DNA from: Bugula neritina
Lineage: Eukaryota; Animalia; Bryozoa
Length of the DNA: 64,000 bases
Direction: 5' to 3'
Assembly: GCA_964035545.1 (NCBI GenBank)
Contig: CAXIUT010000103.1
Coordinates: forward strand, 496,001-560,000
Shown here: positions 1 through 64,000 of the stretch, one piece after another
Layout of the letters: every line of letters starts with the position of its first letter
Position numbering within the stretch: position 1 is the first letter of the stretch
The notes under the pieces: generated by a model
What the model was told of the DNA's origin: nothing
Databases searched by the model: none
The model's input: the letters and a program-made list of their open reading frames with translations, nothing else
Program-made: the position numbers and the translations under genes

Positions 1-107
1 ACACATGCAAGTGATGAGTTTGGAGATATTATTTAAAACTACAAAAGTTTCCATGCCGCGTGTAAATCAAAAGTGGACAAGTGCTGCAAACACCTCTTTT
101 CATAGAA

Positions 108-367
108 TGACTCAGTTATTTCTCATATGTTTGCAAAGGCATCTAAAATTAGTTATTGCTCTAGCAAAATATAACACTGTGAAATGGCGCTGCAGATGAG
201 CTTTCTCTTTTAATATGAAAACTGATGATTGAAGAGCAATATAGTCTACTAATAAAATGGGTTTCAGCAGTGACTCATCTCCACTGCCTGTAAACTATAA
301 AGCTTCAAATCGTATACTGTAGGCCCATGGTCCAACTCTAAAACAATAACACATTTCACATGAGTCA
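108..367. promoter_or_regulatory. Cluster of three AP-1-type TGA(C/G)TCA motifs, repeated in each monomer (motif match only)
   Basis: TGACTCA at 108-114, TGACTCA at 271-277 and TGAGTCA at 361-367. There is no evidence of binding. Confidence 0.35.
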
Positions 368-1660
368 GGATTACTGGTTGTTAGAAGGGACAGGGGGGCA
401 GGAGAGGGGAGGGGAAAATAAAACATCTAAATTTAATAGTAAAGGCGGGTGTACAATGCAAAGGTCTTCCAGCATCACTGGTATTTCCATAATAACTGCA
501 AGGCCAAACTTTTGCTGATGGACAATCAGACAGAAAAACTCTTACAAATAACAAAACTAATATTAGCCTGTGTCTGCTTCGTATAAACACAAAGAACAAA
601 ATTTTGGGAAAGATAACTCCCAACACACCTATCTTGCAACTGGTGCTGGTGCAATGAAATTGAAGGGTTATGTTTCATAGTCATATATTCAGCTAGTACT
701 TCTAACTAGAAAAAAATAACATTGCCGGAAAAGTTGAAGAGGTGAAGCACTGTAGAGTTATGGCAAGTTAGATTCTCTATATGATATTATTTATCTGTCA
801 AGAAAATATTATATTAGATTTTATTCTACTCACTAGTACCAACAATGAATATTTTATCATTGTTTATGGCAGTCGTGAATCTCAACAATGAATAATAATA
901 ATACGCATTGTCAATTTTCACAAAGTAGCAGTTTTCAGTCAGCCCTCTCTAGTTCAAGATGGGCATCACTATACACACAAGAGTTAAGAACTTTAATGAG
1001 TCCTGTCAGGTAACCAGCTCATGAAGTCTACACAGTTTGGTTGCAGACGTTTGCATTTGACATTAGGACTAAAGTGTTCACTACATGGAGACTTCAACTT
1101 CAATTGTTAATCAACTTGTTTTGGATCTACTTGTCACATCTGGCTTACTCTCTCTGGTAGGTTTATTTCATTAACTTTCTAGACTGATTTTCTTAACTTT
1201 CTGAAGAGTTTGTTGTGATGCGAAATATATTACCAAATATCTCATGGCAACGTGCCAATACATTTAACACAGTAATTAAGCACTGGTGTCTTTGAAGCAG
1301 GCATCAAGTTTTGCATAAAAAAATTTATCAAGTATCTAAACACATGCAAGTGATGAGTTTGGAGATATTATTTAAAACTACAAAAGTTTCCATGCTGCTT
1401 GTAAATCAAAAGTGGACAATTGCTGCAAACACCTCTTTTCATAGAATGACTCAGTTATTTCTCATATGTTTGCAAAGGCATCTAAAATTAGTTATTGCTC
1501 TAGCAAAATATAACACTGTGAAATGGCGCTGCAGATGAGCTTTCTCTTTTAATATGAAAACTGATGATTGAAGAGCAATATAGTCTACTAATAAAATGGG
1601 TTTCAGCAGTGACTCATCTCCACTGCCTGTAAACTATAAAGCTTCAAATCGTATACTGTA

Positions 1661-1672
1661 GGCCCATGGGCC
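1661..1672. other. Perfect 12-bp palindrome GGCCCATGGGCC, present in most monomers (example)
   Basis: Self-reverse-complementary. Variants ggcccatggtcc (B-type units) and gacccatgggcc (23119, 25799, 27142, 28484) also occur. Confidence 0.85.
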
Positions 1673-2699
1673 AACTCTAGAACAATAACACAATTCACAT
1701 GAGTCAGGATTGCTGGTTGTTAGAGGGGGCAGGGGGCAGGAGAGGGGATGGGAAAATAAAACATCTAAATTCAATAGTAAAGGCGGGTGTACAATGCAAA
1801 GGTCTTCCAGCAGCACTGGTATTTCCATAATAACTGCAGGGCGCAAACTTTTGCTGATGGACAATCAGACAGAAAAACTCTTGCAAATAACAAAACTAAT
1901 ATTAGCCTGTGTCTGCTTCGTATAAATGCCAAGAGCAAAATTATAGGAAAGATAACTCCCAACACACCTATCTTGCAACTGGTGCTGGTGCAATGAAATT
2001 GAAGGGTTATGTTTCATAGTCATATATTCAGCTAGTACTTCTAACTGCAAAGAAATAACATTGCAGAAAAAGGTGAAGATGTGAAGCACTGTAGATTTAT
2101 GGTAAGTTATAATATGCATTTGATATTACTTATCTGTCCAGAAAATAATATTATATTATATTTTATTCTACTCAGTAGTACCAACAATGAATATTTTATC
2201 ATTGTTTATGGCAATCGTGAATCTCAACAATGAATAATAATAATGTGCATTGTCAATTTTCACAAAATAGCAGTCTTCAGTCAGCCCTCTCTGGTACAAG
2301 ATGGGCATCAATATACACACAAAAGTTAAGAACTTTAATGAGTCCTGTCAGGTAACCAGCTCATGAAGTCTACACAGTTTGGTTGCAGACGTTTGCATTT
2401 GACATTAGGACTAAAGTGTTCACTACATGGAGACTTCAACTTCAATTGTTAATCAACTTGTTTTGGATCTACTTGTCACATCTGGCTTACTCTCTCTGGT
2501 AGGTTTATTTCATTAACTTTCTAGACTGATTTTCTTAACTTTCTGAAGAGTTTGTTGTGATGCGAAATATATTGCCAAATATCTCATGGCAACGTGCCAA
2601 TACAGTTAACACAGTAATTAAGCACTGGTGTCTTTGAAGCAGGCATCAAGTTATGCATAAAAATGTTCATCAAGTATCTAAACACATGCAAGTGATGAG

Positions 2700-5600
2700 T
2701 TTGGAGATATTATTTAAAACTACAAAAGTTTCCATGCCGCGTGTAAATCAAAAGTGGACAAGTGCTGCAAACACCTCTTTTCATAGAATGACTCAGTTAT
2801 TTCTCATATGTTTGCAAAGGCATCTAAAATTAGTTATTGCTCTAGCAAAATATAACACTGTGAAATGGCGCTGCAGATGAGCTTTCTCTTTTAATATGAA
2901 AACTGATGATTGAAGAGCAATATAGTCTACTAATAAAATGGGTTTCAGCAGTGACTCATCTCCACTGCCTGTAAACTATAAAGCTTCAAATCGTATACTG
3001 TAGGCCCATGGGCCAACTCTAGAACAATAACACAATTCACATGAGTCAGGATTGCTGGTTGTTAGAGGGGACAGGGGGGGCAGGAGATGGGATGGGAAAA
3101 TAAAACATCTAAACTCAATAGTAAAAGCGGGTGTACAATGCAAAGGTCTTCCAGCATCACTGGTTTTTCCATAATAACTGCAAGGCGCAAACTTTTGCTG
3201 ATGGACAATCAGACAGCAAAACTCTTGCAAATAACAAAACTAATATTAGTCTGTGTCTGCTTCGTATAAACACCAAGAACAAAATTTTGGGAAAGATAAC
3301 TCCCAACACACCTATCTTGCAACTGGTGCTGGTGCAATGAAATTGAAGGGTTATGTTTCATAGTCATATATTCAGCTAGTACTTCTAACTGCAAAGAAAT
3401 AACATTGCAGAAAAAGGTGAAGATGTGAAGCACTGTAGATTTATGGTAAGTTATAATATGCATTTGATATTATTTATCTGTCCAGAAAATAATATTATAT
3501 TATATTTTATTCTACTCAGTAGTACCAACAATGAATATTTTATCATTGTGTATGGCAGTCGTGAATCTCAACAATGAATAATAATAATATGCATTGTCAA
3601 TTTTCACAAAGTAGCAGTCTTCAGTCAGCCCTCTCTGGTTCAAGATGGGCATCACTATACACACAAGAGTCAAGAACTTTAATGAGTCCTGTCAGCTAAC
3701 CAGCTCATGAAGTCTACACAGTTTGGTTGCAGACGTTTGCATTTGACATTAGGACTAAAGTGTTGACTACATGGAGATTTCAACTTCAGTTGTTAATCAA
3801 CTTGTTTTGGATCTACTTGTTACATCTGGCTTACTCTTTCTGGTAGGTTTATTTCATTAACTTTCTAGACTGATTTTCTTAACTTTCTGAAGAGTTTGTT
3901 GTGATGCGAAATATTACCAAATATCTCATGGCAACGTGCCAATACATTTAACACAGTAACGAAGCACTGGTGTCTTTGAAGCAGGCATCAAGTTATGCAT
4001 AAGAATTTTCATCAAGTATCTAAACACATGCAAGTGATGAGTTTGGAGATATTATTTAAAACTACAAAAGTTTCCATGCCGCGTGTAAATCAAAAGTGGA
4101 CAAGTGCTGCAAACACCTCTTTTCATAGAATGACTCAGTTATTTCTCATATGTTTGCAAAGGCATCTAAAATTAGTTATTGCTCTAGCAAAATATAACAC
4201 TGTGAAATGGCGCTGCAGATGAGCTTTCTCTTTTAATATGAAAACTGATGATTGAAGAGCAATATAGTCTACTAATAAAATGGGTTTCAGCAGTGACTCA
4301 TCTCCACTGCCTGTAAACTATAAAGCTTCAAATCGTATACTGTAGGCCCATGGGCCAACTCTAGAACAATAACACAATTCACATGAGTCAGGATTGCTGG
4401 TTGTTAGAGGGGACAGGGGGGGCAGGAGATGGGATGGGAAAATAAAACATCTAAACTCAATAGTAAAAGCGGGTGTACAATGCAAAGGTCTTCCAGCATC
4501 ACTGGTTTTTCCATAATAACTGCAAGGCGCAAACTTTTGCTGATGGACAATCAGACAGCAAAACTCTTGCAAATAACAAAACCAATATTAGTCTGTGTCT
4601 GCTTCGTATAAACACCAAGAACAAAATTTTGGGAAAGATAACTCCCAACACACCTATCTTGCAACTGGTGCTGGTGCAATGAAATTGAAGGGTTATGTTT
4701 CGTAGTCATATATTCAGCTAGTACTTCTAACTGCAAAGAAATAACATTGCAGAAAAAGGTGAAGATGTGAAGCACTGTAGATTTATGGTAAGTTATAATA
4801 TGCATTTGATATTATTTATCTGTCCAGAAAATAATATTATATTATATTTTATTCTACTCAGTAGTACCAACAATGAATATTTTATCATTGTGTATGGCAG
4901 TCGTGAATCTCAACAATGAATAATAATAATATGCATTGTCAATTTTCACAAAGTAGCAGTCTTCAGTCAGCCCTCTCTGGTTCAAGATGGGCATCACTAT
5001 ACACACAAGAGTCAAGAACTTTAATGAGTCCTGTCAGCTAACCAGCTCATGAAGTCTACACAGTTTGGTTGCAGACGTTTGCATTTGACATTAGGACTAA
5101 AGTGTTGACTACATGGAGATTTCAACTTCAGTTGTTAATCAACTTGTTTTGGATCTACTTGTTACATCTGGCTTACTCTTTCTGGTAGGTTTATTTCATT
5201 AACTTTCTAGACTGATTTTCTTAACTTTCTGAAGAGTTTGTTGTGATGCGAAATATTACCAAATATCTCATGGCAACGTGCCAATACATTTAACACAGTA
5301 ACGAAGCACTGGTGTCTTTGAAGCAGGCATCAAGTTATGCATAAGAATTTTCATCAAGTATCTAAACACATGCAAGTGATGAGTTTGGAGATATTATTTA
5401 AAACTACAAAAGTTTCCATGCCGCGTGTAAATCAAAAGTGGACAAGTGCTGCAAACACCTCTTTTCATAGAATGACTCAGTTATTTTTCATATGTTTGCA
5501 AAGGCATCTAAAATTAGTTATTGCTCTAGCAAAATATAACACTGTGAAATGGCGCTGCAGATGAGCTTTCTCTTTTAATATGAAAACTGATGATTGAAGA

Positions 5601-8600
5601 GCAATATAGTCTACTAATAAAATGGGTTTCAGCAGTGACTCATCTCCACTGCCTGTAAACTATAAAGCTTCAAATCGTATACTGTAGGCCCATGGGCCAA
5701 CTCTAGAACAATAACACAATTCACATGAGTCAGGATTGCTGGTTGTTAGAGGGGACAGGGGGGGCAGGAGATGGGATGGGAAAATAAAACATCTAAACTC
5801 AATAGTAAAAGCGGGTGTACAATGCAAAGGTCTTCCAGCATCACTGGTTTTTCCATAATAACTGCAAGGCGCAAACTTTTGCTGATGGACAATCAGACAG
5901 CAAAACTCTTGCAAATAACAAAACTAATATTAGTCTGTGTCTGCTTCGTATAAACACCAAGAACAAAATTTTGGGAAAGATAACTCCCAACACACCTATC
6001 TTGCAACTGGTGCTGGTGCAATGAAATTGAAGGGTTATGTTTCATAGTCATATATTCAGCTAGTACTTCTAACTGCAAAGAAATAACATTGCAGAAAAAG
6101 GTGAAGATGTGAAGCACTGTAGATTTATGGTAAGTTATAATATGCATTTGATATTATTTATCTGTCAAGAAAATATTATATTATATTTTATTCTACTCAG
6201 TAGTACCAACAATGAATATTTTATCATTGTGTATGGCAGTCGTGAATCTCAACAATGAATAATAATAATATGCATTGTCAATTTTCACAAAGTAGCAGTC
6301 TTCAGTCAGCCCTCTCTGGTTCAAGATGGGCATCACTATACACACAAGAGTCAAGAACTTTAATGAGTCCTGTCAGCTAACCAGCTCATGAAGTCTACAC
6401 AGTTTGGTTGCAGACGTTTGCATTTGACATTAGGACTAAAGTGTTGACGACATGGAGATTTCAACTTCAGTTGTTAATCAACTTGTTTTGGATCTACTTG
6501 TTACATCTGGCTTACTCTTTCTGGTAGGTTTATTTCATTAACTTTCTAGACTGATTTTCTTAACTTTCTGAAGAGTTTGTTGTGATGCGAAATATTACCA
6601 AATATCTCATGGCAACGTGCCAATACATTTAACACAGTAACGAAGCACTGGTGTCTTTGAAGCAGGCATCAAGTTATGCATAAGAATTTTCATCAAGTAT
6701 CTAAACACATGCAAGTGATGAGTTTGGAGATATTATTTAAAACTACAAAAGTTTCCATGCCGCGTGTAAATCAAAAGTGGACAAGTGCTGCAAACACCTC
6801 TTTTCATAGAATGACTCAGTTATTTCTCATATGTTTGCAAAGGCATCTAAAATTAGTTATTGCTCTAGCAAAATATAACACTGTGAAATGGCGCTGCAGA
6901 TGAGCTTTCTCTTTTAATATGAAAACTGATGATTGAAGAGCAATATAGTCTACTAATAAAATGGGTTTCAGCAGTGACTCATCTCCACTGCCTGTAAACT
7001 ATAAAGCTTCAAATCGTATACTGTAGGCCCATGGGCCAACTCTAGAACAATAACACAATTCACATGAGTCAGGATTGCTGGTTGTTAGAGGGGACAGGGG
7101 GGGCAGGAGATGGGATGGGAAAATAAAACATCTAAACTCAATAGTAAAAGCGGGTGTACAATGCAAAGGTCTTCCAGCATCACTGGTTTTTCCATAATAA
7201 CTGCAAGGCGCAAACTTTTGCTGATGGACAATCAGACAGCAAAACTCTTGCAAATAACAAAACTAATATTAGTCTGTGTCTGCTTCGTATAAACACCAAG
7301 AACAAAATTTTGAGAAAGATAACTCCCAACACACCTATCTTGCAACTGGTGCTGGTGCAATGAAATTGAAGGGTTATGTTTCATAGTCATATATTCAGCT
7401 AGTACTTCTAACTGCAAAGAAATAACATTGCAGAAAAAGGTGAAGATGTGAAGCACTGTAGATTTATGGTAAGTTATAATATGCATTTGATATTATTTAT
7501 CTGTCCAGAAAATAATATTATATTATATTTTATTCTACTCAGTAGTACCAACAATGAATATTTTATCATTGTGTATGGCAGTCGTGAATCTCAACAATGA
7601 ATAATAATAATATGCATTGTCAATTTTCACAAAGTAGCAGTCTTCAGTCAGCCCTCTCTGGTTCAAGATGGGCATCACTATACACACAAGAGTCAAGAAC
7701 TTTAATGAGTCCTGTCAGCTAACCAGCTCATGAAGTCTACACAGTTTGGTTGCAGACGTTTGCATTTGACATTAGGACTAAAGTGTTGACTACATGGAGA
7801 TTTCAACTTCAGTTGTTAATCAACTTGTTTTGGATCTACTTGTTACATCTGGCTTACTCTTTCTGGTAGGTTTATTTCATTAACTTTCTAGACTGATTTT
7901 CTTAACTTTCTGAAGAGTTTGTTGTGATGCGAAATATCACCAAATATCTCATGGCAACGTGCCAATACATTTAACACAGTAACGAAGCACTGGTGTCTTT
8001 GAAGCAGGCATCAAGTTATGCATAAGAATTTTCATCAAGTATCTAAACACATGCAAGTGATGAGTTTGGAGATATTATTTAAAACTACAAAAGTTTCCAT
8101 GCCGCGTGTAAATCAAAAGTGGACAAGTGCTGCAAACACCTCTTTTCATAGAATGACTCAGTTATTTCTCATATGTTTGCAAAGGCATCTAAAATTAGTT
8201 ATTGCTCTAGCAAAATATAACACTGTGAAATGGCGCTGCAGATGAGCTTTCTCTTTTAATATGAAAACTGATGATTGAAGAGCAATATAGTCTACTAATA
8301 AAATGGGTTTCAGCAGTGACTCATCTCCACTGCCTGTAAACTATAAAGCTTCAAATCGTATACTGTAGGCCCATGGGCCAACTCTAGAACAATAACACAA
8401 TTCACATGAGTCAGGATTGCTGGTTGTTAGAGGGGACAGGGGGGGCAGGAGATGGGATGGGAAAATAAAACATCTAAACTCAATAGTAAAAGCGGGTGTA
8501 CAATGCAAAGGTCTTCCAGCATCACTGGTTTTTCCATAATAACTGCAAGGCGCAAACTTTTGCTGATGGACAATCAGACAGCAAAACTCTTGCAAATAAC

Positions 8601-11600
8601 AAAACTAATATTAGTCTGTGTCTGCTTCGTATAAACACCAAGAACAAAATTTTGGGAAAGATAACTCCCAACACACCTATCTTGCAACTGGTGCTGGTGC
8701 AATGAAATTGAAGGGTTATGTTTCATAGTCATATATTCAGCTAGTACTTCTAACTGCAAAGAAATAACATTGCAGAAAAAGGTGAAGATGTGAAGCACTG
8801 TAGATTTATGGTAAGTTATAATATGCATTTGATATTATTTATCTGTCCAGAAAATAATATTATATTATATTTTATTCTACTCAGTAGTACCAACAATGAA
8901 TATTTTATCATTGTGTATGGCAGTCGTGAATCTCAACAATGAATAATAATAATATGCATTGTCAATTTTCACAAAGTAGCAGTCTTCAGTCAGCCCTCTC
9001 TGGTTCAAGATGGGCATCACTATACACACAAGAGTCAAGAACTTTAATGAGTCCTGTCAGCTAACCAGCTCATGAAGTCTACACAGTTTGGTTGCAGACG
9101 TTTGCATTTGACATTAGGACTAAAGTGTTGACTACATGGAGATTTCAACTTCAGTTGTTAATCAACTTGTTTTGGATCTACTTGTTACATCTGGCTTACT
9201 CTTTCTGGTAGGTTTATTTCATTAACTTTCTAGACTGATTTTCTTAACTTTCTGAAGAGTTTGTTGTGATGCGAAATATTACCAAATATCTCATGGCAAC
9301 GTGCCAATACATTTAACACAGTAACGAAGCACTGGTGTCTTTGAAGCAGGCATCAAGTTATGCATAAGAATTTTCATCAAGTATCTAAACACATGCAAGT
9401 GATGAGTTTGGAGATATTATTTAAAACTACAAAAGTTTCCATGCCGCGTGTAAATCAAAAGTGGACAAGTGCTGCAAACACCTCTTTTCATAGAATGACT
9501 CAGTTATTTCTCATATGTTTGCAAAGGCATCTAAAATTAGTTATTGCTCTAGCAAAATATAACACTGTGAAATGGCGCTGCAGATGAGCTTTCTCTTTTA
9601 ATATGAAAACTGATGATTGAAGAGCAATATAGTCTACTAATAAAATGGGTTTCAGCAGTGACTCATCTCCACTGCCTGTAAACTATAAAGCTTCAAATCG
9701 TATACTGTAGGCCCATGGGCCAACTCTAGAACAATAACACAATTCACATGAGTCAGGATTGCTGGTTGTTAGAGGGGACAGGGGGGGCAGGAGATGGGAT
9801 GGGAAAATAAAACATCTAAACTCAATAGTAAAAGCGGGTGTACAATGCAAAGGTCTTCCAGCATCACTGGTTTTTCCATAATAACTGCAAGGCGCAAACT
9901 TTTGCTGATGGACAATCAGACAGCAAAACTCTTGCAAATAACAAAACCAATATTAGTCTGTGTCTGCTTCGTATAAACACCAAGAACAAAATTTTGGGAA
10001 AGATAACTCCCAACACACCTATCTTGCAACTGGTGCTGGTGCAATGAAATTGAAGGGTTATGTTTCATAGTCATATATTCAGCTAGTACTTCTAACTGCA
10101 AAGAAATAACATTGCAGAAAAAGGTGAAGATGTGAAGCACTGTAGATTTATGGTAAGTTATAATATGCATTTGATATTATTTATCTGTCCAGAAAATAAT
10201 ATTATATTATATTTTATTCTACTCAGTAGTACCAACAATGAATATTTTATCATTGTGTATGGCAGTCGTGAATCTCAACAATGAATAATAATAATATGCA
10301 TTGTCAATTTTCACAAAGTAGCAGTCTTCAGTCAGCCCTCTCTGGTTCAAGATGGGCATCACTATACACACAAGAGTCAAGAACTTTAATGAGTCCTGTC
10401 AGCTAACCAGCTCATGAAGTCTACACAGTTTGGTTGCAGACGTTTGCATTTGACATTAGGACTAAAGTGTTGACTACATGGAGATTTCAACTTCAGTTGT
10501 TAATCAACTTGTTTTGGATCTACTTGTTACATCTGGCTTACTCTCTCTGGTAGGTTTATTTCATTAACTTTCTAGACTGATTTTCTTAACTTTCTGAAGA
10601 GTTTGTTGTGATGCGAAATATTACCAAATATCTCATGGCAACGTGCCAATACATTTAACACAGTAACGAAGCACTGGTGTCTTTGAAGCAGGCATCAAGT
10701 TATGCATAAGAATTTTCATCAAGTATCTAAACACATGCAAGTGATGAGTTTGGAGATATTATTTAAAACTACAAAAGTTTCCATGCCGCGTGTAAATCAA
10801 AAGTGGACAAGTGCTGCAAACACCTCTTTTCATAGAATGACTCAGTTATTTTTCATATGTTTGCAAAGGCATCTAAAATTAGTTATTGCTCTAGCAAAAT
10901 ATAACACTGTGAAATGGCGCTGCAGATGAGCTTTCTCTTTTAATATGAAAACTGATGATTGAAGAGCAATATAGTCTACTAATAAAATGGGTTTCAGCAG
11001 TGACTCATCTCCACTGCCTGTAAACTATAAAGCTTCAAATCGTATACTGTAGGCCCATGGGCCAACTCTAGAACAATAACACAATTCACATGAGTCAGGA
11101 TTGCTGGTTGTTAGAGGGGACAGGGGGGGCAGGAGAGGGGATGGGAAAATAAAACATCTAAACTCAATAGTAAAAGCGGGTGTACAATGCAAAGGTCTTC
11201 CAGCATCACTGGTTTTTCCATAATAACTGCAAGGCGCAAACTTTTGCTGATGGACAATCAGACAGCAAAACTCTTGCAAATAACAAAACTAATATTAGTC
11301 TGTGTCTGCTTCGTATAAACACCAAGAACAAAATTTTGGGAAAGATAACTCCCAACACACCTATCTTGCAACTGGTGCTGGTGCAATGAAATTGAAGGGT
11401 TATGTTTCATAGTCATATATTCAGCTAGTACTTCTAACTGCAAAGAAATAACATTGCAGAAAAAGGTGAAGATGTGAAGCACTGTAGATTTATGGTAAGT
11501 TATAATATGCATTTGATATTATTTATCTGTCAAGAAAATATTATATTATATTTTATTCTACTCAGTAGTACCAACAATGAATATTTTATCATTGTGTATG

Positions 11601-13740
11601 GCAGTCGTGAATCTCAACAATGAATAATAATAATATGCATTGTCAATTTTCACAAAGTAGCAGTCTTCAGTCAGCCCTCTCTGGTTCAAGATGGGCATCA
11701 CTATACACACAAGAGTCAAGAACTTTAATGAGTCCTGTCAGCTAACCAGCTCATGAAGTCTACACAGTTTGGTTGCAGACGTTTGCATTTGACATTAGGA
11801 CTAAAGTGTTGACGACATGGAGATTTCAACTTCAGTTGTTAATCAACTTGTTTTGGATCTACTTGTTACATCTGGCTTACTCTTTCTGGTAGGTTTATTT
11901 CATTAACTTTCTAGACTGATTTTCTTAACTTTCTGAAGAGTTTGTTGTGATGCGAAATATTACCAAATATCTCATGGCAACGTGCCAATACATTTAACAC
12001 AGTAACGAAGCACTGGTGTCTTTGAAGCAGGCATCAAGTTATGCATAAGAATTTTCATCAAGTATCTAAACACATGCAAGTGATGAGTTTGGAGATATTA
12101 TTTAAAACTACAAAAGTTTCCATGCCGCGTGTAAATCAAAAGTGGACAAGTGCTGCAAACACCTCTTTTCATAGAATGACTCAGTTATTTCTCATATGTT
12201 TGCAAAGGCATCTAAAATTAGTTATTGCTCTAGCAAAATATAACACTGTGAAATGGCGCTGCAGATGAGCTTTCTCTTTTAATATGAAAACTGATGATTG
12301 AAGAGCAATATAGTCTACTAATAAAATGGGTTTCAGCAGTGACTCATCTCCACTGCCTGTAAACTATAAAGCTTCAAATCGTATACTGTAGGCCCATGGG
12401 CCAACTCTAGAACAATAACACAATTCACATGAGTCAGGATTGCTGGTTGTTAGAGGGGACAGGGGGGGCAGGAGATGGGATGGGAAAATAAAACATCTAA
12501 ACTCAATAGTAAAAGCGGGTGTACAATGCAAAGGTCTTCCAGCATCACTGGTTTTTCCATAATAACTGCAAGGCGCAAACTTTTGCTGATGGACAATCAG
12601 ACAGCAAAACTCTTGCAAATAACAAAACTAATATTAGTCTGTGTCTGCTTCGTATAAACACCAAGAACAAAATTTTGAGAAAGATAACTCCCAACACACC
12701 TATCTTGCAACTGGTGCTGGTGCAATGAAATTGAAGGGTTATGTTTCATAGTCATATATTCAGCTAGTACTTCTAACTGCAAAGAAATAACATTGCAGAA
12801 AAAGGTGAAGATGTGAAGCACTGTAGATTTATGGTAAGTTATAATATGCATTTGATATTATTTATCTGTCCAGAAAATAATATTATATTATATTTTATTC
12901 TACTCAGTAGTACCAACAATGAATATTTTATCATTGTGTATGGCAGTCGTGAATCTCAACAATGAATAATAATAATATGCATTGTCAATTTTCACAAAGT
13001 AGCAGTCTTCAGTCAGCCCTCTCTGGTTCAAGATGGGCATCACTATACACACAAGAGTCAAGAACTTTAATGAGTCCTGTCAGCTAACCAGCTCATGAAG
13101 TCTACACAGTTTGGTTGCAGACGTTTGCATTTGACATTAGGACTAAAGTGTTGACTACATGGAGATTTCAACTTCAGTTGTTAATCAACTTGTTTTGGAT
13201 CTACTTGTTACATCTGGCTTACTCTTTCTGGTAGGTTTATTTCATTAACTTTCTAGACTGATTTTCTTAACTTTCTGAAGAGTTTGTTGTGATGCGAAAT
13301 ATCACCAAATATCTCATGGCAACGTGCCAATACATTTAACACAGTAACGAAGCACTGGTGTCTTTGAAGCAGGCATCAAGTTATGCATAAGAATTTTCAT
13401 CAAGTATCTAAACACATGCAAGTGATGAGTTTGGAGATATTATTTAAAACTACAAAAGTTTCCATGCCGCGTGTAAATCAAAAGTGGACAAGTGCTGCAA
13501 ACACCTCTTTTCATAGAATGACTCAGTTATTTCTCATATGTTTGCAAAGGCATCTAAAATTAGTTATTGCTCTAGCAAAATATAACACTGTGAAATGGCG
13601 CTGCAGATGAGCTTTCTCTTTTAATATGAAAACTGATGATTGAAGAGCAATATAGTCTACTAATAAAATGGGTTTCAGCAGTGACTCATCTCCACTGCCT
13701 GTAAACTATAAAGCTTCAAATCGTATACTGTAGGCCCATG
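2700..13740 (+). repeat. 4-monomer higher-order duplication, period 5365 bp (2 copies; ends approximate)
   Basis: Private variants recur 5365 bp apart: ITKPIL ORF 4429/9794, QLFFICL 5337/10702, the 1339-bp short units 5337-6675/10702-12040, ILRKIT 7154/12519, atcacc 7936/13301. Confidence 0.9.
3995..5336 (+). repeat. Representative 1342 bp monomer (phase arbitrary)
   Basis: Runs from one atgcataagaattttcatcaag anchor to the next. No shorter internal periodicity is evident by eye. Confidence 0.97.
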
Positions 13741-16700
13741 GTCCAACTCTAAAACAATAACACATTTCACATGAGTCAGGATTACTGGTTGTTAGAAGGG
13801 ACAGGGGGGCAGGAGAGGGGAGGGGAAAATAAAACATCTAAATTTAATAGTAAAGGCGGGTGTACAATGCAAAGGTCTTCCAGCATCACTGATATTTCCA
13901 TAATAACTGCAAGGCGCAAGCTCCTGCTGATGGACAATATGACAGAAAAACTCTTTCAAATAAGTAAACTAATATTAGCCTGTGTCTGCTTCGTATAAAC
14001 GCCAAGAACAAACTTTTAGGAAAGATAACTCCCACCACACCTATCTTGCAACCGGTGCTGGTGCAATGAAATTGAAGGGCTATGTTTCATAGTCCTATAT
14101 TCAGCTAGTACTTCTAACTAGAAAAAAATAACATTGTCGGAAAAGTTGAAGAGGTGAAGCACTGTAGAGTTATGGCAAGTTAGATTCTCTATATGATATT
14201 ATTTATCTGTCAAGAAAATATTATATTATATTTTATTCTACTCAGTAGTACCAACAATGAATATTTTATCATTGTGTATGGCAGTCGTGAATCTCAACAA
14301 TGAATAATAATAATATGCATTGTCAATTTTCACAAAGTAGCAGTCTTCAGTCAGCCCTCTCTGGTTCAAGATGGGCATCACTATACACACAAGAGTCAAG
14401 AACTTTAATGAGTCCTGTCAGCTAACCAGCTCATGAAGTCTACACAGTTTGGTTGCAGACGTTTGCATTTGACATTAGGACTAAAGTGTTGACTACATGG
14501 AGATTTCAACTTCAGTTGTTAATCAACTTGTTTTGGATCTACTTGTTACATCTGGCTTACTCTTTCTGGTAGGTTTATTTCATTAACTTTCTAGACTGAT
14601 TTTCTTAACTTTCTGAAGAGTTTGTTGTGATGCGAAATATTACCAAATATCTCATGGCAACGTGCCAATACATTTAACACAGTAACTAAGCACTGGTGTC
14701 TTTGAAGCAGGCATCAAGTTATGCATAAGAATTTTCATCAAGTATCTAAACACATGCAAGTGATGAGTTTGGAGATATTATTTAAAACTACAAAAGTTTC
14801 CATGCCGCGTGTAAATCAAAAGTGGACAAGTGCTGCAAACACCTCTTTTCATAGAATGACTCAGTTATTTCTCATATGTTTGCAAAGGCATCTAAAATTA
14901 GTTATTGCTCTAGCAAAATATAACACTGTGAAATGGCGCTGCAGATGAGCTTTCTCTTTTAATATGAAAACTGATGATTGAAGAGCAATATAGTCTACTA
15001 ATAAAATGGGTTTCAGCAGTGACTCATCTCCACTGCCTGTAAACTATAAAGCTTCAAATCGTATACTGTAGGCCCATGGGCCAACTCTAGAACAATAACA
15101 CAATTCACATGAGTCAGGATTGCTGGTTGTTAGAGGGGACAGGGGGGGCAGGAGATGGGATGGGAAAATAAAACATCTAAACTCAATAGTAAAAGCGGGT
15201 GTACAATGCAAAGGTCTTCCAGCATCACTGGTTTTTCCATAATAACTGCAAGGCGCAAACTTTTGCTGATGGACAATCAGACAGCAAAACTCTTGCAAAT
15301 AACAAAACTAATATTAGTCTGTGTCTGCTTCGTATAAACACCAAGAACAAAATTTTGAGAAAGATAACTCCCAACACACCTATCTTGCAACTGGTGCTGG
15401 TGCAATGAAATTGAAGGGTTATGTTTCATAGTCATATATTCAGCTAGTACTTCTAACTGCAAAGAAATAACATTGCAGAAAAAGGTGAAGATGTGAAGCA
15501 CTGTAGATTTATGGTAAGTTATAATATGCATTTGATATTATTTATCTGTCCAGAAAATAATATTATATTATATTTTATTCTACTCAGTAGTACCAACAAT
15601 GAATATTTTATCATTGTGTATGGCAGTCGTGAATCTCAACAATGAATAATAATAATATGCATTGTCAATTTTCACAAAGTAGCAGTCTTCAGTCAGCCCT
15701 CTCTGGTTCAAGATGGGCATCACTATACACACAAGAGTCAAGAACTTTAATGAGTCCTGTCAGCTAACCAGCTCATGAAGTCTACACAGTTTGGTTGCAG
15801 ACGTTTGCATTTGACATTAGGACTAAAGTGTTGACTACATGGAGATTTCAACTTCAGTTGTTAATCAACTTGTTTTGGATCTACTTGTTACATCTGGCTT
15901 ACTCTTTCTGGTAGGTTTATTTCATTAACTTTCTAGACTGATTTTCTTAACTTTCTGAAGAGTTTGTTGTGATGCGAAATATCACCAAATATCTCATGGC
16001 AACGTGCCAATACATTTAACACAGTAACGAAGCACTGGTGTCTTTGAAGCAGGCATCAAGTTATGCATAAGAATTTTCATCAAGTATCTAAACACATGCA
16101 AGTGATGAGTTTGGAGATATTATTTAAAACTACAAAAGTTTCCATGCCGCGTGTAAATCAAAAGTGGACAAGTGCTGCAAACACCTCTTTTCATAGAATG
16201 ACTCAGTTATTTCTCATATGTTTGCAAAGGCATCTAAAATTAGTTATTGCTCTAGCAAAATATAACACTGTGAAATGGCGCTGCAGATGAGCTTTCTCTT
16301 TTAATATGAAAACTGATGATTGAAGAGCAATATAGTCTACTAATAAAATGGGTTTCAGCAGTGACTCATCTCCACTGCCTGTAAACTATAAAGCTTCAAA
16401 TCGTATACTGTAGGCCCATGGTCCAACTCTAAAACAATAACACATTTCACATGAGTCAGGATTACTGGTTGTTAGAAGGGACAGGGGGGCAGGAGAGGGG
16501 AGGGGAAAATAAAACATCTAAATTTAATAGTAAAGGCGGGTGTACAATGCAAAGGTCTTCCAGCATCACTGATATTTCCATAATAACTGCAAGGCGCAAG
16601 CTCCTGCTGATGGACAATATGACAGAAAAACTCTTTCAAATAAGTAAACTAATATTAGCCTGTGTCTGCTTCGTATAAACGCCAAGAACAAACTTTTAGG

Positions 16701-17800
16701 AAAGATAACTCCCACCACACCTATCTTGCAACCGGTGCTGGTGCAATGAAATTGAAGGGCTATGTTTCATAGTCCTATATTCAGCTAGTACTTCTAACTA
16801 GAAAAAAATAACATTGTCGGAAAAGTTGAAGAGGTGAAGCACTGTAGAGTTATGGCAAGTTAGATTCTCTATATGATATTATTTATCTGTCAAGAAAATA
16901 TTATATTATATTTTATTCTACTCAGTAGTACCAACAATGAATATTTTATCATTGTGTATGGCAGTCGTGAATCTCAACAATGAATAATAATAATATGCAT
17001 TGTCAATTTTCACAAAGTAGCAGTCTTCAGTCAGCCCTCTCTGGTTCAAGATGGGCATCACTATACACACAAGAGTCAAGAACTTTAATGAGTCCTGTCA
17101 GCTAACCAGCTCATGAAGTCTACACAGTTTGGTTGCAGACGTTTGCATTTGACATTAGGACTAAAGTGTTGACTACATGGAGATTTCAACTTCAGTTGTT
17201 AATCAACTTGTTTTGGATCTACTTGTTACATCTGGCTTACTCTTTCTGGTAGGTTTATTTCATTAACTTTCTAGACTGATTTTCTTAACTTTCTGAAGAG
17301 TTTGTTGTGATGCGAAATATTACCAAATATCTCATGGCAACGTGCCAATACATTTAACACAGTAACTAAGCACTGGTGTCTTTGAAGCAGGCATCAAGTT
17401 ATGCATAAGAATTTTCATCAAGTATCTAAACACATGCAAGTGATGAGTTTGGAGATATTATTTAAAACTACAAAAGTTTCCATGCCGCGTGTAAATCAAA
17501 AGTGGACAAGTGCTGCAAACACCTCTTTTCATAGAATGACTCAGTTATTTCTCATATGTTTGCAAAGGCATCTAAAATTAGTTATTGCTCTAGCAAAATA
17601 TAACACTGTGAAATGGCGCTGCAGATGAGCTTTCTCTTTTAATATGAAAACTGATGATTGAAGAGCAATATAGTCTACTAATAAAATGGGTTTCAGCAGT
17701 GACTCATCTCCACTGCCTGTAAACTATAAAGCTTCAAATCGTATACTGTAGGCCCATGGGCCAACTCTAGAACAATAACACAATTCACATGAGTCAGGAT
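12041..17800 (+). repeat. 2-monomer higher-order duplication, period 2680 bp (ends approximate)
   Basis: ILRKIT variant at 12519/15199, diverged B segment at 13741/16421, agtaactaag at 14681/17361. Confidence 0.9.
13741..14225 (+). repeat. Diverged 'B-type' segment inside an otherwise standard monomer (also 16421-16905, ~21885-22270, ~24465-24970, and partly 331-440 and 705-810)
   Basis: Linked diagnostic variants include aagctcctgctgatggacaatatgac vs aaacttttgctgatggacaatcagac, and gcaagttagattctctatatg vs gtaagttataatatgcatttg. Hand count gives roughly 45-50 differences in ~480 bp. Confidence 0.9.
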
Positions 17801-20800
17801 TGCTGGTTGTTAGAGGGGGCAGGGGGGGCAGGAGATGGGATGGGAAAATAAAACATCTAAACTCAATAGTAAAAGCGGGTGTACAATGCAAAGGTCTTCC
17901 AGCATCACTGGTTTTTCCATAATAACTGCAAGGCGCAAACTTTTGCTGATGGACAATCAGACAGCAAAACTCTTGCAAATAACAAAACTAATATTAGTCT
18001 GTGTCTGCTTCGTATAAACACCAAGAACAAAATTTTGGGAAAGATAACTCCCAACACACCTATCTTGCAACTGGTGCTGGTGCAATGAAATTGAAGGGTT
18101 ATGTTTCATAGTCATATATTCAGCTAGTACTTCTAACTGCAAAGAAATAACATTGCAGAAAAAGGTGAAGATGTGAAGCACTGTAGATTTATGGTAAGTT
18201 ATAATATGCATTTGATATTATTTATCTGTCCAGAAAATAATATTATATTATATTTTATTCTACTCAGTAGTACCAACAATGAATATTTTATCATTGTGTA
18301 TGGCAGTCGTGAATCTCAACAATGAATAATAATAATATGCATTGTCAATTTTCACAAAGTAGCAGTCTTCAGTCAGCCCTCTCTGGTTCAAGATGGGCAT
18401 CACTATACACACAAGAGTCAAGAACTTTAATGAGTCCTGTCAGCTAACCAGCTCATGAAGTCTACACAGTTTGGTTGCAGACGTTTGCATTTGACATTAG
18501 GACTAAAGTGTTGACTACATGGAGATTTCAACTTCAGTTGTTAATCAACTTGTTTTGGATCTACTTGTTACATCTGGCTTACTCTTTCTGGTAGGTTTAT
18601 TTCATTAACTTTCTAGACTGATTTTCTTAACTTTCTGAAGAGTTTGTTGTGATGCGAAATATCACCAAATATCTCATGGCAACGTGCCATTACATTTAAC
18701 ACAGTAATTAAGCACTGGTGTCTTTGAAGCAGGCATCAAGTTATGCATAAAAATGTTCATCAAGTATCTAAACACATGCAAGTGATGAGTTTGGAGATAT
18801 TATTTAAAACTACAAAAGTTTCCATGCCGCGTGTAAATCAAAAGTGGACAAGTGCTGCAAACACCTCTTTTCATAGAATGACTCATTTATTTCTCATATG
18901 TTTGCAAAGGCATCTAAAATTAGTTATTGCTCTAGCAAAATATAACACTGTGAAATGGCGCTGCAGATGAGCTTTCTCTTTTAATATGAAAACTGATGAT
19001 TGAAGAGCAATATAGTCTACTAATAAAATGGGTTTCAGCAGTGACTCATCTCCACTGCCTGTAAACTATAAAGCTTCAAATCGTATACTGTAGGCCCATG
19101 GGCCAACTCTAGAACAATAACACAATTCACATGAGTCAGGATTGCTGGTTGTTAGAGGGGGCAGGGGGCAGGAGAGGGGATGGGAAAATAAAACATCTAA
19201 ATTCAATAGTAAAGGCGGGTGTACAATGCAAAGGTCTTCCAGCATCACTGGTATTTCCATAATAACTGCAAGGCGCAAACTTTTGCTGATGGACAATCAG
19301 ACAGAAAAACTCTTGCAAATAACAAAACTAATATTAGCCTGTGTCTGCTTCGTATAAACACCAAGAACAAAATTTTAGGAAAAATAACTCCCAACACACC
19401 TATCTTGCAACTGGTGCTGGTGCAAAGAAATTGAAGGGTTATGTTTCATAGTCATATATTCAGCTAGTACTTCTAACTGCAAAGGAGTAACATTGCAGAA
19501 AAAGGTGAAGATGTGAAGCACTGTAGATTTATGGTAAGTTATAATATGCATTTGATATTATTTATCTGTCCAGAAAATAATATTATATTATATTTTATTC
19601 TACTCAGTAGTACCAACAATGAATATTTTATCATTGTGTATGGCAGTCGTGAATCTCAACAATGAATAATAATAATATGCATTGTCAATTTTCACAAAGT
19701 AGCAGTCTTCAGTCAGCCCTCTCTGGTTCAAGATGGGCATCACTATACACACAAGAGTCAAGAACTTTAATGAGTCCTGTCAGCTAACCAGCTCATGAAG
19801 TCTACACAGTTTGGTTGCAGACGTTTGCATTTGACATTAGGACTAAAGTGTTGACTACATGGAGATTTCAACTTCAGTTGTTAATCAACTTGTTTTGGAT
19901 CTACTTGTTACATCTGGCTTACTCTTTCTGGTAGGTTTATTTCATTAACTTTCTAGACTGATTTTCTTAACTTTCTGAAGAGTTTGTTGTGATGCGAAAT
20001 ATCACCAAATATCTCATGGCAACGTGCCATTACATTTAACACAGTAATTAAGCACTGGTGTCTTTGAAGCAGGCATCAAGTTATGCATAAAAATGTTCAT
20101 CAAGTATCTAAACACATGCAAGTGATGAGTTTGGAGATATTATTTAAAACTACAAAAGTTTCCATGCCGCGTGTAAATCAAAAGTGGACAAGTGCTGCAA
20201 ACACCTCTTTTCATAGAATGACTCATTTATTTCTCATATGTTTGCAAAGGCATCTAAAATTAGTTATTGCTCTAGCAAAATATAACACTGTGAAATGGCG
20301 CTGCAGATGAGCTTTCTCTTTTAATATGAAAACTGATGATTTAAGAGCAATATAGTCTACTAATAAAATGGGTTTCAGCAGTGACTCATCTCCACTGCCT
20401 GTAAACTATAAAGCTTCAAATCGTATACTGTAGGCCCATGGGCCAACTCTAGAACAATAACACAATTCACATGAGTCAGGATTGCTGGTTGTTAGAGGGG
20501 GCAGGGGGCAGGAGAGGGGATGGGAAAATAAAACATCTAAATTCAATAGTAAAGGCGGGTGTACAATGCAAAGGTCTTCCAGCATCACTGGTATTTCCAT
20601 AATAACTGCAAGGCGCAAACTTTTGCTGATGGACAATCAGACAGAAAAACTCTTGCAAATAACAAAACTAATATTAGCCTGTGTCTGCTTCGTATAAACA
20701 CCAAGAACAAAATTTTAGGAAAAATAACTCCCAACACACCTATCTTGCAACTGGTGCTGGTGCAAAGAAATTGAAGGGTTATGTTTCATAGTCATATATT

Positions 20801-21884
20801 CAGCTAGTACTTCTAACTGCAAAGGAGTAACATTGCAGAAAAAGGTGAAGATGTGAAGCACTGTAGATTTATGGTAAGTTATAATATGCATTTGATATTA
20901 CTTATCTGTCCAGAAAATTATATTATATTATATTTTATTCTACTCAGTAGTACCAACAATGAATATTTTATCATTGTTTATGGCAATCGTGAATCTCAAC
21001 AATGAATAATAATAATGTGCATTGTCAATTTTCACAACATAGCAGTCTTCAGTCAGCCCTCTCTGGTACAAGATGGGCATCACTATACACACAAGAGTTA
21101 AGAACTTTAATGAGTCCTGTCAGGTAACCAGCTCATGAAGTCTACACAGTTTGGTTGCAGACGTTTGCATTTGACATTAGGACTAAAGTGTTCACTACAT
21201 GGAGACTTCAACTTCAATTGTTAATCAACTTGTTTTGGATCTACTTGTCACATCTGGCTTACTCTCTCTGGTAGGTTTATTTCGTTAACTTTCTAGACTG
21301 ATTTTCTTAACTTTCTGAAGAGTTTGTTGTGATGCGAAATATATTGCCAAATATCTCATGGCAACGTGCCAATACAGTTAACACAGTAATTAAGCACTGG
21401 TGTCTTTGAAGCAGGCATCAAGTTATGCATAAAAATGTTCATCAAGTATCTAAACACATGCAAGTGATGAGTTTGGAGATATTATTTAAAACTACAAAAG
21501 TTTCCATGCCGCGTGTAAATCAAAAGTGGACAAGTGCTGCAAACACCTCTTTTCATAGAATGACTCATTTATTTCTCATATGTTTGCAAAGGCATCTAAA
21601 ATTAGTTATTGCTCTAGCAAAATATAACACTGTGAAATGGCGCTGCAGATGAGCTTTCTCTTTTAATATGAAAACTGATGATTGAAGAGCAATATAGTCT
21701 ACTAATAAAATGGGTTTCAGCAGTGACTCATCTCCACTGCCTGTAAACTATAAAGCTTCAAATCGTATACTGTAGGCCCATGGGCCAACTCTAGAACAAT
21801 AACACAATTCACATGAGTCAGGATTGCTGGTTGTTAGAGGGGACAGGGGGGGGGGCAGGAGAGGGGATGGGAAAATAAAACATC

Positions 21885-24800
21885 TAAATTTAATAGTAAA
21901 GGCGGGTGTACAATGCAAAGGTCTTCCAGCATCACTGATATTTCCATAATAACTGCAAGGCGCAAGCTCCTGCTGATGGACAATATGACAGAAAAACTCT
22001 TTCAAATAAGTAAACTAATATTAGCCTGTGTCTGCTTCGTATAAACGCCAAGAACAAACTTTTAGGAAAGATAACTCCCACCACACCTATCTTGCAACCG
22101 GTGCTGGTGCAATGAAATTGAAGGGCTATGTTTCATAGTCCTATATTCAGCTAGTACTTCTAACTAGAAAGAAATAACATTGCCGGAAAAGTTGAAGAGG
22201 TGAAGCACTGTAGAGTTATGGCAAGTTAGATTCTCTATATGATATTATTTATCTGTCAAGAAAATATTATATTATATTTTATTCTACTCACTAGTACCAA
22301 CAATGAATATTTTATCATTGTTTATGGCAGTCGTGAATCTCAACAATGAATAATAATAATACGCATTGTCAATTTTCACAAAGTAGCAGTCTTCAGTCAG
22401 CCCTCTCTAGTTCAAGATGGGCATCACTATACACACAAGAGTTAAGAACTTTAATGAGTTCTGTCAGGTAACCAGCTCATGAAGTCTACACAGTTTGGTT
22501 GCAGACGTTTGCATTTGACATTAGGACTAAAGTGTTCACTACATGGAGACTTCAACTTCAATTGTTAATCAACTTGTTTTGGATCTACTTGTCACATCTG
22601 GCTTACTCTCTCTGGTAGGTTTATTTCATTAACTTTCTAGACTGATTTTCTTAACTTTCTGAAGAGTTTGTTGTGATGCGAAATATATTGCCAAATATCT
22701 CATGGCAACGTGCCAATACAGTTAACACAGTAATTAAGCACTGGTGTCTTTGAAGCAGGCATCAAGTTATGCATAAAAATGTTCATCAAGTATCTAAACA
22801 CATGCAAGTGATGAGTTTGGAGATATTATTTAAAACTACAAAAGTTTCCATGCCGCGTGTAAATCAAAAGTGGACAAGTGCTGCAAACACCTCTTTTCAT
22901 AGAATGACTCATTTATTTCTCATATGTTTGCAAAGGCATCTAAAATTAGTTATTGCTCTAGCAAAATATAACACTGTGAAATGGCGCTGCAGATGAGCTT
23001 TCTCTTTTAATATGAAAACTGATGATTGAAGAGCAATATAGTCTACTAATAAAATGGGTTTCAGCAGTGACTCATCTCCACTACCTGTAAACTATAAAGC
23101 TTCAAATCTTATACTGTAGACCCATGGGCCAACTCTAGAACAATAACACAATTCACATGAGTCAGGATTGCTGGTTGTTAGAGGGGACAGGGGGGCAGGA
23201 GAGGGGATGGGAAAATAAAACATCTAAATTCAATAGTAAAAGCGGATGTACAATGCAAAGGTCTTCCAGCATCACGGGTATTTCCATAATAACTGCAAGG
23301 CGCAAACTTTTGCTGACGGACAATCAGACAGAAAAACTCTTGCAAATAACAAAACTAATACTAGCCTGTGTCTGCTTCGTATAAACACCAAGAACAAAAT
23401 TTTGGGAAAGATAACTCCCAACACACCTATCTTGCAACTGGTGCTGGTGCAATGAAATTGAAGGGTTATGTTTCATAGTCATATATTCAGCTAGTTCTTC
23501 TAACTGCAAAGAAATAACATTGCAGAAAAAGGTGAAGATGTGAAGCACTGTAGATTTATGGTAAGTTATAATATGCATTTGATATTATTTATCTGTCCAG
23601 AAAATAATATTATATTATATTTTATTCTACTAAGTAGTACCAACAATGAATATTTTATCATTGTTTATGGCAGTCGTGAGTCTCAACAATGAATAATAAT
23701 AATATGCATTGTCAATTTTCACAAAGTAGCAGTCTTCAGTCAGCCCTCTCTAGTTCAAGATGGGCATCACTATACACACAAGAGTTAAGAACTTTAATGA
23801 GTCCAGTCAACTAACCAGCTCATGAAGTCTACACAGTTTGGTTGCAGACGTTTGCATTTGACATTAGGACTAAAGTGTTGACTACATGGAGATTTCAACT
23901 TCAATTGTTAATCAACTTGTTTTGGATCTACTTGTTACATCTGGCTTACTCTCTCTGGTAGGTTTATTTCATTAACTTTCTATACTGATTTTCTTAACTT
24001 TCTGAAGAGTTTGTTGTGATGCGAAATATTACCAAATATCTCATGGCAACGTGCCAATACATTTAACACAGTAATCAAGCACTGGTGTCTTTGAAGCAGG
24101 CATCAAGTTTTGCATAAAAAAATTTATCAAGTATCTAAACACATGCAAGTGATGAGTTTGGAGATATTATTTAAAACTACAAAAGTTTCCATGCTGCGTG
24201 TAAATCAAAAGTGGACAAGTGCTGCAAACACCTCTTTTCATAGAATGACTCATTTATTTCTCATATGTTTGCAAAGGCATCTAAAATTAGTTATTGCTCT
24301 AGCAAAATATAACACTGTGAAATGGCGCTGCAGATGAGTTTTCTCTTTTAATATGAAAACTGATGATTGAAGAGCAATATAGTCTACTAATAAATTGGGT
24401 TTCAGCAGTGACTCATCTCCACTGCCTGTAAACTATAATGCTTCAAATCGTATACTGTAGGCCCATGGTCCAACTCTAAAACAATAACACATTTCACATG
24501 AGTCAGGATTACTGGTTGTTAGAAGGGACGGGGGGCCGGAGAGGGGAGGGGAAAATAAAACATCTAAATTTAATAGTAAAGGCGGGTGTACAATGCAAAG
24601 GTCTTCCAGCATCACTGATATTTCCATAATAACTGCAAGGCGCAAGCTCCTGCTGATGGACAATATGACAGAAAAACTCTTTCAAATAAGTAAACTAATA
24701 TTAGCCTGTGTCTGCTTCGTATAAACGCCAAGAACAAACTTTTAGGAAAGATAACTCCCACCACACCTATCTTGCAACCGGTGCTGGTGCAATGAAATTG

Positions 24801-26700
24801 AAGGGCTATGTTTCATAGTCCTATATTCAGCTAGTACTTCTAACTAGAAAGAAATAACATTGCCGGAAAAGTTGAAGAGGTGAAGCACTGTAGAGTTATG
24901 GCAAGTTAGATTCTCTATATGATATTATTTATCTGTCAAGAAAATATTATATTATATTTTATTCTACTCACTAGTACCAACAATGAATATTTTATCATTG
25001 TTTATGGCAGTCGTGAATCTCAACAATGAATAATAATAATACGCATTGTCAATTTTCACAAAGTAGCAGTCTTCAGTCAGCCCTCTCTAGTTCAAGATGG
25101 GCATCACTATACACACAAGAGTTAAGAACTTTAATGAGTTCTGTCAGGTAACCAGCTCATGAAGTCTACACAGTTTGGTTGCAGACGTTTGCATTTGACA
25201 TTAGGACTAAAGTGTTCACTACATGGAGACTTCAACTTCAATTGTTAATCAACTTGTTTTGGATCTACTTGTCACATCTGGCTTACTCTCTCTGGTAGGT
25301 TTATTTCATTGACTTTCTAGACTGATTTTCTTAACTTTCTGAAGAGTTTGTTGTGATGCGAAATATATTGCCAAATATCTCATGGCAACGTGCCAATACA
25401 GTTAACACAGTAATTAAGCACTGGTGTCTTTGAAGCAGGCATCAAGTTATGCATAAAAATGTTCATCAAGTATCTAAACACATGCAAGTGATGAGTTTGG
25501 AGATATTATTTAAAACTACAAAAGTTTCCATGCCGCGTGTAAATCAAAAGTGGACAAGTGCTGCAAACACCTCTTTTCATAGAATGACTCATTTATTTCT
25601 CATATGTTTGCAAAGGCATCTAAAATTAGTTATTGCTCTAGCAAAATATAACACTGTGAAATGGCGCTGCAGATGAGCTTTCTCTTTTAATATGAAAACT
25701 GATGATTGAAGAGCAATATAGTCTACTAATAAAATGGGTTTCAGCAGTGACTCATCTCCACTACCTGTAAACTATAAAGCTTCAAATCTTATACTGTAGA
25801 CCCATGGGCCAACTCTAGAACAATAACACAATTCACATGAGTCAGGATTGCTGGTTGTTAGAGGGGACAGGGGGGCAGGAGAGGGGATGGGAAAATAAAA
25901 CATCTAAATTCAATAGTAAAAGCGGATGTACAATGCAAAGGTCTTCCAGCATCACGGGTATTTCCATAATAACTGCAAGGCGCAAACTTTTGCTGACGGA
26001 CAATCAGACAGAAAAACTCTTGCAAATAACAAAACTAATACTAGCCTGTGTCTGCTTCGTATAAACACCAAGAACAAAATTTTGGGAAAGATAACTCCCA
26101 ACACACCTATCTTGCAACTGGTGCTGGTGCAATGAAATTGAAGGGTTATGTTTCATAGTCATATATTCAGCTAGTTCTTCTAACTGCAAAGAAATAACAT
26201 TGCAGAAAAAGGTGAAGATGTGAAGCACTGTAGATTTATGGTAAGTTATAATATGCATTTGATATTATTTATCTGTCCAGAAAATAATATTATATTATAT
26301 TTTATTCTACTAAGTAGTACCAACAATGAATATTTTATCATTGTTTATGGCAGTCGTGAGTCTCAACAATGAATAATAATAATATGCATTGTCAATTTTC
26401 ACAAAGTAGCAGTCTTCAGTCAGCCCTCTCTAGTTCAAGATGGGCATCACTATACACACAAGAGTTAAGAACTTTAATGAGTCCAGTCAACTAACCAGCT
26501 CATGAAGTCTACACAGTTTGGTTGCAGACGTTTGCATTTGACATTAGGACTAAAGTGTTGACTACATGGAGATTTCAACTTCAATTGTTAATCAACTTGT
26601 TTTGGATCTACTTGTTACATCTGGCTTACTCTCTCTGGTAGGTTTATTTCATTAACTTTCTAGACTGATTTTCTTAACTTTCTGAAGAGTTTGTTGTGAT
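21885..26700 (+). repeat. Second 2-monomer higher-order duplication, period 2680 bp (~1.8 copies; ends approximate)
   Basis: gagttctgtc at ~22456/25136, ctacctgtaa at 23081/25761, identical variant ORFs at 23157/25837 and 23324/26004. Confidence 0.88.
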
Positions 26701-29027
26701 GCGAAATATATTACCAAATATCTCATGGCAACGTGCCAATAAATTTAACACAGTAATTAAGCACTGGTGTCTTTGAAGCAGGCATCAAGTTTTGCATAAA
26801 AAAATTTATCAAGTATCTAAACACATGCAAGTGATGAGTTTGGAGATATTATTTAAAACTACAAAAGTTTCCATGCCGCTTGTAAATCAAAAGTGGACAA
26901 TTGCTGCAAACACCTCTTTTCATAGAATGACTCAGTTATTTCTCATATAATTTCAAAGGCATCTAAAATTAGTTATTGCTCTAGCAAAATATAACACTGT
27001 GAAATGGCGCTGCAGATGAGCTTTCTCTTTTAATATGAAAACTGATGATTGAAGAGCAATATAGTCTACTAATAAAATGGGTTTCAGCAGTGACTCATCT
27101 CCACTGCCTGTAAACTATAAAGCTTCAAATCGTATACTGTAGACCCATGGGCCAACTCTAGAACAATAACACAATTCACATGAGTCAGGATTGCTGGTTG
27201 TTAGAGGGGACAGGGGGGCAGGAGAGGGGATGGGAAAATAAAACATCTAAATTCAATAGTAAAAGCGGATGTACAATGCAAAGGTCTTCCAGCATCACTG
27301 GTATTTCCATAATAGCTGCAAGGCGCAAACTTTTGCTGACGGACAATCAGACAGAAAAACTCTTGCAAATAACAAAACTAATATTAGCCTGTGTCTGCTT
27401 CGTATAAACACAAAGAACAAAATTTTGGGAAAGATAACTCCCAACACACCTATCTTGCAACTGGTGCTGGTGCAATGAAATTGAAGGGTTATGTTTCATA
27501 GTCATATATTCAGCTAGTACTTCTAACTGCAAAGAAATAACATTGCAGAAAAAGGTGAAGATGTGAAGCACTGTAGATTTATGGTAAGTTATAATATGCA
27601 TTTGATATTATTTATCTGTCCAGAAAATAATATTATATTATATTTTATTCTACTCAGTAGTACCAACAATGAATATTTTATCATTGTGTATGGCAGTCGT
27701 GAATTTCAACAATGAATAATAATAATATGCATTGTCAATTTTCACAAAGTAGCAGTCTTCAGTCAGCCCTCTCTGGTTCAAGATGGGCATCACTATACAC
27801 ACAAGAGTCAAGAACTTTAATGAGTCCTATCAGCTAACCAGCTCATGAAGTCTACACAGTTTGGTTGCAGACGTTTGCATTTGACATTAGGACTAAAGTG
27901 TTGACTACATGGAGATTTCAACTTCAATTGTTAATCAATTTGTTTTGGATCTACTTGTTACATCTGGCTTACTCTCTCTGGTAGGTTTATTTCATAAACT
28001 TTCTAGACTGATTTTCTTAACTATCTGAAGAGTTTGTTGTGATGCGAAATATTACCAAATATCTCATGGGAACGTGCCAATACATTTAACACAGTAACTA
28101 AGCACTGGTGTCTTTGAAGCAGGCATCAAGTTATGCATAAAAATTTTCATCAAGTATCTAAACGCATGCAAGTGATGAGTTTGGAGATATTATTTAAAAC
28201 TACAAAAGTTTCCATGCCGCTTGTAAATCAAAAGTGGACAATTGCTGCAAACACCTCTTTTCATAGAATGACTCAGTTATTTCTCATATGTTTGCAAAGG
28301 CATCTAAAATTAGTTATTGCTCTAGCAAAAATATAACACTGTGAAATGGCGCTGCAGATGAGCTTTCTCTTTTAATATGAAAACTGATGATTGAAGAGCA
28401 ATATAGTCTACTAATAAAATGGGTTTCAGCAGTGACTCATCTCCACTGCCTGTAAACTATAAAGCTTCAAATCGTATACTGTAGACCCATGGGCCAACTC
28501 TAGAACAATAACACAATTCACATGAGTCAGGATTGCTGGTTGTTAGAGGGGACAGGGGGGCAGGAGAGGGGATGGGAAAATAAAACATCTAAATTCAATA
28601 GTAAAAGCGGATGTACAATGCAAAGGTCTTCCAGCATCACTGGTATTTCCATAATAACTGCAAGGCGCAAACTTTTGCTGATGGACAATCAGACAGAAAA
28701 ACTCTTGCAAATTACAAAACTAATATTAGCCTGTGTCTGCTTCGTATAAACACCAAGAACAAAATTTTGGGAAAGATAACTCCCAACACACCTATCTTGC
28801 AACTGGTGCTGGTGCAATGAAATTGAAGGGTTTTGTTTCATAGTCATATATTCAGCTAGTACTTCTAACTGCAAAGAAATAACATTGCAGAAAAAGGTGA
28901 AGATGTGAAGCACTGTAGATTTATGGTAAGTTATAATATGCATTTGATATTATTTATCTGTCCAGAAAATAATATTATATTATATTTTACTCTACTCAGT
29001 AGTACCAACAATGAATATTTTATCATT

Positions 29028-29030
29028 GTG
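29028..29030. other. Inversion breakpoint with 3-bp microhomology (GTG)
   Basis: The forward monomer reads ...ttttatcattGTG|tatggcag and the reverse monomer reads ...aaatgaGTG|attctatgaaaagag. The observed junction is ...ttttatcattGTGattctatgaaaagag, with no inserted bases. Confidence 0.95.
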
Positions 29031-31410
29031 ATTCTATGAAAAGAGATGTTTGCAGCAATTGTCCACTTTTGATTTACAAGCAGCATGGAAACTTTTGTAG
29101 TTTTAAATAATATCTCCAAACTCATCACTTGCATGTGTTTATAGACTTGATAAATTTTTTTATGCAAACCTTGATGCCTGCTTCAAAGACACCAGTGCTT
29201 AATTACTGTGTTAACTGTATTGGCACGTTGCCATGAGATATTTCGTAATATTTCGCATCACAACAAACTCTTCAGAAAGTTAAGAAAATCAGTCTAGAAA
29301 GTTAATGAAATAAACCTACCAGAAAGAGTAAGCCAGATGTAACAAGTAGATCCAAAACAATTAGTTGATTAACAATTGAAGTTGAAATCTCCATGTAGTC
29401 AACACTTTAGTCCTAATGTCAAATGCAAACGTCTGCAATCAAACTGTGTAGACTTCATGAGCTGGTTAGCTGAAAGGACTCATTAAAGTTCTTAACTCTT
29501 GTGTGTATAGTGATGCCCATCTTGAACTAGAGAGGGCTGACTGAAGACTGCTACTTTGTGAAAATTGACAATGCATATTATTATTATTCATTGTTGAGAT
29601 TCACGACTGCCATAAACAATGATAAAATATTCATTGTTGGTACTACTGAGTAGAATAAAATATAATATAATATTATTTTCTGGACAAATAAATAATATCA
29701 AATGCATATTATAACTTACCATAAATCTACAGTGCTTCACATCTTCACCTTTTTCTGCAATGTTGATTCTTTGCAGTTAGAAGTACTAGTTGAAAATATG
29801 ACTATGAAACATAACCCTTCAATTTCATTGCACCAGCACCAGTTGCAAGATAGGTGTGTTGGGAGTTATCTTTCCCAAAATTTTGTTCTTGGTGTTTATA
29901 CGAAGCAGACACAGGCTAATATTAGTTTTGTTATTTGTAAGAGTTTTTCTGTCTGATTGTCCATCAGCAAAAGTTTGGCCTTGCAGTTATTATGGAAATA
30001 CCAGTGATGCTGGAAGACCTTTGCATTGTACACCCGCCTTTACTATTGAATTTAGATGTTTTATTTTCCAATCCCCTCTCCTGCCCCCCTGTCCCCTCTA
30101 ACAACCAGCAATCCTGACTCATGTGAATTGTGTTATTGTTCTAGAGTTGGCCCATGGGCCTACAGTATACGATTTGAAGCTTTATAGTTTACAGGCAGTG
30201 GAGATGAGTCACTGCTAAAACCCATTTTGTTAGTAGACTATATTGCTCTTCAATCATCAGTTTTCATATTAAAAGAGAAAGCTCATCTGCAGCGCCATTT
30301 CACAGTGTTATATTTTGCTAGAGCAAAAACTAATTTTAGATGCCTTTGCAAACATATGAGAAATAAATGAGTCATTCCATGAAAAGAGGTGTTTGCAGCA
30401 ATTGTCCACTTTTGATTTACAAGCGGCATGGAAACTTTTGTAGTTTTAAATAATATCTCCAAACTCATCACTTGCATGTGTTTAGATACTTGATAAATTT
30501 TTTTATGCAAAACTTGATGCCTGCTTCAAAGACACCAGTGCTTAATTACTGTGTTAACTGTATTGGCATGTTGCCATGAGATATTTGGTAATATTTCGCA
30601 TCACAACAAACTCTTCAGAAAGTTAAGAAAATCAGTCTAGAAAGTTAATGAAATAAACCTACCAGAAAGAGTAAGCCAGATGTAACAAGTAGATCCAAAA
30701 CAATTACTTGATTAACAATTGAAGTTGAAATCTCCATGTAGTCAACACTTTAGTCCTAATGTCAAATGCAAACGCCTGCAATCAAACTGTGTAGACTTCA
30801 TGAGCTGGTTAGCTGACAGGACTCATTAAAGTTCTTAACTCTTGTGTGTATAGTGATGCCCATCTTGAACTAGAGAGGGCTGACTGAAGACTGCTACTTT
30901 GTGAAAATTGACAATGCATATTATTATTATTCATTGTTGAGATTCACGACTGCCATAAACAATGATAAAATATTCATTGTTGGTACTACTGAGTAGAATA
31001 AAATATAATATAATATTATTTTCTGGACAAATAAATAATATCAAATGCATATTATAACTTACCATAAATCTACAGTGCTTCACATCTTCACTTTTTTCTG
31101 CAATGTTATTTCTTTGCAGTTAGAAGTACTAGTTGAAAATATGACTATGAAACATAACCCTTCAATTTCATTGCACCAGCACCAGTTGCAAGATAGGTGT
31201 GTTGGGAGTTATCTTTCCCAAAATTTTGTTCTTTGTGTTTATACGAAGCAGACACAGGCTAATATTAGTTTTGTTATTTGCAAGAGTTTTTCTGTCTGAT
31301 TGTCCATCAGCAAAAGTTTGGCCTTGCAGTTATTATGGAAATACCAGTGATGCTGGAAGACCTTTGCATTGTACACCCGCTTTTACTATTGAATTTAGAT
31401 GTTTTATTTT

Positions 31411-31440
31411 CCCATCCCCTCTCCTGCCCCCCCTGTCCCC
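31411..31440 (-). other. G-quadruplex-type motif, one per monomer (example; a + strand example is 4409-4438)
   Basis: The minus strand reads GGGG-ACA-GGGGGGG-CAGGAGA-GGGG-AT-GGG, fitting the four G3+ runs / 1-7 nt loop pattern. Folding is not shown. Confidence 0.6.
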
Positions 31441-34400
31441 TCTAACAACCAGCAATCCTGACTCATGTGAATTGTGTTATTGTGCTAGAGTTGGCCCATG
31501 GGCCTACAGTATACGATTTGAAGCTTTATAGTTTACAGGCAGTGGAGATGAGTCACTGCTAAAACCCATTTTGTTAGTAGACTATATTGCTCTTCAATCG
31601 TCAGTTTTCATATTAAAAGAGAAAGCTCATCTGCAGCGCCATTTCACAGTGTTTTATTTTGCTAGAGCAATAACTAATTTTAGATGCCTTTGCAAACATA
31701 TGAGAAATAAATGAGTGATTCTATGAAAAGAGATGTTTGCAGCAATTGTCCACTTTTGATTTACAAGCAGCATGGAAACTTTTGTAGTTTTAAATAATAT
31801 CTCCAAACTCATCACTTGCATGTGTTTATAGACTTGATAAATTTTTTTATGCAAACCTTGATGCCTGCTTCAAAGACACCAGTGCTTAATTACTGTGTTA
31901 ACTGTATTGGCACGTTGCCATGAGATATTTCGTAATATTTCGCATCACAACAAACTCTTCAGAAAGTTAAGAAAATCAGTCTAGAAAGTTAATGAAATAA
32001 ACCTACCAGAAAGAGTAAGCCAGATGTAACAAGTAGATCCAAAACAAGTTGATTAACAATTGAAGTTGAAATCTCCATGTAGTCAACACTTTAGTCCTAA
32101 TGTCAAATGCAAACGCCTGCAATCAAACTGTGTAGACTTCATGAGCTGGTTAGCTGACAGGACTCATTAAAGTTCTTAACTCTTGTGTGTATAGTGATGC
32201 CCATCTTGAACTAGAGAGGGCTGACTGAAGACTGCTACTTTGTGAAAATTGACAATGCATATTATTATTATTCATTGTTGAGATTCACGACTGCCATAAA
32301 CAATGATAAAATATTCATTGTTGGTACTACTGAGTAGAATAAAATATAATATAATATTATTTTCTGGACAAATAAATAATATCAAATGCATATTATAACT
32401 TACCATAAATCTACAGTGCTTCACATCTTCACTTTTTTCTGCAATGTTATTTCTTTGCAGTTAGAAGTACTAGTTGAAAATATGACTATGAAACATAACC
32501 CTTCAATTTCATTGCACCAGCACCAGTTGCAAGATAGGTGTGTTGGGAGTTATCTTTCCCAAAATTTTGTTCTTGGTGTTTATACGAAGCAGACACAGGC
32601 TAATATTAGTTTTGTTATTTGTAAGAGTTTTTCTGTCTGATTGTCCATCAGCAAAAGTTTGGCCTTGCAGTTATTATGGAAATACCAGTGATGCTGGAAG
32701 ACCTTTGCATTGTACACCCGCCTTTACTATTGAATTTAGATGTTTTATTTTCCCATCCCCTCTCCTGCCCCCTGTCCCCTCTAACAACCAGCAATCCTGA
32801 CTCATGTGAATTGTGTTATTGTTCTAGAGTTGGCCCATGGGCCTACAGTATACGATTTGAAGCTTTATAGTTTACAGGCAGTGGAGATGAGTCACTGCTA
32901 AAACCCATTTTGTTAGTAGACTATATTGCTCTTCAATCATCAGTTTTCATATTAAAAGGGAAAGCTCATCTGCAGCGCCATTTCACAGTGTTATATTTTG
33001 CTAGAGCAAAAACTAATTTTAGATGCCTTTGCAAACATATGAGAAATAAATGAGTCATTCCATGAAAAGAGGTGTTTGCAGCAATTGTCCACTTTTGATT
33101 TACAAGCGGCATGGAAACTTTTGTAGTTTTAAATAATATCTCCAAACTCATCACTTGCATGTGTTTAGATACTTGATAAATTTTTTTATGCAAAACTTGA
33201 TGCCTGCTTCAAAGACACCAGTGCTTAATTACTGTGTTAACTGTATTGGTATGTTGCCATGAGATATTTGGTAATATTTCGCATCACAACAAACTCTTCA
33301 GAAAGTTAAGAAAATCAGTCTAGAAAGTTAATGAAATAAACCTACCAGAAAGAGTAAGCCAGATGTAACAAGTAGATCCAAAACAAGTTGATTAACAATT
33401 GAAGTTGAAATCTCCATGTAGTCAACACTTTAGTCCTAATGTCAAATGCAAACGTCTGCAATCAAACTGTGTAGACTTCATGAGCTGGTTAGCTGAAAGG
33501 ACTCATTAAAGTTCTTAACTCTTGTGTGTATAGTGATGCCCATCTTGAACTAGAGAGGGCTGACTGAAGACTGCTACTTTGTGAAAATTGACAATGCATA
33601 TTATTATTATTCATTGTTGAGATTCACGACTGCCATAAACAATGATAAAATATTCATTGTTGGTACTACTGAGTAGAATAAAATATAATATAATATTATT
33701 TTCTGGACAAATAAATAATATCAAATGCATATTATAACTTACCATAAATCTACAGTGCTTCACATCTTCACTTTTTTCTGCAATGTTATTTCTTTGCAGT
33801 TAGAAGTACTAGTTGAAAATATGACTATGAAACATAACCCTTCAATTTCATTGCACCAGCACCAGTTGCAAGATAGGTGTGTTGGGAGTTATCTTTCCAA
33901 AAATTTTGTTCTTTGTGTTTATACGAAGCAGACACAGGCTAATATTAGTTTTGTTATTTGCAAGAGTTTTTCTGTCTGATTGTCCATCAGCACAAGTTTG
34001 GCCTTGCAGTTATTATGGAAATACCAGTGATGCTGGAAGACCTTTGCATTGTACACCCGCCTTTACTATTGAATTTAGATGTTTTATTTTCCCATCCCCT
34101 CTCCTGCCCCCCTGTCCCCTCTAACAACCAGCAATCCTGACTCATGTGAATTGTGTTATTGTTCTAGAGTTGGCCCATGGGCCTACAGTATACGATTTGA
34201 AGCTTTATAGTTTACAGGCAGTGGAGATGAGTCACTGCTAAAACCCATTTTATTAGTAGACTATATTGCTCTTCAATCATCAGTTTTCATATTAAAAGAG
34301 AAAGCTCATCTGCAGCGCCATTTCACAGTGTTATATTTTGCTAGAGCAAAAACTAATTTTAGATGCCTTTGCAAACATATGAGAAATAAATGAGTCATTC

Positions 34401-37400
34401 CATGAAAAGAGGTGTTTGCAGCAATTGTCCACTTTTGATTTACAAGCGGCATGGAAACTTTTGTAGTTTTAAATAATATCTCCAAACTCATCACTTGCAT
34501 GTGTTTAGATACTTGATAAATTTTTTTATGCAAAACTTGATGCCTGCTTCAAAGACACCAGTGCTTAATTACTGTGTTAACTGTATTGGCATGTTGCCAT
34601 GAGATATTTGGTAATATTTCGCATCACAACAAACTCTTCAGAAAGTTAAGAAAATCAGTCTAGAAAGTTAATGAAATAAACCTACCAGAAAGAGTAAGCC
34701 AGATGTAACAAGTAGATCCAAAACAATTAGTTGATTAACAATTGAAGTTGAAATCTCCATGTAGTCAACACTTTAGTCCTAGTGTCAAATGCAAACGCCT
34801 GCAATCAAACTGTGTAGACTTCATGAGCTGGTTAGCTGACAGGACTCATTAAAGTTCTTAACTCTTGTGTGTATAGTGATGCCCATCTTGAACTAGAGAG
34901 GGCTGACTGAAGACTGCTACTTTGTGAAAATTGACAATGCATATTATTATTATTCATTGTTGAGATTCACGACTGCCATAAACAATGATAAAATATTCAT
35001 TGTTGGTACTACTGAGTAGAATAAAATATAATATAATATTATTTTCTGGACAAATAAATAATATCAAATGCATATTATAACTTACCATAAATCTACAGTG
35101 CTTCACATCTTCACTTTTTTCTGCAATGTTATTTCTTTGCAGTTAGAAGTACTAGTTGAAAATATGACTATGAAACATAACCCTTCAATTTCATTGCACC
35201 AGCACCAGTTGCAAGATAGGTGTGTTGGGAGTTATCTTTCCCAAAATTTTGTTCTTTGTGTTTATACGAAGCAGACACAGGCTAATATTAGTTTTGTTAT
35301 TTGCAAGAGTTTTTCTGTCTGATTGTCCATCAGCAAAAGTTTGGCCTTGCAGTTATTATGGAAATACCAGTGATGCTGGAAGACCTTTGCATTGTACACC
35401 CGCTTTTACTTTTGAATTTAGATGTTTTATTTTCCCATCCCCTCTCCTGCCCCCCCTGTCCCCTCTAACAACCAGCAATCCTGACTCATGTGAATTGTGT
35501 TATTGTGCTAGAGTTGGCCCATGGGCCTACAGTATACGATTTGAAGCTTTATAGTTTACAGGCAGTGGAGATGAGTCACTGCTAAAACCCATTTTGTTAG
35601 TAGACTATATTGCTCTTCAATCATCAGTTTTCATATTAAAAGAGAAAGCTCATCTGCAGCGCCATTTCACAGTGTTTTATTTTGCTAGAGCAATAACTAA
35701 TTTTAGATGCCTTTGCAAACATATGAGAAATAAATGAGTGATTCTATGAAAAGAGGTGTTTGCAGCAATTGTCCACTTTTGATTTACAAGCGGCATGGAA
35801 ACTTTTGTAGTTTTAAATAATATCTCCAAACTCATCACTTGCATGTGTTTAGATACTTGATAAATTTTTTTATGCAAAACTTGATGCCTGCTTCAAAGAC
35901 ACCAGTGCTTAATTACTGTGTTAACTGTATTGGCATGTTGCCATGAGATATTTGGTAATATTTCGCATCACAACAAACTCTTCAGAAAGTTAAGAAAATC
36001 AGTCTAGAAAGTTAATGAAATAAACCTACCAGAAAGAGTAAGCCAGATGTAACAAGTAGATCCAAAACAATTAGTTGATTAACAATTGAAGTTGAAATCT
36101 CCATGTAGTCAACACTTTAGTCCTAGTGTCAAATGCAAACGCCTGCAATCAAACTGTGTAGACTTCATGAGCTGGTTAGCTGACAGGACTCATTAAAGTT
36201 CTTAACTCTTGTGTGTATAGTGATGCCCATCTTGAACTAGAGAGGGCTGACTGAAGACTGCTACTTTGTGAAAATTGACAATGCATATTATTATTATTCA
36301 TTGTTGAGATTCACGACTGCCATAAACAATGATAAAATATTCATTGTTGGTACTACTGAGTAGAATAAAATATAATATAATATTATTTTCTGGACAAATA
36401 AATAATATCAAATGCATATTATAACTTACCATAAATCTACAGTGCTTCACATCTTCACTTTTTTCTGCAATGTTATTTCTTTGCAGTTAGAAGTACTAGT
36501 TGAAAATATGACTATGAAACATAACCCTTCAATTTCATTGCACCAGCACCAGTTGCAAGATAGGTGTGTTGGGAGTTATCTTTCCCAAAATTTTGTTCTT
36601 TGTGTTTATACGAAGCAGACACAGGCTAATATTAGTTTTGTTATTTGCAAGAGTTTTTCTGTCTGATTGTCCATCAGCAAAAGTTTGGCCTTGCAGTTAT
36701 TATGGAAATACCAGTGATGCTGGAAGACCTTTGCATTGTACACCCGCCTTTACTATTGAATTTAGATGTTTTATTTTCCCATCCCCTCTCCTGCCCCCCT
36801 GTCCCCTCTAACAACCAGCAATCCTGACTCATGTGAATTGTGTTATTGTTCTAGAGTTGGCCCATGGGCCTACAGTATACGATTTGAAGCTTTATAGTTT
36901 ACAGGCAGTGGAGATGAGTCACTGCTAAAACCCATTTTGTTAGTAGACTATATTGCTCTTCAATCATCAGTTTTCATATTAAAAGAGAAAGCTCATCTGC
37001 AGCGCCATTTCACAGTGTTATATTTTGCTAGAGCAAAAACTAATTTTAGATGCCTTTGCAAACATATGAGAAATAAATGAGTCATTCCATGAAAAGAGGT
37101 GTTTGCAGCAATTGTCCACTTTTGATTTACAAGCGGCATGGAAACTTTTGTAGTTTTAAATAATATCTCCAAACTCATCACTTGCATGTGTTTATAGATA
37201 CTTGATAAAGTTTTTTATGCAAAACTTGATGCCTGCTTCAAAGACACCAGTGCTTAATTACTGTGTTAACTGTATTGGCACGTTGCCATGAGATATTTGG
37301 TAATATTTCGCATCACAACAAACTCTTCAGAAAGTTAAGAAAATCAGTCTAGAAAGTTAATGAAATAAACCTACCAGAAAGAGTAAGCCAGATGTAACAA

Positions 37401-40400
37401 GTAGATCCAAAACAATTAGTTGATTAACAATTGAAGTTGAAATCTCCATGTAGTCAACACTTTAGTCCTAATGTCAAATGCAAACGCCTGCAATCAAACT
37501 GTGTAGACTTCATGAGCTGGTTAGCTGACAGGACTCATTAAAGTTCTTAACTCTTGTGTGTATAGTGATGCCCATCTTGAACTAGAGAGGGCTGACTGAA
37601 GACTGCTACTTTGTGAAAATTGACAATGCATATTATTATTATTCATTGTTGAGATTCACGACTGCCATAAACAATGATAAAATATTCATTGTTGGTACTA
37701 CTGAGTAGAATAAAATATAATATAATATTATTTTCTGGACAAATAAATAATATCAAATGCATATTATAACTTACCATAAATCTACAGTGCTTCACATCTT
37801 CATTTTTTTCTGCAATGTTATTTCTTTGCAGTTAGAAGTACTAGTTGAAAATATGACTATGAAACATAACCTTTCAATTTCATTGCACCAGCACCAGTTG
37901 CAAGATAGGTGTGTTGGGAGTTATCTTTCCAAAAATTTTGTTCTTTGTGTTGATACGAAGCAGACACAGGCTAATATTAGTTTTGTTATTTGCAAGAGTT
38001 TTTCTGTCTGATTGTCCATCAGCAAAAGTTTGGCCTTGCAGTTATTATGGAAATACCAGTGATGCTGGAAGACCTTTGCATTGTACACCCGCCTTTACTA
38101 TTGAATTTAGATGTTTTATTTTCCCATCCCCTCTCCTGCCCCCCTGTCCCCTCTAACAACCAGCAATCCTGACTCATGTGAATTGTGTTATTGTTCTAGA
38201 GTTGGCCCATGGGCCTACAGTATACGATTTGAAGCTTTATAGTTTACAGGCAGTGGAGATGAGTCACTGCTAAAACCCATTTTGTTAGTAGACTATATTG
38301 CTCTTCAATCATCAGTTTTCATATTAAAAGAGAAAGCTCATCTGCAGCGCCATTTCACAGTGTTATATTTTGCTAGAGCAAAAACTAATTTTAGATGCCT
38401 TTGCAAACATATGAGAAATAAATGAGTCATTCCATGAAAAGAGGTGTTTGCAGCAATTGTCCACTTTTGATTTACAAGCGGCATGGAAACTTTTGTAGTT
38501 TTAAATAATATCTCCAAACTCATCACTTGCATGTGTTTAGATACTTGATAAATTTTTTTATGCAAAACTTGATGCCTGCTTCAAAGACACCAGTGCTTAA
38601 TTACTGTGTTAACTGTATTGGCATGTTGCCATGAGATATTTGGTAATATTTCGCATCACAACAAACTCTTCAGAAAGTTAAGAAAATCAGTCTAGAAAGT
38701 TAATGAAATAAACCTACCAGAAAGAGTAAGCCAGATGTAACAAGTAGATCCAAAACAATTAGTTGATTAACAATTGAAGTTGAAATCTCCATGTAGTCAA
38801 CACTTTAGTCCTAATGTCAAATGCAAACGCCTGCAATCAAACTGTGTAGACTTCATGAGCTGGTTAGCTGACAGGACTCATTAAAGTTCTTAACTCTTGT
38901 GTGTATAGTGATGCCCATCTTGAACTAGAGAGGGCTGACTGAAGACTGCTACTTTGTGAAAATTGACAATGCATATTATTATTATTCATTGTTGAGATTC
39001 ACGACTGCCATAAACAATGATAAAATATTCATTGTTGGTACTACTGAGTAGACTAAAATATAATATAATATTATTTTCTGGACAAATAAATAATATCAAA
39101 TGCATATTATAACTTACCATAAATCTACAGTGCTTCACATCTTCACCTTTTTCTGCAATGTTGATTCTTTGCAGTTAGAAGTACTAGTTGAAAATATGAC
39201 TATGAAACATAACCCTTCAATTTCATTGCACCAGCACCAGTTGCAAGATAGGTGTGTTGGGAGTTATCTTTCCCAAAATTTTGTTCTTGGTGTTTATACG
39301 AAGCAGACACAGGCTAATATTAGTTTTGTTATTTGTAAGAGTTTTTCTGTCTGATTGTCCATCAGCAAAAGTTTGGCCTTGCAGTTATTATGGAAATACC
39401 AGTGATGCTGGAAGACCTTTGCATTGTACACCCGCTTTTACTATTGAATTTAGATGTTTTATTTTCCCATCCCCTCTCCTGCCCCCCCTGTCCCCTCTAA
39501 CAACCAGCAATCCTGACTCATGTGAATTGTGTTATTGTTCTAGAGTTGGCCCATGGGCCTACAGTATACGATTTGAAGCTTTATAGTTTACAGGCAGTGG
39601 AGATGAGTCACTGCTAAAACCCATTTTGTTAGTAGACTATATTGCTCTTCAATCATCAGTTTTCATATTAAAAGAGAAAGCTCATCTGCAGCGCCATTTC
39701 ACAGTGTTTTATTTTGCTAGAGCAATAACTAATTTTAGATGCCTTTGCAAACATATGAGAAATAAATGAGTGATTCTATGAAAAGAGGTGTTTGCAGCAA
39801 TTGTCCACTTTTGATTTACAAGCGGCATGGAAACTTTTGTAGTTTTAAATAATATCTCCAAACTCATCACTTGCATGTGTTTATAGACTTGATAAATTTT
39901 TTTATGCAAAACTTGATGCCTGCTTCAAAGACACCAGTGCTTAATTACTGTGTTAACTGTATTGGCACGTTGCCATGAGATATTTGGTAATATTTCGCAT
40001 CACAACAAACTCTTCAGAAAGTTAAGAAAATCAGTCTAGAAAGTTAATGAAATAAACCTACCAGAAAGAGTAAGCCAGATGTAACAAGTAGATCCAAAAC
40101 AAGTTGATTAACAATTGAAGTTGAAATCTCCATGTAGTCAACACTTTAGTCCTAATGTCAAATGCAAACGTCTGCAATCAAACTGTGTAGACTTCATGAG
40201 CTGGTTAGCTGAAAGGACTCATTAAAGTTCTTAACTCTTGTGTGTATAGTGATGCCCATCTTGAACTAGAGAGGGCTGACTGAAGACTGCTACTTTGTGA
40301 AAATTGACAATGCATATTATTATTATTCATTGTTGAGATTCACGACTGCCATAAACAATGATAAAATATTCATTGTTGGTACTACTGAGTAGAATAAAAT

Positions 40401-43400
40401 ATAATATAATATTATTTTCTGGACAAATAAATAATATCAAATGCATATTATAACTTACCATAAATCTACAGTGCTTCACATCTTCACTTTTTTCTGCAAT
40501 GTTATTTCTTTGCAGTTAGAAGTACTAGTTGAAAATATGACTATGAAACATAACCCTTCAATTTCATTGCACCAGCACCAGTTGCAAGATAGGTGTGTTG
40601 GGAGTTATCTTTCCCAAAATTTTGTTCTTTGTGTTTATACGAAGCAGACACAGGCTAATATTAGTTTTGTTATTTGCAAGAGTTTTTCTGTCTGATTGTC
40701 CATCAGCAAAAGTTTGGCCTTGCAGTTATTATGGAAATACCAGTGATGCTGGAAGACCTTTGCATTGTACACCCGCTTTTACTATTGAATTTAGATGTTT
40801 TATTTTCCCATCCCCTCTCCTGCCCCCCCTGTCCCCTCTAACAACCAGCAATCCTGACTCATGTGAATTGTGTTATTGTGCTAGAGTTGGCCCATGGGCC
40901 TACAGTATACGATTTGAAGCTTTATAGTTTACAGGCAGTGGAGATGAGTCACTGCTAAAACCCATTTTGTTAGTAGACTATATTGCTCTTCAATCGTCAG
41001 TTTTCATATTAAAAGAGAAAGCTCATCTGCAGCGCCATTTCACAGTGTTTTATTTTGCTAGAGCAATAACTAATTTTAGATGCCTTTGCAAACATATGAG
41101 AAATAAATGAGTGATTCTATGAAAAGAGGTGTTTGCAGCAATTGTCCACTTTTGATTTACAAGCGGCATGGAAACTTTTGTAGTTTTAAATAATATCTCC
41201 AAACTCATCACTTGCATGTGTTTATAGACTTGATAAATTTTTTTATGCAAAACTTGATGCCTGCTTCAAAGACACCAGTGCTTAATTACTGTGTTAACTG
41301 TATTGGCACGTTGCCATGAGATATTTGGTAATATTTCGCATCACAACAAACTCTTCAGAAAGTTAAGAAAATCAGTCTAGAAAGTTAATGAAATAAACCT
41401 ACCAGAAAGAGTAAGCCAGATGTAACAAGTAGATCCAAAACAAGTTGATTAACAATTGAAGTTGAAATCTCCATGTAGTCAACACTTTAGTCCTAATGTC
41501 AAATGCAAACGTCTGCAATCAAACTGTGTAGACTTCATGAGCTGGTTAGCTGAAAGGACTCATTAAAGTTCTTAACTCTTGTGTGTATAGTGATGCCCAT
41601 CTTGAACTAGAGAGGGCTGACTGAAGACTGCTACTTTGTGAAAATTGACAATGCATATTATTATTATTCATTGTTGAGATTCACGACTGCCATAAACAAT
41701 GATAAAATATTCATTGTTGGTACTACTGAGTAGAATAAAATATAATATAATATTATTTTCTGGACAAATAAATAATATCAAATGCATATTATAACTTACC
41801 ATAAATCTACAGTGCTTCACATCTTCACTTTTTTCTGCAATGTTATTTCTTTGCAGTTAGAAGTACTAGTTGAAAATATGACTATGAAACATAACCCTTC
41901 AATTTCATTGCACCAGCACCAGTTGCAAGATAGGTGTGTTGGGAGTTATCTTTCCCAAAATTTTGTTCTTTGTGTTTATACGAAGCAGACACAGGCTAAT
42001 ATTAGTTTTGTTATTTGCAAGAGTTTTTCTGTCTGATTGTCCATCAGCAAAAGTTTGGCCTTGCAGTTATTATGGAAATACCAGTGATGCTGGAAGACCT
42101 TTGCATTGTACACCCGCTTTTACTATTGAATTTAGATGTTTTATTTTCCCATCCCCTCTCCTGCCCCCCCTGTCCCCTCTAACAACCAGCAATCCTGACT
42201 CATGTGAATTGTGTTATTGTGCTAGAGTTGGCCCATGGGCCTACAGTATACGATTTGAAGCTTTATAGTTTACAGGCAGTGGAGATGAGTCACTGCTAAA
42301 ACCCATTTTGTTAGTAGACTATATTGCTCTTCAATCGTCAGTTTTCATATTAAAAGAGAAAGCTCATCTGCAGCGCCATTTCACAGTGTTTTATTTTGCT
42401 AGAGCAATAACTAATTTTAGATGCCTTTGCAAACATATGAGAAATAAATGAGTGATTCTATGAAAAGAGATGTTTGCAGCAATTGTCCACTTTTGATTTA
42501 CACGCAGCATGGAAACTTTTGTAGTTTTAAATAATATCTCCAAACTCATCACTTGCATGTGTTTATAGACTTGATAAATTTTTTTATGCAAACCTTGATG
42601 CCTGCTTCAAAGACACCAGTGCTTAATTACTGTGTTAACTGTATTGGCACGTTGCCATGAGATATTTCGTAATATTTCGCATCACAACAAACTCTTCAGA
42701 AAGTTAAGAAAATCAGTCTAGAAAGTTAATGAAATAAACCTACCAGAAAGAGTAAGCCAGATGTAACAAGTAGATCCAAAACAAGTTGATTAACAATTGA
42801 AGTTGAAATCTCCATGTAGTCAACACTTTAGTCCTAATGTCAAATGCAAACGTCTGCAATCAAACTGTGTAGACTTCATGAGCTGGTTAGCTGAAAGGAC
42901 TCATTAAAGTTCTTAACTCTTGTGTGTATAGTGATGCCCATCTTGAACTAGAGAGGGCTGACTGAAGACTGCTACTTTGTGAAAATTGACAATGCATATT
43001 ATTATTATTCATTGTTGAGATTCACGACTGCCATAAACAATGATAAAATATTCATTGTTGGTACTACTGAGTAGAATAAAATATAATATAATATTATTTT
43101 CTGGACAAATAAATAATATCAAATGCATATTATAACTTACCATAAATCTACAGTGCTTCACATCTTCACCTTTTTCTGCAATGTTGATTCTTTGCAGTTA
43201 GAAGTACTAGTTGAAAATATGACTATGAAACATAACCCTTCAATTTCATTGCACCAGCACCAGTTGCAAGATAGGTGTGTTGGGAGTTATCTTTCCCAAA
43301 ATTTTGTTCTTGGTGTTTATACGAAGCAGACACAGGCTAATATTAGTTTTGTTATTTGTAAGAGTTTTTCTGTCTGATTGTCCATCAGCAAAAGTTTGGC

Positions 43401-45699
43401 CTTGCAGTTATTATGGAAATACCAGTGATGCTGGAAGACCTTTGCATTGTACACCCGCCTTTACTATTGAATTTAGATGTTTTATTTTCCCATCCCCTCT
43501 CCTGCCCCCCTGTCCCCTCTAACAACCAGCAATCCTGACTCATGTGAATTGTGTTATTGTTCTAGAGTTGGCCCATGGGCCTACAGTATACGATTTGAAG
43601 CTTTATAGTTTACAGGCAGTGGAGATGAGTCACTGCTAAAACCCATTTTGTTAGTAGACTATATTGCTCTTCAATCATCAGTTTTCATATTAAAAGAGAA
43701 AGCTCATCTGCAGCGCCATTTCACAGTGTTATATTTTGCTAGAGCAAAAACTAATTTTAGATGCCTTTGCAAACATATGAGAAATAAATGAGTCATTCCA
43801 TGAAAAGAGGTGTTTGCAGCAATTGTCCACTTTTGATTTACAAGCGGCATGGAAACTTTTGTAGTTTTAAATAATATCTCCAAACTCATCACTTGCATGT
43901 GTTTAGATACTTGATAAATTTTTTTATGCAAAACTTGATGCCTGCTTCAAAGACACCAGTGCTTAATTACTGTGTTAACTGTATTGGCATGTTGCCATGA
44001 GATATTTGGTAATATTTCGCATCACAACAAACTCTTCAGAAAGTTAAGAAAATCAGTCTAGAAAGTTAATGAAATAAACCTACCAGAAAGAGTAAGCCAG
44101 ATGTAACAAGTAGATCCAAAACAATTACTTGATTAACAATTGAAGTTGAAATCTCCATGTAGTCAACACTTTAGTCCTAATGTCAAATGCAAACGCCTGC
44201 AATCAAACTGTGTAGACTTCATGAGCTGGTTAGCTGACAGGACTCATTAAAGTTCTTAACTCTTGTGTGTATAGTGATGCCCATCTTGAACTAGAGAGGG
44301 CTGACTGAAGACTGCTACTTTGTGAAAATTGACAATGCATATTATTATTATTCATTGTTGAGATTCACGACTGCCATAAACAATGATAAAATATTCATTG
44401 TTGGTACTACTGAGTAGAATAAAATATAATATAATATTATTTTCTGGACAAATAAATAATATCAAATGCATATTATAACTTACCATAAATCTACAGTGCT
44501 TCACATCTTCACTTTTTTCTGCAATGTTATTTCTTTGCAGTTAGAAGTACTAGTTGAAAATATGACTATGAAACATAACCCTTCAATTTCATTGCACCAG
44601 CACCAGTTGCAAGATAGGTGTGTTGGGAGTTATCTTTCCCAAAATTTTGTTCTTTGTGTTTATACGAAGCAGACACAGGCTAATATTAGTTTTGTTATTT
44701 GCAAGAGTTTTTCTGTCTGATTGTCCATCAGCAAAAGTTTGGCCTTGCAGTTATTATGGAAATACCAGTGATGCTGGAAGACCTTTGCATTGTACACCCG
44801 CTTTTACTATTGAATTTAGATGTTTTATTTTCCCATCCCCTCTCCTGCCCCCCCTGTCCCCTCTAACAACCAGCAATCCTGACTCATGTGAATTGTGTTA
44901 TTGTTCTAGAGTTGGCCCATGGGCCTACAGTATACGATTTGAAGCTTTATAGTTTACAGGCAGTGGAGATGAGTCACTGCTAAAACCCATTTTGTTAGTA
45001 GACTATATTGCTCTTCAATCATCAGTTTTCATATTAAAAGAGAAAGCTCATCTGCAGCGCCATTTCACAGTGTTTTATTTTGCTAGAGCAATAACTAATT
45101 TTAGATGCCTTTGCAAACATATGAGAAATAAATGAGTGATTCCATGAAAAGAGGTGTTTGCAGCAATTGTCCACTTTTGATTTACAAGCGGCATGGAAAC
45201 TTTTGTAGTTTTAAATAATATCTCCAAACTCATCACTTGCATGTGTTTAGATACTTGATAAATTTTTTTATGCAAAACTTGATGCCTGCTTCAAAGACAC
45301 CAGTGCTTAATTACTGTGTTAACTGTATTGGCACGTTGCCATGAGATATTTGGTAATATTTCGCATCACAACAAACTCTTCAGAAAGTTAAGAAAATCAG
45401 TCTAAAAAGTTAATGAAATAAACCTACCAGAAAGAGTAAGCCAGATGTAACAAGTAGATCCAAAACAATTAGTTGATTAACAATTGAAGTTGAAATCTCC
45501 ATGTAGTCAACACTTTAGTCCTAGTGTCAAATGCAAACGCCTGCAATCAAACTGTGTAGACTTCATGAGCTGGTTAGCTGACAGGACTCATTAAAGTTCT
45601 TAACTCTTGTGTGTATAGTGATGCCCATCTTGAACTAGAGAGGGCTGACTGAAGACTGCTACTTTGTGAAAATTGACAATGCATATTATTATTATTCAT

Positions 45700-48600
45700 T
45701 GTTGAGATTCACGACTGCCATAAACAATGATAAAATATTCATTGTTGGTACTACTGAGTAGACTAAAATATAATATAATATTATTTTCTGGACAAATAAA
45801 TAATATCAAATGCATATTATAACTTACCATAAATCTACAGTGCTTCACATCTTCACCTTTTTCTGCAATGTTGATTCTTTGCAGTTAGAAGTACTAGTTG
45901 AAAATATGACTATGAAACATAACCCTTCAATTTCATTGCACCAGCACCAGTTGCAAGATAGGTGTGTTGGGAGTTATCTTTCCCAAAATTTTGTTCTTGG
46001 TGTTTATACGAAGCAGACACAGGCTAATATTAGTTTTGTTATTTGTAAGAGTTTTTCTGTCTGATTGTCCATCAGCAAAAGTTTGGCCTTGCAGTTATTA
46101 TGGAAATACCAGTGATGCTGGAAGACCTTTGCATTGTACACCCGCTTTTACTATTGAATTTAGATGTTTTATTTTCCCATCCCCTCTCCTGCCCCCCCTG
46201 TCCCCTCTAACAACCAGCAATCCTGACTCATGTGAATTGTGTTATTGTTCTAGAGTTGGCCCATGGGCCTACAGTATACGATTTGAAGCTTTATAGTTTA
46301 CAGGCAGTGGAGATGAGTCACTGCTAAAACCCATTTTGTTAGTAGACTATATTGCTCTTCAATCATCAGTTTTCATATTAAAAGAGAAAGCTCATCTGCA
46401 GCGCCATTTCACAGTGTTTTATTTTGCTAGAGCAATAACTAATTTTAGATGCCTTTGCAAACATATGAGAAATAAATGAGTGATTCTATGAAAAGAGGTG
46501 TTTGCAGCAATTGTCCACTTTTGATTTACAAGCGGCATGGAAACTTTTGTAGTTTTAAATAATATCTCCAAACTCATCACTTGCATGTGTTTATAGACTT
46601 GATAAATTTTTTTATGCAAAACTTGATGCCTGCTTCAAAGACACCAGTGCTTAATTACTGTGTTAACTGTATTGGCACGTTGCCATGAGATATTTGGTAA
46701 TATTTCGCATCACAACAAACTCTTCAGAAAGTTAAGAAAATCAGTCTAGAAAGTTAATGAAATAAACCTACCAGAAAGAGTAAGCCAGATGTAACAAGTA
46801 GATCCAAAACAAGTTGATTAACAATTGAAGTTGAAATCTCCATGTAGTCAACACTTTAGTCCTAATGTCAAATGCAAACGTCTGCAATCAAACTGTGTAG
46901 ACTTCATGAGCTGGTTAGCTGAAAGGACTCATTAAAGTTCTTAACTCTTGTGTGTATAGTGATGCCCATCTTGAACTAGAGAGGGCTGACTGAAGACTGC
47001 TACTTTGTGAAAATTGACAATGCATATTATTATTATTCATTGTTGAGATTCACGACTGCCATAAACAATGATAAAATATTCATTGTTGGTACTACTGAGT
47101 AGAATAAAATATAATATAATATTATTTTCTGGACAAATAAATAATATCAAATGCATATTATAACTTACCATAAATCTACAGTGCTTCACATCTTCACTTT
47201 TTTCTGCAATGTTATTTCTTTGCAGTTAGAAGTACTAGTTGAAAATATGACTATGAAACATAACCCTTCAATTTCATTGCACCAGCACCAGTTGCAAGAT
47301 AGGTGTGTTGGGAGTTATCTTTCCCAAAATTTTGTTCTTTCTGTTTATACGAAGCAGACACAGGCTAATATTAGTTTTGTTATTTGCAAGAGTTTTTCTG
47401 TCTGATTGTCCATCAGCAAAAGTTTGGCCTTGCAGTTATTATGGAAATACCAGTGATGCTGGAAGACCTTTGCATTGTACACCCGCTTTTACTATTGAAT
47501 TTAGATGTTTTATTTTCCCATCCCCTCTCCTGCCCCCCCTGTCCCCTCTAACAACCAGCAATCCTGACTCATGTGAATTGTGTTATTGTGCTAGAGTTGG
47601 CCCATGGGCCTACAGTATACGATTTGAAGCTTTATAGTTTACAGGCAGTGGAGATGAGTCACTGCTAAAACCCATTTTGTTAGTAGACTATATTGCTCTT
47701 CAATCGTCAGTTTTCATATTAAAAGAGAAAGCTCATCTGCAGCGCCATTTCACAGTGTTTTATTTTGCTAGAGCAATAACTAATTTTAGATGCCTTTGCA
47801 AACATATGAGAAATAAATGAGTGATTCTATGAAAAGAGATGTTTGCAGCAATTGTCCACTTTTGATTTACACGCAGCATGGAAACTTTTGTAGTTTTAAA
47901 TAATATCTCCAAACTCATCACTTGCATGTGTTTATAGACTTGATAAATTTTTTTATGCAAACCTTGATGCCTGCTTCAAAGACACCAGTGCTTAATTACT
48001 GTGTTAACTGTATTGGCACGTTGCCATGAGATATTTCGTAATATTTCGCATCACAACAAACTCTTCAGAAAGTTAAGAAAATCAGTCTAGAAAGTTAATG
48101 AAATAAACCTACCAGAAAGAGTAAGCCAGATGTAACAAGTAGATCCAAAACAAGTTGATTAACAATTGAAGTTGAAATCTCCATGTAGTCAACACTTTAG
48201 TCCTAATGTCAAATGCAAACGTCTGCAATCAAACTGTGTAGACTTCATGAGCTGGTTAGCTGAAAGGACTCATTAAAGTTCTTAACTCTTGTGTGTATAG
48301 TGATGCCCATCTTGAACTAGAGAGGGCTGACTGAAGACTGCTACTTTGTGAAAATTGACAATGCATATTATTATTATTCATTGTTGAGATTCACGACTGC
48401 CATAAACAATGATAAAATATTCATTGTTGGTACTACTGAGTAGACTAAAATATAATATAATATTATTTTCTGGACAAATAAATAATATCAAATGCATATT
48501 ATAACTTACCATAAATCTACAGTGCTTCACATCTTCACCTTTTTCTGCAATGTTGATTCTTTGCAGTTAGAAGTACTAGTTGAAAATATGACTATGAAAC

Positions 48601-51100
48601 ATAACCCTTCAATTTCATTGCACCAGCACCAGTTGCAAGATAGGTGTGTTGGGAGTTATCTTTCCCAAAATTTTGTTCTTGGTGTTTATACGAAGCAGAC
48701 ACAGGCTAATATTAGTTTTGTTATTTGTAAGAGTTTTTCTGTCTGATTGTCCATCAGCAAAAGTTTGGCCTTGCAGTTATTATGGAAATACCAGTGATGC
48801 TGGAAGACCTTTGCATTGTACACCCGCTTTTACTATTGAATTTAGATGTTTTATTTTCCCATCCCCTCTCCTGCCCCCCCTGTCCCCTCTAACAACCAGC
48901 AATCCTGACTCATGTGAATTGTGTTATTGTTCTAGAGTTGGCCCATGGGCCTACAGTATACGATTTGAAGCTTTATAGTTTACAGGCAGTGGAGATGAGT
49001 CACTGCTAAAACCCATTTTGTTAGTAGACTATATTGCTCTTCAATCATCAGTTTTCATATTAAAAGAGAAAGCTCATCTGCAGCGCCATTTCACAGTGTT
49101 TTATTTTGCTAGAGCAATAACTAATTTTAGATGCCTTTGCAAACATATGAGAAATAAATGAGTGATTCTATGAAAAGAGGTGTTTGCAGCAATTGTCCAC
49201 TTTTGATTTACAAGCGGCATGGAAACTTTTGTAGTTTTAAATAATATCTCCAAACTCATCACTTGCATGTGTTTATAGACTTGATAAATTTTTTTATGCA
49301 AAACTTGATGCCTGCTTCAAAGACACCAGTGCTTAATTACTGTGTTAACTGTATTGGCACGTTGCCATGAGATATTTGGTAATATTTCGCATCACAACAA
49401 ACTCTTCAGAAAGTTAAGAAAATCAGTCTAGAAAGTTAATGAAATAAACCTACCAGAAAGAGTAAGCCAGATGTAACAAGTAGATCCAAAACAAGTTGAT
49501 TAACAATTGAAGTTGAAATCTCCATGTAGTCAACACTTTAGTCCTAATGTCAAATGCAAACGTCTGCAATCAAACTGTGTAGACTTCATGAGCTGGTTAG
49601 CTGAAAGGACTCATTAAAGTTCTTAACTCTTGTGTGTATAGTGATGCCCATCTTGAACTAGAGAGGGCTGACTGAAGACTGCTACTTTGTGAAAATTGAC
49701 AATGCATATTATTATTATTCATTGTTGAGATTCACGACTGCCATAAACAATGATAAAATATTCATTGTTGGTACTACTGAGTAGAATAAAATATAATATA
49801 ATATTATTTTCTGGACAAATAAATAATATCAAATGCATATTATAACTTACCATAAATCTACAGTGCTTCACATCTTCACTTTTTTCTGCAATGTTATTTC
49901 TTTGCAGTTAGAAGTACTAGTTGAAAATATGACTATGAAACATAACCCTTCAATTTCATTGCACCAGCACCAGTTGCAAGATAGGTGTGTTGGGAGTTAT
50001 CTTTCCCAAAATTTTGTTCTTTGTGTTTATACGAAGCAGACACAGGCTAATATTAGTTTTGTTATTTGCAAGAGTTTTTCTGTCTGATTGTCCATCAGCA
50101 AAAGTTTGGCCTTGCAGTTATTATGGAAATACCAGTGATGCTGGAAGACCTTTGCATTGTACACCCGCTTTTACTATTGAATTTAGATGTTTTATTTTCC
50201 CATCCCCTCTCCTGCCCCCCCTGTCCCCTCTAACAACCAGCAATCCTGACTCATGTGAATTGTGTTATTGTGCTAGAGTTGGCCCATGGGCCTACAGTAT
50301 ACGATTTGAAGCTTTATAGTTTACAGGCAGTGGAGATGAGTCACTGCTAAAACCCATTTTGTTAGTAGACTATATTGCTCTTCAATCGTCAGTTTTCATA
50401 TTAAAAGAGAAAGCTCATCTGCAGCGCCATTTCACAGTGTTTTATTTTGCTAGAGCAATAACTAATTTTAGATGCCTTTGCAAACATATGAGAAATAAAT
50501 GAGTGATTCTATGAAAAGAGATGTTTGCAGCAATTGTCCACTTTTGATTTACACGCAGCATGGAAACTTTTGTAGTTTTAAATAATATCTCCAAACTCAT
50601 CACTTGCATGTGTTTATAGACTTGATAAATTTTTTTATGCAAACCTTGATGCCTGCTTCAAAGACACCAGTGCTTAATTACTGTGTTAACTGTATTGGCA
50701 CGTTGCCATGAGATATTTCGTAATATTTCGCATCACAACAAACTCTTCAGAAAGTTAAGAAAATCAGTCTAGAAAGTTAATGAAATAAACCTACCAGAAA
50801 GAGTAAGCCAGATGTAACAAGTAGATCCAAAACAAGTTGATTAACAATTGAAGTTGAAATCTCCATGTAGTCAACACTTTAGTCCTAATGTCAAATGCAA
50901 ACGTCTGCAATCAAACTGTGTAGACTTCATGAGCTGGTTAGCTGAAAGGACTCATTAAAGTTCTTAACTCTTGTGTGTATAGTGATGCCCATCTTGAACT
51001 AGAGAGGGCTGACTGAAGACTGCTACTTTGTGAAAATTGACAATGCATATTATTATTATTCATTGTTGAGATTCACGACTGCCATAAACAATGATAAAAT
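45700..51100 (-). repeat. 2-monomer higher-order duplication, period 2682 bp (ends approximate)
   Basis: gactaaaata at 45761/48443, variant ORFs at 45810/48492, 46419/49101 and 47760/50442. Confidence 0.8.
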
Positions 51101-53529
51101 ATTCATTGTTGGTACTACTGAGTAGAATAAAATATAATATAATATTATTTTCTGGACAAATAAATAATATCAAATGCATATTATAACTTACCATAAATCT
51201 ACAGTGCTTCACATCTTCACCTTTTTCTGCAATGTTGATTCTTTGCAGTTAGAAGTACTAGTTGAAAATATGACTATGAAACATAACCCTTCAATTTCAT
51301 TGCACCAGCACCAGTTGCAAGATAGGTGTGTTGGGAGTTATCTTTCCCAAAATTTTGTTCTTGGTGTTTATACGAAGCAGACACAGGCTAATATTAGTTT
51401 TGTTATTTGTAAGAGTTTTTCTGTCTGATTGTCCATCAGCAAAAGTTTGGCCTTGCAGTTATTATGGAAATACCAGTGATGCTGGAAGACCTTTGCATTG
51501 TACACCCGCCTTTACTATTGAATTTAGATGTTTTATTTTCCCATCCCCTCTCCTGCCCCCCTGTCCCCTCTAACAACCAGCAATCCTGACTCATGTGAAT
51601 TGTGTTATTGTTCTAGAGTTGGCCCATGGGCCTACAGTATACGATTTGAAGCTTTATAGTTTACAGGCAGTGGAGATGAGTCACTGCTAAAACCCATTTT
51701 GTTAGTAGACTATATTGCTCTTCAATCATCAGTTTTCATATTAAAAGAGAAAGCTCATCTGCAGCGCCATTTCACAGTGTTATATTTTGCTAGAGCAAAA
51801 ACTAATTTTAGATGCCTTTGCAAACATATGAGAAATAAATGAGTCATTCCATGAAAAGAGGTGTTTGCAGCAATTGTCCACTTTTGATTTACAAGCGGCA
51901 TGGAAACTTTTGTAGTTTTAAATAATATCTCCAAACTCATCACTTGCATGTGTTTAGATACTTGATAAATTTTTTTATGCAAAACTTGATGCCTGCTTCA
52001 AAGACACCAGTGCTTAATTACTGTGTTAACTGTATTGGCATGTTGCCATGAGATATTTGGTAATATTTCGCATCACAACAAACTCTTCAGAAAGTTAAGA
52101 AAATCAGTCTAGAAAGTTAATGAAATAAACCTACCAGAAAGAGTAAGCCAGATGTAACAAGTAGATCCAAAACAATTAGTTGATTAACAATTGAAGTTGA
52201 AATCTCCATGTAGTCAACACTTTAGTCCTAATGTCAAATGCAAACGCCTGCAATCAAACTGTGTAGACTTCATGAGCTGGTTAGCTGACAGGACTCATTA
52301 AAGTTCTTAACTCTTGTGTGTATAGTGATGCCCATCTTGAACTAGAGAGGGCTGACTGAAGACTGCTACTTTGTGAAAATTGACAATGCATATTATTATT
52401 ATTCATTGTTGAGATTCACGACTGCCATAAACAATGATAAAATATTCATCGTTGGTACTACTGAGTAGAATAAAATATAATATAATATTATTTTCTGGAC
52501 AAATGAATAATATCAAATGCATATTATAACTTACCATAGATCTACTGTGCTTCACATCTTCACTTTTTTCTGCAATGTTATTTCTTTGCAGTTAGAAGTA
52601 CTAGTTGAAAATATGACTATGAAACATAACCCTTCAATTTCATTGCACCAGCACCAGTTGCAAGATAGGTGTGTTGGGAGTTATCTTTCCCAAAATTTTG
52701 TTCTTTGTGTTTATACGAAGCAGACACAGGCTAATATTAGTTTTGTTATTTGCAAGAGTTTTTCTGTCTGATTGTCCATCAGCAAAAGTTTGGCCTTGCA
52801 GTTATTATGGAAATACCAGTGATGCTGGAAGACCTTTGCATTGTACACCCGCTTTTACTATTGAATTTAGATGTTTTATTTTCCCATCCCCTCTCCTGCC
52901 CCCCCTGTCCCCTCTAACAACCAGCAATCCTGACTCATGTGAATTGTGTTATTGTGCTAGAGTTGGCCCATGGGCCTACAGTATACGATTTGAAGCTTTA
53001 TAGTTTACAGGCAGTGGAGATGAGTCACTGCTAAAACCCATTTTGTTAGTAGACTATATTGCTCTTCAATCGTCAGTTTTCATATTAAAAGAGAAAGCTC
53101 ATCTGCAGCGCCATTTCACAGTGTTTTATTTTGCTAGAGCAATAACTAATTTTAGATGCCTTTGCAAACATATGAGAAATAAATGAGTGATTCTATGAAA
53201 AGAGATGTTTGCAGCAATTGTCCACTTTTGATTTACAAGCAGCATGGAAACTTTTGTACTTTTAAATAATATCTCCAAACTCATCACTTGCATGTGTTTA
53301 GATACTTGATAAATTTTTTTATGCAAAACTTGATGCCTGCTTCAAAGACACCAGTGCTTAATTACTGTGTTAACTGTATTGGCATGTTGCCATGAGATAT
53401 TTGGTAATATTTCGCATCACAACAAACTCTTCAGAAAGTTAAGAAAATCAGTCTAGAAAGTTAATGAAATAAACCTACCAGAAAGAGTAAGCCAGATGTA
53501 ACAAGTAGATCCAAAACAATTAGTTGATT

Positions 53530-56500
53530 AACAATTGAAGTTGAAATCTCCATGTAGTCAACACTTTAGTCCTAATGTCAAATGCAAACGCCTGCAATCA
53601 AACTGTGTAGACTTCATGAGCTGGTTAGCTGACAGGACTCATTAAAGTTCTTAACTCTTGTGTGTATAGTGATGCCCATCTTGAACTAGAGAGGGCTGAC
53701 TGAAGACTGCTACTTTGTGAAAATTGACAATGCATATTATTATTATTCATTGTTGAGATTCACGACTGCCATAAACAATGATAAAATATTCATCGTTGGT
53801 ACTACTGAGTAGAATAAAATATAATATAATATTATTTTCTGGACAAATAAATAATATCAAATGCATATTATAACTTACCATAGATCTACTGTGCTTCACA
53901 TCTTCACTTTTTTCTGCAATGTTATTTCTTTGCAGTTAGAAGTACTAGTTGAAAATATGACTATGAAACATAACCCTTCAATTTCATTGCACCAGCACCA
54001 GTTGCAAGATAGGTGTGTTGGGAGTTATCTTTCCCAAAATTTTGTTCTTTGTGTTTATACGAAGCAGACACAGGCTAATATTAGTTTTGTTATTTGCAAG
54101 AGTTTTTCTGTCTGATTGTCCATCAGCAAAAGTTTGGCCTTGCAGTTATTATGGAAATACCAGTGATGCTGGAAGACCTTTGCATTGTACACCCGCTTTT
54201 ACTATTGAATTTAGATGTTTTATTTTCCCATCCCCTCTCCTGCCCCCCCTGTCCCCTCTAACAACCAGCAATCCTGACTCATGTGAATTGTGTTATTGTG
54301 CTAGAGTTGGCCCATGGGCCTACAGTATACGATTTGAAGCTTTATAGTTTACAGGCAGTGGAGATGAGTCACTGCTAAAACCCATTTTGTTAGTAGACTA
54401 TATTGCTCTTCAATCGTCAGTTTTCATATTAAAAGAGAAAGCTCATCTGCAGCGCCATTTCACAGTGTTTTATTTTGCTAGAGCAATAACTAATTTTAGA
54501 TGCCTTTGCAAACATATGAGAAATAAATGAGTGATTCTATGAAAAGAGATGTTTGCAGCAATTGTCCACTTTTGATTTACAAGCGGCATGGAAACTTTTG
54601 TAGTTTTAAATAATATCTCCAAACTCATCACTTGCATGTGTTTATAGACTTGATAAATTTTTTTATGCAAACCTTGATGCCTGCTTCAAAGACACCAGTG
54701 CTTAATTACTGTGTTAACTGTATTGGCACGTTGCCATGAGATATTTCGTAATATTTCGCATCACAACAAACTCTTCAGAAAGTTAAGAAAATCAGTCTAG
54801 AAAGTTAATGAAATAAACCTACCAGAAAGAGTAAGCCAGATGTAACAAGTAGATCCAAAACAAGTTGATTAACAATTGAAGTTGAAATCTCCATGTAGTC
54901 AACACTTTAGTCCTAATGTCAAATGCAAACGTCTGCAATCAAACTGTGTAGACTTCATGAGCTGGTTAGCTGAAAGGACTCATTAAAGTTCTTAACTCTT
55001 GTGTGTATAGTGATGCCCATCTTGAACTAGAGAGGGCTGACTGAAGACTGCTACTTTGTGAAAATTGACAATGCATATTATTATTATTCATTGTTGAGAT
55101 TCACGACTGCCATAAACAATGATAAAATATTCATTGTTGGTACTACTGAGTAGAATAAAATATAATATAATATTATTTTCTGGACAAATAAATAATATCA
55201 AATGCATATTATAACTTACCATAAATCTACAGTGCTTCACATCTTCACCTTTTTCTGCAATGTTGATTCTTTGCAGTTAGAAGTACTAGTTGAAAATATG
55301 ACTATGAAACATAACCCTTCAATTTCATTGCACCAGCACCAGTTGCAAGATAGGTGTGTTGGGAGTTATCTTTCCCAAAATTTTGTTCTTGGTGTTTATA
55401 CGAAGCAGACACAGGCTAATATTAGTTTTGTTATTTGTAAGAGTTTTTCTGTCTGATTGTCCATCAGCAAAAGTTTGGCCTTGCAGTTATTATGGAAATA
55501 CCAGTGATGCTGGAAGACCTTTGCATTGTACACCCGCCTTTACTATTGAATTTAGATGTTTTATTTTCCCATCCCCTCTCCTGCCCCCCTGTCCCCTCTA
55601 ACAACCAGCAATCCTGACTCATGTGAATTGTGTTATTGTTCTAGAGTTGGCCCATGGGCCTACAGTATACGATTTGAAGCTTTATAGTTTACAGGCAGTG
55701 GAGATGAGTCACTGCTAAAACCCATTTTGTTAGTAGACTATATTGCTCTTCAATCATCAGTTTTCATATTAAAAGAGAAAGCTCATCTGCAGCGCCATTT
55801 CACAGTGTTAAATTTTGCTAGAGCAAAAACTAATTTTAGATGCCTTTGCAAACATATGAGAAATAAATGAGTCATTCCATGAAAAGAGGTGTTTGCAGCA
55901 ATTGTCCACTTTTGATTTACAAGCGGCATGGAAACTTTTGTAGTTTTAAATAATATCTCCAAACTCATCACTTGCATGTGTTTAGATACTTGATAAATTT
56001 TTTTATGCAAAACTTGATGCCTGCTTCAAAGACACCAGTGCTTAATTACTGTGTTAACTGTATTGGCATGTTGCCATGAGATATTTGGTAATATTTCGCA
56101 TCACAACAAACTCTTCAGAAAGTTAAGAAAATCAGTATAGAAAGTTAATGAAATAAACCTACCAGAAAGAGTAAGCCAGATGTAACAAGTAGATCCAAAA
56201 CAATTACTTGATTAACAATTGAAGTTGAAATCTCCATGTAGTCAACACTTTAGTCCTAATGTCAAATGCAAACGCCTGCAATCAAACTGTGTAGACTTCA
56301 TGAGCTGGTTAGCTGACAGGACTCATTAAAGTTCTTAACTCTTGTGTGTATAGTGATGCCCATCTTGAACTAGAGAGGGCTGACTGAAGACTGCTACTTT
56401 GTGAAAATTGACAATGCATATTATTATTATTCATTGTTGAGATTCACGACTGCCATAAACAATGATAAAATATTCATTGTTGGTACTACTGAGTAGAATA

Positions 56501-59500
56501 AAATATAATATAATATTATTTTCTGGACAAATAAATAATATCAAATGCATATTATAACTTACCATAAATCTACAGTGCTTCACATCTTCACTTTTTTCTG
56601 CAATGTTATTTCTTTGCAGTTAGAAGTACTAGTTGAAAATATGACTATGAAACATAACCCTTCAATTTCATTGCACCAGCACCAGTTGCAAGATAGGTGT
56701 GTTGGGAGTTATCTTTCCCAAAATTTTGTTCTTTGTGTTTATACGAAGAAGACACAGGCTAATATTAGTTTTGTTATTTGCAAGAGTTTTTCTGTCTGAT
56801 TGTCCATCAGCAAAAGTTTGGCCTTGCAGTTATTATGGAAATACCAGTGATGCTGGAAGACCTTTGCATTGTACACCCGCTTTTACTATTGAATTTAGAT
56901 GTTTTATTTTCCCATCCCCTCTCCTGCCCCCCCTGTCCCCTCTAACAACCAGCAATCCTGACTCATGTGAATTGTGTTATTGTTCTAGAGTTGGCCCATG
57001 GGCCTACAGTATACGATTTGAAGCTTTATAGTTTACAGGCAGTGGAGATGAGTCACTGCTAAAACCCATTTTGTTAGTAGACTATATTGCTCTTCAATCA
57101 TCAGTTTTCATATTAAAAGAGAAAGCTCATCTGCAGCGCCATTTCACAGTGTTATATTTTGCTAGAGCAAAAACTAATTTTAGATGCCTTTGCAAACATA
57201 TGAGAAATAAATGAGTCATTCCATGAAAAGAGGTGTTTGCAGCAATTGTCCACTTTTGATTTACAAGCGGCATGGAAACTTTTGTAGTTTTAAATAATAT
57301 CTCCAAACTCATCACTTGCATGTGTTTAGATACTTGATAAATTTTTTTATGCAAAACTTGATGCCTGCTTCAAAGACACCAGTGCTTAATTACTGTGTTA
57401 ACTGTATTGGCATGTTGCCATGAGATATTTGGTAATATTTCGCATCACAACAAACTCTTCAGAAAGTTAAGAAAATCAGTCTAGAAAGTTAATGAAATAA
57501 ACCTACCAATAAGAGTAAGCCAGATGTAACAAGTAGATCCAAAACAATTAGTTGATTAACAATTGAAGTTGAAATCTCCATGTAGTCAACACTTTAGTCC
57601 TAATGTCAAATGCAAACGCCTGCAATCAAACTGTGTAGACTTCATGAGGTGGTTAGCTGACAGGACTCATTAAAGTTCTAAACTCTTGTGTGTATAGTGA
57701 TGCCCATCTTGAACTAGAGAGGGCTGACTGAAGACTGCTACTTTGTGAAAATTGACAATGCATATTATTATTATTCATTGTTGAGATTCACGACTGCCAT
57801 AAACAATGATAAAATATTCATTGTTGGTACTACTGAGTAGAATAAAATATAATATAATATTATTTTCTGGACAAATAAATAATATCAAATGCATATTATA
57901 ACTTACCATAAATCTACTGTGCTTCACATCTTCACTTTTTTCTGCAATGTTATTTCTTTGCAGTTAGAAGTACTAGTTGAAAATATGACTATGAAACATA
58001 ACCCTTCAATTTCATTGCACCAGCACCAGTTGCAAGATAGGTGTGTTGGGAGTTATCTTTCCCAAAATTTTGTTCTTTGTGTTTATACGAAGCAGACACA
58101 GGCTAATATTAGTTTTGTTATTTGCAAGAGTTTTTCTGTCTGATTGTCCATCAGCAAAAGTTTGGCCTTGCAGTTATTATGGAAATACCAGTGATGCTGG
58201 AAGACCTTTGCATTGTACACCCGCTTTTACTATTGAATTTAGATGTTTTATTTTCCCATCCCCTCTCCTGCCCCCCCTGTCCCCTCTAACAACCAGCAAT
58301 CCTGACTCATGTGAATTGTGTTATTGTGCTAGAGTTGGCCCATGGGCCTACAGTATACGATTTGAAGCTTTATAGTTTACAGGCAGTGGAGATGAGTCAC
58401 TGCTAAAACCCATTTTGTTAGTAGACTATATTGCTCTTCAATCGTCAGTTTTCATATTAAAAGAGAAAGCTCATCTGCAGCGCCATTTCACAGTGTTTTA
58501 TTTTGCTAGAGCAATAACTAATTTTAGATGCCTTTGCAAACATATGAGAAATAAATGAGTGATTCTATGAAAAGAGATGTTTGCAGCAATTGTCCACTTT
58601 TGATTTACAAGCAGCATGGAAACTTTTGTAGTTTTAAATAATATCTCCAAACTCATCACTTGCATGTGTTTATAGACTTGATAAATTTTTTTATGCAAAC
58701 CTTGATGCCTGCTTCAAAGACACCAGTGCTTAATTACTGTGTTAACTGTATTGGCACGTTGCCATGAGATATTTCGTAATATTTCGCATCACAACAAACT
58801 CTTCAGAAAGTTAAGAAAATCAGTCTAGAAAGTTAATGAAATAAACCTACCAGAAAGAGTAAGCCAGATGTAACAAGTAGATCCAAAACAAGTTGATTAA
58901 CAATTGAAGTTGAAATCTCCATGTAGTCAACACTTTAGTCCTAATGTCAAATGCAAACGCCTGCAATCAAACTGTGTAGACTTCATGAGCTGGTTAGCTG
59001 ACAGGACTCATTAAAGTTCTTAACTCTTGTGTGTATAGTGATGCCCATCTTGAACTAGAGAGGGCTGACTGAAGACTGCTACTTTGTGAAAATTGACAAT
59101 GCATATTATTATTATTCATTGTTGAGATTCACGACTGCCATAAACAATGATAAAATATTCATCGTTGGTACTACTGAGTAGAATAAAATATAATATAATA
59201 TTATTTTCTGGACAAATAAATAATATCAAATGCATATTATAACTTACCATAGATCTACTGTGCTTCACATCTTCACTTTTTTCTGCAATGTTATTTCTTT
59301 GCAGTTAGAAGTACTAGTTGAAAATATGACTATGAAACATAACCCTTCAATTTCATTGCACCAGCACCAGTTGCAAGATAGGTGTGTTGGGAGTTATCTT
59401 TCCCAAAATTTTGTTCTTTGTGTTTATACGAAGCAGACACAGGCTAATATTAGTTTTGTTATTTGCAAGAGTTTTTCTGTCTGATTGTCCATCAGCAAAA

Positions 59501-62500
59501 GTTTGGCCTTGCAGTTATTATGGAAATACCAGTGATGCTGGAAGACCTTTGCATTGTACACCCGCTTTTACTATTGAATTTAGATGTTTTATTTTCCCAT
59601 CCCCTCTCCTGCCCCCCCTGTCCCCTCTAACAACCAGCAATCCTGACTCATGTGAATTGTGTTATTGTGCTAGAGTTGGCCCATGGGCCTACAGTATACG
59701 ATTTGAAGCTTTATAGTTTACAGGCAGTGGAGATGAGTCACTGCTAAAACCCATTTTGTTAGTAGACTATATTGCTCTTCAATCGTCAGTTTTCATATTA
59801 AAAGAGAAAGCTCATCTGCAGCGCCATTTCACAGTGTTTTATTTTGCTAGAGCAATAACTAATTTTAGATGCCTTTGCAAACATATGAGAAATAAATGAG
59901 TGATTCTATGAAAAGAGATGTTTGCAGCAATTGTCCACTTTTGATTTACAAGCGGCATGGAAACTTTTGTAGTTTTAAATAATATCTCCAAACTCATCAC
60001 TTGCATGTGTTTATAGACTTGATAAATTTTTTTATGCAAACCTTGATGCCTGCTTCAAAGACACCAGTGCTTAATTACTGTGTTAACTGTATTGGCACGT
60101 TGCCATGAGATATTTCGTAATATTTCGCATCACAACAAACTCTTCAGAAAGTTAAGAAAATCAGTCTAGAAAGTTAATGAAATAAACCTACCAGAAAGAG
60201 TAAGCCAGATGTAACAAGTAGATCCAAAACAAGTTGATTAACAATTGAAGTTGAAATCTCCATGTAGTCAACACTTTAGTCCTAATGTCAAATGCAAACG
60301 TCTGCAATCAAACTGTGTAGACTTCATGAGCTGGTTAGCTGAAAGGACTCATTAAAGTTCTTAACTCTTGTGTGTATAGTGATGCCCATCTTGAACTAGA
60401 GAGGGCTGACTGAAGACTGCTACTTTGTGAAAATTGACAATGCATATTATTATTATTCATTGTTGAGATTCACGACTGCCATAAACAATGATAAAATATT
60501 CATTGTTGGTACTACTGAGTAGAATAAAATATAATATAATATTATTTTCTGGACAAATAAATAATATCAAATGCATATTATAACTTACCATAAATCTACA
60601 GTGCTTCACATCTTCACCTTTTTCTGCAATGTTGATTCTTTGCAGTTAGAAGTACTAGTTGAAAATATGACTATGAAACATAACCCTTCAATTTCATTGC
60701 ACCAGCACCAGTTGCAAGATAGGTGTGTTGGGAGTTATCTTTCCCAAAATTTTGTTCTTGGTGTTTATACGAAGCAGACACAGGCTAATATTAGTTTTGT
60801 TATTTGTAAGAGTTTTTCTGTCTGATTGTCCATCAGCAAAAGTTTGGCCTTGCAGTTATTATGGAAATACCAGTGATGCTGGAAGACCTTTGCATTGTAC
60901 ACCCGCCTTTACTATTGAATTTAGATGTTTTATTTTCCCATCCCCTCTCCTGCCCCCCTGTCCCCTCTAACAACCAGCAATCCTGACTCATGTGAATTGT
61001 GTTATTGTTCTAGAGTTGGCCCATGGGCCTACAGTATACGATTTGAAGCTTTATAGTTTACAGGCAGTGGAGATGAGTCACTGCTAAAACCCATTTTGTT
61101 AGTAGACTATATTGCTCTTCAATCATCAGTTTTCATATTAAAAGAGAAAGCTCATCTGCAGCGCCATTTCACAGTGTTAAATTTTGCTAGAGCAAAAACT
61201 AATTTTAGATGCCTTTGCAAACATATGAGAAATAAATGAGTCATTCCATGAAAAGAGGTGTTTGCAGCAATTGTCCACTTTTGATTTACAAGCGGCATGG
61301 AAACTTTTGTAGTTTTAAATAATATCTCCAAACTCATCACTTGCATGTGTTTAGATACTTGATAAATTTTTTTATGCAAAACTTGATGCCTGCTTCAAAG
61401 ACACCAGTGCTTAATTACTGTGTTAACTGTATTGGCATGTTGCCATGAGATATTTGGTAATATTTCGCATCACAACAAACTCTTCAGAAAGTTAAGAAAA
61501 TCAGTATAGAAAGTTAATGAAATAAACCTACCAGAAAGAGTAAGCCAGATGTAACAAGTAGATCCAAAACAATTACTTGATTAACAATTGAAGTTGAAAT
61601 CTCCATGTAGTCAACACTTTAGTCCTAATGTCAAATGCAAACGCCTGCAATCAAACTGTGTAGACTTCATGAGCTGGTTAGCTGACAGGACTCATTAAAG
61701 TTCTTAACTCTTGTGTGTATAGTGATGCCCATCTTGAACTAGAGAGGGCTGACTGAAGACTGCTACTTTGTGAAAATTGACAATGCATATTATTATTATT
61801 CATTGTTGAGATTCACGACTGCCATAAACAATGATAAAATATTCATTGTTGGTACTACTGAGTAGAATAAAATATAATATAATATTATTTTCTGGACAAA
61901 TAAATAATATCAAATGCATATTATAACTTACCATAAATCTACAGTGCTTCACATCTTCACTTTTTTCTGCAATGTTATTTCTTTGCAGTTAGAAGTACTA
62001 GTTGAAAATATGACTATGAAACATAACCCTTCAATTTCATTGCACCAGCACCAGTTGCAAGATAGGTGTGTTGGGAGTTATCTTTCCCAAAATTTTGTTC
62101 TTTGTGTTTATACGAAGAAGACACAGGCTAATATTAGTTTTGTTATTTGCAAGAGTTTTTCTGTCTGATTGTCCATCAGCAAAAGTTTGGCCTTGCAGTT
62201 ATTATGGAAATACCAGTGATGCTGGAAGACCTTTGCATTGTACACCCGCTTTTACTATTGAATTTAGATGTTTTATTTTCCCATCCCCTCTCCTGCCCCC
62301 CCTGTCCCCTCTAACAACCAGCAATCCTGACTCATGTGAATTGTGTTATTGTTCTAGAGTTGGCCCATGGGCCTACAGTATACGATTTGAAGCTTTATAG
62401 TTTACAGGCAGTGGAGATGAGTCACTGCTAAAACCCATTTTGTTAGTAGACTATATTGCTCTTCAATCATCAGTTTTCATATTAAAAGAGAAAGCTCATC

Positions 62501-64000
62501 TGCAGCGCCATTTCACAGTGTTATATTTTGCTAGAGCAAAAACTAATTTTAGATGCCTTTGCAAACATATGAGAAATAAATGAGTCATTCCATGAAAAGA
62601 GGTGTTTGCAGCAATTGTCCACTTTTGATTTACAAGCGGCATGGAAACTTTTGTAGTTTTAAATAATATCTCCAAACTCATCACTTGCATGTGTTTAGAT
62701 ACTTGATAAATTTTTTTATGCAAAACTTGATGCCTGCTTCAAAGACACCAGTGCTTAATTACTGTGTTAACTGTATTGGCATGTTGCCATGAGATATTTG
62801 GTAATATTTCGCATCACAACAAACTCTTCAGAAAGTTAAGAAAATCAGTCTAGAAAGTTAATGAAATAAACCTACCAGAAAGAGTAAGCCAGATGTAACA
62901 AGTAGATCCAAAACAATTAGTTGATTAACAATTGAAGTTGAAATCTCCATGTAGTCAACACTTTAGTCCTAATGTCAAATGCAAACGCCTGCAATCAAAC
63001 TGTGTAGACTTCATGAGCTGGTTAGCTGACAGGACTCATTAAAGTTCTAAACTCTTGTGTGTATAGTGATGCCCATCTTGAACTAGAGAGGGCTGACTGA
63101 AGACTGCTACTTTGTGAAAATTGACAATGCATATTATTATTATTCATTGTTGAGATTCACGACTGCCATAAACAATGATAAAATATTCATTGTTGGTACT
63201 ACTGAGTAGAATAAAATATAATATAATATTATTTTCTGGACAAATAAATAATATCAAATGCATATTATAACTTACCATAAATCTACAGTGCTTCACATCT
63301 TCACTTTTTTCTGCAATGTTATTTCTTTGCAGTTAGAAGTACTAGTTGAAAATATGACTATGAAACATAACCCTTCAATTTCATTGCACCAGCACCAGTT
63401 GCAAGATAGGTGTGTTGGGAGTTATCTTTCCCAAAATTTTGTTCTTTGTGTTTATACGAAGCAGACACAGGCTAATATTAGTTTTGTTATTTGCAAGAGT
63501 TTTTCTGTCTGATTGTCCATCAGCAAAAGTTTGGCCTTGCAGTTATTATGGAAATACCAGTGATGCTGGAAGACCTTTGCATTGTACACCCGCTTTTACT
63601 ATTGAATTTAGATGTTTTATTTTCCCATCCCCTCTCCTGCCCCCCCTGTCCCCTCTAACAACCAGCAATCCTGACTCATGTGAATTGTGTTATTGTTCTA
63701 GAGTTGGCCCATGGGCCTACAGTATACGATTTGAAGCTTTATAGTTTACAGGCAGTGGAGATGAGTCACTGCTAAAACCCATTTTGTTAGTAGACTATAT
63801 TGCTCTTCAATCATCAGTTTTCATATTAAAAGAGAAAGCTCATCTGCAGCGCCATTTCACAGTGTTATATTTTGCTAGAGCAAAAACTAATTTTAGATGC
63901 CTTTGCAAACATATGAGAAATAAATGAGTCATTCCATGAAAAGAGGTGTTTGCAGCAATTGTCCACTTTTGATTTACAAGCGGCATGGAAAATTTTGTAG
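53530..64000 (-). repeat. 4-monomer higher-order duplication, period 5369 bp (~2 copies, runs off the window end)
   Basis: catcgttgg at 53791/59160, AKFNT ORF at 55783/61152, cagtatagaa at 56133/61502, YTKKTQ ORF at 56545/61914, ttctaaactc at 57676/63045. Confidence 0.9.

Follow-up and report, generated by a model that had tools for sequence, protein, structure and literature searches.

Where the units of a satellite array change strand, the question arises how two oppositely oriented arms came to be joined, and whether the sequence at the joint had any part in it. The window, i.e., the whole stretch of 64,000 nucleotides of Bugula neritina DNA analysed here (positions 496,001 to 560,000 of the 738-kb contig C112), carries a satellite with a period of 1,342 bp. 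According to self-BLAST, its units stand head-to-tail and lie on the + strand up to position 29029/29030 and on the - strand from 29028. The polarity switch itself is beyond doubt. A preliminary description had placed it on a microhomology of three bases, GTG, at the foot of a hairpin, and had suggested that this hairpin promoted the break. Based on the results below, we conclude that the junction in the window is probably the right end of a copy-neutral inversion in the satellite array, for which a two-break repair account is the best explanation. The rearrangement is well resolved but ordinary in kind. The features concerned are the following:

C112:325,144/325,145, - to +: junction A, blunt and in register
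C112:325,145-525,029/30, + strand: flipped block, whole (199,885 bp; self-BLAST and motif map)
window 1-29030, + strand: flipped block, right-hand end (21 complete 1,342-bp units plus partials)
window 29008-29029, + strand: inverted repeat ACAATGA (29008-29014)-atatttta-TCATTGT (29023-29029), 7-bp stem, 8-nt loop
window 29028-29030 (C112:525,028-525,030), no strand: junction B, GTG assignable to either arm
window 29031-29616, - strand: truncated first right-flank unit (unit columns 0-612)
window 29617-64000, - strand: right flank of the inversion (25 complete units and the ends of two more)

The polarity map and the identity comparisons cover C112:300,001-560,000; beyond these limits the array was estimated from unit-motif counts, according to which it would extend over several hundred kb. 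In the motif map, - units at C112:301-324 kb are followed by 147 + units at C112:326,389-525,006 and by - units again from C112:525,617. The strand changes from - to + at junction A and from + to - at junction B, and neither further polarity switches nor N bases were found in the 260 kb of C112 examined. A pattern search of the whole assembly yielded 148 forward and 768 reverse copies of the unit motif. The flipped block holds all forward copies but one, the remaining one being a solo copy. Units of the right flank are 98.8-99.1% alike and have the original orientation of the array (-); in variant type, the units at the right-hand end of the block belong with those of the left flank. Between them, the truncated unit forms an asymmetric spacer of about 586 bp that prevents the arms from being in register; it carries the haplotype ATTCT...GAGATG, which is private to right-flank units. 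The satellite is AT-rich. Its unit looks non-coding, with short, overlapping ORFs of 66-110 aa lacking a coherent frame. No match to Rfam was detected in the 6 kb around the window junction, and a conserved 24-mer of the unit, which covers the junction as well, had 0 matches in a metagenome scan.

The evidence for a copy-neutral inversion comes from sequence variants of the units. The right flank shows 98.7-98.8% identity with the left end of the flipped block (C112:325-340 kb), which is the level found within a domain, compared to 96.4-96.6% with its neighbour across junction B. Correspondingly, the left flank shares 97.0-97.2% identity with the right end of the block and 96.7% with its neighbour across junction A, and the last two full units before junction B are most similar to units of the left flank, at junction A. 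Alleles were regarded as private when present at 25% or more in both groups of a pair and at 0 in the other two groups. Such alleles were common to the left flank and the right end of the block in 14 cases, and to the right flank and the left end of the block in 17; all 31 fit the pairings of an inversion, and 0 were found in the other four pairings. The variant type changes exactly at junctions A and B, truncated units included. Since the ends of the block match the flanks of the far junctions, they were formerly neighbours of these flanks, as in a cut-and-flip event. Every variant domain is present once, and mirrored near-identical units are absent within C112:300-560 kb. A fold-back inverted duplication (BFB or U-turn) was considered as well and rejected, because identity between the arms does not exceed 96-97% and mismatches begin 62 bp from the centre of junction A.

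Junction A, 171 kb upstream of the window, is a 122-bp perfect palindrome with 0 bp of microhomology. Its mirrored arms have their first mismatches 62, 65, and 70 bp from the centre and are 96.2% alike over the first 500 bp; the arms of junction B are 97.2% alike in their best register. The preliminary description had proposed searching the array for a reciprocal junction, and a partner bounding the same block was found, but the phases of the two differ: junction A is in register, whereas the arms of junction B are shifted by 586-587 bp. Compared with reciprocal junctions, and modulo one unit, junction B thus has a net deficit of 911 bp or a net excess of 432 bp. A 511-bp duplication from staggered breaks at the second restored junction was not supported, as the putative copies differ at 7 of 508 positions, and random pairs at a median of 6. 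With 911 bp lost at junction B and the duplication unsupported, the inversion was accompanied by a deletion at one of its two junctions; the loss relative to a perfectly reciprocal inversion is shown to be 911 bp plus any whole number of units. Both original breaks are likewise shown to lie at unit alignment column 100/101. If junction A marks the original break positions, the flipped block has lost about 77 bp of its end at junction B, and the adjoining flank about 834 bp. A three-unit higher-order pattern has its subtypes a and c on both sides of the restored junction (15-19 differences per 1,240 bp), and subtype b gave no clear signal across it. Since subtype b is not distinct, we do not claim that zero whole units were lost.

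At junction B, the arms overlap by two to three bases without filler, which bears out both the base resolution of the joint and its position at GTG as originally described. The 28-mer across the joint occurs a single time in the 216-Mb assembly. A dependence of the microhomology on two polymorphic alleles had also been claimed. Both polymorphisms exist, but two bases of the microhomology, GT, require the right-hand G allele alone, and solely the third depends on the left unit having had the G allele. This left allele (cattgtG) was found in 16 of the 21 complete left-arm units in the window, so that the statement that other units have cattgtT does not hold for the left arm. By domain, 15/20 units have it in the final 25 kb of the block and 8/18 in the far left flank, whereas it is absent from the remaining units of the block (0/127) and from those of the right flank (0/26). 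The right-hand allele (gagtG) occurs in 14 of 26 right-flank units, including all eight of the eight units sharing the exact haplotype of the truncated unit. That a left G allele lies behind the third base is about an even bet or slightly better. Both alleles are common within their own domains, and each is shared by one flank and the block end at the opposite junction. Because a flank and the far block end adjoined only before the inversion, the alleles predate it, and the earlier view that the join is younger than both alleles holds.

Over all possible joins of the two unit sequences, a microhomology of at least 3 bp is expected in 6.5% and of at least 2 bp in 18%, and no extended imperfect microhomology was seen around GTG in the two donor sequences inspected. 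The 3-base overlap is no more than chance could give, a caveat rightly raised from the start. An overlap of 2-3 bp is compatible with end joining, either classical NHEJ or MMEJ; flanking deletions as in MMEJ (about 77 + about 834 bp) appear when the break phase is taken from junction A. End joining had been named previously together with template switching (FoSTeS/MMBIR), and of this pair the former fits, whereas the latter is at odds with a block found once in C112:300-560 kb.

The hairpin ACAATGA-atatttta-TCATTGT indeed lies beside the joint, its inverted repeat being the last sequence of the flipped block. One possible reading is a real inversion whose joint was positioned by the hairpin: the stem would have blocked trimming by a 3′-5′ exonuclease or flap nuclease after a break 77 bp away, followed by annealing of GT(G) (MMEJ/polymerase theta), or the first 100 bp of the unit, which are rich in dyads, would be a fragile site and themselves the cause of the breaks. 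Each unit contains only two perfect hairpins (stem of at least 7 bp, loop of 3-10 nt), and the joint is at the 3′ foot of one of them, for which the chance per junction side is 0.3% for the exact position and 0.9% within one base. Moreover, local ssDNA folding is dominated by the hairpin (z = -3.2), and two of the three breakpoint positions, columns 24/25 and 100/101, flank a cluster of about 75 bp with four ACAATG/CATTGT motifs; a 93-nt stretch including this cluster folds at -11 kcal/mol (z = -2.3). However, the hairpin was defined post hoc for a single event with three distinct breakpoint positions open to inspection, and 4.5-10% of positions qualify when looser hairpins are admitted (stem of at least 6 bp, loop of up to 50 nt). 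The coincidence, about 1-10% post hoc, is not significant after allowing for such choices, nor are the two positions flanking the cluster independent if trimming of one gave the other. The stem itself is weak (seven AT-rich base pairs, -4.7 kcal/mol for the ssDNA fold), and the overlapping G and T sit in it, so that a folded hairpin hides them from annealing. The hairpin was found in every one of about 190 units and would be in all of the roughly 900 units, yet there is a single inversion. Finally, since both original breaks are at column 100/101, as seen at junction A, and thus about 77 bp from the hairpin, its foot is the sealing point of a trimmed end and not the site of a break. The proposal that the hairpin promoted the break is not supported, and a role in positioning the joint is unlikely.

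Two further explanations would not involve a flipped segment in the animal or would create it by copying. In FoSTeS/MMBIR, a stalled or collapsed fork would have switched to the opposite strand via GTG and later switched back, in agreement with the 2-3 bp of microhomology without filler at junction B and with the fact that satellite arrays are hard to replicate. Fold-back (BFB, replication U-turn) and FoSTeS/MMBIR also produce head-to-head junctions with little or no microhomology, as observed here, with a zero spacer at junction A. Nevertheless, such processes copy DNA, duplicating the sequence next to the junction, with arms that are initially identical. Here, the arms at both junctions are 96-97% alike and come from different variant domains, each domain is single, the block ends match the opposite flanks, and no mirrored diagonal of near-identical units exists. 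Template switching is disfavoured because no duplication is seen in C112:300-560 kb, and as junction A has 0 bp of microhomology and 3 bp arise by chance in 6.5% of joins, we consider it highly improbable. An assembly artefact, in which a read that was chimeric or palindromic, or a block placed in the wrong orientation, created a junction absent from the animal, must be weighed as well, given that the inversion is known from assembled sequence, that the junction k-mer occurs once in the assembly, and that C112 is apparently a small scaffold consisting mostly of this satellite, where assemblies are weakest. In addition, a zero-spacer, in-register joint like junction A is typical of palindromic reads with a missing adapter. 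In contrast to what is found here (96% alike, differing from 62 bp), however, such reads have arms identical over kilobases, and flips during scaffolding or curation leave N gaps, of which the 260 kb have none; palindromic reads and joins across gaps are excluded as sources of the junction. The artefact would need two independent chimeric reads that reciprocally bound the same 200-kb block. Overlap assembly can join + and - reads of a head-to-tail array only via reads containing the junction; since a 3-bp join is impossible from read overlap, it must lie inside reads. The data fit a hifiasm assembly of PacBio HiFi reads at 132x coverage (PMC11480708), a depth that also speaks against an artefact. 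From the reciprocal structure, a chimeric read or mis-join is unlikely, and an artefact of any kind is quite improbable.

For the preferred copy-neutral inversion, the following course of events is proposed. The array was broken twice, about 200 kb apart, at the same unit position (column 100/101), and the DNA between the two breaks was put back in inverted orientation. The left end was joined blunt and in register, giving the palindrome of junction A, and the trimmed ends at junction B were presumably sealed by end joining at GT or GTG. The loss at junction B may have happened during this repair, or later, when an initially palindromic junction lost part of its centre asymmetrically. The hairpin would be an ordinary part of every unit, located at the joint by coincidence, and junction B is probably without function.

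Two-break inversions formed by NHEJ or MMEJ, with small deletions and microhomologies of 0-4 bp, are the standard class of non-recurrent inversions. The present case resembles them: junction A is blunt (0 bp), junction B has an overlap of 2-3 bp, sequence was lost at B, and neither a templated insertion nor a duplication was seen. Unlike in inversions from random breakage, both breaks have the same unit phase (about 1 in 1,342), a coincidence that a two-break inversion does not account for. Long palindromes are reportedly resolved by breaks at their centre. Had the inversion been reciprocal and in register, junction B would have been palindromic at first, and the asymmetric deletion across its predicted centre (about 77/834 bp), sealed at a short microhomology with the 586-bp spacer left, is similar to such a resolution. 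In contrast, the sister junction A retains its 122-bp perfect palindrome intact, which is odd if long palindromes are unstable; arms that are only 96-97% alike would give a weak drive to cruciform extrusion.

It might be speculated that the unit has a specifically cut site, recognised by a structure- or sequence-specific nuclease or cut once through two units paired in an array loop, and that junction B is a later centre-break-type resolution of a palindromic join. We regard this as rather unlikely. Column 100/101 lies at the edge of the ACAATG/CATTGT dyad cluster of about 75 bp. If true, phase-specific fragility would occur naturally in this satellite, and a single molecule would have kept both kinds of palindromic junction, one unresolved and one resolved.

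The rearrangement is of a known kind: large inversions within centromeric satellite arrays are documented in primates, where inversion polymorphisms of alpha-satellite were found on orangutan chromosome 20 and macaque chromosomes 5 and 10 (PMC11062924). As in these cases, a reversed block of repeats in a head-to-tail array was detected as a strand switch of the monomers, the event appears to be copy-neutral, and the flanking variant layers were kept. The bryozoan inversion differs in its 1,342-bp unit, in having both junctions resolved to the base, and in a pre-inversion order that is readable from variant domains. The primate inversions were validated on reads, and the bryozoan one was read from the assembly.

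The importance of the finding is modest: base-resolved inversion junctions in long satellite arrays are rare beyond primates and a few model plants, and here the order before the inversion can be read directly from the variant domains. Users of the assembly are alerted to a 200-kb change of orientation. A possible new lesson, from a single event, is the identical break phase combined with one intact and one deleted palindromic junction. For the array itself, unequal exchange likely no longer homogenises the flipped block with its flanks, which makes this locus a clean example of a satellite array split into compartments without mutual homogenisation.

The window (C112:496,001–560,000; 34–37% G+C, no N) is filled entirely by a tandem repeat of approximately 1,342 bp, as found by self-BLAST. 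No Rfam match was obtained for the unit, its ORFs are only short, overlapping ones, and it behaves like non-coding satellite DNA. C112:300,001–500,000 of the same 738,000-bp contig was joined to the window, giving 260 kb for analysis, free of N. The units reverse polarity at two junctions, A and B, which bound a flipped block of 199,885 bp. The relevant features are:

C112:301–324 kb, − strand: satellite units (left flank)
C112:325,084–325,205: 122-bp perfect palindrome at junction A, centred between 325,144 and 325,145
C112:326,389–525,006, + strand: 147 satellite units (flipped block)
C112:525,617 onward, − strand: satellite units (right flank)
Window 1–29029/29030, + strand: head-to-tail units (self-BLAST)
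Window 29028–64000, − strand: head-to-tail units (self-BLAST)
Window 29008–29014 and 29023–29029: inverted repeat ACAATGA/TCATTGT with an 8-nt loop, beside junction B
Window 29568–29641: clustered ACAATG/CATTGT motifs (four, orientation alternating), approx. 75 bp at the unit start, in the same place in every unit

Across the 216,009,554-bp assembly (321 sequences), a 23-mer conserved among units has 148 forward and 768 reverse copies. The flipped block contains every forward copy but one, a diverged, isolated copy on the chromosome-scale scaffold C5. The motif revealed no further polarity switch in approximately 1.2 Mb of satellite, and the copies listed or counted on other satellite scaffolds (e.g., C82) are all on the reverse strand. 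The C5 copy is a partial unit (~9,089,230–9,090,223, about 1.0 kb, 86.6% identity), which could be a relic or a progenitor of the satellite.

Junction A lies 170.8 kb upstream of the window. Both of its arms stop at the same alignment column of the unit, 100/101, and the join is blunt and in register with 0 bp microhomology. Consequently, both original breaks fell at the same unit phase, which would happen by chance with a probability of roughly 1/1,342.

In order to compare units between blocks, 187 complete units were excised, oriented alike and aligned. The right flank (525–560 kb) is 98.7–98.8% identical to the left end of the block (325–340 kb), equal to the identity within these two domains (98.8–99.1%), with values down to 96.4% toward the block middle and 96.6% against the units just across B. 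Likewise, the left flank (300–325 kb) matches the right end of the block (490–515 kb) at 97.0–97.2%, equal to the within-domain level, vs. 96.7% against the units just across A; the last two complete units before B are most similar to units 200 kb off, beyond A in the left flank. An allele was scored as private to a pair of groups if at least 25% of the units in both carried it and no unit of the remaining two groups did. Left flank and block right end share 14 such alleles, right flank and block left end share 17, and each of the four other pairings shares none. Based on 19 type-informative columns, the variant type switches exactly at A and B, truncated units included. The mirror-image arms at both junctions are only 96–97% alike from the first 500 bp outward, the first mismatches at A being 62, 65 and 70 bp from the centre. 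Taken together, these results indicate that, within the 260 kb analysed, nothing was copied. Judged from the sequence, a segment appears to have been excised and put back the other way round once the array had differentiated into variant domains. Duplication or fold-back was rejected, given the dissimilar mirrored arms and block ends that match the opposite flanks.

Further variation was observed along the array. Right-flank units (window 29617–64000) are 98.8–99.1% alike and include several pairs that match at 100% across a distance of four to six units (e.g., C112:549,799 and 555,168; C112:551,140 and 556,509), a pattern suggestive of recent multi-unit duplications. Units of the left-arm domain (window 1–29000) are 96.6–97.9% alike and their subtypes alternate. 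One unit of the flipped block, outside the window, is split at approximately position 444 by 2,567 bp of non-satellite sequence (C112:392,646–395,212, 33% G+C). This insertion has imperfect terminal inverted repeats of about 170 bp (71% identity), contains no ORF of at least 80 aa and looks like a non-autonomous DNA transposon which landed in the array.

At junction B, the + arm runs to 29029/29030 and the − arm starts at 29028, so that two or three bases (G-T-G, 29028–29030) are homologous to both arms, with no filler. Self-BLAST and the sequence itself thus bear out the overlap and the adjacent hairpin of the preliminary description, and the 28-mer it proposed for the junction occurs once in the assembly. 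Two alleles, cattgtG on the left and gagtG on the right, had been considered prerequisites of the overlap. cattgtG is carried by 8/18 left-flank units and 15 of the 20 units in the last 25 kb of the block, by none of the 127 other block units and by none of the 26 right-flank units; gagtG is found in 14/26 right-flank units, in nine units of the block’s left 50 kb and nowhere else. The domain of either allele is unbroken only when the order before the inversion is restored; both alleles are therefore older than the inversion, and the claim that the join is younger than they are is supported. In contrast, the statement that other left units have cattgtT does not hold for the left arm, most of whose units within the window (16/21) carry G. 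The haplotype of the truncated right-hand unit (ATTCT...GAGATG) is private to the right flank and linked to G in 8/8 cases, hence the right donor almost certainly carried G. For the left donor, local frequencies put G at even chances or slightly better. Therefore, an overlap of GT is certain and GTG is probable.

That the junctions are assembly artefacts is very improbable. The tzBugNeri2.1 assembly (216.00 Mb, 320 scaffolds plus the mitochondrial genome) was built from 132-fold PacBio HiFi data with hifiasm, followed by Hi-C scaffolding and manual curation (PMC11480708). N bases are absent at or near both junctions, which argues against a scaffolding or curation flip, and the non-identical arms argue against a palindromic (missing-adapter) read. 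Further, a 3-bp join cannot be produced by read overlaps and must sit within reads, and two independent chimeras would not bound one and the same block reciprocally.

The usual mark of end joining is a junction with 0–4 bp of microhomology and a small deletion. Among all 1,342 × 1,342 joins of the two donor sequences, at least 3 bp of microhomology occur by chance in 6.5% and at least 2 bp in 18%; a 2–3-bp overlap is, therefore, often the outcome of blunt end joining, as the preliminary description had allowed. Of the two mechanisms it named, end joining holds up, whether classical (NHEJ) or microhomology-mediated (MMEJ). Template switching (FoSTeS/MMBIR) is disfavoured, since it would have copied DNA and the 260 kb analysed show no duplicated segment.

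Since A is blunt and in register, a perfectly reciprocal inversion would leave a second in-register palindrome at B. Instead, the flipped block stops at column 24/25 and the flank begins at column 612, so that 911 bp are missing (approx. 77 from the block and 834 from the flank); whole units, in any number, could be missing in addition. A and B bound the same block but are not perfectly reciprocal. In the most economical history, the array would have suffered double-strand breaks in two units about 200 kb apart, both at column 100/101, and been rejoined in reverse, A being sealed without loss and B after trimming, at the 2–3-bp overlap, by classical NHEJ or MMEJ, which would leave the same signature at such lengths. 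The loss at B could equally reflect a later asymmetric “centre-break” deletion of an initially palindromic junction, reportedly a known fate of long palindromes. A 511-bp duplication from staggered breaks is unsupported, as the candidate copies differ at 7/508 positions vs. a median of 6 for random same-domain pairs.

In both histories, the DNA first broke elsewhere, and the site beside the hairpin marks the sealing of an already processed end; the G and T of the overlap belong to the stem and would be hidden in a folded hairpin. The earlier proposal that the hairpin promoted the break is, therefore, unsupported. The hairpin has a predicted single-strand fold of −4.7 kcal/mol and dominates local folding over 30 nt (z = −3.2), but no longer does so in its 81-nt context. 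Each unit contains two perfect hairpins whose stem has at least 7 bp and whose loop has 3–10 nt; a breakpoint falls exactly at one of their four feet with a chance of 0.3%, or within one base with 0.9%, rising to 4.5–10% for looser hairpins (stem at least 6 bp, loop up to 50 nt). As there were as many as three distinct breakpoint positions at which such a match could have turned up, and the definition was chosen after the data had been seen, the coincidence is suggestive at most. Two of these three positions, columns 24/25 and 100/101, flank the ACAATG/CATTGT cluster, where several alternative hairpins are possible; a 93-nt stretch including it folds at −11 kcal/mol (z = −2.3). That the stem blocked 3′ trimming, or that the unit is fragile in its first 100 bp, which are rich in dyads, is nevertheless unlikely.

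Large inversions within satellite arrays are documented in primate centromeres, where they were validated by long reads (PMC11062924). Both such inversions and such junctions are already known, yet the bryozoan case is unusually well resolved. A and B are linked here as ends of one inversion and were analysed for reciprocity, alleles and chance. Only the same-phase breaks and the contrast between A, retaining its perfect palindrome, and B, which lost its centre, could point to something new, such as cleavage specific to this phase or one cut passing through two units paired with each other.
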